Part shown: positions 1 through 64,000 of the stretch, in pieces
Layout of the letters: the number at the start of each line of letters is the position of its first letter
Position numbering within the stretch: position 1 is the first letter of the stretch
NCBI RefSeq assembly: GCF_964188315.1
Contig: NC_135664.1
Coordinates: forward strand, 43,772,001-43,836,000
Reading direction: 5' to 3'
DNA: 64,000 bases
Source: Podarcis muralis
Lineage: Eukaryota
Position numbers and translations under genes: made by a program
The notes under the pieces: model-generated
What the model was told of the DNA's origin: nothing
The model's input: only the letters and a program-made list of their open reading frames with translations
Database searches by the model: none

Positions 1-534
1 TGGTATGAACCTTATAGTTCGGGTACTGCACATGCACTCAATCAGAGCTGGGACATCACACGCTGCCGTAGGCTCCTGACTTCTCTGAGCGATAATGTGT
101 TTCCAAGGTTTTAATCTGGGTTTCCTTTTGATGAGAGAACACAGGAGATATACACTGTGTTTCTAATAGCTTATTTTACTTACAAATATATAAGTAGAGT
201 GGAGATGGGCAGGGGAAGCCACAACTCTCTCACATTCCCTCATCTCGTTCGGGTCACTTCCAAATTACAAACTGCTTTTTCATCACAGAGAGACACTTGG
301 CTCCCCGGTGTCAAGAGGAGCGATGTCGCCTTCCCTAAGCTCTGGTGGCTGTCTCATTCCAACTCCTTGAAAGAGTTGTCCAGCTATCAAGAGACCACTT
401 CCTGGCGCACCGGTGAACCATCCCTGGGCTGCTAATCTGCCTGAAAAAGGAATGTGCAACTATACAAAATCCACAAAAGAACCTGCAGCAGCAAAGGGTT
501 TAAATATTTCTCCTTCTCATGCAACTTGAAAACA

Positions 535-700
535 GTTTGGTGGAGTCTCCTTCTTTGGAGGTCTTTAAGCAGAGGCTTGGCAACCATATGTCAGGAGTGC
601 TCTGATGGTGTTTCCTGCTTGGCAGGGGGTTGGACTCGATGGCCCTTGTGGTCTCTTCCAACTCTATGATTCTATGATTCTATGATTCTTCTATGATTCT
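535..700 (+). mobile_element. CR1 LINE 3' end
   Basis: GCAGGGGGTTGGACTCGATG...CTTCCAACTCTATG followed by an (ATTCTATG)n tail. Confidence 0.85.
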
Positions 701-1580
701 AGTTTGCTTCCCCAGATGAGTGAAAGTGGGCTACTTTTTAAAACTACATCCTAACGAGATTTATCAAAGGTCAGATAATATTGCTTTGGTGGACAGCTGT
801 AGCTCGCAGGCTGCCAGTTGGCCAGTCCAGTCCTAGAATATTGCATCAGATGGTGGATGATTTCTGCTTTCCAAACAAGGGAGGCTGCAAAAGAACAAAG
901 GCATGGGCATGCTGACTTGTGGGAAAATCAAGATTGAAAAGCTAGTGCAGAGCCTTCATTGTTTATTTGTTTGATTGTTTATTTTACTGGCATCTACACC
1001 TTGCCTGTTAGCCAAAAAGGCTCTTAGAGCAGCTAAAAAATAAAAAATAAAATGGTTCTAAGACACTCCCTGTCCTCTTGCTCACAATCTAAATTTCACA
1101 CCCACACTTACATTTAAAACACTCTCATACCACCTTAACAGTGCTAAAGAATTCTGGGAACTTATGGCTTGCCTGCCTTAAGATACTTTGGATCTTCCGG
1201 TGCCTTTCCTCAACCCAGCTGGAATAGCTTTCCCCGTCCAGCAGGATGTTTGTCATTCAGCTGTTTTATATTCTTTGCTTTTCCTTAAAAGAAATTTGCG
1301 AGAGTCTCGAAAGTCCTCTGGAAACGCCACAAGCCTTTGGCCTCGGGCAGATGTGCAAATGGCTGCCAGAACCAGATGTCGTTTGACCCAAATGGAAAGT
1401 TTGGAACTGGGACCAGGACATAAGAATGGCAGAGAGTCAGCGACCTCCTGGCCAGGGACCTGCTCCACTTAAGAGACTCAGAATATAAGCCGTGGCTGAA
1501 AGACAAAAGCTCCTGATAAATTGCTGCTTCCTTCATGAGAAGATCGAGCCATAGAAAGGACCTTCTGCAAACAGGAGAAG

Positions 1581-4500
1581 ATGGGGAATCTTCAGGTGCT
1601 GCTCTTTGTAACCCTGGTCTTGACAGCCCTCTTCTGTTGTGATGGAGGTAAGGGAATATATATGAGACCCCCTAGCCATGATTTTTTTCATCAACATTCA
1701 AAACTGACGGAGTCCTGGGAAGAGGAGGACAACCTATCTCAGTCTTACATTTTAGGAACAGAATCACTTTCCTCAAAGCCACTTTAGACCTGGCAGTGCG
1801 GTTGCCATCAGGAACATGTCTGCATGGAAGTCCCACTTTTATAAAACTGAGGTTCAGGCCACTTTATTAGCCACAGCATTGAAGCAGGCAGAAAGGGGCT
1901 CGCATAGCTTGGTGTTTTTGTGTGTGGCCACCACAGTGCTAGAATAATGGGTGAAGTGGACTTCCAATTAAGATTGTCAAATTTACACTGTATCTTTATA
2001 TTGGTTTGATACCAGTTACACTGTTATGGCTTCCTCACCCCTCATGAACCCTGGAAAATGTAGTTTAGTGAGGGGACTGGGAATTACCTTGCCACTTTGT
2101 ATATAACTCACAAATTGCTCAAATACATATATGAGAACCCATAAACACTGACATGTGTGTAAGTCCTCCCCTTTGAATAATTCCTGGATAATACAGAAGC
2201 AAGCCTGAGTTAAGGGTTATTTTCCTCAGTTTACATTTGACTGATGGGGGAAATGGGGGTGGAAAGGAAGGGAGGAGGAAGACCACAAGACTGCCAGGTG
2301 TCTTACACCATCTGGTCTATATTTTTCAGATATGAACAGGCCCTTGGATGAAGGTAAGTAACTGACGAGAGCAAAGAACTCTCAAGGGCATCTCTGTCCT
2401 TTTTTGTACACATTACTTGGTTGGAGGGCTGCATTACAAAATTCAGAGAAGTGTGAAATTTGAAGGGCAGCTGAATGGAGGGCAGAGGGATGTGTGAATG
2501 TGTGTAGAAATGAGCCTAGGGTGCAAAGTAAAATTAGCATTTATTGTTCCACCCACTTTTGCCTCTGGCTCTGCCCATCACTGGGATGCGGCCTCTGGAA
2601 GATTGCCCAGAAGAGAATGTGGCCCCTGGACTGGAAAAGGTTCCCCACTCCTAGCTCAGGATCTTGGCTTGCCCTTTCCATCCTTCTAGGTTTGCTAAAA
2701 GTTCATTAGGGAAAAGCCTCTTCTGGCTCTCTTGAAGTCCCTGCTGGCCTCACACATGGAGGCAGAGTATGATGAATAATATTGCTTTGAGGCTCACATT
2801 CCCCAGAGAGGCAAATAAAATGGAGGGCGTTTACAAGGAAGCCTGTGTTTTCTGGCACCGCTTAAAGTGATTTTATTTTATTTATTTTTTTATTTAAAAA
2901 AATTAGGTGCCATAAGATACCTGGCATGAACTCAATTTCCTGATTATTCCCCCAGTGAATAAGCCCCCTGTTAGCAAGGCAGCTGGATACTTCCTTGCCT
3001 GTTAGTCTGGCTAAAAGACTGAGAAATAAACCTCGAGAAAGGTTGCCATGCTAGTCTGCTGCAGCAAAAACAGCAGAAATGTTTCTTGGTCACATCCAGA
3101 CCATGCATTTAAAGCATGCATCTCCCCACAAAGTTTCCTGGAAATTGTAGTTTTCTCCTCACGGAGCTACAATTCCCAGCATTCTCAACAAAGTACAATT
3201 CCCAGGATTCTTTTCATGTGCTTTAAACGTATGGTGTGTGGATGCGACCGACTGTGACATAAGTTCTCCTGGCTTAGAAGCCGCTTTGTCAGATACCACC
3301 TGGTGAACGTCCACAAGCACTTCAGCTGCACTAGGCCTGCCAGTCTTTTGAGCCCTGAAGTTGAAGTTGCTGCAAGATTCTTTGCTGTTTTAGGAAAGAA
3401 GCCACAGACAACTCAAAGCACCATTGAATTAAACAGGAAAAAATGACCAATGGCTTTGAGAAATTTGCAAACTCCAAATGATATCCTGCTAATCTATAAT
3501 AGCAAGATCACAAAAACTGCAGAAGGGCACTACTGGTTCATGATGAGTACTCATAGGCAACTAACAGCATCGTTTCCAGAACTGATGGGAAATCTTCCAT
3601 TCATAAGCCACTACCTGAGACGTGTGAGAGGTATTGTGGCACAAATGATGAGCTGGATGGGCAGCAAAAGGCTGCTCTGGGGCCGGCCCTGCCATTAAGG
3701 AGAATGAGGTGGCCACCACAGGCAGCTGGTTTTGGGTGTCATGGAAGGGCAGCAAATTGTTAGTTGTTTCCTTTATGATTGCTGCAATTATACTACCAGG
3801 GAGGGGTGGGTTTTTTTGGGGGGGGGTTTGCCTCAGGTGCCAAAATAACTTGACTGATCTTGGGTGCAAAATGGCATGAGTTGAGGCAGGAAAGGCAGAA
3901 TTTGCTGCTCTGCCTCAGCCAGCAGAATGTCTCGGGCTGGTCCTGGGCGATATTTGAAATGAAACCCCACAGTTATCTAGAGCAGGTGTCTTCAACCTCT
4001 TTCAGACCCAGGACCCACTTTTATCCCATGCATGTGGGAACCCATTTCTTAATCTTTCACCATTAATTTGCATGGTGGTGGTCCTCCTGTTGTGACCCAC
4101 CTTGGATCAGGCCATGACCCACCAGTTGAAGACCAGTGAGCATTCCTATAGAGGAGCAGGGAACCCAAGTATCTCTACATGGCCTTCCCCAGCCCCACCT
4201 CTTTTTCCAAGGCCACATTCCTCACGGATCCTGTTTCTCACCCTCCTTGAGTGTTTTTGCCTGGCTAAAATGAGACTCCTTGAACTCAGTACTCTCTGTA
4301 TTCTCATTCCGCAACATTCTGCGTTCATAACAGGGGTTAAGATCAGTCGAGAAACCGCCAATGCCTTTGTGAGAAGGCAGAAGAGGTCTTCTCCATATTA
4401 TGAAAGGTAAGAGTAAGAGTCTTCTGGGTTTAATATTGATGTTTACAATTACTAATTTGTGGTTGTAGCCAACCAAGTTACACTCAGAGTAGACCAACTG

Positions 4501-5358
4501 AAATCAATAGACTTGACTAACTGAGGTTCATTTATTTCAGTGGGTTTTACTGTGAGTATGGTGAGTATGCCTCTGTTGGGTACAATACTTGGAAAATAGA
4601 TGTGCATGGTTCATGGGGGGCGGGGACAAGATATGAGCCTATGCAACACCACAGGTTCACTAACAAGGGACTGCAGCAGATTCTTACAGAAAACATGTGG
4701 GCCCCTCTTTCTTCAAGAAGCCCCAGGAAAGGGGTGGTGGCGTGGGGAGAGTCCCAAGAGGCTTGAAGCTCTGAGGGGTAAACTACAGTTTCTTTTTTGT
4801 GTGTCTATGGGAATGTGCTTTAAATGTATGGTTGGTGCATAGCCTAATTCACCAACTGTATACAGTGGTACCTCAGGTTACATACGCTTCAGGTTACAGA
4901 CTCCTCTAACCCAAAAATAGTATCTCTGGTTAAGAACTTTGCTTCAGGATGAGAACAGAAATTGTGCTCCGGCGGCACAGCGGCAGCGGGAGGCCCCATT
5001 AGCTAAAGTGGTGCTTCAGGTTAAGAACAGTTTCAGGTTAAGTACGGACTTCCGGAACAAATTAAGTACTTAGCCTGAGGTACCACTGTACATTGTGGAG
5101 ACAGTTAAATGGAGTGCCCAGTACTGAACTGGGTTCTCAGGAAACTGGCTTCATGCTGTGCAGCCTGAACCAAAGAATTTGCACGAGGGGACGCCTCATG
5201 TGTGTGGCTTCTTCCTCCCTCTGTTCTCCAGGTACTACGAAAGGTTCAAAACCCCAATGGAGATGAAGCAAGAACAGTGTGAAAGCCACCCGCTCTGCGA
5301 CTACTACTCGGAAGTAGTGGGATTCCAGACAGCCTACCGCTATTTCTTTGGAAACTGA
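1581..5358 (+). CDS. Osteocalcin-like bone Gla protein (Bgp2/OC3 type), 4 exons, 96 aa
   Basis: Exons 1581-1647, 2330-2353, 4334-4406, 5232-5358, all GT-AG and phase-compatible, 291 nt. Product MGNLQVLLFVTLVLTALFCCDGDMNRPLDEGVKISRETANAFVRRQKR/SSPYYERYYERFKTPMEMKQEQCESHPLCDYYSEVVGFQTAYRYFFGN: signal peptide, propeptide ending in the furin site RQKR, Gla motif ExxxExCE-xxxx-C, osteocalcin-like GFQxAYR end. Confidence 0.9.
4863..5088. mobile_element. Tc1/mariner-type MITE
   Basis: TIR CAGTGGTACCTC / GAGGTACCACTG with TA TSD; same family at 41283, 52537 and 59170. Confidence 0.9.
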
Positions 5359-7275
5359 AGAAGAGGGGGCATCTCCTGTTCTCACCTGGCTGGGACAGAG
5401 GCTGAGATTAAAAGCAATTGGGAGGGGGGAGGGGTGGGCAGAAGGAGCACAGGGCAATCGGACTGGTTTCCCTTCACTAGCAAAACCTAATAACAGTCTT
5501 TCCACTTTCCAGACAGGAAATCACAAGCAGTTAGAGGCTTCTCTTTGCAAGGAGCATGTCTAGGAATAATCAAATGCCAACACTTGTTGGAAAGTAACCG
5601 GCATTCCATGCTAAGGGGGTGGGGGCAAGCAAGGATAAATTGGTTAGTAAGCACAAAAGTCTACCAAGCCGACAATCATTTCTGGGGCTGGCTTTCCTTG
5701 TGAACACCTTGAGGCATCTTCAGCATGGTGCCCTGTCAAAATTTATCACTGTACAAAGTACAAAGATTCACAAAATGTTTAGGGGTATGCGTACCCCTGC
5801 CCCCCCCCCCCGAAAAAAAGCACTGCATGTGTTTGATTAGGACTTGGAACCACTGGTTAAATGTCCATCCCTGGTACTTTTTATCCTTGAGAAGACTGAT
5901 GTAAAACTAAATTTTTCGGTTACCTGATTCATTGTTGCTGTTCTGCTGCCATCATATGGTGATTTTGGTTAATGAATAAGGTAGCAGCCGAAAATGAAGA
6001 TATAATTTTAGAGTTGGAGCGGTCTCCCGCAATTTCTAATTCAAGCTGTTTTGGAGAGCTTGGCAGGAAATTTAGGAGCACGTTTCCCAAGACGTTATAT
6101 TTTAGTTTTCCAACATGATTGCCACTTGCTAGCGTTCAATGTAGAATTTCTGAAACAAGTAGATTAATTGCCTTAATGTTCATTACATTCCAATCAATGT
6201 ATGTTAGTGACGATATCTATTGAGCCATCTCTTTGAAAGTTGCAGTTCGTTACTCACCTATGGTGAGCAGCAATTTCTAATACTCAAGTTCCTTTCAAGG
6301 CACCAATGAAACCATCGCTTAATTAAAAGGCACTTATGAGTATGGATGAATAATGAATCAGTCTATTTCTGGTCCATGTCACATTCATATGTGTTCACTC
6401 GTCATCAGTCAATTCTGTTCTGCTTTCACATTAATCTGCATTTTTTTAAAAATTGCACCAAAAGGATTGTATGCAAATACATATTTAAATGTGTATTTCT
6501 AAGCATGTTCCCTCTCAAAATACGAATTTTAATAAATTTTTGAAGCACAAGCTATGTCACGTCATTTGGAGGAATGCAAAATCCAATGGATAAAGTACCT
6601 TCTCGTTCACACATCAGTACAGAAGGTGCAGAGTAGATCAGTTCCTATCAGAATTTGCGGACATCAATTTTCTCAAGTATCCCTATACGCAACTGCCCTG
6701 GTAAGAGTACTAGTGTCCCTTTGCTTTCTTGGAGTACTGGACAATCTTCATTCCATACTTTACACTGCCCAAGATAAATTTATCCTAAAGCATGTTAGTG
6801 CAGTGTTTTTGATGCCTTTCATTCCTTAGGATCACTTTAAAGAATGGAGCTAGTATAGATTGCTGGTTTAGATTATATCTAGAACCTAGGAAACTCGCTT
6901 ATGCCATATAGAAGGATAAGCCTTACTGAAGAAGAACCAGCATGGCTTCCACAAGGGTAAGTCCTGTCTAACTAATTAGAGAATCACAGAAGGGAGTCGG
7001 AAGGGTTCACAAGGGTGATCTGTTCTGGGGCTGAATAAACCCCACTAGAGATGTGATCTTCTCAAGATGTTCCAGGAGGCCCGACACAATGTCCTGACGT
7101 CATGGCTGAGATGTCACAAAGAGCCGGGGGCGGAGCCGAATGCCCTCTGAATATTGAGGGGCCCTGTCCCCTAAAAACACATTGCCCCCCGAAAGTGCCT
7201 CACCCCCAGGAGCTGGCACCTTTGTCCCCCACTTATGTGCATCCCTACATTTCTTTCTGGCTGACACTGATATTG

Positions 7276-7516
7276 CAGTGGTACCTCGGTTTAAGAACAG
7301 TCCTGTTTCAAAATGATTCGGTTTACGAACTCTGCAAAACCAGAAGTAGTGTCCCAGTTTGTGAACTTTACCTCAGTCTAAGAACAGAATCCGAATGGTA
7401 GAAGGGCACCGACGGCAAAAGGCCTCATTAGGGAAAGCACGCCTCAGTTTAAGAACGGTTTCGGTTTAAGAATGGACTTCTGGAATGGATTAAGTTCGTA
7501 AACCGAGGTACCACTG
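7276..7516. mobile_element. Tc1/mariner-type MITE (related subfamily)
   Basis: TIR CAGTGGTACCTCGGTTT / AAACCGAGGTACCACTG, TA on the right. Confidence 0.85.
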
Positions 7517-7898
7517 TACTGGAAAAGGTTATGTACAAATCTAAACATGTTTCATAAACGTATTTTGTACAAGTTTTTGGTTTTTTTTAAGCTGCAGAGT
7601 TTTCTTCAGATTTACATTTCTTCAGATTTACAGCTATTTACATATTGACCTAGTTGTATCTAATTTAGATTGCTAAACTAGAAATCTAAGCTTGTGCCTC
7701 TTTTGAGTACTACAATCTAGAAAAGCTTAAGTGTACCTAGTTTGTCCATCTTAACGCAGTGCTCAAATATTTACATTAAAAATGCTGCGGAAGGAAGTGC
7801 AGATGCCGTAATCAGAAACTGTCTCTTTATTATTTGCGCAACTTCCCTGCCATGTAAACAGAAGCGGTTTTCTACCAGCTGGGCAATCAGCTTCAGGT

Positions 7899-8693
7899 TC
7901 ACTGCAACTTATCCACTATCAATGTGATATACTCTTCAGCTGTCTTCACAGTCCTCTGGAATTTTTCGCAAGCTGGCTTCAAGATTTTCACAGCGTCTTC
8001 GAGGGTGCTTGCCGCTAATTCAACCGTTTTACTAGGTGGCTGTCCTTTAAAAGCCACCCGCATGAAGTTAGTAAGTGAGAAAGCCGTGGTAATGAGTGGT
8101 TGGCTCTGAGTCCTTGTTCGTGTGGCTGTTCCTATTGCTGCAGCTGCTGCCTGGGATGAGGTGGGGCAGGCGTCTGAAAGCACTTTGGCAATTTCTTCGT
8201 TAGTCATGAGAAGGTCACCCACTCTGAGAGAGAGAACAGGATTGCTTGTTAAATCCCGAATGGCGGCGTCTAGTATCTCGGGGAGATTGCCATTTTTCAG
8301 TAGTGCTGCTGAAACGGGACCGCTGATATTGTCAATAACTCCCTTATATTTCCCATAAAGGTCCTTTATCAGCTGGATTTTTTCATTTGTGGAGGTGGAA
8401 GGCAACACAATACTGGAATACAGTGGAAGGCCGACTTTTTGCTTGATATCCTGATCTTTGGCCTCCACTTTTTCCTGCATCTCTTTCAGAGCACTCATCA
8501 GAAGCTGAAGGTTTTCCTTGATGCTCAAGTTTTCCCTTACTGTAATGATGGCTAGGTCAGTTCCCAGAAACTGGTTGAGCATCCGGAAGGCGATGTTGGT
8601 GGAAGAAACAAACATGTAGACACAGTCGTACAAGTTGCGGCTGGCATTGAGTAGCCTTTCCTCACCCTTCTGTGCACCGAACCTGCCCAGCAT
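7899..8693 (-). CDS. C12orf60: C12orf60 homolog, single coding exon, about 264 aa
   Basis: Long ORF (EERLLNASRNLYD...AASTLEDAVKILKP) resembling recalled human C12orf60 at both ends; syntenic position. The ORF track starts at a TTG (8726), but a minus-strand acceptor (CAG at 8716-8718) precedes the first ATG at 8693. Confidence 0.8.
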   Translation of the reverse strand: MLGRFGAQKGEERLLNASRNLYDCVYMFVSSTNIAFRMLNQFLGTDLAIITVRENLSIKENLQLLMSALKEMQEKVEAKDQDIKQKVGLPLYSSIVLPSTSTNEKIQLIKDLYGKYKGVIDNISGPVSAALLKNGNLPEILDAAIRDLTSNPVLSLRVGDLLMTNEEIAKVLSDACPTSSQAAAAAIGTATRTRTQSQPLITTAFSLTNFMRVAFKGQPPSKTVELAASTLEDAVKILKPACEKFQRTVKTAEEYITLIVDKLQ

Positions 8694-8919
8694 TTCCAAA
8701 AAGGGAGATATCACACTGAAATACAAACCAAAGTATGCTCAGCAGAAGAAAGTCAACAAAGCTGTTATATTCAACTTTTGTCTTGGGGAAAAATTATGGA
8801 AGGGAGATTTGAAATTTACCAGCGTGCTGTTTGTTGAAGGAAAACTATATGAAAATGTTGTATAGATGGTACTTAACACCAGTAAAATTAGCAAAGATGT
8901 ATAGAACAGCTTCTAATGT

Positions 8920-9500
8920 ATGTTGGAAATGTAACGTTCTACCATATTTGGTGGATGTGCAAAGTAACAAAAGCATTCTGGGAAAGGATATATAATGAAC
9001 TGAAGAAAATATTTAAAATAACATTTGTGGGGAAAATCAGAGGCTTTTCTATTAGGTATCTTAGGTACAGAGATTCCGAGAGAGCAGAAAAGACTTTTCA
9101 TGTACTCGATGACAGCAGCGAGAATACCACTGGTCCAGAAATGGAAAGAGGATGAAGTTTCAACCAGAGAAGAGTGGCTGATGAAGATGATGGACTATGC
9201 TGAAATGGTGAAATTGACCGGGACAATCAGAGACCAGGATGAGAAGAAGTTTAAGAAAGAATGGGGAAAATCTATAGAGTAATATTTATAATATACAAAA
9301 TACAATGGAAAAACAATTAATAATATTTTTAACAAATTAGGAAAAAAAGGATAAGCTGAAAGAAATAGGGATTGACAACGAAAACCAGAAAAGGGTGGTG
9401 GGAAGTCAGGGGATTCTGAGAATCCAAAATATGAAGGTGAATGATATGTTTAAATTGAAATATGTTATGTAAAATCTAATTAAAAATATTTTTTAAAAGC
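8920..9500 (+). mobile_element. Degraded L1-clade LINE 3' fragment
   Basis: Frameshifted TFYHIWWMC...[10 protein letters not shown]...EAFLLG...MTAARI; same family as 41319-42003. Confidence 0.8.
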
Positions 9501-9901
9501 TGTTATGTCAGCCATGTATCTCCAAAAATCTCATGAACAGCACTTAATTTAAAAAGTCAAGTGAAGCAAAATCTATTATTATACAGCTACTACTGCAATA
9601 GGTACATAAAATATTTCTGAGAACCTATTTCTATATTTGGAGCCCATGGAATATATTTTATTGGAATATATAGTTGTATAAAATGTTGAACTGCTGGTTG
9701 GCTGCTTCCGTGTCTACTTTAGCTTCTGCTCTGCTCCTCTTGCTCACCTCAGTATTTCTTAGTACAACTACTGTTTAAACGTTTCTTTAATGTCAGCTGC
9801 CAACAGTATGCCTAAAGACTTAGACTGTATAGAGAAATCCCCCCCACTTATGCACAATCAACTCACAAACAACCTCATATATGTGCAGCACTGGGAGATA
9901 G

Positions 9902-9939
<38 letters not shown>

Positions 9940-11169
9940 TCAAACCTGGAAATGGCAGAAGAGAGCTGGAGAGTCCTTGTGGCTTGTTAGGAGCCCCTCC
10001 CCAGAGCCTGAAGAGGATGTCAGTGAGCCAAAACTCCAAAATAAAGGTTTTTAATGTGTGTGTGTTTTTAAAAAAGAATTTATGGGCTCCAAAACGGTGC
10101 ACGAGAGCTCTTACTGTTGCCTGCTACCCTGCTCCACAGCTGTTGGGCAGGAAGCTGTATTGCAGCGGGCTCAGAGGCACTGTTCCCTGTCCTTTCTGGC
10201 CATCTGGAGGCAAAGGTACAGTGTAGAAGAAAAAGGTACGGTACTGTACTTCAGATGCCTCTTCAATCACCCCAGTTCCCTGCTCCGACAGGCTCCCCAC
10301 TTCTGTGCATTTCACAAATGTGTGTGGAGGCCCGGAACGTAATCCCTACGTAAGTGGGGAGTCCCCTCTATTAGATGGCCAATATAGGGATGGGGAGAGG
10401 TGTAATGAACTGATAATGGGAAAAGGGTTTTGGAAAAGATCAAGTAGCAATGAAGGCCTGAAGGAATGTCAGGAAAGGCTTGTGATCTCAAACCACGGCA
10501 CCCATCTGCCACTGCCTGCATACCTTCCCTGTCCTGTGGATTGTGCTCTTGGCAACTAAACTCCCTGTGATTCGTTTATTTTTTTTACTTTGAACTAGCA
10601 ATTATAGAACAAACTGGAAACAGCGCCAGCCCTGAATCTGACCTTTGGTTTAATATTGAAATGCATTCCCGCATGCCAGCCATTCTTTTGTCAGAAGATG
10701 AAAATGGGGGTTGTTTTTCACAGTGGAGGCCTCTAGTGCTGCTGAGGCTGTTTCTTTTCCACAATCAGAGGTCAATGGAATTGAAATGGAGATCCTGTGT
10801 AGCATGTTACACAGTGTTATTTTAACTAACAATGCCCTTCTCCACAACGAAGATCTACTCACATGAAAGTGCCATTCAGCAAAGTTTCTTGTAATTGCTT
10901 CCTGAAAGCTTTCTGTTTACTATTTTGCTATAATGGAAAGAGAAAACAAAATGGGAAAAGTCCATCAATTTAGCACCCCCACCTCCTGTGGAACGGAAGC
11001 TCACCAAATAAACATTTCGCACTAATCCGCCAGCCCTGTTGACCAAAGAAGCAATAAAATGTGCTGAACTTGCAAACAGAAAGCTTTAAACTTAAAGGAA
11101 CAGTTTGGGCTGGTAGTTATAAAGACAAAAGTCCAAGTTTAGGGATCTGTGAGCTGGAAGCAAGAAGTA

Positions 11170-11317
11170 NNNNNNNNNNNNNNNNNNNNNNNNNNNNNNN
11201 NNNNNNNNNNNNNNNNNNNNNNNNNNNNNNNNNNNNNNNNNNNNNNNNNNNNNNNNNNNNNNNNNNNNNNNNNNNNNNNNNNNNNNNNNNNNNNNNNNNN
11301 NNNNNNNNNNNNNNNNN
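11170..11317. other. Assembly gap
   Basis: 148 N. Confidence 1.
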
Positions 11318-12620
11318 AATCTAAGGCTGCTGCTTGGGGCATTAATGCTGTGAGTCCCTCCATTGTAGGCTCAAAATAAATATGCCAGCTTAAGGATGCT
11401 TTTTTAAAAAGTGTGTTTCATTTAATCTGTAGTTTGGTCTTGCTCAACATCAGAAATGCATCACGAGTTAGAAATCCCTGCTGAATTCACATTTTGACAG
11501 CTTCTGAAAAATACTCTCGGTGGACCAGCAGACTGATTCTATGAGTTTCTGCCTACTAAGTAAGTCAGTGGCACAATGACTGTGGCCTTATGACCCCCTA
11601 ATGCTGAGCTAGCATTGCAAGGCCAGGATGCTACATCAGAAGTATGAGTCAGCATTCACCTACGATCAACAGGCAGAGCCCAAAATAGGATGGCGCTCTG
11701 CACAAACCCTCCAGCTAATTGTGTCTCGCCGACATGTGAGATGAGAACTTTATAAACAATTTGTATTGTACGGGTGCAGTTGGGCAAGGCATGATGCTGA
11801 TGGGTACTGAGATGGTGGGAAACTGATAATAAGGATTTGGATATTTACTGATGGTTCTTAACTGAACCCAGCATTCAGCTAAGAAGACAAGCCTCCTTTG
11901 ATGGTAAAATTGGCAGAGTCCTCACGGCTGACAAGAAGGGGTGAGTTCCCATTTAATTTGCCTACTTGTCTCCACTTGCTGGGAATCCAGTCATTTATTT
12001 ATTTATAAAAAATATTTATATACCAGTGTACTATTTAAAAAAATGTATCACAGTGGTTTACAACAATATAAAAACGATATCAAAACATTTTCACTCCAGC
12101 AGTGAAGGGATAAAACCTCTAGGACCTTGGCTGACTGTGGCTAAATGAAGCTGCATTGGGAAATGCTTAAAAACTGCCCTGTACCTTGTCATTCTCCGAT
12201 TACAAGCCAGCAACTTGGTGCTGCCCAGCACAAATGAGAACAGACTTGAGGCAGCCACTGTAGTCATCTCAGGGGGAGCTCTTCTGTTTCTGCCACTTCA
12301 GCCCTGAATTTCCTCACTGGCAGCAGATGAAGCTCCCGCATGGTGAAAATGTAGACAACATACCAAATGGTGTCTTGGGCCGCCTATTGGTGCCTCTAGC
12401 TCTGCAAGGGAATTCTTGTAGACCCAACTTGCCAAATAATAAATATTATCTTCCTCTTTCAGAATAAAACAAAAAACCCAACAACATGCCTGTGTGTGAC
12501 CAAGTGCGAAATCTGCCCATGGGGGGGTGGTGTGTGGTTGTGATGAAACAAGAATCCATGAAGAAGAACTGAAGAACACAGGACACTTGGGATTAATGCA
12601 GCAAGTAAGTCTGTATTGGA

Positions 12621-12976
12621 GGGACGCGGGTGGTGCTGTCCCTCCCTTAAACCACAGAGCCTAGGGCTTGCCGATCGGAAGGTTGGTGGTTCGAATCTCC
12701 ACGACGGGGGGAGCTCCCGTTGCTCGGTCCCTGCTCCTGCCAACCTAGCAGTTCGAAAGCACGTCAAAGTGTAAGTAGATAAATAGGGACCGCTCTGGCA
12801 GGAAGGTAAACGGCATTTCTGTGCGCTGCTCTGGTTTGCCAGAAGCGGCTTAGTCATGCTGGCCACATGACCCGGAAGCTGTACGCCGGCTTCCTCGGCC
12901 AATAAAGCGAGATGAGCGCCGCAACCCCAGAGTTGTTCGTGACTGGACCTAACAGTCAGGGGTCCCTTTACCTTTA
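12621..12976 (+). mobile_element. Sauria SINE, full length
   Basis: GGGACGCGGGTGG head, GGTTCGAATC B-box, ACCTTT tail. Confidence 0.9.
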
Positions 12977-13663
12977 AGTCTGCATTATCATCCCAATGGC
13001 TGCGCTTCAACTCTGTTGCCTGTCTTCCCATCAGCCCCTGGCAGCCCTTGAGTCCTTTTCAGAGTCTGCTTGGAAGCTGTGCTCAATGGAAGGCAACTTG
13101 ATTTTATTTATTTATTTAACAGCTTGCTATCTGCCCTTCCTCCAGGATGGAACATAAGAGTGGTTTGCAATAATAGTCAATAATATGTGCTATTCAGTGC
13201 CCCCTCCACCTCCATGGAAGGACCTTTTTGTCTTTCTCTTCTTCATCAGTCTGCTACAGAATTTCTTTGTGTTCTGCTAAAGGAGATTATGGTCATTGAT
13301 TTGATTTTTGTTAACTTTATCGTTAGTAATTACTAAAGTACAATCAAAGCCAACAGCAAAAGCAGACCAATAACACCTTCTACCCTCCCAATTTTAAAAG
13401 AAATGCTGGTGGGGGGGAAAGGTCTTAAGGCCAGTGCAAAGATGATCACACTTAAAATAGAAAAAGTAAAAAAGAATCAACTGAAGTAGCAATGACATGC
13501 ACATTACCTTAATAATTTTGAGTTGGCTTCCGGTTTTATCAGTTAGTGGTCTCCCAATATTTTATTTACAAGTATTTTTATTGTACTTCTGCTCCCTAAC
13601 CACAATTCCTAATGCTTACAGCAGAACTACTTTCCTCTTCCATTATCAGCTCATCTTTGCAGA

Positions 13664-14422
13664 ATGAGCCTCAGTGACCTTCTCTACCCAAACAATCCAC
13701 AAAGACGCCAGGATGTGATTGCCCTGCACCAGGAACTGCTTGACTGCATGCAGCTGAATTTTAAGGCCACTGATGAACTAATTGGAGCACTGAATGAACA
13801 TCTGGGAGCCAAGATCGCGCACGTTAAAATGAAAGAGGGCGGCACCATCAAAGAGAACTGTGACATCATCATCCGAGCCATGACTGATATTCAGCAAGAG
13901 GTATGGAAGTTTGATAAAGAAATAAAGGAAAAGCTAGAGCCACTGATGTACCGAAAGCTTTATGATATCAAGGAGCCTGAGTTGGAAAAAATTGCAATAG
14001 CTCACAGGATTGTATCTGTTATTCTTGGAGAGGCTACTGCATCTGCAGGTATAGTAGCTATGAAATTGGTGTGTTCGAATATTGTAACTGTTACTGTTAA
14101 CAAACTAGTTGCTCTACTTGCTCAGATTGGGTTATCTGTTCTAGGAGGCATTGCCATTAGTGCTCTGGGGCTGGGTATCGACATAATTCTTCATGCTATA
14201 TTGGGAACAGTGGAAAGAGATCACCTTGTAGCATGCATTGAGAGCTATGAGCAGCATCTGGCAGAATTTAAGGAAGCCTCGCAGATTTATCATTGCGCCA
14301 TTACAGAAGTCAGTGCAATGGTGAAAGACAAAGCTAAATTAGGAATATCTGGGGATGTTCCTACACACTGGTCATTACACGAAACGTATTCTAATATGAC
14401 TGATGAGAACTTTCCTTTTTAA
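13664..14422 (+). CDS. SMCO3: Single-pass membrane and coiled-coil domain protein 3, 252 aa
   Basis: MSLSDLLYPNNPQRRQDV...GTIKENCDIII...KLEPLMYRKL...VILGEAT closely matches recalled SMCO3. Acceptor TTTGCAG immediately before the ATG; AATAAA at 14458. Antisense to C12orf60, as in human. Confidence 0.95.
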   Translation: MSLSDLLYPNNPQRRQDVIALHQELLDCMQLNFKATDELIGALNEHLGAKIAHVKMKEGGTIKENCDIIIRAMTDIQQEVWKFDKEIKEKLEPLMYRKLYDIKEPELEKIAIAHRIVSVILGEATASAGIVAMKLVCSNIVTVTVNKLVALLAQIGLSVLGGIAISALGLGIDIILHAILGTVERDHLVACIESYEQHLAEFKEASQIYHCAITEVSAMVKDKAKLGISGDVPTHWSLHETYSNMTDENFPF

Positions 14423-16369
14423 TACGGCTTGTTCGTTTTTGCAATTAGCAACATAGAAATAAAGTGTTTGGTGGTGAATAACCTGTTAAAGACAAAAGAC
14501 CCTTGTAGATAAGCAGTAACTGAAAGGTGTAGGTTTCTGCAGGTATGTGACATGAGCGAATGCTCTAACGGCACAAACTTAACTATGTTTACTCAGGAGT
14601 TAAGTCCCATTGAACTCAGTGGGGATTCCTTCTGGATAAGTGGGGTTGGGATTGTAGCCTTTGATTGCAATCCTAATGTCTCCTCCCTTTCAGTGGGGAT
14701 TTGTAGAAAAAGCATACACAAATCCACTGTACAACAATTGCATACTAGAAATCAAGATGTAGTTATGCAGTTCATCCTTTTCCATGTGAATCAAGCTTGG
14801 TAATGTGGAAAGTATTGAAAACATGCATTGCGTTATTGAGTTTTGCGTATTATGAAATAAAATTTGAAATAGCACAATATATAACTGAATATGTGTTTTC
14901 TCAAATAAATGCATTTGCCTGTGTTTTTCCCCTCTATTCTATCTGTGCATTTTACATCTCAAATCAGCATAGGGCCTATAAGAAAATATTTTATGAGTTG
15001 GAGGTGGGGTCAGTCTAGATGGTACCCTGTGCCCCAACCTGTGGTCCTGTGTGGCTGGGCGGGTGGTGGGGGATAGAATGTATAAGAGCAAGCTTGCCAA
15101 ATCAGTTCCATTATTAAAGTCATGGCTTTGTCATCTCTTGGTATTTTTCCTGTCTTATAACTTCCTTTCCTTTCCTTGTCTTTCTTTTTTACTTATTATT
15201 AACTAAGCTTTGGTGGGAACATTTTGGTAAAAGCAAATTTGACCATGTTAGTATGCACATCTGCCTCATACACTTCTGGACTGGTGAACCACCGTGAAAC
15301 AAAACATCCTAGTAGGAATACAATTAAAATAGATATTAAGAAGTCCCAACCAAACCTGCCATTCAGCTTATTATGAAGAAAAAGTCCGATGGAGAAGGAC
15401 TAGGCAAGGGCACTTCATCTTGGTGTAGGACTATCAGTTGCTGTAAATATGGTGACATCACAGAGGCTGTGAGGTGGGTAGTCTTGCATGATACAAAGAA
15501 TGTGACAATGACATCATAGGCTCAAGCAGAGGAGCCAGAAAACATGAAACACATTACATTAAAATGATGCAGACCAAATAGAAAATTATTTTTCTAGGCT
15601 CTACATGCCCAGCTCCTATAGCTTAGACTTTATCATCATGCTTGTTAATTTCAGTCTCAAGGTACAATATTTTCAACAAAAGACACAAGAAGGCCATTTT
15701 TCAAGGGAATATTATCTGTTGCCAGGCACTGAAGTCATCTGCAAAAGATGCCCACACGGTGGGAAGAAGGAAGCACTTATCTCCCACAGATCATAATCTG
15801 CTGTGTGAAGAGAACACATACTTTCTTTTGCTTATTCTGAGTCTATTGCCACTGATACAGGAGGGACATGCTTTGTTGAAAGTGTCAGGTTTTGTTGACA
15901 CAGAGTTCTAAGACTAAGAGGGAGCAAAATTTCTTTATCCGCTTCAACTTTCACATAATTTTATAAATATCCAGGCTTCCTTAAAAATATGTATTAACTG
16001 TGACTAGTGTAGTGTATACCTGAATGTTGTGGCTAATGGTATGCTTCTCCCAATAAACACATTTCACTGGAATTCCCCCATAAAAAGCTTACAGTACTTG
16101 GAAGTAACTGACATTGCTATCAGTGGGACTTTCAACAAAATGTACTTAGGGAAACGTTTATAGGGCAAACTTTGTACTGCCAGGAGTCATGTTTTATATA
16201 AAGCATTTTAATGCTCTTTCGATATGATATGATATGATCTGATCTGATCTGAACTGTGTCTTCTTCCCTCTAAAAAGCATTGTGTGATTTAACCTTGCAG
16301 TATACTGTAAAGTTATTTCTGAGCTTGTGCAAGAAAAGGACTTGGGAAAATTTATTTCCAGGACTGGCA

Positions 16370-18500
16370 GGCGAGCGCCTCCTCTCGGCCTTCTCTGGTA
16401 TAACGGACTTCTAGACAGAAAATGGCGCCCTCCCTCTCCCAGCACCTTCTTTCAGTGTTGCCTAGCGATTATGAGAAACCTTAACCATAGAGATGCAGAC
16501 CTTGGGAGGTCTGAAGGACAAACCGGCCTTGAGCACCTCTGAGCTCAGGCGAACTGGAAAGAGAGATTTGCGGATGGTACCGTTACCATAGAGACGGGGG
16601 AAAGTATACGGTCTCAGTCTTTCCGGTCTGGTGTTGATCACCTTTCCACTTTACAGTGATTCTAAATACAAAGTACCAAAGAGACGCCGCAGCCTGGAGC
16701 GTCTAGTAACAAGGACAAGTATAGAGATAGGGAAAATCGGAAATCCCATAGAAAGAAAAAAACTTTATGATTCCCTTTGACGGTTCCACATCCCAGGATG
16801 GAAATGAGAAGTGCCTATATAAAATAATAAAGAAATCCAAGATTTTAGCGTACTTGAGAAGCAGGAGTCCACTCAGAAAGAAATAGCAGCATATACAGTA
16901 GTTCTTGCTTTAAGTTAGGACTTACTTTGTGAGAAAAACGTGATTGCTGTCGGGGGAGTTTGTATAAACTACAGACCACTATCCCCATGATACTGTGGCT
17001 GAGATAGGGTTTCTTTACCTTTTTGGGGTGCAAAGTAGTACACTGTCAATCGAGCATGTCAGAAGCTAGTTTGATTTTCCAGCTCCAAATCCCCCACGCT
17101 TAACACCTCTCGGGTTGCAGCAAACGGTAAAACTACACAGGGATAGCGAACATGGTGCCTTCGAGGTGTTATTGAACTCCAACTCCCAGCAGCCCCAGCC
17201 AGCATTGCCAACGGTCAAACGTACTCCAACAACACTTCGCCGGCCCCAAATGGCGACCCCTGGAACGTCACTCGCAACTTGCAGCCCAAAGCTCAGTTGC
17301 GTGCAAAGCCTTGTGCTGCATTTGTTCGCCTGCATGTAAGATACCCGCGAAGTGCAGGCGGGGAGAGGAAGGGAGCACTGACTTCCGAAGAGCCATAATC
17401 TCCAGTTTACCTCTCCAAAGAGTTGAGTTTTTGTCATTTGTAGAACCCGAGATACGAGGCAAAATGGGCAGCTGCTGTTCTTATTTTCGTGTGAGAAATC
17501 CACTGCTCTCCTTTTTAGTGCTTTAGCCCCCCCTCCCAAATTCCTACAGACGCCCATACTAATGGCTGTATCACTGGGCAGAGGGAGGCGGTTGCCTCAG
17601 GCGACAGCCGAGGGGAAGGAGGAAGCAGTATGTGTTGCATATATTTCCAGTTTTCCACGCCAGGCAAAACCGTTCCTTTTTAACCAGGACTTTGTTTGAT
17701 TTCATTGACATCCTTTGCCCGTTTAAAATGTGGTTCTTTTTTTGGAGGGGGGAAATTGTTATTAGGTTGTTGTTTTAATTTTGATTATATATATTGTGGT
17801 TTTATATTTTGATTTTGTTTTGTGAACCGCCCTGTGAACCTCCGGGCATAGGGCGGTATATATAAATTCAATAATTAAACTAAAAACAAAATATATGAGC
17901 TCCGGTGCTTCCTGTCAACCTTTTATTCTGGGGTATCCTAGGCTGGGGATGCTAAAACCCTGACCTCCTTAATGGTCCGCTACTTCAGGCCGAATCAACT
18001 TCCCGGAAGTTGGGGACGGAAGACGAGTCTTTGATGAGAAGTCCACGTGCCTCAAAGTTCCTCATTTTTGCCGGAAGTTCAGGTTGTGGGCTACTCTAGC
18101 CGTTCCGCGCCTCTATTGCTGTTGCCGCGAGATCGCGCGGCTTTTCAAGATGGCGGCGACGCGGAGAGTATCCGAGGCGCGGCTTCTGTAGGGCCCTTTC
18201 TCTCGTTGGAGCGACCGGGCGCCGCTCTGCCGTCGGGGTTGGCGGGCTCCGGCCTCTTCCTTCGCGCCCCGTAGATCGACTGGGGTCAGGCGCGGATCTG
18301 GGCTGTCCGCCTCCCGCTGCTTGGAGCCACCGGCTTTGGCGCCAGGTAACCTGTTACCGTTTCCCGACTTAGAAATCCTTTCATCTTCGTGGGCACAAAC
18401 AGTTGTTTATACCTCGAAGGCTGGAGCTTTGTGCAGAGCTGCGTCTCCTGATGGTGCGGTGCTAAAACCCTGGTCGGATCAAGGGCGAGCGTTTTTCAGT
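16370..18500. promoter_or_regulatory. CpG-rich promoter zone, probably bidirectional for WBP11 and C12orf60; includes WBP11 non-coding exon 1 (donor at 18346)
   Basis: Three CpG-dense patches (about 16370-16720, 17060-17460, 17990-18500). YY1 motif CAAGATGGCGGC 18146-18157, ETS CCGGAAGT motifs, RFX-like GTTACCATAGAGAC 16582-16595, donor GCCAG/GTAACC at 18345/18346. Confidence 0.7.
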
Positions 18501-18762
18501 AAATGCCTGACTTTAACAGAAAAGGGTTTTTTTAAATAAAAAAATTATACAGTACTATATTACTGTTGTTGTTATTATTTATACTATATTATTTATTATT
18601 ATTATTTATTATTCATGACTATTATAATGAGATGTGCTTCTGTATGACTTACAGGACTTCACTCGTGTGTTTAATACTGACGTTTATGCTGAATTATATA
18701 TATTTTTCTCCTCCTGATCTAGTTTTCATTCAGTGAAACAATAAAATAAACAAACTGTCAAA

Positions 18763-21700
18763 ATGGGGCGAAGATCCACGTCATCCACCAAGAGTGGGAA
18801 GTTCATGAATCCCACAGATCAAGCTCGTAAGTGTACAGAATTTAATTTTTAAAAGTAAGGGGGAGGGTTTTAGGAGAGACATATAGTTGAAAGCATGTAG
18901 CACAGTGTTAAAAACTAAGATAGGAAAGCTAGGAGCCAAATTGCACCTTAAACCTAGGTTACGGGCACAACAACGATAGTCTAGGCACTTTTTTAAAAAT
19001 AACGAATACAAAACTGAAAATGAATAAACCGCTGCTAAAATATTATGTTCATTTTTTACATGGTCTAGTCCTTCCCCTGCCCCTCCAAATATTCTTAAGA
19101 GGGTCTCTTCTCCAGTCTTCAGAGAGTAGCTGGAAGTGGGGAGGCAGAAAAAGGCCCTCCTTTCCTTCCACTCTGCAGTTTTAATCTGAAATCTTAGGTG
19201 CAGTACTGTGCCCAGAGTTCAGAAACTGCTCACACTAATTAAATTCCCCTTTGCAAAATGTACCTGTAACAATGGGAGTTTCGAACACTAATGTAGCCTG
19301 AGGTATAAGACTTAACACTGCGGGCTAAAAATGTTACAGTATACTATGGGTTTAGCATTAAACAATGTCAGTGAAGGAATGTACAGGAATATAAAATAAC
19401 GGGATGGTGGTAATATCAAGTGGAGATTTTTCTTCAGAACATTGCTTTACATTAAGTTAATCAGTTGAAGGCATAATGTTACTGCTTTATAAATCTCATA
19501 TACAAATATTTATATTAAATTATTTAAAGAGCAGTCAGTATGACTTGGTTCACTGCAGCCTGTTAATTATAGGATTTCTCGTAGTTAAATCTAAGTGCAC
19601 TTCTGTGCAGCTTCAAGTCGGTCCATGTTTACTATGGCTATGTACACACTATAACGTCAAAGCACCTTTGAAGCACAGTCTTTTCCTCAAAGAATTTTGA
19701 GTACTGTAGTTTATTAAGGGTCCCTGGGAATTATAGCTATGTGTGGTGTAAGCTGCAGTGCTCTGAGTTTTTTGAGGGAAAGAATTTCCTTCAAATGTGC
19801 TTTAAAGGTATAGAGTGTACACAGGCTGTGTTTGCAAGAGTCAGATTCCTTTTGGATGGTAGAACACTCAACTTCTTTTCCTTAAAGACAGTTTTGGAAA
19901 AAGGTAGAGTAAGTGTTCTGGGTTGGTCAGGCAACGTTGTGTGTGCTTTTATGAAGTATACAAGTAAAGCCTTATAGACTTAGATTCCAGATTTCTTATA
20001 GACTTAGACCCAGATTTTCTTTCCGGCTGTTGTTTGTTGTGAACAAGCAGCATTCTGGTGCATGTTGCCCAGTTCCTGCTTTGCTCCTTCCCTGGCACAA
20101 GTACAGTACCTCTCAGGATTCAAAGTGTACTCTGAAGTACAATGAGTTCCATGATAAGTGTGGTTATGATTGCAGCCCAAAGCTTGCTGGTACTGGGTCT
20201 GAAATTGAGCATTTATATCTTTGCAGGCAAGGAGGCTCGAAAAAGGGAGCTTAAGAAGGTGAGAGATCGTTGCTTTACTAAAGGCTGGTGACCCTGTACT
20301 TCTACGTGTTATGTTCCTAACGTAAAGTGTACCTTGTTAATGTAGTACTTGCTAACTGATGAGCCGTTTCCTATTTAAAAATACAGTATTTTCCAAGTAT
20401 TCATAAAGCTGGAGAAATAATGCATTTTTAATAGAATTGTGATAGTACTAATGTTATATATTTATAGTTCACCTTGGTGGATGATTAGACTTATTCTCAT
20501 CTGTAAATATAAATATCATGGCAGTGTTTGACCAAGTACTCAAGTGTCTTTAAACAGGAAGCCAGTAATATAAAACCCCACAGAACTAGAGACTGAGGAT
20601 TGTAAAGGTTGATAGGGTATAAATGTGAAGGTATGTTAACACACTGCCTTTAAAATTGGAATGTAAAATCAATTTTAACAGCTTAGAACAGTGTTGTGCA
20701 GACTTTAGTCTTGTGGGATCTGCTTTTTTTAAAAACTAGAAACTTACTATCCTCCAAGTAGAGCCAGGTGCAAGATATGTTATAGTGGGGGCAACAGACT
20801 CTTAAAATTAAGGATCAGGGTGCCTCTAAGCACATGTTTGGCCCATAATTGTTTCCCCAGTCCCAGAACTGAGCTCACAGTCCTGTCATGCAAAAACCCA
20901 CTCCTGGCTCCCCCTATTATTTTTTTTTGTATTGTATATGTTGCTTGGTTTGGCCGATACAGGAATCTTTCACTCTCTCTCATTTTCTGGTGAGTCCAGA
21001 ACAAGAAGCAACGCATGATGGTGAGAGCAGCAGTGTTGAAGATGAAGGATCCCAAGCAAATAATCCGAGATATGGAAAAACTTGATGAAATGGGTAGGTT
21101 TGAATAAACCTTTTGGGGGGTTGGGGGAAACTTGAATGGAGAAACCAGATGGGGCCAAATGCATCTGTGAAGCTGAAAGACTTAGGGGTAGGCAATATAG
21201 TACTCTCTATATGTTATACTAAAACTCTCATTGTCCCTGACCACTGGTCATGTTGGCTTATGGGAGTTAATAGTTTAAAAATATCTGGAGGAGGAACACA
21301 TTGGCTGATGTAACAAATGTTATCAGATACCATGGGTGTTTTTTTTTTTTTGGAGTAAGGAGATCAAGGGCTGGGTACACTCAAGTGGCCAGTTTCTGTA
21401 GAGAGTTGGTAGCTCCCTGCTCCCCACCCCTGTGTTCTTTTTCTTTCTCTCTTTTAGAAGCCATCCTATAAACATTGATGGGACCAGGCACGCAGCTCTA
21501 GAAAGAGGGTTCATTGAATGGGGAGGCCTTCTCCCCCCTCCCTAGTCACTACTTGGGTTTTTGATCAGGCTGGGGCACCTGGGAACTAACAGAGTTATTT
21601 GAGCACCAGTAAGCTGTCTTCCCAAATATGTATTCTCTTTTAGTGGCACTCAGGAGGAAAGCTTTCTTCGGGGTTCTGTTTCTGAACATGGATGCCACAA

Positions 21701-24700
21701 TGGCACATGTGTTATAAACGTGGTGTGATGAGAGGAAGAGAAAACAATGACTTAATTCAGGCTTTGCTTGTAAATCTCTCTCCTTCCACATGGTTGTCTC
21801 AATCATAATACTGGATCAGAGTTTAACCCAGTGCAGCAACCCCAGCTCAATGAGAAGGTGCTGAAGGACAAGCGTAAGAAATTGCGTGAGACCTTTGAGC
21901 GTATCCTGCGGCTCTATGAGAAGGAGAATCCAGACATCTACAAGGAGTTGCGCAAGCTAGAAGTGGAATATGAGCAGAAGAGATCTCAGCTCAGTCAGTA
22001 CTTCGATGCTGTAAAGGTATTTGCCCTCATCAGATTTGAATGACATTGATTTAAGGGTTCTTACTCTTGGCTTACTTAAGTGTGGACAGTGCAAGGCCAG
22101 TTGCTTGGTTCCTTTTAAGCCCTACTGCGCTTTTAAAAAAATTAGAAGCACACCATGCATATGTTTGGTAACAAACAGAACATGCAAGCAGTGGTGTGTT
22201 GTATTTGAAATTCATCTACATAGAAACTGGCTTTTCTGAATTTCCTCCCTATGTAGTTTGGTGACCAGAAACCTTCACTTTTCCCTCCTCGGATTTCATT
22301 GGAATGGTTTGAATGACTATTTCATTAATTTGACTGGTCGTGTGATGTTCCTTCTAAATGGTTGCTTGCATTTATGAATTGTCAGGAAACTAAATGTTAT
22401 GCCACTGATTGCTTCATGTTGCTTTCTCGTTTATAAAGCACCTAAAATTTGCTAAGTGCTGTGCAACCCCACCCCCAAATTATTCCTGCCTGCAGGCTTA
22501 CAATCAACTAGACATGGCTCAGAAGGGAAGTGAAAGCCCTCTTGGCTGATTATTAAAGCTAGCAGTTGTTTTTTTTATTTAAATGTGGTTTTCATTTATG
22601 CTAACTGCTTACAGTCTAAGTCAGTGTTTCCCAACCTTTTTTGGGCAAAGGCACACTTGTTTGATGAAAAAAATCTTGAGGCACACCACCATTACAGCCC
22701 CGTGACGTCAGCGCGCAGCGTCACGCCGGGAGGGAAGGGCGCCGGGGCGCTGCTGCTGCCGCCGCCGCCGCTCCCGGCAGGCATGGGCCCAGCTGAGGTG
22801 GCGGCGGCTGTTGTGGTGGTGGCGGCGATAGCGGGCGGAGGAGGGGGCGGCGGCGGGGCCGAGGTGGCCGGCGGCAGCGGGGGAGGCGGCAGCGGGTGGA
22901 GCAGGAGGGCGGCCGAGGCCGGTGAGGGAGTAGGGTTGCCCGGGGCTTGAGGAACCGTCGCCGGGAGTTGCTGCTGCTGTTGTTGCTGCTGCTGCCCGGA
23001 CATGCCGGCCTCCTCCTCGTCCGCTGTCTCGCGCTCCTCCCTTTTGCGCGCGCTGCCCCGCCGCCGCCCCATTGGCCGGGTCCTGTCAGCTGATCCTGTG
23101 TTATTTCCTGTGTGTGTGTGTGAGGGGAGAATGGAGAGAGAAACCTCGGCACCACCACCGCGGAGCCGCCCCCGGCTCGACGCGGATCCTCGCCGCCGCC
23201 GCCCCGCCTCTCGCCGCCCGACTCGCCCGCCTCCCTCCCACGGCACACCAGGCAACGTCTCGCGGCACACTAGTGTGCCGCGGAACACCGGTTGGGAAAC
23301 ACTGGTCTAAGTGACATAATTCAAAAGAAATGGGGAAGGGAGAGGTAGATAAGTAGGTTCCAGGGCTAAGTCTTTCATGAGGTTATATCAGGCATAGGCA
23401 AACCCGGCCCTGCAGATGTTTTGGGACTACAACTCCCATCATCTCTAGCTAACAGGACCAGTGGTCAGGGATGATGGGAGCTGTAGTCTCAAACATCTGC
23501 AGGGCCGAGTTTGCCTATGCCTGGGTTATACGATCAAGATACATAATGAGCAAGGGAGGAGAGGATCCAAGCGTCGGGTGCTCCTGGTTGAGCTGATGGA
23601 GGGGCGCTTGTCTTGCCTCTCTGTCACATACCCATTGTCACCTCCTGAAGATTAACCTAAGCGAATGTTTACAAATCTCTTTCAGAATGCTCAGCATGTC
23701 GAAGTGGAGAGTATTCCCCTGCCAGATATGCCTCATGCCCCTTCCAACATCCTCATTCAGGACATCCCCCTGCCTGGAGCGCAGCCCCCCTCTATTCTCA
23801 AAAAGACATCAGCCTATGGGTAAGCAAGGAAATGCACTGGGAAAGGCCAAAGCTCTTTTTGGGGTTGGTCTGTGTGGATTAGAATCTGATGCTGCTACTC
23901 TGATTAAATAGGCTTTTGTTGTTATTTTACTTGTGCTTTTAGAGCTTTTAAAAGCCACATGCTATAATTTGTGAGCTGCTTTTTGTTCGTGCGGTTTAAT
24001 GGTGGTTCTTGAAGTGTAGCTTAAAGCACAAGACATGGACTGACATCATTTGGGCTGCATGCTAGTACAGAAAAGTGTTAAGCGTGGCTGTCGATTAAAT
24101 CTGGGGCACATGCATATATTGAATTGCATTGGTGCTCAGCTTCTTGTCCTTGCTGTCAGCTGTTTTGTTGCCGGCTGAGAAGAAATACTAACTTCAGCCA
24201 CTAGGGAGACAGTTGGCATAATATTCACAGGGCATAAATAAGTAGCCAGAAACTAGGGCAAAAGCTCAGCTGGTGCTACATTGGCATCCAGCACTCTAGC
24301 TCAAACTGAACATCTTGTAAATCCTTAGCTCTTAAACTGTTCAAAACCTTGTTTCTAGACCTCCTGTCCGGCCTGTTTCTGTACTTCCACCTCCCGGGCT
24401 TGGTGTTCCTCGCTTACCTCCAGGCAGGAAGCCTCCAGGACCTCCACCAGGGCCGCCTCCACCTCAGGTCTTGCAGATGTACGGTCGGAAGGTTGGATTC
24501 ACCTCAGAGATGGCCCCTCGGAGAAGAGAAGAGGAGGTGTCTTACAGTCCAGAGACAGGTAGTCATTTTCCTCATCCGCAAGTGCTACCTTTGAAGGTGA
24601 CCTGGAAACTACAGCTAATCCAGAATGCGGTAGCTAGACTGGTGACTGGGAGTGGCTGCCAAGACCACATAACACCAGTCTTGAAAGACCTATGTTGGCT

Positions 24701-27700
24701 CCCAGTACATTTCTGAGCACAATTCACAGTGTTGGTGCTGACCTTTATAACCCTAAACGGCCCAGTATACCTGAAGGAGCGTCTCCACCCCCATCACTCT
24801 GCCCGGACACTGAGGTCCAGCTCTGACGGCCTTCTGGCGGTTCCCTCACTACGAGAAGCGAGGTTATAGGGAACTAGGCAAAGGGACTTCTCAGTAGTGG
24901 CGACCACCCTGTGGAACGCCCTCCCATCAGATGTCAAGGAAATAAACAACTATCTGACTTTTAGAAGACATCTGAAGGCAGCCCTGTTTAGGGAAGTTTT
25001 TAATGTTTGATGTTTTATCGTGTTTTTAATTTTATGTTGGGAGACGCCCAGAGTGGCTGGGGAAACTCACCAGATGGGTGGGGTATAAATAATAAATTAT
25101 TATATTATATTATTATTACCATTGTATTTGAGGATGGGGCCTGGGGTTCCATATTCTTTTGTAAGCAGGCAGTTGTGCTTTGTGGAAAAGTTGGGGAAAT
25201 TTTCCTGACAGTTTCATATGTTGTTCATTCTTCCCTGTATTTTTGAAAGATGTAAAACTAGATTTGGTTTTGAGGACACAGTTCTGTAAGGAGAAGAAAA
25301 GACACATTGCCAGTTTTGAAGGAGGCCTAAAAGATGGTTGGCAAATAAATAGAAAGGAAAGCCATGTAAGACATTCCCATGTTTTGAGCATGGAAGAAGT
25401 ATTTGAAATAGCTGGTGTGCATATGTATTCTTGTGTATGTGCTTTTAAAAAGCTACTAGTTCCCAAGAAATACATTAGGCTTGCTATTTAGAACTCCTTC
25501 CCCCTTCCCCCAAATCTCAGATTTATGTGAGTGCTTTTTGGATATGACTGCTATGATACTTTGCATGCCACAGTTAAACATAGTTAACGGAACACTCCCC
25601 TAGCATGAGTGATAAACAATGATCCCTGGCTGAGCAATGTGTCTGAATCAGCAATTGTGGTTTTGTTCCAAGCCACAGTGTTAAACCAAGGTTTGTTCTT
25701 GGCATACCAACAGTGGCTTTTTGGATATAATGGTAAGCCAGAGATTGTATTTTGTTGATCATGCCAAGGAAGGAGTGAAGCAGAAGCAGTTTGTATGTTC
25801 CAGGTAAACCATTAGCTATGGTGTACAATGATGTTCAAATGTCACCACTAAATAAAGATTGTCACCGTTAACCTACTTTGTTATTTTACAGTGGTGCCCC
25901 GCAAGACGAATGCCTCGCAAGATGAAAAACTCGCTAGACGAAAGGGTTTTCCGTTTTTTGAGTCGTTCCGCAAGACGAATTTATCTATGGGCTTGCTTCG
26001 CAAGACGAAACGTCTTGCGAGTTCTTGCGACTTTGTTTCCTTTTTCGCTAAGCTGCTAAGCCGTTAATAGCCGCTAAGCCGTTAATAGCCACTTAGCCGC
26101 TAATAGCCGTGCTTCGCAAGACGAAAAAACCGCAAGACGAAGAGACTCGCGGAATGGATTAATTTCGTCTTGCGAGGCACCACTGTATTTTATTTTATTT
26201 TGCTTTGGGAACAATTTTATATAAATTATCATCAGCTATGCTCATTTGTAGACACTTTGCTGTACATCTGTGGGTTTATAGAAGAAACCAGCCATCCAGA
26301 AATCAAAGTGGGCAGGTGATGCAGGTATTCTGATATTTCATAATGATCCTTCTTGGCTGTGAAGTCTGCAGGAGAATATTGGACCTGAACTGTTGATTCT
26401 CCTCTTCACCTCCCTATCCCATCGTATCGTAAGGGAAAGCCTTCACAGTATCAAAACAAGCTGAACGTTGCTTTTTTGGTGGCTTCATGTTTGAACTACT
26501 CAGGTCCACGAGGACAGGATGATGAAGCTTCCAGTACCAGTGAAGATGAGGGGTACCCCGAGGACATGGATCAGGACAAGCACGATGACACTACTGATGA
26601 CAGCGACAGTGACAGAAGTGATGCAGACAGCGAAGGGGAAGAGTTCATGCATCACGATGACACGGCTGAGAGGGAGGGTGGTGAAGACAAGAAATTGGGT
26701 AAGCTTCTCGGGAGAATGGATCTGAAATAGTTATGCTTTCATAGTGTTTGGGTAGATGAGAGCAAGCATGAATGCTTTACCAACCTCTGAATTATTGTTC
26801 TAAGCTCTTTCATAGGATTTATTATTTTGTAATGCTGGTAGAGTGGTACAAGCAATCTCTTGAGTTCTTTCTTTATAAACATACTGTTCTTGACTAGTCT
26901 TATACGTATCCCACCTGATGTATATAGTGGCTGCATCAAAGGGGGAGTTAATACAGCAAAGTCTGCTCTGCTGGGACCAAACGTGGGTTGGCGGCTCCTC
27001 CTCTTAGAACTGTTTCCCTTAATGGCTGTTCCATCTGGTTATTGTAACAATTGCATAACTTGATGTAAGAATTTGTGGCTGAATCTGCTGTTTTGCTCTT
27101 CCCCCTCTTACCATTTTTTTTTTGGTTTTGTTTCATGTCATGCATATTAACATTGTAAGCGTGTGGAAGGGTACTGTGTGGGCATTAACTTTGTGCAATG
27201 TCTAGACCAGCCTGGCACCATCCTGTTGCTTTAGAGTACAACTCCCATCAGCTGTAGCCAGCAGAACCCTGGGATCCAACAGCATCTGGAGGAAACCAGC
27301 TTCGAAGAACAATAAACGGGGACATCGAGGCCCTTTATAAATAATAGCTAATAATAATGTTAGGCCATTTGGTTGTTAGAAAAGATAAGTGGCTTTGTAC
27401 AACATAAAATCTAGCGGATAATGTGCTCACCTGTAAGAGGCACTTGAAGCCTTGAAAATACATAGTTACTTAAATTTCTGAATTGCAGTATGGAAGAGCC
27501 AGGATTTTTAAAGCATTCCAGACATTAAAACTGAGAGGAGGTGATTGATGAACTCCTAATCCTCCGTCAATTTACTTCTGCAGGTCATAGTGTACGGTTT
27601 GCTGAGATACCTGGAAAATCACGTAAGAAGAAGAAGAACATGAAAGAGCTCACGCCACTTCAGGCCATGATGCTGCGAATGGCTGGTAAGAAAGCCTGGA

Positions 27701-30470
27701 TTTTTCTCAGCTTTATTCTCCCCCCCCCCTTTCTTTATTTTAGTTGCTAGCTATGGAAGTCTGTTTACCCAGAGAAATTAACTCACAAATAGTTTATTAA
27801 GCAAGGATTTGCATTAAACATCTATCTAGAAAGTGCCTTATGAATAGAAGCTAGGATATGGGACCATTTAGCACATCAGCTGACTGATACAGCAGTGACT
27901 TTGAACTCATAATTTGCATGTGTGGTTGTCTTCCAAATTCCTGAGTCCCCAACCCCTGATTAAATTAATATGAAGACAGAAGGCAGGGACTGGTTTAAAG
28001 GATGCTTTCATAGCTTTCTCAGACTGGTCATGGTGAAGCTGGTATGTAGCTGTGATTTTCAGACACTGTGGGATGAAGGAACCCCATAAGCGGCTGCCCA
28101 CAAAATATTAACGTAGGACTATTGCAGAAGAGTGTTAAATAGACCTTCAAGCCTTGAAGATACACTGAGGAATCCCTAAGCCAATTCTATCTAGCTTTTT
28201 GAAACTTAGCGAGAAAATGAATTCCTTGACACCACAGGGCAGTGGGGCACCTTGAATGATGGGTAGGTGTGTCATGGATGGGGGAAGCACTGTGCAACCA
28301 TCTCCATGCTTCAGAAGAAAGAAAGTGGGTGTAAGAAAAATTCTGAACCCTGCACTCCTACTCTGGATTAGGTCCCATGCCACTTGATGGAATTTATTTC
28401 CGATCTATGCAAGGCTGGGGCAGGGCTGCTAATCTTCCAACCCCATTCAACAGGAGGGATGCAAGAACGAGGCAATGGGCTTGGAACATCCTGGAGGAAA
28501 TTTGGTCCTTGCCATAGCTGCCCTATGGAGATACTTGTAGCATTCAATATCAATTTCTTAATTTCTGATAGAATATTTTTCCTGGGCCTTCAAATCATTC
28601 TTTTCTAATGTTGGCCTGTGGTCTTTTAAAGTCCCAAAATCTGTTTTAAAGATCAAGCCTGCATTATTTCTCTTCAGGCCAGGAAATTCCTGAGGGAGGC
28701 AAAGAGATAGAGGAGTATTCTGAAGAGGAAGATGATGACGACGATGATGACTCAGAGGCTGAAGATACAGCACAGCAGCAAAGCACGGAAGAGGCCCATG
28801 CTGAGACGGCATCGTCGGCAGCCTCTCAAGCATCCCAGCCACAGCAGCAGCCACCACCTCAGCCTGTTCCTCCAGCTCAGATGCAAGCGCCTCCCATGCC
28901 TGGCCCACCCCCTCTTGGGCCACCTCCTGCACCACCCTTGAGGCCTCCAGGGCCACCTACTGGCCTCCCTCCTGGTCCTCCTCCAGGTGAGCACCTGATG
29001 AAATTTAAGAAATCCAGGCTTCTCTTTGCTTTGGGCTCCCAGCTTGGAAATCCCGAAAACAGGCAGTTGTCTTACTCAGCTAGCATACTGGTGGAGGCTT
29101 CCCACTCCAACGTCACATGAATGTTGCCCTTCAAACACTTGTCTTTCTCATCAGGCAGATACTCCGTTTTTGTTTAAGCAGTCTCTTGCAGCCGTGGCAA
29201 CAAAAGGAGGGGTGGGGGGAGGCAGCTACCCAGTGGGTGGATGACTGTTTTTGTACATCTCTGGCACTTTGTAAATGATTTGACGTGATTCTGAAGGAAA
29301 AAGCAATGTATTTTGATAAAAAAAGTGGTCACCATTACCATGGGCTGTGTTGGAGTGTTTGTGTAAAAAAGCAAGGTAGTTTTAAAACCTCTTTCTCATC
29401 TCTTTGGCACAACAACAGGTAAATGGTAATGAGGAATTGCCATGTTAACCCATAAACTAAACCGTCTTTGTGCAACTGCTTTCACAGGGGCTCCTCCGTT
29501 TCTTAGGCCACCTGGGTTGCCTGGAATGCGTGGCCCTTTACCACGACTGTTGCCTCCTGGACCTCCCCCTGGCCGCCCCCCTGGCCCTCCCCCTGGTCCA
29601 CCGCCAGGTCTGCCTCCTGGCCCTCCTCCAAGAGGACCCCCACCTCGCCTACCACCTCCAGCCCCTCCAGGTAATACTACAGTTTACTCACAGGATCTCT
29701 TTTATTCACTAGTGGCGTATGCTTTCATCTTAAGTATTTTTATGTAGTAAGAGTTATGTACTGCTTAATAAAAATCATAATTTATAAGTGGTCAACTACA
29801 AGCTGTTGTTGAATCCTAAAATTAGAGGGTGATATTTTCCTGTCCTTTTTGTTCCAGCACAGTGAAACACTCTAGGTTTTATGAATCGTTGGTACACCTG
29901 TTGGAATTTGATGATTTAAAATGTGTGTCCCATGTAATTTTGCAAATATAATGACCTTAAATTAAGGGGAGGCTAAAGGAACTGGAGCTGATGCTGGTAT
30001 TGGTTCCTTCTGAGCAAAGAGCAGCAGGCTAACTTTTATCTCTTCCTCCAGGCATCCCCCCTCCTCGTCCAGGCATGTTGCGCCCTCCTTTGGTGCCCCC
30101 ACCTGGGTTATTTCCCCCCGCTCCCATTCCCAATCCTGGGGTGCTGAGTGCTCCCCCCAGCTTGATCCAGCGTCCCAAGGCGGATGACACCAGTGCAGCC
30201 ACCATTGAGAAGAAAGCCACAGCAACCATCAGCGCCAAGCCACAGATCACCAACCCCAAGGCTGAGATCACCCGCTTCGTGCCCACGGCCTTGCGAGTTC
30301 GCCGAGAGAACAAAGGGACAGCTGCCACCACCCAGAGAAAACCTGATGATGAGCCTTCTGTTCAGATAACCAAAGCAACTCCTAAGGCTGGCTCTTCTGC
30401 TCCCATTTCTGTGCAGACAAAAGATGATGTTTATGAAGCTTTCATGAAGGAAATGGAGGGGCTACTGTGA
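18763..30470 (+). CDS. WBP11: WW domain-binding protein 11 (splicing factor), 11 coding exons, 642 aa
   Basis: Exons 18763-18826, 20227-20258, 21000-21093, 21820-22016, 23686-23819, 24359-24558, 26504-26698, 27584-27685, 28678-28986, 29488-29670, 30052-30470; all GT-AG, phases consistent, 1929 nt. Begins MGRRSTSSTKSGKFMNPTDQARKEARKRELKK, has HSVRF PP1-docking motif and Pro-rich tail, ends DDVYEAFMKEMEGLL. Confidence 0.98.
22622..23304. mobile_element. Non-autonomous hAT DNA transposon carrying captured GC-rich genomic DNA (Pack-TIR)
   Basis: 15-bp TIRs CAGTGTTTCCCAACC / GGTTGGGAAACACTG; perfect 8-bp TSD GTCTAAGT (22614-22621 and 23305-23312); subterminal GGCACAC motifs; no transposase. Confidence 0.95.
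22725..23003 (-). pseudogene. RANBP9: Captured RANBP9-like exon-1 coding fragment inside the hAT element
   Basis: ATG TCC GGG CAG at 23003 reads MSGQQQQQQQQQL...SAALLLHP...PPATSAPPPPPPPP...GSSSAPAPFPPG, colinear with the recalled human RANBP9 N-terminus (MSGQPPP..QQQQ...AAALLLHPPP...PPATAAPPPP...GSSAAAPFPHG). Truncated before the SPRY region. Confidence 0.8.
23389..23523. mobile_element. hAT-type MITE (near-palindromic)
   Basis: TIR CAGGCATAGGCAAAC / GTTTGCCTATGCCTG; 8-bp TSD GGTTATAT / GGTTATAC (7 of 8 match). Confidence 0.85.
24590..25110 (+). mobile_element. L2-clade LINE 3' fragment in a WBP11 intron
   Basis: LQLIQNAVARLVTG...DHITPVLKDLCWLPVHF, AT-rich tail. Confidence 0.85.
25889..26185. 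mobile_element. Tc1/mariner-type MITE
   Basis: TIR CAGTGGTGCC-CGCAAGACGAA, TA TSD on both sides, internal GCCG(C/T)TAA tandem repeats. Confidence 0.88.
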
Positions 30471-32639
30471 CAATCTGTTCCCAGTTAACCTGTACATTCT
30501 CTGTGATTATGAGATCAGACTACTGTCTTAGGGGCAGAGGTTCCATGTTATAGTGGCATCCGGTTGAAGAGCTCCTTCATTTGTGACAATAGTCCCCCAT
30601 CCCTATTAACTTGTGATCACATTTGGGAGAATGACCATTGCAGAGAGTGGAAAAGGGGTGCAATTACTCTACTCACTTTTTAATGAAAGACTTGGTTGTG
30701 TCTGTGTGCTCATGGAAAATCCTGTTGTCTCATTTTTTAATTTTTGTTAAAGGGAGGAATTACTTGAGGAACCAGAACACACTGTTAAAGCATTTCTTCC
30801 ACATATACCTGATCAAGTTTTTATGTTTTGTTTTGGTGGCTTTCTGTAAATATTTTGTAATGCTGTTTTTAGCTGGGTGAGAAAAATGGGTTTACACATT
30901 GTTGTAAGGTGGGCAGGTTACTGTTTGCATATATGGCATGCAAACATTTTGCACCCTGTGTATCCTGCACTCACTACTGTGGCTTCTTGCTAACAGGAGC
31001 GATCATTGTCTTATTGAAAGAGAATAAATATTTGATGTAATACACCACTGTCTGACTAGTTATCTGCACTGCTATTTTGGGTTTAGGAAGGAAAGGAAGT
31101 AGCCTGAGGACCTGACAAACAGCACCTGTGGAAGGTAGCTAATGATGCTTTAGACTTAAGAGAACATCCCTAATATCTGAAGAATCCATAAAAGGGAGAA
31201 TAGCTGTTCATTCCATTTGGGAAACATGATACAGTTGTATATCTAAAAAGTATCTCTTTCCCCCATTAAAAATGAACCTGAAAGGAACCCAGGCTCCATT
31301 CATAGATCACAGAGATGGCATGTACATACAGACTGACAAAGAACATTAGTGAATGTAATATGAATATCTACTTTAACTGGATAGAAGTGTATGTATAATC
31401 ATCACCTGATGAAGTGAGTTGTGTGTAAAAGCTGAAGGGAGAATGTAACATTTGGTGTAACAAACCAGAAATGGATGTTGGGGGGAGTCAACGGGGGGAC
31501 GGGACGGGACTAGAAAATGAATGTCAAGTAATAATATTGAATATTTGTTATGAGAAAAGAAAATCAATAAAAATTATACAAAAAATAAATAAAAGCTGAA
31601 GGGGGTGGAGAGATGGATGCACCAAGCCTCTTCCATAGACAACTGGAGTAAAATGTGAAATCCTGTGTTTTCTCTTCTGTCCAGTATCTGTGAGAATGTT
31701 GGAACAGCATCTTAATCCAAGGCAAAATGCATTGTCATTCACATGTATGCTCACTGCTAGTACTATGCTTGCCCTAGAATTGCCATGGTTCACTTGGTTA
31801 TGTACCATCTAGAGGTACACATCATCATAATTTGAAATCGAAAATACCTAACAATTACTTGTGTGGAGTTCAGGCATACAGGCCCCATGCCCAGTCTGAC
31901 ATCTCTGGTTATAAAAGGGTTGCAGGGCTGGAAGCCAATGACAGGTAGTATTCAGCCAACTAGATGGATTTATTATACAGCAGAGAGCAGCTGGGGTGTT
32001 TGCTATAAAATGGGGAGGGGGAGAGCCATGTCCACCACCTTAAACTCATTGGACGAAAGGGAAGCCTAAAAAGCTTCAAAAGCAGAGCAAGGACTTCTTC
32101 AGCGCTCCCCCAAAAAACGTTGCCGGGCAGAGGGAGAACAGGGTGGGTGTATACGTAATACAAATACATTCGCTCTGGCATGAGTATTTTGGAAATCGGA
32201 TGATTCAAACGCTCGCCAGGAGGAAATATTTCTGCAGATGTAAAGAGCTGGAAGATCGTAAGTCCTGGCAGAGGATAGGAGCGTGGTCAATGGTTATGGA
32301 TGACGGCAGAGTAAAGTCAAAACAGCATCTGGGGGCCCCAGGTTCTCCACCCTCGTTTTAAGCTCCTACCCAATTAAAAACCGCAAGTGAAGCTCGAGGG
32401 CACCTTAAGGTAAGCCCTTCGCTCCTCGGCCAGTCAAGAATTGGGTTGTGAAAATTCAAACTAGTTCCTTCCCGTTCCTAAAATGGCGCTTCATGAAGCA
32501 GAAACGGGGACACAGGAAGTGATCTGAAATCCCCCGCTCCCTCTCGCATCGCAGTGCAGAGGCACTTTGTACTAACTCGCAAATTGGGGTAGGGGGAAAG
32601 GGAAGACAATCTCAAGCCCTTCTCGGGATGCGGTGTAGT

Positions 32640-32655
32640 GGCTCTGAAAAGAGCC
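32640..32655 (-). other. Histone mRNA 3' stem-loop (H3 copy 1)
   Basis: Reverse complement reads GGCTCTTTTCAGAGCC. Confidence 0.97.
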
Positions 32656-32688
32656 TTTGGGTTGTTGGTGAAGCTGGGCGAGGGGCGC

Positions 32689-33135
<447 letters not shown>

Positions 33136-34779
33136 TCAGCCCTCAACCAGCCGCAACTAAAACTCCGAATAGAGGAGCGAAGCGATAGCGACCCTTTATT
33201 TATAGTGCGCTCCTGTCTCTGTCCCCATTGGCTGACATCAGTGGGGCAGATTCTCATTGGACAGCTTCTCCATTCGAAAACTCCCGCTTTGGTTTGTGTC
33301 ACCTAAGGACCGCCTCCTAGCAGCCCTATGGATTTTTTTATTTTGCAATGACGAGTTTCCCCGGAATATTCACCCTCTAAAATCAAGCAGCTCTGCCTTT
33401 GTGTTCAATGTTGTTCAATACCAGCCGACAAACTCTTTGCTTGTATAAACTCTCACTGGAAGCTCCTTTGCTAAACTAGCCTAAATCTTTTATATAAGAT
33501 CTTCTTGTTTGAGAACATTTTGGGCTGTCTCTTCATTTTTTACGTTTTTCAGCTATTAGTGATATTGACAGGAAAAGACAAACATTTGCTGTTTAGGGTT
33601 GAACCTCCCCTTCCCGATTTCTCATAGTTTACAGCGCACTTTTGTTGGGTTTTTTATTATTATCCCAAACTGCGTAAACTTCGGCTCGTGAGGTTGGAGC
33701 CTTTAACATCCTTGGGTGTAAATTCCGTTTAACTCAGAGGGAGCTATTTCCTTGTAGACGTGCACGCGACGGAGTTATAAATCCCAGTAATTTCTATGGG
33801 AGAGCACTTCAAAGCCCAGGCGAGGGGGGGGGGGGGGGAAGAGTCCCATTGATTCCAATTCAAATATACTTAGCTGTGGCCGCATCTAGGAAATAAAGCT
33901 CACATTAGTTAATGGGACTTGTTCCCAAGTTAGTTTGTTTAGAGATGCAGCCTTAAGAAGGGGAATCATATTTTTCACAAACGGTCACCTGTCTATTTAC
34001 ACTAAATACATCCTTTGAAAACAAGATGGCTTTTATCTCAAGGTGCTGTAAGACTGAGGAGTGAACCTGCCCTTTTCACTTTGAGACTAAGGGCCACCTG
34101 GAGTCTAATGGTTGTTTTCCAGGGGTTTGCTCTGAAAAAACAGATAGATTTTAATTATTTATTCAAATTCCTATAACATTCTTAAGGTATCTAAATCAGT
34201 CTGCATAAAATAGAGCTGCAGTGAAGTCCAACAGTCAGTCACATACCTTGTGGGTTGTAATTTAAATTTTTCATTAAACTCTTGAATAGTGTTTGTGTGT
34301 GTGATCATACACTATCAATATAGTATTGGCTTTGAATGTACCTAAATAATACAATATTTAGTACCTTTTCTATAGCGCAGGCGAGCTGGTAAGGGCTTGG
34401 CCGATTAGCAATGGTGAATCTATTTTGTGTAGTCTTGTGTTACCTCCGTTTACTTGAAGTCCACCTGCAACGAGGAGACTAGCTTTAAAAACTCACACCA
34501 CGTCCTGTGACAGACCTTACTGTCTGAAGATGTGACCCCCACAGTTTTTCGGGTGTTTTGGGGGCTTACATTGCTTTAATTTACAAAGAAAAACAAAAGT
34601 TTCGCTCTTGGGAGGTCTCCCCAGCTCCTGCAGCCGAGACTTAAGAGCCCTTTTCCAAACGTTGCCTTTACTTTTGCGCTTTCAAAAAAGCAACGAATGC
34701 GAAGCACCCTTCCCTCTTCGCCCCGGTTGATATATTTGATTATTTGGTGGTCGGTATGGTGTAAAAATCGCACTTTATT

Positions 34780-34890
34780 AACTCGAAAGAAACACAAACT
34801 GGGCGCTCGAAAGAGTTCCTGTCTGCCTGGCAGAGGGGCGGGCCCTGCAGCGGACCAATCAGGAGGCAGCTCCTCTCTATAAATAAACAG
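34780..34890 (+). promoter_or_regulatory. Histone H1 promoter
   Basis: H1 box AAACACA 34790-34796, GC box GGGCGG, CCAAT and TATAAATA in canonical order. Confidence 0.88.
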
Positions 34891-34972
34891 CGGCTGACCT
34901 ACTTGAGTTCACTTTTCTTCTGTCGGGAATCTTTTTTGTGTGTGTGTCGCGCATCTCTCTCTCCTCGCCATC

Positions 34973-35632
34973 ATGTCCGAAACGGCGCCCGCGGTTGCTG
35001 TCAGCGCTGCTGCTCCTGTCGTGGCCTCCAAGGCTCCGGCCAAGAAGGCGAAGAAGGCTAGTGGCGGCGCCAAAGCGCGCAAGGCTTCGGGCCCCAGCGT
35101 CACCGAGCTGATCACCAAGGCGGTGGCGGCGTCCAAGGAGCGCAAAGGGGTGTCTCTGGCGGCGCTGAAGAAGTCCCTGGCGGCCGGAGGCTACGACGTG
35201 GAGAAGAACAACAGCCGCATCAAGCTGGGCCTGAAGAGCCTGGTGAACAAAGGCACCCTGGTGCACACCAAGGGCATCGGCGCCTCGGGATCCTTCAAGA
35301 TCGGCAAGAAGGCCGGCGAGGGCAAGGAGAAGGCGCCCAAGAAGAAGGCGGCTGCCGTCAAAGCCAAGAAGCCCGCCGCCAAGAAAGCCGCGGCCGGCGG
35401 CGTCAAGAAGCCCAAGAAAGCCGCGGCGGCCAAGAAAAGCCCTAAGAAGCCCAAGAAGCCGGCGGCCAAGAAGGCGGCCAAGAGCCCCAAGAAAGCGGCC
35501 AAGCCCGTCAAGCCCAAGAGGGTCGCCAAGAGCCCGGCCAAAGCCAAGGCGGTGAAGCCCAAGACGGCCAAGCCGAAGGCAGCCAAACCCAAAGCGGCCA
35601 AGGCTAAGAAGGCGGCGCCCAAGAAGAAGTAG
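34973..35632 (+). CDS. H1: Linker histone H1, 219 aa
   Basis: MSETAPAV..., globular domain [12 protein letters not shown]...[13 protein letters not shown], Lys/Ala/Pro tail with SPKK motifs. True ATG at 34973 (ORF track extends to a GTG). Confidence 0.98.
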
Positions 35633-35664
35633 ACGTGCCCCGCGCGCTGCTAAAAAACCCCAAC

Positions 35665-35680
35665 GGCTCTTTTAAGAGCC
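35665..35680 (+). other. Histone mRNA 3' stem-loop (H1)
   Basis: GGCTCTTTTAAGAGCC followed by ACCCA. Confidence 0.97.
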
Positions 35681-36679
35681 ACCCACCTCCTCCTAAAAAG
35701 AGCTTGTCACAAATGTACATACACTCTTGCAATATATAGATACATACACATACACACGCCTGCCACAGTATATCTTGCACATGTTTGGTCAGAATTTCAG
35801 TCACAGACTTGCTCCTCGCAGAATTATTAGCCTGCATTTCTGGAAATGGGGACATTAGATCGGCCTCTTTAGCGGGATACTAACTTGCCCCGGGTTGGTT
35901 GGTGCGCGCTTCTTGAGAAGAGTGGATCTAGTTAGGCGGGCACGGAAGTGAAAGAAGAGGAGGGAGATGCTTTCATCCCAGAAAAGTTATTAATTTCTAA
36001 AAAGTTATTTTTAAAAACTTGAACTTTGAGCCCTTGAATAAAATCAGCTAGAAAGTATTGTTGCGAAAAGATGGGGGAGAAGCCGCGCTACTTGACTATC
36101 CAACTTACAGGTGGTGGGGTTTTTTTGGGGGGGGTGTATTTGTGTGAATGAATCCCTCTTCGGTGAGAATTTTTACAAATTTTATGCATTGTTAGGAGCA
36201 CACGGTGTCGCTAGTAGGATTTATTTCTGCGCCAAAATACATAGAACTGGGTTTCGGTTTTCATGAAAGTAAGTCCCATTTAAACATAAAGCAGTTTAAT
36301 TCTGAGTCAATATGTTTAGGACTCGGATTTACAAAGTATTAAAACAGCCCGAAGCTTGTGGGAAACCGCTGTCAAACACTAAGATACATTGTACCACGTG
36401 TCCAGGGTTAGATTGTCTCGGTTGTCAAAATTTGCTGGCTAGTTCTTAAAGGGTCCTACGGTTCACGGCAATTAAATACTAGATGGAGCACCTTCACACT
36501 GTCAAACAATGCCAGCTTCTGCTCAGCCCCATTGAATTCGGTGTATTTACTTTAAAGAATTTAAGACAATTTAGAAGGGGGCGATTTTCAAACTTTTAAA
36601 ATAGTTTTTTGTGAATGAACGATCGCTTATGCCAGGTCGAACGGCAGGTCTTTCATTTTCCCGTCAAAGTCGGTGTGAG

Positions 36680-36850
36680 TTGTGATTGGCTCAAACCGAG
36701 ATATTGCTTCAAAACCAGCCAATGAACACTTGGCATCTGGCTGACCAATCATGAACGAAACGCGAACGCTTGTAACTCTTTGCGAGTTCTCAGCCAATAG
36801 GAAATGAAGAATACAATTCTCTCATTTGCATATCGCCAATATAAAAAACA
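36680..36850 (+). promoter_or_regulatory. Histone H2B promoter
   Basis: Several CCAAT boxes, octamer ATTTGCAT 36824-36831, TATAAAA at 36840. Confidence 0.9.
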
Positions 36851-36863
36851 GCAGCGCTCGTGA

Positions 36864-37280
<417 letters not shown>

Positions 37281-37306
37281 ATTACCGCCACTCACTGCAA
37301 CCTAAC

Positions 37307-37322
37307 GGCTCTTTTAAGAGCC
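37307..37322 (+). other. Histone mRNA 3' stem-loop (H2B)
   Basis: GGCTCTTTTAAGAGCC. Confidence 0.97.
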
Positions 37323-38455
37323 ACCTATTTTTTCATTAAGAGAGCTCTACGACACTTCTACCCCCTACTAAAAGTTTAATGCAGTTTAGTAACCTGCAGT
37401 TTTATAAGAGTATATATTTAAAGTAGATGAATAGATGAGCAAATTAAGTTAATTTGGATATGCAGAAGATATTACAGTTAAGTTTAAGGAGCCGCAGAAA
37501 GGGGAAGGAAGTTTTGAAATGTTTAAAAAATTGTGAAGTTGGTGAAATGTATAAATCTGAAAAGCATAAATATATATATATTTAAAAAGTTTAATGCAGT
37601 TTAAATATAAGCCATCTCGCCCACTATATGCAGCAGTTAAAAGCTAAATGATCGAACAAAGCACAGATACCCTAGAGCTCCTTTCATATGAGTCTCCTGC
37701 GGTGAATAAATTTTACTTCTTTTGTGTCCCAGATGAAATCGTAGTTTTATATGCACAGAAAGAATGACTGATGGTTGTAGAAAACCGAATTGGGAAGCAA
37801 TTTTCTAGCAATAACAGTTGGGTAATTTGAATTACCCGCGCTTTGCAGTTATTGGTGAGCTGTAGCCAGCTCCTATATACGGTTTGTAGACGTGCGGTTG
37901 CACAACAAAAGTGGCCAACGCTTCGAAGTTCCTAATGATTAGTATCCATGCAGTCTCCAATTTATTGTTTTAGAATTCACTTATTACATGTTCGTGAAAT
38001 GGGTAGGATTACTGGAATTGCAGAATACCTTCGGAAAATTCGGTCCCGAATGAGGATATCTTATTACATAAACAGGGTTACATATAGGCGATGTGGGTTT
38101 TGTGAGGCAGCTCGATAAACATGGACGCGTATTTTCTATTTTTAAGAAAATTAAAAGGGTGATTTCTGTGAACGATACACTACACGACCCTTAGGTTTAC
38201 ACGTAGCTGGCATTCCTCCGCCCCTGGAGCCTACGCAATGCAAAAACGGAGGGGGAAATTTAAAAAGCGAGAGGCTGCTGACGATTTTTAAACATCAATG
38301 CGCGCCTTTTCAAACTGTCGAATGAGCTTGAGGTTTTGTAATTCCAACCAATCAACAAGTCGAATGTATCCAATGGCGAGAGTTGTTCATCTAGCAATAG
38401 CCAATCAGAGGGCAGAACTAGTGTATAAATTTTGCCTTCTGCGCTCAGCTTTTAG

Positions 38456-38887
<432 letters not shown>

Positions 38888-38920
38888 GCGCCCCTCGCCC
38901 AGCTTCACCAACAACCCAAA

Positions 38921-38936
38921 GGCTCTTTTCAGAGCC
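38921..38936 (+). other. Histone mRNA 3' stem-loop (H3 copy 2)
   Basis: GGCTCTTTTCAGAGCC. Confidence 0.97.
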
Positions 38937-41282
38937 ACTACACCGCATCCGGAGAAGGGCTTGAGATTGTCTTCCCTTTCCCCCTACCCCAATTTGCGAG
39001 TTAGTACAAAGTGCCTCTGCACTGCGATGCGAGAGGGAGCGGTGGATTTCAGATCGCTTCCTGTATATACATAAGTGTCCCCGATTCTGCTTCATGAAGC
39101 GCCATTTTGGGAACGGGAAGGAACTAGTTTGAATTTTCACAGCCCAATTCTTGACTGGCCGAGGAGCGAAGGGCTTACCTTAAGCTGCCCTCGAGCTTCA
39201 CTTGCGGCTTTTAATTGGGTAGGTGCTTAAAACGGGGGTGGAGAACCTGGGGCCCCCAGATGCTGTTTGCCTCTACACTGCGATCCGAGAGGGGAGCACA
39301 TTTAAGTCGAAGGAGCTGCGGAGCCTTCGCTGTTTAATTTGGTACCTTTAGACATGCGTGGAAATAGTAAATTTACTCCGTATAGTTCATATCATATAGA
39401 CAAACATCACTGAGCTCATTTCTATATTGAAAAGTTTCCTTTAAATTGGGTATTGCACTATGTCTTCGCACAAGGAACTGATCCCCGTTTTTCTTATCTC
39501 CGCCTCTACAACTCGTTGTATGGGTCGTTTTTAAGTGTTTAGTTTCGTCCTAAGCCTTCCATGGGTCTGGGAAAGTTGGTGGTTTCTTCCTGTCTGATTG
39601 GCGGGAAGCTTGAGACGTTAAGGTTCAAACCAGAAAAGCCCGCCCTCTGCTCCAACCATCTTTTAGGAGGCGTGTAAGGCGGGAAGTTTGACCGACTGCT
39701 TTCCTACTCCGTCCGAATCCGAGAGAATTTCTGCTTGATTTTTCATTTTACTGCTGCAGCTTCCTCTAGTTCTTCGAAATAAAAACAAAAACCACATTCG
39801 TACGCTGCTTCCTGTATGCTTAGTAATGCCTCACACAAAACTAAATACTCTTTCTTTCTGAATAAATAACGCTCTCTTACAGCTGATGCGGAAAGAACCT
39901 CAGACACAGTCATGTTGGCACGGGGGAGAAGATGTGAAGGCTGTGCTGAGTCGGAGCTGCAGCGAAAAGAAAGCCTCCTGCTCCAAGTTGTCTTCCCTGC
40001 TGGCCATCTGCCCTTGGCAGTAGCCACTGTGCCCACTGAGCTTTTCTAGTTCTTATAAAATTTTGTACTTCTACAAGTGTTCAGGTTTACCTGGTGCTTT
40101 GTGTGTGCGCGCGCGTGTGCGCTGTTGTTTTAGCTACATGAAGTCTTGCACTTGAATAGTGTAATGAATTTGGTATTTATAAGCATGTATATGACACTGC
40201 ATATTTCTGGAATTGCACTTGGTGGCTTGATTAGCTCAAAGCTAGCTGTTGTCCTTCTGAGTATGAATGAGTGTGTGGTTTCTTGTGGTTCTCACAGCAA
40301 AAAATAAAATAAAAAATCCACTCAGTTCTCTTACGTGGCACTTTTCCCTCTTGGGTTTTGTTCAGATCTCTGATCAGATCCAGAAGTACACGTATGGCGT
40401 CGTTATAAATGAAAATACACTTTTCACCTTTGCAACTATGTTCTTATTTATTTATTAAAAAAGCACAGTATGCTTTGTTTTCTATAAAGATACCAAAGTG
40501 CTAGTTGTTTTAGGAATAGCTAGATGGATCCCAGGGTAGTGTGCAATAGTAACAGCAAAAGACAATAAAAACAGCTGCCAGGACCCACTAGTTCATTCCC
40601 CTGCAATGCTTCTGAAGTAGCGTTACTCCTAGGCATTCTGGGAAATTAAAATGGTCACGCCTGCTGTGGCTCTCTGTTGCCAGGGGATAACCACTGAGGG
40701 TCTCACCAGAGGGCATCTTGCCAGGGAGGGGCCCTCAATTCTGAAGCGGGTCCTGATAAGTAAAGGGTGCATTCTACAACTGGGCTGGCCAACGTGGTGC
40801 CCTCCAGATGTTGCTGAATTACAACTTCCACCATCCCTGGCCATTGGTCATGCTGGCCAGGGTGGGTGGAAGTAATAGTCCAACAACATCAAGAGGGCAC
40901 CATGTTGCCTACAGTTGACACCTTGGAGGCATTTAGTAGCTTCAAGTTCCAGGCCTCTGCATGACATTGAAACTGCGACCCATAGCTGAATTTAAGGTCT
41001 GTTTCAATGTCTTTTCATTTTTGTACCTTGTAACTCCAGTCTGTGTGCGTGCATGTGTGAATAGTGTTAACCAGGCCAGAAGTTTGATATCAATTCCCTG
41101 CATTATCACACCCTTATAAGTAAATTTATAAGCTGGGTGAGTGGCCAGGGGTATCATTTGGTGGGATGTGTCAGAAAACATCAAAGCAGCCTTGCAAAAA
41201 TCATGATGTAATCTGCTTCTCTCCTCCCCCCACAGTCACCAAGCTGTTAGTGCATCCTTGCTAGTATCAAGCTGTCAGGAGT

Positions 41283-42228
41283 ACAGTGGTACCTCGGGTT
41301 AAGTACTTAATTCGTTCCAGTAATGAAGCTGAAGGTACCTTTTACCATCTTTGGTGGACCTGCCCGAAGATTAAAGCCTTTTGGGAAATGATCTATAATG
41401 AAATTAAGAAAGTCCTTAAAAGGACTTTTCCTAAGAAACCAGAGGCTTTTCTCTTGGGCATGGTCGGCCAATCGGTGTTAAGGAAGGATAGGACGTTTTT
41501 TATGTATGCTACCACAGCAGCAAGGATCCTTTTAGCAAAGTATTGGAAGACACAAGAACTACCCACGCTGGAAGAATGGCAGACGAAGGTGATTGACTAT
41601 ATGGGACTGGCGGAGATGACTGGCAGAATCCGTGACCAGGGGAAAGAGATAGTGGAAGAAGACTGGAAGAAATTTAAAACATATCTTAAAAACTGTTGTA
41701 AAATTGAGGAGTGTTAAGATGTCAAGGAATTTGGAAATAGAGAATTGCAGCTGTAATCAATAAGTTAAAAAAAAAAAGAACTTAAATGAAATTGAATTTG
41801 AATAATTAGTTAATTGGAGGAGTTGCTGAAGAAATGTAAAACAAGGATGCAGAAAAGGGGAGGTATGGGGAAGTCCGGGAAGTAAGGTATATGAAAATAA
41901 GATTATGAAATTATACATGTTTATATGTTTGTATGTTTGTGTATTGTGTATTGTTTGTTTTTATTATGTGTTTGGAAAACTAATAAAAATTTATTAAAAA
42001 AAAAAGTACTTAATTCGTTCCGGAAGTCCGTTCTTAACCTGAAACTGTTCTTAACCTGAAGCACCACTTTAGCTAATGGGGCCTCCTGCTGCTGATGCGC
42101 CGCCGGAGCACGATTTCTGTTCTCATCCTGAAGCAAAGTTCTTAACCTGAGGTACTATTTCTGGATTAGCAGAGTCTGTAACCTGAAGCGTATGTAACCC
42201 GAAGCGTATGTAACCTGAGGTACCACTG
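41283..42228. mobile_element. Mariner-type MITE interrupted by an L1 insertion
   Basis: TIRs CAGTGGTACCTC, TA TSD; halves 41283-41318 and 42004-42228 rejoin into the same MITE as 4863-5088. Confidence 0.92.
41319..42003 (+). mobile_element. 5'-truncated L1-clade LINE with poly(A) tail and 18-bp TSD
   Basis: Open ORF2 C-terminus HLWWTCPKIKAFW...; AATAAA plus poly(A); TSD AAGTACTTAATTCGTTCC at 41301-41318 and 42004-42021. Confidence 0.92.
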
Positions 42229-44904
42229 TAATCTTAAATGCACTCTAGACCCTAGGTGGGTAGTCTGTGTCACAGGTCAAATGATGGATGGCTTGCGTTT
42301 TGCTGGATACTTTGGAGAAGCACATACATTTTGTTATCGAAACTAACAATTTGCAAACATTTAAAACACTCAGAGCGTCCCAATATCTTCAGCATTAAAA
42401 GGGAACTGATGAACAATTTAAGATTATGAGACATTTAGGAAGTGCCACCTGTATATTATACTTCACTCAGGAATCACCTGCTGCATCAGGCAAGTGTTTG
42501 GATGTTGGCACTTTATGCTTAGGAACATTGTGTGGAGTCAGAACAGTGATAACAGCCACCTGGGATTAGAAACGGAGGGCTGAGGAAAACTGCCAGTTGC
42601 TTGCAAGCTGAAAAAAATTCTATTCATGCTTCCTGATCAGTTAACCTTTCCTAATGATCCATAAAAATAAAGAATTTTGTGATTAACATCTAGTGCTCAT
42701 ATGATGTAGCTCAACTCTCCTTAGACAGTTAGTGCCCAATAAATTAAATAAATGTGGTGTTGCCTCCTTTGATCACAGAGCAAAGGGAACATCTTTCTTT
42801 TTTTGCAAAGCGAACATCTGAGCCCCGCATTGGTACTTCAGAATGCAATGGGGCAGCAATCTGAAATAAAGGAGCTGAAGTGGGGTGGGGAGGGGAGCTC
42901 TCCTCTCAATATTTATGGAGACCAACCAAGTTGAAAGCCCATCTGCCATCTCTTCCCTTACCTCACCAATGAAACATTCTTTGTTAAGCCATGCCTACAC
43001 GATCCGATTTGCTGCTGATCTTGATAACCACATGCCACAAGCAGAGTGCAGGAATGACCAAGATGTCCCTATACAACAGGTGCCTGCACCTGATTCTGTT
43101 TCAAAGGCTGTCCTTTGCCAATGAGCTAAGCCACACACCTGTCTCTTCCTTGTCTCATTAGTGGAGCTGGCTGGAGGCTTCTGTCAGCTTTTAGGCAAGA
43201 GTATCTAGGGAGACGGAGATATTATGGGAGGGAGAATTTTGCACACCCAAATTCCTTCTTTTTTTTTGCAGTGCTGTGGGGTGAGCCCATAAAGCCAGAC
43301 CAGGCATCAGCTAGTGTTTGACCTGGACAAGCCCATAGAAGCAGCCATAATCACCAGCCTTTTAATTTTTTTTAGCACAAATTGGCTGAATTTTTCCATC
43401 CCGTAGTCATGCTTTTGAAAATATGTCCCATGTTTGAAAATGTAGTCCAATGTCGTTTGTTTCTGCCCTTGATCTCCTTTCTCTGGTGCAATGATTTCTG
43501 AGAGTTCTAGTTACCCCAGACATTATAAAATAATGAATTAGGAACTTTCAGTAGGAGAAATTGCAAGCTTCCAGAGCTGAAGGGTTGCGGTTTCTACAGC
43601 TTTTTGCTGTAGGGTCTCCTTCTGCACCTCTATCTTCTGCCCCTCCAGTCTATGCATAAAGCCTTCATAGATAATTCAAATTTTCCCAGTGCAGACTACA
43701 TCGATAGACTGGGCTACAAACTGGAAAGCCATTTTGCCACTTTAGGCAGAATGGGACAATGGGTTACCCATGCAAATTGGAAATGACCTCTAAAAAGCCC
43801 AGCAGTATCATGGAGCACTCTGAGGTGCCCAGAGACAGTTGGCATGGCGGATGTCCATTTAGCTGCGCTGTCCTAGGCAACTGCCTAGTCTACCTGTATG
43901 TTAGGTCTTGAATCTTAAGTACGCACTATACCTTTAAAGAACATTCAAATCACATTCTTTCCCTCAGAGAATTCTGGGCACTGTAGTTTAACCTTCACAG
44001 AGTTACAATTCCCAGCAGCCCTTAACAAACTACAGAGTCCAGAATTCTTGAAAAGGGGGAAATGTGCTTCAAATGTGCTTTAAAGTTATTGTAGGTACAC
44101 AGCCTGAAACATTTAAGTGGAACAAACTAACAGGCAGAATTACCCAGATCCTAGATAACCTTTTCATGATTTCTGTATGGGAGTAAAAATTGCAGCTATT
44201 TTGAAATCTTTTGGTATAAACAGTATTAGGTTAAGTAAATTGTCAACTTATATTTTATGATATTGTCTGGTAGAATGCTATTTTATCCTGACAATAAATG
44301 TAATTGAATTCAGTAGGTATAATAATAATAATAATAATAATAATTTATTTATTTATATGCTGCCTACCTGACTGGGTTGCCCCAGCCACTCTAGGTGGCT
44401 CCCAACAAAAATGAGTAAAAACACAATACAACACCACACACTAAAAACTTCCCTGAACTACTTCTGAGAAGACATGGTTAGTTATCTAGTTTCCAGTTTT
44501 ATGTGTACACCACAACTTCCTCCTGCCCCACTCCCCATCATATTCCGACAGCATAAGATGGATACCTGTTGTGTATGAAAGGTATGAATGTTTCCTCTTT
44601 TGGAATTTGACTGCTATTTCTATGTTCTGGCTGGTCCTGTTAAGTCAGTCACACCACGGACCCATTATATCTTTATCTTGCCAGATAAAAAGCAGTGCCC
44701 AAGAACTGCCCTACAGCTCAAAGCTTTCCCGGCTATAAGACAGCCTGGCTTGTGTGGGTACATTGGATTTTGAAGTTTTGAGGAACAGCCTGAGCACAAG
44801 GAGCAAAGTGGTTTATCTGAAAGGAATGGAGAAGGTCTCGGATGCTGCTGCAAAGATGCTGAGAAGTCTGTAGAGTCTTCCCAAAGGCGGATAAAATAAC
44901 AAAC

Positions 44905-45815
44905 ATGTTACACAACTCTGCATTTCTGGTTATTGCTGCTTTGCATTGGCTCATAACACACAAACGTAAGTACAGTTTTGATTAAGTACTTTGCTAGACA
45001 GATTGACCCTAAACTGTTTGGGACATGTGGACTTTACTGGATCCAGCAAAGTTACTTGTGTTTGTATAGTTGGGGCTAAAAAAACAGAGAAGGAAGGACT
45101 GCCAGGACCCAAAGAATACAAATTGTGTTCCATATGTACACAATATCCCTAATTATATCATAAATTGGTACAGATTTTAATTGTAAGCCACTTTGAGAGC
45201 CCACTGTGGTTGGAAAGCAGGATAGACATATGATCAGTAATAAAATAAATTGTTCAGCCTCACTCATCACGAGGATCCTGTTGACTGTAATCCTTGAAAT
45301 ATAAAGTGATCAAATATATGTGATCAAAGACAAAATCACAGACAGGGCCCAAGTGGCAATGTAATGATATAAAAATGATGATTATTTAAACATGAACAGC
45401 TATACATGGAAACATATGTGAGTATGCTTCATGTCTTGGTAATTGCTAAAAAAAAATAAACTAATTGTCCAGTAGCACCTTAGAGACCAAGTTTGTTCTG
45501 GGTATATGCTTCTTCAGATACCTGAAGTATCTGAAGAAGTGTGCATGCACACGAAAGCTTATACCCAGAACAAACTTAGTTGGTCTCTAAGGTGCCACTG
45601 GACAATTAGTTATTTTTATTTATTTATTTCAACTGTGTCAGACCAACACAGCTACCTACCTGAATTGGTAATTGCTGTTCTTTTTTCCAGGCAGTGCTGG
45701 TAATGTTGCCATTGCAGATGCTTCAATAATCCCAGTTGGAGGTAAATCCTGAGTGTGGTTTATTTCAACCTAAATCCTTCCTTATCCCACTTGCCTGAGA
45801 TGGCATATGTAATAA

Positions 45816-45877
<62 letters not shown>

Positions 45878-48800
45878 TTTTTGCTGTTGCTTGTTGGAAT
45901 TTGTTGTCTGCCCTTCACCCCAAGGTCCTGATGTGGGATATATATTCATTCTACAAAATGGCATTAAAGCATTGCTTAAAACCACAAAAGGCGCAAAGAT
46001 TACTACAGGGCAAGAGGGTGGGGGACAGAACTATCTGATCTTGTCTGCTCCCCAGAGGCTGAATTAAGAGGTGTCTTTTGCTGGCTGCAAAATATAAGAG
46101 AAGTAATAGAGGGAAATGCTTCACTCTCAAATTATAAAACCAGGAGTCTTGCATGACTATTTGCATGGGTGGCGGCTGCAGACAAGTGCAGATACCAGAA
46201 TTAGGGAAATGCTAGGAAAACAGTGCTTCCTGATGTCTGCTGAAAGCAAACTCCTGTGTGTGGTTGTGCATGCAATAAGCCTCGTTTGGACTGCAGGCTA
46301 CTACTGTGCAAACTCGACAATTCTGTGATTCTATGTCTGATGTACAGGCTCTTCCTGAGTCCACTGTGCACCCAGATGGTTGCGTGAATAGACCTTCAGA
46401 GTCATTCATCAAAACCAAAATCACATTCAAGTGTGTGAGAGAGGCAGCAAAATATCTCTTCACACAGTTGTATATGGTTAACATGTGAAACGCCACTAGC
46501 ACACGTATAAACTGATAGATTAGACAACTTGCATCAAAGATAAGTAAGTGGCTATGAGCATTGACAGCTAGATTTGTATCTTCTATATTGAGAGATAATA
46601 TATTCAGAGATAATAAATCCTTTAAGTTGGAATTGCGTAAGACTCATGATCTCATGGGTTCGAGCCCCATGTTGGGTGAAAGAATCCTGCATTGCAGGGG
46701 GTTGGACTAGATGACTCCGGGGTCCCTTCCAGCTCTACAATTCTATGCTTCTAAGTACCACATTCTGGGGACAAGAGAGAGTGTGGACATTGCCATCTCA
46801 CCCTTTTTTCTGAACTGCCACAGAGCATCCAGTTAGCCACTGTTAAAGACTGAATGGTGTTTTAAGTGGACCGTTATCTGATCTGACTTCAGTTTGATAT
46901 CCATGTGCTATCTGTGCATCTGCTTTTGTTTTGGCAGTAAATAGATGTGTTTTTTCTCCACATCCCCTCCAGATCCTAACATTGCAGTGGGAAAAATGTC
47001 GTCCCAGTCGAGCACGTATGAAGAAAAGGGGAAGTCAAAGAAGGCCATAGATGGTTCACTGGCCAATAGTTATGCTAATGGAGACTGCACCCTGACGAAG
47101 AAGGATTTTGAGCCCTGGTGGATGGTAGATTTGAATTCAGCATTTCAGGTATCTGCTGTGGTGATCACAAACAGAGGAGACTGTTGTGAGTCAAGGATAA
47201 AAGGAGCTGAGATTCTCATTGGAGATTCACCACAGAAGGGAGGCACAATGAATCCCAGGTATTTCTCTGCTGTTAACAAATGAATGGTGATGGAAAACCA
47301 ATAAAGATGGCATGCAATATGATCTTACTTGGAAGTAAGTCCTGTATGGTTCAGTGCAACCTATTTCCAATAAACTTTTCTTAAGATTAGAACCTTAGAC
47401 CCAATCCTAAAAACATTTTTGTTGTGAGTAAGTCCCATAGATTTCACTGGAGCTTACTATTTATTGTTTGTTTTTACGCATTTAACACAATTTATATACC
47501 ACCTGATGTGCAATCACTTTATCAAAAAAACAAGACTTCCAAGCTGTTTGCAATGTTCCGAGAATGAATCTGCTGTAGTTTTCGCTAGCAGGTTTGTTAA
47601 TTATACATAACTGAAAAAATATACAGATCTGGAAGTCAGTTAGTTGTGTTGGTTTCCAGAGGAATTGGGGGATTTGGAATCTGCAGTATAAGACCATTGA
47701 TTACTCACTGGTGATATTGGCAGGACTCAATCTGAAAAAAATGTACTACTAAAACATGAACATCCTAACCCTCTCAGTTAAATAAACGGAGAGGCTGCTT
47801 CTGAGTTTTAACATCTATTGCATCAGCCACTCTTGTAGTCCATCTGTATCTCCTGTCCTCTCCCTTTGGAGGGATGAGCCTGGAAGCTTGGACTATGTTG
47901 CCAACTGCCAGGACCCAAAGAAGACAAATTGTGTCCCATACATACACAGTATCCTTAATTATATTATACCTTAGTACAGATTTTAATTGTAAGCCACTTT
48001 GAGAGCCGACTGCGGCTGGAAAGCAGGATAGACATATGATCAGTAATAAAATAAATTGTTCAGCCTCACTCATTGTGAGGACTGATCCTGTTGACTTTAA
48101 TCCATGAAATTGGTAGCTTCCAAAAGATATTCTGGAGGATGCTGTCATTGCATGGAAGCTTCCTAGGGGGGTTTCGGTGAGAGGTCTAGTAATGGTGAAC
48201 ACATCATCTAGATGGTGAACAAACCAAGAGGTTGTGGACTCCCCTTCCTCGGAGGTTTTTAAGCAAAGTTGGACGGCCATCTGTCAGGGATGCTTTAGTT
48301 GATATTCCTGCATTGCAGGGGGTTGACTTGAGGTCCCTTCCAGCTATGATTCTAGGAATCCAAACATCCCCAAGCATCAGCTTCCTCATCACTGCTAGTC
48401 TCTCCCTGCATAATGCGGCTATAGGCAAGGGTTGAATATGGTTCCCTGGTGTGTATGAATAATATGTGTAACAATGACATACAGAGTAAGATAGACCTGT
48501 TGTATTAACAGAGTAAGTATTCTAGAGCAAGGGCATCCAGCATGGTCCCCTCAGATACTATGGACTCCAACCCCCATCAGCCCTGGCAAGTATCATCAGC
48601 AATCAAGACTATAGAAGTTACAGTCCAACGGCAGCTGGGAGGTACTACATTGGCTACCCCTGCTGCAGAACGTGCTGCAGAATTCACTACACTTCTGCAT
48701 AGTTGAGCTATGGCATCTCGATCACAATATGTAATGATGACCACTGTCGCAGATGACTTTGAAAGGGGATTCAATAAATTCATGGAGGATAAGGCCATCA

Positions 48801-51494
48801 ATTGCTACTAGCAATGAAGGCTGTATATTGCAAGCGGCATCAGAGACAGTATGTTGGGGAGTATGGCCAGTGGAGTGCTGCTACACTCATGTTCTGCTTG
48901 TGTTGTGGCTTTCCATAGGCAACTGGTTGGCCATTGTGAGAACAGGATGCTGGAGTAGATAGCCCTTTGATCTGGTCCAGCAAGGCTCCTCTTAGGAAGT
49001 TTAACTGCAAAGAAATGATTGAGCAAAATGTTCTGTGTCTCTTGCTGATATCATTGATCCTTTTGGCCTAAATATTGGTGGGCTTCCCATATTTCCATGT
49101 GCCATATCTCCACTGTGCTCTGAGGTCATACCGCTGAGTAATGCTCTAGTTGCTTTGCAGGTGCGCTACAATCAACAGCATGGGGCGTGGGGAAACCATG
49201 TCCTTCACCTGTGCAGGGATGCAGGGCCAGTATGTGACCATTACAATCCCGGGGAGATACGAGTTCCTCTCACTCTGTGAAGTGCAAGTTCTCGCACACC
49301 CATGGCTCCATGTGGGTGAGTAGATGGCCTCTGTTGTGGATTTGATGTGCACAGCAAAGGAACATGTTGCTCATGCGATGTGGGCGAACTAAATCACTGA
49401 TCGTTAGAAAACCCCTATTATCACAACTCAGGTGAGAGAGGGCCTTCCTGCCTTTCCCAGAGCTGACCCATGAATAGATAATGTCAGTAGCTGCACAGGT
49501 GGGGCTGCGTTGCTCTCCCGTCTTCCCAACATTGTGCGTCACTACAACTTCTGGGGGGTGGGCAAGGCAGTGGGAGTTTGGCATGGTGTGAGAGGAGCAG
49601 TGGAACCAATCCAATACTCTAGCTGCTGCATGTATTTTGTACCCGCAGCACATGACGTCCCTGCTGCCTTGCCTCCCCTCTTGGTAAGAGGCAGGGGAAA
49701 GACAGCCGGGTAATATTCTAGTCTATGTTAGTCCTATTCACCATTGAAGTCAATAGGCAGGACTAACTTAGGTTTCTTAATTTCAAAGGGTCTACTCTGA
49801 CTAGGACTTTGTTGGACACAAGCCCAGGAGAGCAACACAGCCCCACTGGCTGCTACTGGAGAACAGTATGCCTGTCGATGGGGAGTAGAAGTTTCTCCTG
49901 CCTCCACATCTACTCTTCTGCTGGAACTTCACCTCTCTCTTTCCGTTCTTGATGTCTGACAACCCACAGTTTCGTCACATACATTTGGGTTGTTGTTTTT
50001 TTTTGGAAAAAGCAAATAATTTATTAAGTTCATACAACCCATACAAAATTTAAACATCAAGAATATTATAGAAGTTTACTATCATAGACAGACAGACAGA
50101 TAGTTGATAAAAAGCATATATACTATCAGCTCCTGTCAGACATAATCTTCATTTTGCTGAAACCTGCTCTTATATTTTCCCTGACGTAATATGTTTCAGA
50201 ACTTCATAGAGCTATGTAATCAATTCCCTGCCTTAAAATTTGCAACTCGCCTCTTATGTATTGTGTTGCCAGGTTCTGTCCACTAATGACACTAATAACT
50301 TCTCTGAACCTCTCTCTCTCAGCTGTTAATTTTACAGCATTTAGCTGTTCTGATATCTTTCTTACTAAGCCTCTGTTATTATGTTTCTGATTAATTATCC
50401 AGGCTTTTGCATATAGTATTCTATCTAGAGTTATAATATATATAACACTTGGTTTTGATCACATGCTCTTATATGGTCTTTTACATAATATTTTACATGA
50501 GGAGGTCCAATGAAACCTAGCAGCCCAATATTTCATGAAGGACTGTAATAACCATTTGCCTTATTTCATTTCCACCAAAGGTGAAAGTTTGGTTACATAA
50601 CACTTGTGAGTAACGTGAATATTTTTCTCACCAGTGCCAGAAGCTCAGACGTGTCATTTCTTTTGCAGTTCATGATGGTGGACGGAGCCCTGTGAGAGAC
50701 AGCGAAACTGATTTAGGTAAGTGCTCAGTTGTGTGTTGGACTATGACTCCCATCGGCTCCAGCCAGCCTGACCAATGACCAAGGATGATGGGAGTTGTAG
50801 TTCAGAAGCATATGGAGCGCCACAAGTTCCCCACTGCTTTGCTGAACAGTGATTTCCTGTAGAAGTGCTAATGATGTTTTCCCTTCTAGGTCTGCAGGGC
50901 AGAGTTCTGAGTTTCCTTAATGAATCAAAGGAGAGTTTTGTTGTCATATCTCCACTGCAGCCTCTGAATGTCATGGAATTCACACTCTGCATGAGGGTCT
51001 CAGTAGAAGATTTGAGCGATCGTAAAGTCATTCTCTTCTCCTACCGCTCTCAAAAGGATGAACTGAGAATCTTGCGTGAGGCAAAGGGCTGCTTTGGCTT
51101 ACACATGGGGGGTCAGAGTGTGATGTTTGCCCTCCCCGATCTCAGCACTTTGGGAAGTCATATGTGTGTCACCTGGGAAGCTGAGTTTGGCCTCACCGCC
51201 TTTTGGATGAATGGGAAAAGGAGCGTCCGAAAAGTGCACAACGTAGGGCATATTGTTCAGTCGGGGGGCACTGCAATGCTTGGATGGGATCAGAGTGTAC
51301 AAAATACATCCGAACAGCAGAAACGGCGTTTTGTGGGGGAAATAACGGATCTCTACATGTGGGATTATGTACTGAAATCTCAAGACATTCAAGATGTGTT
51401 CCAGGTCCACCAGTTTCCTAGAGGAAACATCTTTGACTGGAAAATGATATCGTACAAGATTACGGGGAATGTGCTGGTATTACCTAAGGACTAA
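44905..51494 (+). CDS. F-type lectin (fucolectin)-pentraxin fusion protein (PXN1-like), 6 exons, 401 aa
   Basis: Exons 44905-44965 (signal-like), 45691-45741, 46973-47258, 49161-49315, 50669-50716, 50890-51494; GT-AG, phase-consistent, 1206 nt. FTLD: NIAVGK..SQSS...AIDG...PWWMVDL...ITNRGDCC...LSLCEVQV. Pentraxin: FTLCMR...HMCVTWE...FVGEITDLYMWDYVL. Exons 1, 2 and 5 are less certain than the domain exons. Confidence 0.88.
45811..45876. repeat. (AAT)n microsatellite
   Basis: Direct reading. Others: (CAAT)n about 9904-9938, (AAT)n about 44321-44344, (AAAC)n about 55415-55453, (CCT)n about 58985-59004. Confidence 0.95.
46640..46752 (+). mobile_element. tRNA-headed SINE with a CR1-derived tail (Squam3-like)
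   Basis: GGTTCGAGCCC B-box followed by CCTGCATTGCAGGGGGTTGGACTAGATG...ATTCTATG. Confidence 0.6.
48205..48355 (+). mobile_element. CR1 LINE 3' end
   Basis: GTGGACTCCCCTTCC...GAGGTTTTTAAGCA...GCAGGGGGTTG...ATGATTCTA. Confidence 0.75.
49990..50590 (-). mobile_element. Probable old L1 3' fragment
   Basis: Poly(T) start, AT-rich, weak resemblance to the other L1 C-termini; no clean ORF. Confidence 0.4.
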
Positions 51495-52536
51495 CACCCA
51501 AGGAGGATATGGGCATTATTAAGATATGCAGGTTCTTCCTCCTTTGCAAAAGAATAAATGAAAAGGGAAGGAGGGAAAGCACCACCTGAGATGTGGAAGC
51601 GCAGCTGGTGTCATTATTCACATTGCCTGTAATTATTCACATTGTAGGATTGTTGACTCTGCCGTATGAAAATTCTTTCGTACTGAAAATTCTTGAAGTA
51701 AATCATAAATTTTAAATAAAACAGCCCTATGAATAATCAAATTTGAAAACAAGATTTATTTACTCATGGCAAGCTGTTGTGTATATAAGAAAGACATATC
51801 TATAACTGTACTAGGGGCTAGAAACTTATTGTGTGTTTGCGAAAGAAGCTGTGGATTCTTAAAACATCTATAAAGACCTTGTGGCTTTAATAAGGGTGCT
51901 CCAGGAGATATTTGAGATGCAGCGAGCTTTGCTATTTTCATTTTTGTGACCATTATTAAAGTATGTGCACTGTTGCTGGCCTCAGTGTACTGGATAGTCT
52001 GAGTCACAAAAAACCAGAAACATACAAATGAGAAGCAAAGCTAGGATCAGACAATCTAAACTTGAAGTACTTAGGGATGCAACAAAGGGAGATAAAAGAG
52101 TGACAAAGAGCATTGCTGCTGTACAGGCTACAGTCTCTAAGCCCACTGCAGGCTAAAGCTAAATAAAATTCCCAAAAATAAGCTATGTGGAATAATTATA
52201 TGAGCAAACATCATGTCATTCAGGACAAAATTGTGAAGAATGCTGATGAAATTAGAAATAGGATGAATAGTATCTTTGCACTCCAATAAATTCCATCTGC
52301 GAACCCACGGGAGATGGGTTATTGTTTATCCAGTTCAGTTGAAAATGTTTTGAGTGGGAATTCAGGAATCTGACCATATCAAAGGGAAGGTTTTCAAATG
52401 TGTATCAAGTAAGCACACACCCACTTTGTCTGATTAACTTATATACACAGTCACCTATATAGAAAAACAACCTTTATATAGAAGACTGTCCCCTAACTGC
52501 TTTTTAGAAATATGGGGCTGGATAGCTCAGTTACTA

Positions 52537-52762
52537 CAGTGGTACCTCAGGTTAAGTACTTAATTCATTCCGGAGGTCTGTTCTTAACCTGAAACTGTTC
52601 TTAACCTGAAGCACCACTTTAGCTAATAGGGCCTCCTGCTGCTGCTGCGCCGCCGGAGCGCAATTTCTGTTCTCATCCTGAAGCAAAGTTCTTAACCTGA
52701 GGTAATATTTCTGGGTTAGTGGAGTCTGTAACCTGAAGCATATGTAACCCGGGGTACCACTA
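52537..52762. mobile_element. Tc1/mariner-type MITE
   Basis: Same internal sequence as 42004-42228; TA flanks; one TIR mismatch. Confidence 0.88.
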
Positions 52763-54617
52763 TACTTGCAAAGTGCTAGAACAGGCCGTACAATTTGCAG
52801 CAGAGAAATGGCAGGAGAAAGGGAATACTTAGCCTTTCCTGCCCCCATAACTTTCCTCTTCTAGTTCCTTCCCTGTTTGTTTTTACAGTCTGTGTATATT
52901 TGCCATAATAAGTAGATAAAACCAGCTTGGAAGGGAGGAAAGTACAGCATTTCCATCCTATACACAGTTCTATAAACAGTCCTGGCCCCCAGCCCTACTG
53001 CTTTGTGGATGAGAAGCAGCTTCCTAGCCCCTTAATGGCTGCCATTAATGTAGTTCCAAGATGGCGGCTTTTGATTTATTAAGATCTCCACCATTGTTTT
53101 CCTACCATGAGGTCTTCCAAGTTTTTTTTGCAGAAAGCTTTGTTCATTCCTTTATTTGTAAACTACAGCTTCTTCTTCACTGTTACAAGTTGTGCTCAAG
53201 GAAACATGCAAAAGCCACATCCTTGGCACATGGCTACACAAAGAACCCCTCAGGCCTTTCCTGTTTTCAGGTGGGTTTCAATCACATACAGGTGAATTCA
53301 GGTTTTGTAATTAACACTGACTTGGAACCCTTGAACAAAAAAAGCCCCCTGCTCCTCCGCCCTGGCACTTCAGAATTTTTGCAATAAGGAAAATAAGGGG
53401 AAATGCACTGGGAATTGTAGTCCAAAACATCTAGAACAGTGGTTCCCAATTAGGGGGTCTGTGGCCCCATCCCTTGCCTCCCCCCCAACTAATCTTTTGT
53501 CATTTTTGCATGGTAATATAACAAATTTTATGGTTTGTTTTAGCGCTGTGCAATTTTTCAATATACTGTACAAAAGCACTTTTGAAATCACACCACGATC
53601 AGGGGCGTAGGAAAGGGGGCAGGGGTCTCCCCAGGTGCCATCATGGAGGGGGGTGACAAATTATCAAGGAACAATTACTGCCCTACTAGGGAGGTTCATT
53701 AAAAAAAACTTTTTTTAAAAAATGCCTGCTCCAAAGGTCTTATCTTACTACACTAGGGATGATATAGCTACATAAGAAATTTCATGCATATCAGTTAATA
53801 TCTTGGCCCTCCTCCATGAAAATAGCTGTTTATTTGGCCGTTTTCCTATGTCGTGAAGGCTGAAATTTCAACAAAGCACACACCTTTGCTAGACTCTTTT
53901 CAGGCACCTGCTAAAAGCATTCTTCTTTAGGCAAGCATACCTAGATGCTTAGGAAGTTGAAGTAATTTTAATCTTAATATTTTAGCTTTTGTATGTTTTA
54001 AAGTAGGATTGTTAATTTTTCTTGATTTTACTGCTGTGGTGTTTTTTTGTTTTTTGTTTTGGTAAACCACTTTACAGGTTTTTTAAAATAAATTTTATTA
54101 AATAAATAGGCAATAAACATAAATAAAATAACACAAGCCAAAAGACAATCCACAGTATCCACAGTATCTGCCCACAGTCGTCTACTTGTTATCAGAGGCT
54201 CAGAATCCACATTCCTTTGTAAGAAAATATGAAATAACGTAAAACCATTTTTGCAGGCAAAAATAAAAAAAATTAAAAAATCAATGTGTGTGTGGGTGAC
54301 AAGAAATTTTCTGCACTGGGTACCACCTGACCGTCCTACGTCTCTGACCACAATAACAATTTTGAGCCAGCAAGACGCAGAAATACAGTGGTACCTCTGG
54401 ATGCAAGCACAAACTCCCCCAGTGCTGCTGCGTGCGGGAAACTATCTAGGGAGTGTTTCCTGCCGGCAGCTGCATGGGGGGAGAGGCTCAACAACTTTGG
54501 GCCATCTCCCTTCATTTTCCTAAAACTGAGTCCCTAAAAAAAGGGGGGCATCTTATAGACAGAAAAGTACGGTAGTTACCATGTGTGGTGTGATGAGATA
54601 AAATCAAATGTGGTTCC

Positions 54618-54688
<71 letters not shown>

Positions 54689-54689
54689 T

Positions 54690-55255
54690 GTATAGCCCCC
54701 CTATCTGGCTGGGTTTCCCCAGCCACTCTTCCAACAAAATATTAAAATACAATAGTCTGTTAAACATTAAAAGCTTCCCTAAACAGGGCTGCGTTCAGAT
54801 GTCTTCTAAAAGTCTGGTAGTTGTTTTTCTCTTTGACATCTGGTGGGAGGGCATTCCACAGGGTGGGTGCCACTACCGAGAAGGCCCTCTGCCTGGTTCC
54901 CTGTAACCTGGCTTCTTGCAGCGAGGGAACCGCCAGAAGGCCCTTGGCGCTGGACCTCAGTTTCCGGGCAGAACGATTGGGGTGGAGATGCTCCTTCAGA
55001 TATATTGGACTGAGGCCATTTATGGCTTTAAAGGTCAGCACCAACACTTTGAACTTTGCTCGGAAATGTACTGGGAGCCAATGTAGGTCTTTCAAGATGG
55101 TGTTAGCGGCCGCTCCCAGTCACCAGTCTAGCTGCCGCATTCTGGATTAGTTTTAGTTTCCGGGTCACCTTCAAAGGTAGCCCCACATAGAGTGCATTGC
55201 AGTAGTCCAAGCGAGAGATAACTAGAGCATGCACCACTCTGGCGAGATAGTGTGT
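54690..55255 (-). mobile_element. L2-clade LINE 3' fragment
   Basis: MKDLHWLPVHFRAKFKVLVLTFKAING...RAFSVVAPTLWNALP; same family as 24590; ends in a (TAG)n(TAA)n microsatellite at 54618-54688. Confidence 0.88.
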
Positions 55256-56175
55256 ACCTTTTTGAGGGGGAAAGATTGTGTCTTTAGAATATTGTTTATA
55301 ATAATGTCCCTTATTACTTCAGTTTAATCTGGTGAATTTAATGCATACCTTTCCAGATATGATTGCACTTGGGAAATGCATGATAGAAAAGCAGAATATA
55401 AGTCACTTATGGGAAACAAACAAACAAACAAACAAACAAACAAACAAACAAACAACAACTGAACAACATCGGTGTAAAGATGATGACTAATTCCAAATGT
55501 ATGACGACCAATGTCTGAGCTAAATGGGTGCTTTGTGCAAAGTTAATTGCTGGTTCTTTGGAAGGAGGCTTAGGTAAATATGATATTAAAAGCAGGAAAA
55601 AGGCCAATGATAAATAATCATACCATTGGTTGAAAATTCTGGCATCAAGAACAGTATATCTCTGTGGATATAACATGGCTGATGCAACTCCGTATTTACA
55701 GCCTTATGGCACAGGGAGAACAATGTAGTGGAAAAGTTTCAGACAGATCCCTAGCTATTTGAGTTCCCAAATATTTGGTGACTTGAAATTTTCACGTGAT
55801 TTTACCTTGCTGATCAATGTGGTGTGATGCAATATCTGTATTTATATGACTGGGAGAGTCAGAGAACTGTTTCCAATTTACCTGTTTGTTTTTAAATTTA
55901 AGCACATAGTCCATGCATGTTTGCTGAACTTCTCCTTCATTTCAGTTTCCTTCCTCCATTCATCATTTTGTTACTGACAAGGAGAAATATTTGTTCTCTG
56001 AGAAAATCAAATCAGTATCTCGTGTCCTTAGTTTGGAAGAATCCTAATTGGAGGATATCAGTATTCAGAAAGGTATATTAACCTCTTCGAAATTCTCCAG
56101 ATGCATTGAAGAGGAGAGTGTTTTCCCAACGATTTCTCTTCTGAATTTTCTTTACAAGCCATTGAGGAGGACACC

Positions 56176-59100
56176 ATGCTTTTAAGAAGAACCTCCATAT
56201 CTGTGGCATTTTATCTCTGCCTGCTGCTTATGACTCCTCTGCCAACGCTAACTTTCCAAGAAGGTATGTTTCTGAGCTTGGGCATCAATTTCCCCCTTTT
56301 CTTCTCTCCTTTTCAGTGATTCCACCAACAGCAAGATTCCATTTATTTATTTATTGCATTTACACCCACCTGTTTCTCCAAGGAGCTCAACATGGTTCTC
56401 CTCATTTAATCCTGTGAGGTAGGTAAGGCTGAGACGCAGTGTCTGGCCCAAGGTCACCCAGTCAGCTTCATGCTGAGTGGGGTTTTGAACTCTGGTCTGC
56501 CAGGTCCTACTCTGATACTCTAACCACTGTACCAAATTGGCTCTCTTGCAGAGGCTCATCAGCCCACAGGTACGTACCAATTCACAGCATTCTCGGCATC
56601 TCTCCAAATCTGAACTACCACAGAGTCTTTCTCTGCTCTCCCCTGACTAGCTGAAGTGTCTTTTACTTCCAAAAGCAGTTGGGGGTGGAGGGAAGGAAGG
56701 GAGCCTTCCAGGGCATCACAGGAAACCTCAGCCATGAGCTCTTGATGGGGGCAAAGGACCAACCTGCCATTCCTGCCTAAATGGCCACTGGGAAGGTGTC
56801 CCAAGGGGAAAGGATAGATGGGATCTTCCCTTCTGAAATGTGAAACAGAGCTCTAACATCAGAGTGGTAGATCTGATGCCAAAACCTCCCTTACTCTCTC
56901 TGCCACTGGCTCTTTCAAAGTGCTGGCTTTACTGGCACTGGCTCTACGGCTTCAGAAGGGCTGGGAAGGGGGCATTCTGGTAAGCAATGTGGATCCGAAA
57001 CATCCTAAGCCATCCTGGTCCCCTAACACACCATTAAAATGGGAAAATAGTGAGTCATGTTCCTGAGTGTGACTAAATCTCCCCCTCTCCTTTGGAAAAC
57101 ATTTTTTTTTATGGTAATGCGATAAAAGGAGAGAGGAGTGCATGTGTGTTCAAGCCTATTCCCACAGTAAGAGAATAATAACCTGCGCTACAGCTCTAGG
57201 AGTTTCTCTTAGCCAGTCAATCCGATTTTTATTGTTTGTGGTCAATGGACACTGCAATATTATCTAATAACTCTGCTGCTCCTTGTAGGATTCACTTGCC
57301 CAGAGAACTGGTTGAAGCGTGAAGGAAACTGTTATGGCTACTTCGAGGAACCTGTGACCTTTGCCCAGGCTAGGGTAAGAGATGGTTTATCATTGTATTA
57401 GCTGTGCATATGAGGAGTCAACATCCCTTTCCTCTCTGTGAAAATAGAGACTGGACAGGAAGGTACTGGAAGGATGGAGTTGGGCCTGGCTATACTGAGG
57501 CCGGTGGCCATTGATGGAGCTCATGGTTTGGCGCACTCCCTGTGTGACAGGAATCACTTTGTGGCACAGTGTGGCTGGCTCCACACAATGCGGGAAGGCT
57601 GGTGTTGGCCCCCAAATCCCACAAGACATCACTTGCTCGCATTGCATGGTCTTGCGTGAGTTCTGGGGGTGGGTGGAAAGGAGACTTCCTTAAAGAAGGT
57701 TGCTGTGCCTCAGGTCAGTCCTTTCCTCAACGAGTTTCAGATAAGAAGGCACAACAATCTGTGGGGAGAGTGCAGAACTTCAGAGGTTGGTATCAGGGTT
57801 GTGGGGCGTCAGGAGTGAACCTACTCTACACTGGATTATCGGTTTATTTACTCAAAGCAAAAGGGTAGTATTGCCAAAGAGTAGATCCCTAATGCACAAT
57901 ATTAATCCAGTAATTTTAAGGCAGAAGAAATAGTAATGAATATAATAAAGAACAATTATCATTATTATTTATTACATTTGTTAGTTGCTTTATCTTGCCC
58001 AGGGCAACCCAAAGTGACTTACAACCAACCAACAAACCAGCCAGATCAAAAAACACCACATAGATACATTAGAGCCAAGAGGAAAAAGAAATACATGAAA
58101 AATATCCCGCCCACTTCTAAAAGGCTACAGAGAGTTGAAGGCCAAAGGACTGGTTATAGAGGAAAGCTTTTGCCAGGCACAAAATCATGACTTTTCAGCC
58201 TTCATAGCATTTATCTGTTTGTCTTTCATTCTTCTGCATTATTGTTTTAATGTAAAAAAAAGATGAAAAATGGAACAAGGGCAAAACTGGTATTAAATTA
58301 TGAGCACTTGGCACTAGTGTTTGCATAGGGCTGGAAGGCTTATCGTGCAAAGGCTAAACTGCAACCGGGGGCAACTTAATTGATAAAAAGAAAGAAAGAA
58401 AAAAGAAGCTAAACCTGACTCTGTTGATAGCTGAGCTCTAGCTGTTGCAGCAAGCAAACCTTTGTTCAGTTTTGGTAGAGGATGATTTGATTAAAAAAGA
58501 AAGTCAAAGCTAGCAGCTGGGGACTGTGTCTAGAAGCTGGTGCAACCCATAGAGTGAATGGCATTCTTTGTGTCCTTGTGTAGGAGAAATGCCAAAAGGA
58601 ACATCGTGCCGACCTAGTCTCCTTCCATAGCAGGGAAGAAGTCTGTGCAATTGCGGAATTTGTTTCCGGCTTCGAGGACGACAAAGATGTTTGGATAGGT
58701 CTCCATGATCCTGAAAAGGTGAGTGCAGCAAGCTCCCTGGTGCTTAACGTCTCGGGATGTTTCCAACACTCTTCTCTTCTGAATTTCTCTCTGGATTTTG
58801 GAAATCAAAAACAAAATCAAGTAATTCAAAAGTGGAACTGATGCATTGGCGATCTCCATGATGGCAAATATCAACACAATCTGTCAGGAAATGCCACTCT
58901 CTGACCTAGAAAGCCTTCTCCAATAATTGCTTATCTGTAAGAACTTTCTCTCTGTTACCCTGTTACCTCTTCAGCTTCTGACACCTCCTCCTCCTCCTCC
59001 TCCCTCTGACCACTCACCATTGTCCCACCACCAGTCCCCTGTCTCTGAGCCTTCTTCCCTTGGAGGTTCCCCTTCAGCTGGTTCCCCTTATTCTTCCTCT

Positions 59101-62100
59101 GCATCCAACCAGTCCATGGCACCCATTAACCCCAGCCAGCATGTCCAGTGCTCAGGATGATGAGTGTTGGAGTCTTACTTAAATACTTAATTCGTTCCGG
59201 AGGTCCATTCTTAACCTGAAGCACCACTTTAGCTAATGGGCCCTCCCGCTACTGCCGTGCTGCCGGAGCACGATTATTGTTCTCATCCTGAAGCAAAGTT
59301 ATTAACCCGAGGTAATATTTCTGGGTTAGCGGAGTCTGTAACCTGAAGCGCATGTAACCTGAGGTACCATTGTATATGCCATAAATTTCTTATCACTGAA
59401 TGAACTTCATAGGTCAGCAGGGAGGAGAATTTGGTTTGATCTACATTTTTAAGTGAACTCAAATTCACACCTCTTGGGCCAATATATAAATTATCCTTTG
59501 GCTCTCACACTTCTGGTGGAAACACTGGTGCCTGCTGGTGTTGTGTTGGCAACCCCTATGGAAAATGAAGAGCACAGGCCTCCAAAACATACCTGCCCTT
59601 TACAGCAGAGTGGGGCGGGGCAGGGGGAACGTTTCTGGCTGGAGGGGGTCAGATCTTTATCTTCCCCACTCCTCTCAGGACAAAAGATGGCAGGTGGGCA
59701 ACCTGCCAATCACCTCACCTCATAGTGATGTCAGGTGATGCTTCCCCTGGGAACCCCAGTGAGCAGGACTTCAAAGCAAACTGTGGGGCTTTCAAAGAGC
59801 TCTTTGTAAACATCCCTGTGTGCTGTGTTTGATTCCCTTACTAACTGCATTTCTTGCCTTCCACCTGCAGGATAACGTGTGGGATTGGACTGATTCCACC
59901 AGTTTTAACTTATATGCTTGGCTGGATGACACAGAGAGAAATAATGAATACTGTGGGGTATTGCTCCACAGCACAAGTAAGTGTTCAGGTGCTTTGGCAG
60001 ATAGGGACACAGGGGTTCAGGAAGGAGAAGAGCAAAATACGGTTGCTTTTGTGCACCTTCCAGCTCTAACACTTTGAGAGCTGAGATTTATGGGTGTTTC
60101 CTTTAAACAGCTGCAAAGCACTGCTTGGGTCAGAGGTGGGAAGGATGCAGTTTGTAGCACAAAAAGTGTCTGGCACACCTAGACACTCCTCTTCCCTCTG
60201 CCACATTCACCCAGCCAGAGTTCCAGGCATGTGCTTGCTAGGTTATTAAAGGAAGAGCAAAGGGGGAAGAGGATTCCAGAGAAAATGCTTTCAGCAAGTG
60301 AGGTAGCTGTTCACCACCTGCTGTTCTGTACAGCAATTGTACTGTGAAATTGCTTGGAGATGCTTCCTAGGATTCATAAACGACATAAAGGACGCCACCA
60401 CCACTCCACTTAGCAACTGTTCAGTAGAGGCCTGACTTCCCAAATCTGCCAGCTTTGTAGCTCAAACCAGTGGTAATCCTGATGGGCTTAAAGACTTTTG
60501 CCTGGCAGGAAAGGTGGCATATACATCAACCAGGTGGCTAGCACAGGTAGTCATAATCACATTTTTAATATGCTGCCACTGTGTCACCTTAAATATCCCG
60601 TGCTGCCACTTGTGTATGTCTGTGCATTCACCTCCAGCCAAGGAGGCTAGAAATTTGGCAATTCTCAATATGCAAAAGTTTAAATCAAAACCCAAAAGTC
60701 TCAGTTGCACAGAGGATTGCATTTTGCATATCACATCTACAGCTTTGCTTTTAGCTTTTCTCCTAAGGATGTAATCATGTGCTTGCAAAACTGTAAACAG
60801 TTAATAACTCTTCTCAAAACTTAGAAGTAGTGCTGAAGAGCGGACATTGGGCTTCTCCGTACTTACCTTTCCTCTGCGCTTCCCAGACACAGGGCTGCAT
60901 TTTAAGCTCTGTGTCTGAACTGCTGAATTGGAGCAAACAGCACTCTGCAGAAAATCCAATTGCCATTTGTTGCGCTTCAGCTTTAAAGAGCGCGTTTTTG
61001 TGGGGTGTTAAGTTGTGGGTGAACATATCAGCCTGCTTATCTAGAGCTCCAGTACCTTGTTACTGTAACAACATTCTAAAACTATCCAATCACTGAACGT
61101 CACTTTCGATCTTTCATTTGCATAACTATCTACAGTATCCCCCTGATGGCCCAGGGTGAGAACTTCAGTACATAACATGGGGAATGTTCCAGGGCAGGGA
61201 AAAGAGTGCTTGGACACAGAGTTGTGCCTGGAAAGCACAGCTCAAAAGATAAGTGCACATAAGCCCATTGTCTGTGGTTTCTTATTCTTGCTGCAGCCTG
61301 CAGTTTAGCCAGTTTTGCAGGTTTCTGTGGTGCTTCAGGCAATACTTACGACTTTTCCAGACAGCCTTTCTAGACAGTACATTCATGGTTATTTCTGCTC
61401 GTGATGGCACAGGGCAGCCCGACGAAAACTTGCTTTCAGTACTCTTTGTGCCTGAAATGTTTTGGGGCAGATATCCTGCTTGGTTTCCAATCAGCGCATG
61501 TCCTGCAGCTTCCTGCTGACATCCTGTAGCTTTGTATACTTCCAACGTCCCGGGTTATTGCTGTCTTGCCTTTGTTGCCCTGTGGTGCAAGAGTGGCCCC
61601 TCCAAATGGCAATGATGCAACAACACCAGGGGAGCATTGCAGAACAACTAATAAAGCAAAATGACGCATGGATGGTCCACTATAAATGCACTGCTCATGC
61701 ATCAGTGATATGTTGCAGAACACACCCATGCAAAACCCCCATTCTGGAGGAGCCCTCAGTGAAGATGAAAAAATGGGGCTGAGTGAGCCACTCATGCTTA
61801 GCATTTGAAATCTCAGGAGCCGAATTGGTGAACTTACTCCAGGTCAAACATTGTGTTTATGTTGATGGATACAGAAATTCTGACCATGGTTTTGATCTGT
61901 GACAGCTGTTTCATACATATGCATTTTCCATATAGGAAAAAAGTCCTGCATAGTAATGTTCTATTGCTTCAGATGGGCACTGAAGACAGTTTCCCCCTTG
62001 GCAGGCTTTGAGGAGGATTGCTCCCAAGTGAATTTCATACCGTTACCTCTCTTGACTTATTTTATTAGACAGAAAACCCCTATATGTTTTTGTTCATTGC

Positions 62101-62571
62101 GTGTGTTGTTTCTTGTGCATTGTAGGTGAACCTAGATAATTCATACAGAGGTGGAATATACAGTATATATTACTTCAAAAGAAAATAAATATTTAAGGCT
62201 GTGGTCATCCCACATGAATGTGTGAACGAGCCTTAAAAGGCCGTGGAGTGAACAACACTTTTCTAATAAGACAGAAGACAGTTAATATTTTAATTATTAG
62301 TTTTAATAACCTATATTGCATGTTTAATATTTTGCAGTATGTTGTCCAAGAAATGTTTGTGGATGGGTAGCTATAAACATAAAATAAACAACCCTGGGAG
62401 GTTGCATCCCAAGGAGAGCACAGATCCTGCAACCCACAAATCACCCTGGTATCTCAGCTGCCTTATTTTTCTTTCTGCATAGATTACATTGTATGGGACA
62501 GCAGAAATTGTGAAACCAAGAGCCCCTATCTTTGTAGTTCGACACCACAAATTATCGTTCGTGAGTGCTAA
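56176..62571 (+). CDS. Secreted C-type lectin (REG/lithostathine/snaclec-like group), 5 coding exons, 167 aa
   Basis: Exons 56176-56263, 57289-57374, 58584-58718, 59871-59976, 62483-62571; 504 nt in frame. Signal peptide; CPENW..REGNCY; VWIGLHD; WDWTDS; EYC; VWDSRNC..KSPYLC. AATAAA at 62681. Confidence 0.9.
59170..59370. mobile_element. Partial mariner-type MITE
   Basis: Internal match to the 4863 family; right TIR GAGGTACCATTG; left end degraded. Confidence 0.75.
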
Positions 62572-63083
62572 CAAGGAGGAACCCTGGCTGGCTGTCTAGA
62601 AGAACCTGCACCCAGAGGGATGTCAACTCCTTCCATGACTGCTAAACTCACCTGCTACTCATCTATAGGCTGAAATCCCAAATAAACAGTAGAACTTGCA
62701 ACTCTATGTGGCTGGGTGTGTCATCTGTTACAAGATGGGGAAACGGATTCCTTGATTTTTCTTACCTATTTTATTTATTTAAACAGTCATAACCCTTACT
62801 TTTACAAAGTGGTGGTGTACCCAGCAGAAATAATTTAGACAGCAAACAATCTTGGGGGTTGAACCCAAGACCTTCTGTGTGCTGTGGCCCTTCCTGTTGA
62901 AGATACTCACCTGTCCCACCTGTCTCCTGTCATGGAACCTTGTGATTCTCAGGTAGTCACATGTCCAGGCAGTTACCAAACCTAGACCTGCTTAGCAACT
63001 TCAAAGTGATTGTCTCCTGTGCCTTCACACCATAATAAAAGGCTAATAATAGCACAGTGCACATTGATGCATTTATTAATTTA

Positions 63084-63278
63084 GGTAAAGGGACCCCTGA
63101 CCATTAGGTCCATTCATGACTGACTCTGGGGTTGCGGCGCTCATCTCGCTTTACTGGCCGAGGGTTCCGGCGTACAGCTTCCGGGTCATGCGGCCAGCAT
63201 GACTAAGCTGCTTCTGGCAAACCAGAGCAGCAAGTCCTAGGCTCTGTGGTTTAACCCACAGCGCCACCCGCATCCCTT
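63084..63278 (-). mobile_element. Sauria SINE with internal deletion
   Basis: Reverse complement of the 12621 SINE head and tail, middle missing; 14-bp TSD CATTTATTAATTTA (63070-63083, 63279-63292). Confidence 0.9.
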
Positions 63279-64000
63279 CATTTATTAATTTACTGCATTT
63301 ATACTTCACCTTTTTCTTCAAGGGGCTCAAGGTGGCATACGTGGTTCTCCCTGCTCATTTATGCTCCACAACAACCCTGTGAGGTGGGTCAGACTCAGAA
63401 GCAGTGCCTGGCCAAAGGTCACCTAGTAAACCTCATGCCAGAGCTCCAGTCTCTCAGGTCTTAGCCTGACACAAACCACTCCACCATGTGGTACTGTGTT
63501 CTCTCAGTACCTTTGGGGGCAAAGAGCAGCAGGTGGAAGGAAATAAAACCTGCCAAGAAAATGGCATGTTTCCATGGGGCCCTTATCTTTGTCCCACAGA
63601 GAGCGAGAAAAACCTGTCTTTATTATTGGAAAGAGTTTGAGTGGTACTAGCAGATGAGTTGGAAGAAACCCACAAGGCATATGGTACCAACATTGTACAG
63701 TAAACAGAAAAGTCCATGAAGAGAAAAACAGCACATTGTGCTTGCCTATCAGGTAGAGAGGGACACATATGTCAATTTCAGTTTCTCTCATTTTCTCATT
63801 TATTCCAGTCTATTTTCCCAGTCCAGTTTAGTCCCGCAAATCAGTTTCTGTGGTTTTTTAAAAAGTACTCAAGACAATTGATCAACATTTTCCTTCAAAT
63901 TTAACCTACTGTGCATATTTTTGTGTGCAATTTGCTCATACACAATGCCTGGTTGCTTCAATAAAACCTTCCCAGGTGGAGGGAATTTGGAATAACCCCT

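What the first reader, a model, noticed from the sequence alone, without database searches (positions are those of the whole stretch)
22622..23304. hAT transposon that appears to have captured the promoter and first coding exon of RANBP9 (Pack-TIR), inserted in a WBP11 intron
Seen: 683 bp bounded by perfect 15-bp TIRs and a perfect 8-bp TSD (GTCTAAGT). The interior is very CpG-rich, unlike the AT-rich intron, and the minus strand has an ATG at 23003 opening a 103-aa frame. That frame has four anchors in the same order as the recalled RANBP9 N-terminus (MSGQ+polyQ; AALLLHP; PPATSAPPPP; GSSSAPAPFPPG). It then switches to transposon subterminal sequence just before the conserved DSALNEQE/SPRY region. 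Established: RANBP9 lies at an unrelated locus (human chr6); gene capture by TIR transposons is well known in plants (Pack-MULEs) and reported less often in animals. Inference: a young transduplication by a lizard hAT family.
Basis: partly seen in the sequence, partly recalled or inferred. Interest (0 to 1): 0.9.

Follow-up and report, generated by a model that had tools for sequence, protein, structure and literature searches.

The report
hAT transposon carrying RANBP9 gene start
This is a recently inserted copy of a small cut-and-paste (hAT) jumping gene whose middle is a stolen piece of the start of the lizard's RANBP9 gene; it belongs to a family with roughly a thousand or more copies, which is very unusual for gene-carrying DNA transposons in backboned animals.

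Summary
A 683-bp element (22622-23304) has perfect 15-bp terminal inverted repeats and a perfect 8-bp target-site duplication. Its 541-bp interior is like a CpG island (GC 0.75, CpG o/e 0.91). It lies in a WBP11 intron, antisense to WBP11.

The minus-strand ORF is a real RANBP9 N-terminus, codons 1-93. It aligns colinearly with a squamate exon-1 product that matches human RANBP9 in the PDB (E 1e-41). The score is 22 sd above composition-preserving shuffles.

- Only about two thirds of coding exon 1 is present.
- A promoter origin for the 224-bp leader is not shown.
- This is not a one-off young capture. By contig depth the cargo occurs at roughly 10^3 or more copy-equivalents in all four coded organisms, on a still more abundant hAT backbone.

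The insertion itself is young. Precise empty sites occur in three other organisms and in one run labelled as the best holder's organism.

RNA shows no transcription leaving this copy. The open frame is what GC-rich DNA gives by chance.

The most likely reading is a neutral, polymorphic Pack-hAT insertion.

The scan found this family before on other DNA of this genome, and those follow-ups reached the same reading.

The parts
22614..22621 (.). Left copy of the 8-bp target-site duplication, GTCTAAGT
   Evidence: family D16. The empty-site contigs hold a single copy (joint 22613->23305, 'both' = 8).
22622..22636 (+). Left terminal inverted repeat, CAGTGTTTCCCAACC
   Evidence: (I10, 100% complementary).
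22622..22694 (.). Left hAT backbone end (AT-rich, no CpG), with GGCACAC motifs at 22650 and 22680
   Evidence: RNA and DNA reads from other family members match up to 22694. They then run on into a common AT-rich sequence: 85-117 reads per RNA run at agreement 0.97-0.98, and also.
22695..22723 (-). 29-bp filler of unassigned origin, holding a TGACGTCA (CRE-like) palindrome. It supplies the last 10 codons of the ORF
   Evidence: It is neither backbone (loose end at 22694) nor alignable to RANBP9 (the alignment breaks at about 22724). It has no similarity to L001.
22724..23011 (-). RANBP9-derived segment: about 8 nt of leader plus codons 1-93 of the first coding exon
   Evidence: blastn and MAFFT against the squamate RANBP9 exon-1 contig L001. 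tblastn of P0001 residues 4-89 gives 74% identity, E 9e-39 without composition correction. The shuffle test gives z = 22. P0001 is RANBP9 by the PDB search.
22692..23003 (-). 103-codon chimeric ORF plus stop: RANBP9 residues 1-93, then 10 filler residues, with the stop at the edge of the hAT left end
   Evidence: There is no Pfam domain. Other frames on both strands are open for 102-198 codons as well, so an open frame is expected from the GC content.
23012..23235 (-). GC-rich leader or promoter-like cargo of unproven origin, with a CCAAT box and GC boxes about 60-80 nt 5' of the ATG. It includes the 82-bp variable segment 23064-23144 and a breakpoint at 23187 that is shared with other cargos
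   Evidence: CpG o/e 1.06. Joint 23063->23145 appears in all runs. Loose ends at 23187 carry different GC-rich continuations. RNA lies equally on both strands here. There is no alignment to the region upstream of L001 beyond GCC repeats.
23236..23304 (.). Right hAT backbone end, with GGCACAC motifs at 23242, 23264 and 23273(-)
   Evidence: Contigs of organism D join an AT-rich canonical interior at 23236. Short deletion forms join 22644 to 23239/23241.
23290..23304 (-). Right terminal inverted repeat
23305..23312 (.). Right copy of the target-site duplication, GTCTAAGT
21820..22016 (+). WBP11 coding exon upstream of the insertion (EFNPVQQ...DAVK), with AG acceptor and GT donor
   Evidence: Stranded RNA reads cover it in one direction only.
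23686..23819 (+). WBP11 coding exon downstream of the insertion (NAQHVEVES...SAYG)

Best explanation
This is one copy of a non-autonomous hAT transposon of the Pack-TIR type ('Pack-hAT'). It has about 70 bp of hAT backbone at each end: the 15-bp inverted repeats plus clustered GGCACAC subterminal motifs, which are probably the sites bound by a transposase supplied in trans.

Between the ends, the transposase gene is replaced by 541 bp of CpG-island-like host DNA. The core of that cargo is the first 93 codons of RANBP9 with its start codon.

Inferred history:
1. An ancestor of these lacertid lizards acquired RANBP9 5' DNA inside a hAT element. The likely route is template switching or gap repair, as proposed for other Pack-TIRs.
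2. The loaded element kept its ends and was mobilised many times, reaching roughly 10^3 or more copy-equivalents.
3. One copy was pasted recently into the WBP11 intron 22017-23685, antisense to WBP11, duplicating GTCTAAGT.

The copy is probably selectively neutral. Its 103-codon ORF lacks every RANBP9 domain, and it is open because GC-rich DNA has few stop codons. No transcription leaving this copy was seen.

Shown here: element anatomy, RANBP9 identity of the coding part, multi-copy status, empty sites, and host-gene context.

Inferred, not shown: the capture mechanism, the trans-acting transposase, the promoter origin of the leader, and neutrality.
For: Anatomy:
- Perfect TIRs and TSD.
- 5 of the 6 GGCACAC sites in the 64-kb window lie within 70 bp of the element's ends.

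Backbone/cargo borders:
- Reads of other family members leave this copy at 22694 and at about 23236-23241 and run into a shared AT-rich interior.
- Short forms join 22644 to 23239/23241.

RANBP9 identity:
- P0001, encoded on contig L001, matches human RANBP9 chain 7nsc_A at E 1.1e-41, against 4e-22 for RANBP10. The match includes the N-terminal AALLLHPPPP stretch.
- The window ORF aligns with P0001 from Met1 to ...APAPFP. The score of 332 compares with 91 +/- 11 for 1000 shuffles.
- DNA is alignable from 23011 to about 22724 and then diverges where L001 encodes [11 protein letters not shown].
- The Podarcis muralis model P0003 shares SAGPMPAGSGGG-SSSAPAPFP and continues into the SPRY start.

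Family size:
- Summed contig depth over the RANBP9 part is 1e4-1e6, against 20-120 on the unique flanks, in five DNA runs from four coded organisms.
- 27-49 distinct contigs per run cover single positions of the RANBP9 part.
- At least 15 distinct P. muralis UniProt models carry RANBP9 exon-1 pieces. Four of them run into the translated TIR (G-WETL), each followed by a different residue.

Youth of this insertion:
- Precise empty-site contigs occur in organisms B, C and D (4-8% flank divergence).
- One also occurs in run X3, labelled organism A, with 1 difference in 188 flank bases next to the site.

Context:
- WBP11 exons lie on the + strand.
- The SPRY part of RANBP9 is found nowhere in the window.
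Against: - No same-genome RANBP9 locus could be reached. Parent-copy identity, the 5' border of the capture and the promoter origin of 23012-23235 are therefore untested.
- Standard composition-corrected searches see nothing: phmmer of the ORF against the PDB and tblastn with composition statistics. The identification rests on a colinear alignment and a shuffle test.
- The tool warns that summed contig depth is not a copy number, and GC-rich repeats can attract unrelated contigs.
- No contig of an independent run was shown to bridge the filled junction.
- No autonomous partner element was seen.
- Neutrality is only an absence of evidence. It is not known whether the two RNA samples carry this insertion.
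Confidence: 0.86

Rival explanations
1. The captured CpG island is a working module. Inside WBP11 it acts as an antisense promoter or as a methylation or regulatory element, or the 103-codon polyQ/Pro peptide is made. The copy, or the family, would then have a host function or a regulatory effect on WBP11 or RANBP9.
For: - CpG o/e is 0.91 with 68 CpG, so there is little CpG decay.
- A CCAAT box and GC boxes lie 60-80 nt 5' of the ATG, and a CRE-like palindrome lies at 22705-22712.
- RNA over the RANBP9 part is about 10:1 in the sense direction.
- An earlier first-stage note on this same stretch raised the idea.
Against: - No RNA read lies in the intron flanks on either strand (22025-22574 and 23345-23385 have depth 0 in X23 and X24).
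- The sense-biased reads are better explained by RANBP9 mRNA. The bias ends at the ATG region, and many of these reads carry G at 22916, which the high-copy DNA contigs lack.
- Three of the five positions where this copy departs from the family consensus are CpG-to-TpG/CpA changes, as expected for methylated, silent DNA.
- The ORF has no domain, and several other frames are equally open.
- High CpG content is expected simply because the copy is young.
Confidence: 0.07
2. The resemblance to RANBP9 is only low-complexity similarity (polyQ, polyP, polyA). The interior would be an ordinary GC-rich repeat consensus with no host-gene origin.
For: - phmmer of the ORF against the PDB finds nothing at E <= 10, although full-length human RANBP9 is in it.
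- tblastn with composition statistics finds nothing.
- The whole-library phmmer search gave only two hits.
Against: - The alignment runs colinearly from Met1 to residue 91, with non-repetitive blocks in the same order: LPAT-P-AP-NP-PSPASAALLLHP, ATSAPPPP, SAGPM-AGSG, SSAPAPFP.
- It scores 22 sd above shuffles of the same composition, and 13.8 sd for the P. muralis fragment.
- DNA identity is about 73-80% to a distant squamate's exon 1, starting exactly at the ATG context GGCCGGCATGTCCGGGCAG.
- The best other Pro-rich match in the window is far weaker: 44% identity, E 2e-8, against 74%, E 9e-39.
Confidence: 0.03
3. The filled site is an assembly artefact: a copy of an abundant repeat wrongly placed in the WBP11 intron. 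On this reading the empty allele is the only real one.
For: - Every independent contig that crosses the site is empty (X3, X4, X6, X14).
- No bridging contig of the filled junction was listed for organism A run X1.
Against: - An assembler misplacing a repeat does not create a perfect 8-bp duplication of the target that matches the single copy in the empty alleles.
- Short-read unitigs break at high-copy repeats, so missing bridging contigs are expected.
- This copy has its own private substitutions relative to the family consensus (22677, 22799, 22876, 22891, 22954). That fits a real individual locus rather than a collapsed consensus.
Confidence: 0.03
4. The direction is reversed: the RANBP9 N-terminus of lizards was itself donated by the transposon (exonisation) rather than captured from the gene.
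For: None specific. It is considered because the cargo is far more abundant than the gene.
Against: - The same N-terminal blocks are present in human RANBP9 (the AALLLHPPPPPP...APFPHGDSALNEQ alignment).
- They are also present in other reptile-like exon-1 products (P0004, P0006, P0009).
- The contig L001 carrying P0001 has no similarity to either hAT end (z about 0).
Confidence: 0.01

Closest known systems
Pack-TIRs of animals, especially Pack-hAT (Tan et al. 2021, Nat Commun 12:4280, PMC8277862)
   Same: - TIR-transposon ends and a TSD enclose a fragment of a host gene from another locus, with no transposase.
- hAT is the commonest carrier there (208 of 370).
- 5'UTR or first-exon fragments are typical cargo. 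One example is 291 bp of the CAPSL 5'UTR in frog hAT-N8_XT.
   Different: In that survey of 100 animal genomes only four Pack-TIRs (1.4%) were multicopy, and the example given had three copies. Here the loaded element stands at roughly 10^3 or more copy-equivalents in several species and still produces new insertions. No lizard is mentioned in that paper ('lizard' and 'Anolis' have 0 occurrences).
Pack-MULEs of plants (rice, maize)
   Same: - Gene-fragment capture between transposon ends.
- A bias towards GC-rich 5' ends of genes.
- Chimeric ORFs.
- Some families amplify.
(From established knowledge and the abstract of PMC8277862.)
   Different: The superfamily differs: Mutator, with 9-11-bp TSDs and long TIRs, against hAT here with an 8-bp TSD and 15-bp TIRs. 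The hosts are plants. Individual Pack-MULEs rarely reach thousands of copies.
hAT-derived MITEs (e.g. the Mar family of Drosophila, PMC3517528; Brassica BniHAT, PMC7385995)
   Same: Short, non-coding, high-copy deletion derivatives with hAT TIRs and 8-bp TSDs, mobilised in trans. The roughly 90-bp forms that join 22644 to 23239/23241 are classic MITEs of the same backbone.
   Different: MITE interiors derive from the autonomous element. Here 79% of the element (541 of 683 bp) is foreign, CpG-island-like host DNA.
RANBP9 (RanBPM), scaffold of the CTLH/GID E3 ligase (PDB 7nsc)
   Same: The first 93 residues, including the start codon and the Gln/Pro/Ala-rich N-terminal blocks.
   Different: It lacks the SPRY, LisH, CTLH and CRA domains. 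There is no Pfam hit, and no SPRY-coding DNA in the window. It is not a RANBP9 paralogue.

Membership tests
hAT superfamily (non-autonomous member) | 8-bp target-site duplication | tested here: met
   GTCTAAGT lies on both sides. There is a single copy in the empty alleles of four runs.
hAT superfamily (non-autonomous member) | Short terminal inverted repeats (about 10-25 bp) beginning with CAG/TAG | tested here: met
   The TIRs are 15 bp and perfect, CAGTGTTTCCCAACC. The typical hAT start is taken from established knowledge.
hAT superfamily (non-autonomous member) | Target consensus nTnnnnAn | tested here: inconclusive
   GTCTAAGT has T at position 2 but G at position 7. One site cannot test a preference. 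The flank consensus in the RNA reads (TCCTAGAC, agreement 0.6-0.7) may come from one dominant transcribed copy.
hAT superfamily (non-autonomous member) | An autonomous partner encoding a hAT transposase (BED finger, DDE/RNase-H fold, hAT dimerisation domain) with the same ends | not testable with these tools
hAT superfamily (non-autonomous member) | Repeated subterminal motifs near both ends (transposase-binding sites, as in Ac/Ds) | tested here: met
   GGCACAC occurs at 22650, 22680, 23242, 23264 and 23273(-). That is 5 of the 6 occurrences in 64 kb, while the window-wide count is at chance level. Binding itself is not tested.
Pack-TIR (Pack-hAT) | Interior derived from a host gene, not from the transposon | tested here: met
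   22724-23011 corresponds to RANBP9 codons 1-93. The interior differs from the canonical AT-rich interior that other family members carry after 22694 and before 23236.
Pack-TIR (Pack-hAT) | Parental gene copy identified at another locus of the same genome | not testable with these tools
   The window holds WBP11 and histone genes and no SPRY-coding RANBP9 DNA. The genome's own RANBP9 locus could not be fetched. The nearest proxies are P. muralis gene models and sense-strand RNA reads carrying a variant absent from the repeat contigs.
Pack-TIR (Pack-hAT) | No transposase coding capacity | tested here: met
   The element is 683 bp in total, and no Pfam family was found for the ORF.
Pack-TIR (Pack-hAT) | Evidence of transposition of the loaded element (independent copies with their own TSDs; empty sites) | tested here: met
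   There is a precise empty site at this locus. The cargo is multi-copy. P. muralis models end in the translated TIR followed by different residues. The TSDs of other copies were not read directly.
RANBP9/RANBP10 protein family | SPRY, LisH, CTLH and CRA domains | tested here: not met
   Homology ends at residue 93, before the SPRY domain. There is no Pfam hit. It is a gene fragment, not a family member.

The most novel reading that the evidence does not exclude
This lacertid hAT lineage may be a recurrent, efficient capturer and spreader of CpG-island first exons. RANBP9 is the cargo here. At least three other GC-rich cargos are joined to the same right end at 23187/23222 in my read data, and earlier notes of the scan report PPAT and another CpG-island cargo.

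Its thousand-copy RANBP9 subfamily would then seed portable promoter, CpG-island and ATG modules across genes. Alternatively, through antisense or small RNAs, it could feed back on RANBP9 itself, a gene linked in the literature to germline nuage (PMC2727916, PMC7072634; seen only as search hits).
Probability: 0.15. Interest if true: 0.8.

Novelty: new member of a known kind. Interest (0 to 1): 0.6.

Why it matters
Gene-fragment capture by DNA transposons is thought to be common and amplifying in plants. In animals it is thought to be rare and almost always single-copy: 4 multicopy cases among 370 in 100 genomes (PMC8277862).

A loaded hAT element that reached roughly a thousand or more copies in wall-lizard relatives, and that still makes new, polymorphic insertions inside genes, has three uses:
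- It is a natural system for studying how cargo is acquired and tolerated.
- It can show whether dispersed CpG islands create new promoters or methylation targets.
- It can show whether silencing of the copies spills over to the parent gene.

Practically, it also explains a set of spurious 'RANBP9/RANBP10-like' gene models in Podarcis annotations. It is also a ready presence/absence marker in WBP11.

Tried and rejected
Searches that gave nothing useful:
- phmmer of the 103-aa ORF against PDB sequences: no hit at E <= 10. This is uninformative because of low complexity.
- tblastn with composition statistics: empty. It was rerun without them and backed by a shuffle test.
- phmmer against 1.84 billion representatives: only P0002 and P0003.
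- Word search with the 198-codon open frame: nothing new.
- Look-up of contigs encoding the P. muralis model P0003: not on record. No same-genus genomic DNA of the parent was obtained.
- Leader (23012-23235), filler and both hAT ends against the 1.5 kb upstream of the squamate RANBP9 ATG (L001) and against L002: only GCC-repeat matches. The promoter origin stays open.
- Rfam: nothing in the element.
- Literature: no paper holds the TIR string, and none links hAT, RANBP9 and capture.

Results set aside:
- L002 holds RANBP9 codons 1-50 joined to other GC-rich DNA at a contig end. It is either a variant cargo or a graph chimera, so it was not used as evidence.
- The bacterial-type promoter/terminator scan is irrelevant for a vertebrate.
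- The 82-bp skipped segment 23064-23144 was considered as an intron and rejected. It has no GT..AG on either strand, and the reads lie equally on both strands.

Full report
**1. The observation**

The stretch reads as described. Perfect 15-nt inverted repeats (CAGTGTTTCCCAACC and its complement) lie at 22622-22636 and 23290-23304. They are flanked directly by GTCTAAGT at 22614-21 and 23305-12. The repeat occurs nowhere else in the 64-kb window, even with two mismatches.

GC content jumps from about 0.39 to 0.70-0.81 inside the element. The cargo 22695-23235 has GC 0.75 and CpG o/e 0.91, against 0.18-0.33 in the surrounding intron. On the minus strand an ATG at 23003 opens 103 codons.

Chance does not explain this. 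A 15-nt inverted pair with an adjoining 8-nt direct repeat is expected about 1e-6 times per window. Other genomes also carry the same site without exactly these 691 bases (section 5).

**2. Host context**

WBP11 coding exons lie on the + strand, and all carry recognisable WBP11 peptide:
- the start exon at about 18.76 kb
- exons at about 20.23 kb and 21.0 kb
- 21820-22016
- 23686-23819
- exons from 24.3 kb onwards

The exon at 20994-21104 reaches Pfam Wbp11 above its cut-off (E 1.3e-6). The two exons that flank the element have canonical AG/GT borders.

The element therefore sits in the intron 22017-23685, and its RANBP9 frame is antisense to WBP11. Histone H1 and H2B genes with Rfam histone stem-loops follow downstream.

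**3. Is the interior RANBP9?**

Composition-corrected searches are blind here. phmmer against the PDB found nothing, and tblastn with composition statistics returned nothing.

A word-based search found P0001, a 153-residue product of a 2.2-kb Logan contig (L001). P0001 begins MSGQQ... and continues into ...[37 protein letters not shown]... It matches human RANBP9 (7nsc_A) at E 1.1e-41, against 4e-22 for RANBP10. The match includes the N-terminal AALLLHPPPP block, which only RANBP9 has.

The window ORF aligns with P0001 from Met1 to ...SSAPAPFP with the blocks in the same order. The local score is 332, against 91 +/- 11 (maximum 138) for 1000 shuffles of the ORF, so z = 22. For the Podarcis muralis model P0003, z = 13.8.

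At the DNA level homology starts about 8 nt before the ATG (GGCCGGCATGTCCGGGCAG) and ends at about 22724. There L001 goes on to encode [11 protein letters not shown] and the element does not. Without composition correction, P0001 residues 4-89 hit 22982-22731 at 74% identity and E 9e-39. The best other Pro-rich match in the window, in WBP11 itself, is 44% at E 2e-8. The SPRY-coding part of P0001 hits nothing in the window.

The cargo therefore holds RANBP9 codons 1-93. This is not the whole first coding exon, which runs to ...NNLRVHYKG at about codon 146-150.

The direction is gene to transposon, for two reasons. The N-terminus is shared with human and other reptile-like sequences. L001 has no similarity to the hAT ends.

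**4. Anatomy of the element**

Reads and contigs of related elements show where this copy's cargo begins and ends.
- **Left border.** In two RNA runs, 85-117 reads per run match up to 22694 and then continue, at 0.97-0.98 agreement, into one AT-rich sequence (GAAAATGTTAAAAAATTT...). DNA contigs do the same.
- **Right border.** Contigs join an AT-rich interior at 23236, and short MITE-like forms join 22644 to 23239/23241.

The backbone is thus 22622-22694 and about 23236-23304. Five of the six GGCACAC heptamers in the whole window lie in these two ends. That is the pattern of subterminal transposase-binding repeats in hAT elements, although binding itself is inferred.

Between the ends lie three segments:
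- A 29-bp filler (22695-22723) containing a TGACGTCA palindrome.
- The RANBP9 block (22724-23011).
- A 224-bp GC-rich leader (23012-23235). It has a CCAAT box and GC boxes 60-80 nt 5' of the ATG.

The leader is heterogeneous in the family. An 82-bp segment (23064-23144) is missing from a minor variant. At 23187 and 23222 other elements continue into at least three different GC-rich sequences. I could not show that the leader comes from RANBP9.

**5. One copy of a large family, recently inserted**

Summed contig depth, RANBP9 block against unique flanks:

| Run | Organism | RANBP9 block | Unique flanks |
|---|---|---|---|
| X1 | A | 2.5e4-1.2e5 | 10-27 |
| X3 | A | 1e5-4e5 | 70-124 |
| X4 | B | 1e5-1e6 | 17-140 |
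| X6 | C | 1e5-1e6 | 17-140 |
| X14 | D | 1e5-1e6 | 17-140 |

The hAT ends are about ten times deeper again. The tool warns that summed depth is not a copy number, so I read this only as an order of magnitude of 10^3 or more copy-equivalents.

Two independent signs point the same way:
- 27-49 distinct contigs per run cover single positions of the RANBP9 block.
- At least 15 different P. muralis UniProt gene models contain RANBP9 exon-1 pieces.
  - Four of them end ...HYKG-WETL, where WETL translates the TIR, each followed by a different residue.
  - Others start with a translation of 23220-23180.

Those models also show a subfamily that keeps exon 1 to its last codon. The 683-bp form is therefore probably a deletion derivative (inferred).

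At this locus, contigs from organisms B, C and D and from run X3 (labelled organism A) join 22613 to 23305, with the 8 TSD letters fitting either side.
- The B, C and D flanks differ from the window by 4-8%.
- The X3 flanks differ by 1 base in the 188 next to the site and by about 2% further out.
- The depth of X3's empty contig (70.6) is close to that of its flanks.

The insertion is therefore younger than the split from B, C and D. It is apparently polymorphic, or lineage-specific, within organism A.

This copy departs from the near-fixed family state at 22677, 22799, 22876, 22891 and 22954. Three of these are CpG-to-TpG/CpA changes.

**6. Transcription**

Runs X23 and X24 are stranded: the WBP11 exon is covered only by pairs whose first mate lies on the minus strand.
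- Over the RANBP9 block (22850-22959) reads are 10-30:1 in the opposite orientation, which means minus-strand RNA, sense for RANBP9.
- Over the leader (23015-23179) and the hAT ends both strands are about equal.
- Many sense reads carry G at 22916, which the high-copy DNA contigs lack.

The simplest reading (inferred) is that RANBP9 mRNA supplies the sense excess and that its 5' end lies near the ATG region. Scattered element copies inside other transcripts would supply the rest.

No read lies in the intron flanks of this copy on either strand. There is thus no sign of a transcript starting in the cargo and running out. However, it is unknown whether those two animals carry the insertion.

**7. 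Mechanism and comparison**

The element works like a Pack-TIR. It keeps the cis sequences needed for cut-and-paste by a hAT transposase supplied in trans, and it carries host DNA as a passenger.

It meets the testable hAT criteria: the 8-bp TSD, short CAG-initial TIRs and subterminal repeats. It also meets the Pack-TIR criteria that can be tested: a host-gene interior, no transposase, and evidence of transposition. The autonomous partner and the same-genome parent locus could not be tested.

In the survey of 100 animal genomes by Tan et al. (PMC8277862), 208 of 370 Pack-TIRs were hAT-borne. Only four were multicopy, and the example given had three copies. The kind is known; the scale of amplification is exceptional for a vertebrate. 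No paper in the searchable library describes it.

**8. Relation to earlier notes of this scan**

Several other copies of this family in the same genome were already followed up, with the same reading: a Pack-hAT with the RANBP9 start, hundreds to thousands of copies, and empty sites.
- One note proposes a second captured promoter piece. My breakpoint at 23187 is compatible with that but does not prove it.
- Another note reports a PPAT-carrying relative.

This report adds:
- the WBP11 copy with its empty alleles
- the backbone/cargo borders from read ends
- the stranded RNA picture
- the annotation footprints in P. muralis

**9. Limits**

I could therefore not ask which runs hold the filled junction.

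Noticed in passing
window 23389-23525: A second hAT-type MITE lies in the same WBP11 intron. It is a 137-bp palindrome with TIRs CAGGCATAGGCAAAC / GTTTGCCTATGCCTG, flanked by GGTTATAT / GGTTATAC (an 8-bp TSD with one mismatch). Its summed contig depth is 2e6-1.2e7, far above the RANBP9 element. It is already present at this site in organisms B and C, because their empty-site contigs run on into it.
   Followed up: partly
window 34973-35705 and 36900-37348: Histone H1 and H2B genes on the + strand downstream of WBP11, each followed by an Rfam Histone3 stem-loop at 35660-35705 and 37302-37348.
   Followed up: partly
Podarcis muralis UniProt models P0007, P0008, P0011, P0023, P0044, P0122-P0130: At least 15 short annotated 'uncharacterized' or 'RANBP10' proteins are pieces of RANBP9 exon 1. 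They are fused to translated transposon sequence (G-WETL is the TIR; GGERRGGGGEDPRR is element 23220-23180) or to a shared tail RGTEGGRGRGHRHPQAPSASSSERQAEKLPGKL. They are probably annotation artefacts of this transposon family, and they point to a longer subfamily that keeps exon 1 to its end.
   Followed up: partly
window 23187 and 23222 (read ends): Many reads and contigs share the right end from 23187 or 23222 onward but continue leftward into three different GC-rich sequences. These are other GC-rich cargos on the same hAT end.
   Followed up: no
window 23064-23144: A variant lacking this 82-bp segment makes up about 1-2% of the DNA contig depth but about half of the RNA reads, on both strands equally. 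There are no splice-site dinucleotides. This is unexplained.
   Followed up: partly
L002:1-504: A Logan contig starts 15 nt before the RANBP9 ATG and follows the element for 50 codons (91% identity). It then switches to another CpG-island-like sequence with a GTGAGT donor. It is either another cargo variant or an assembly chimera.
   Followed up: partly
   Followed up: no
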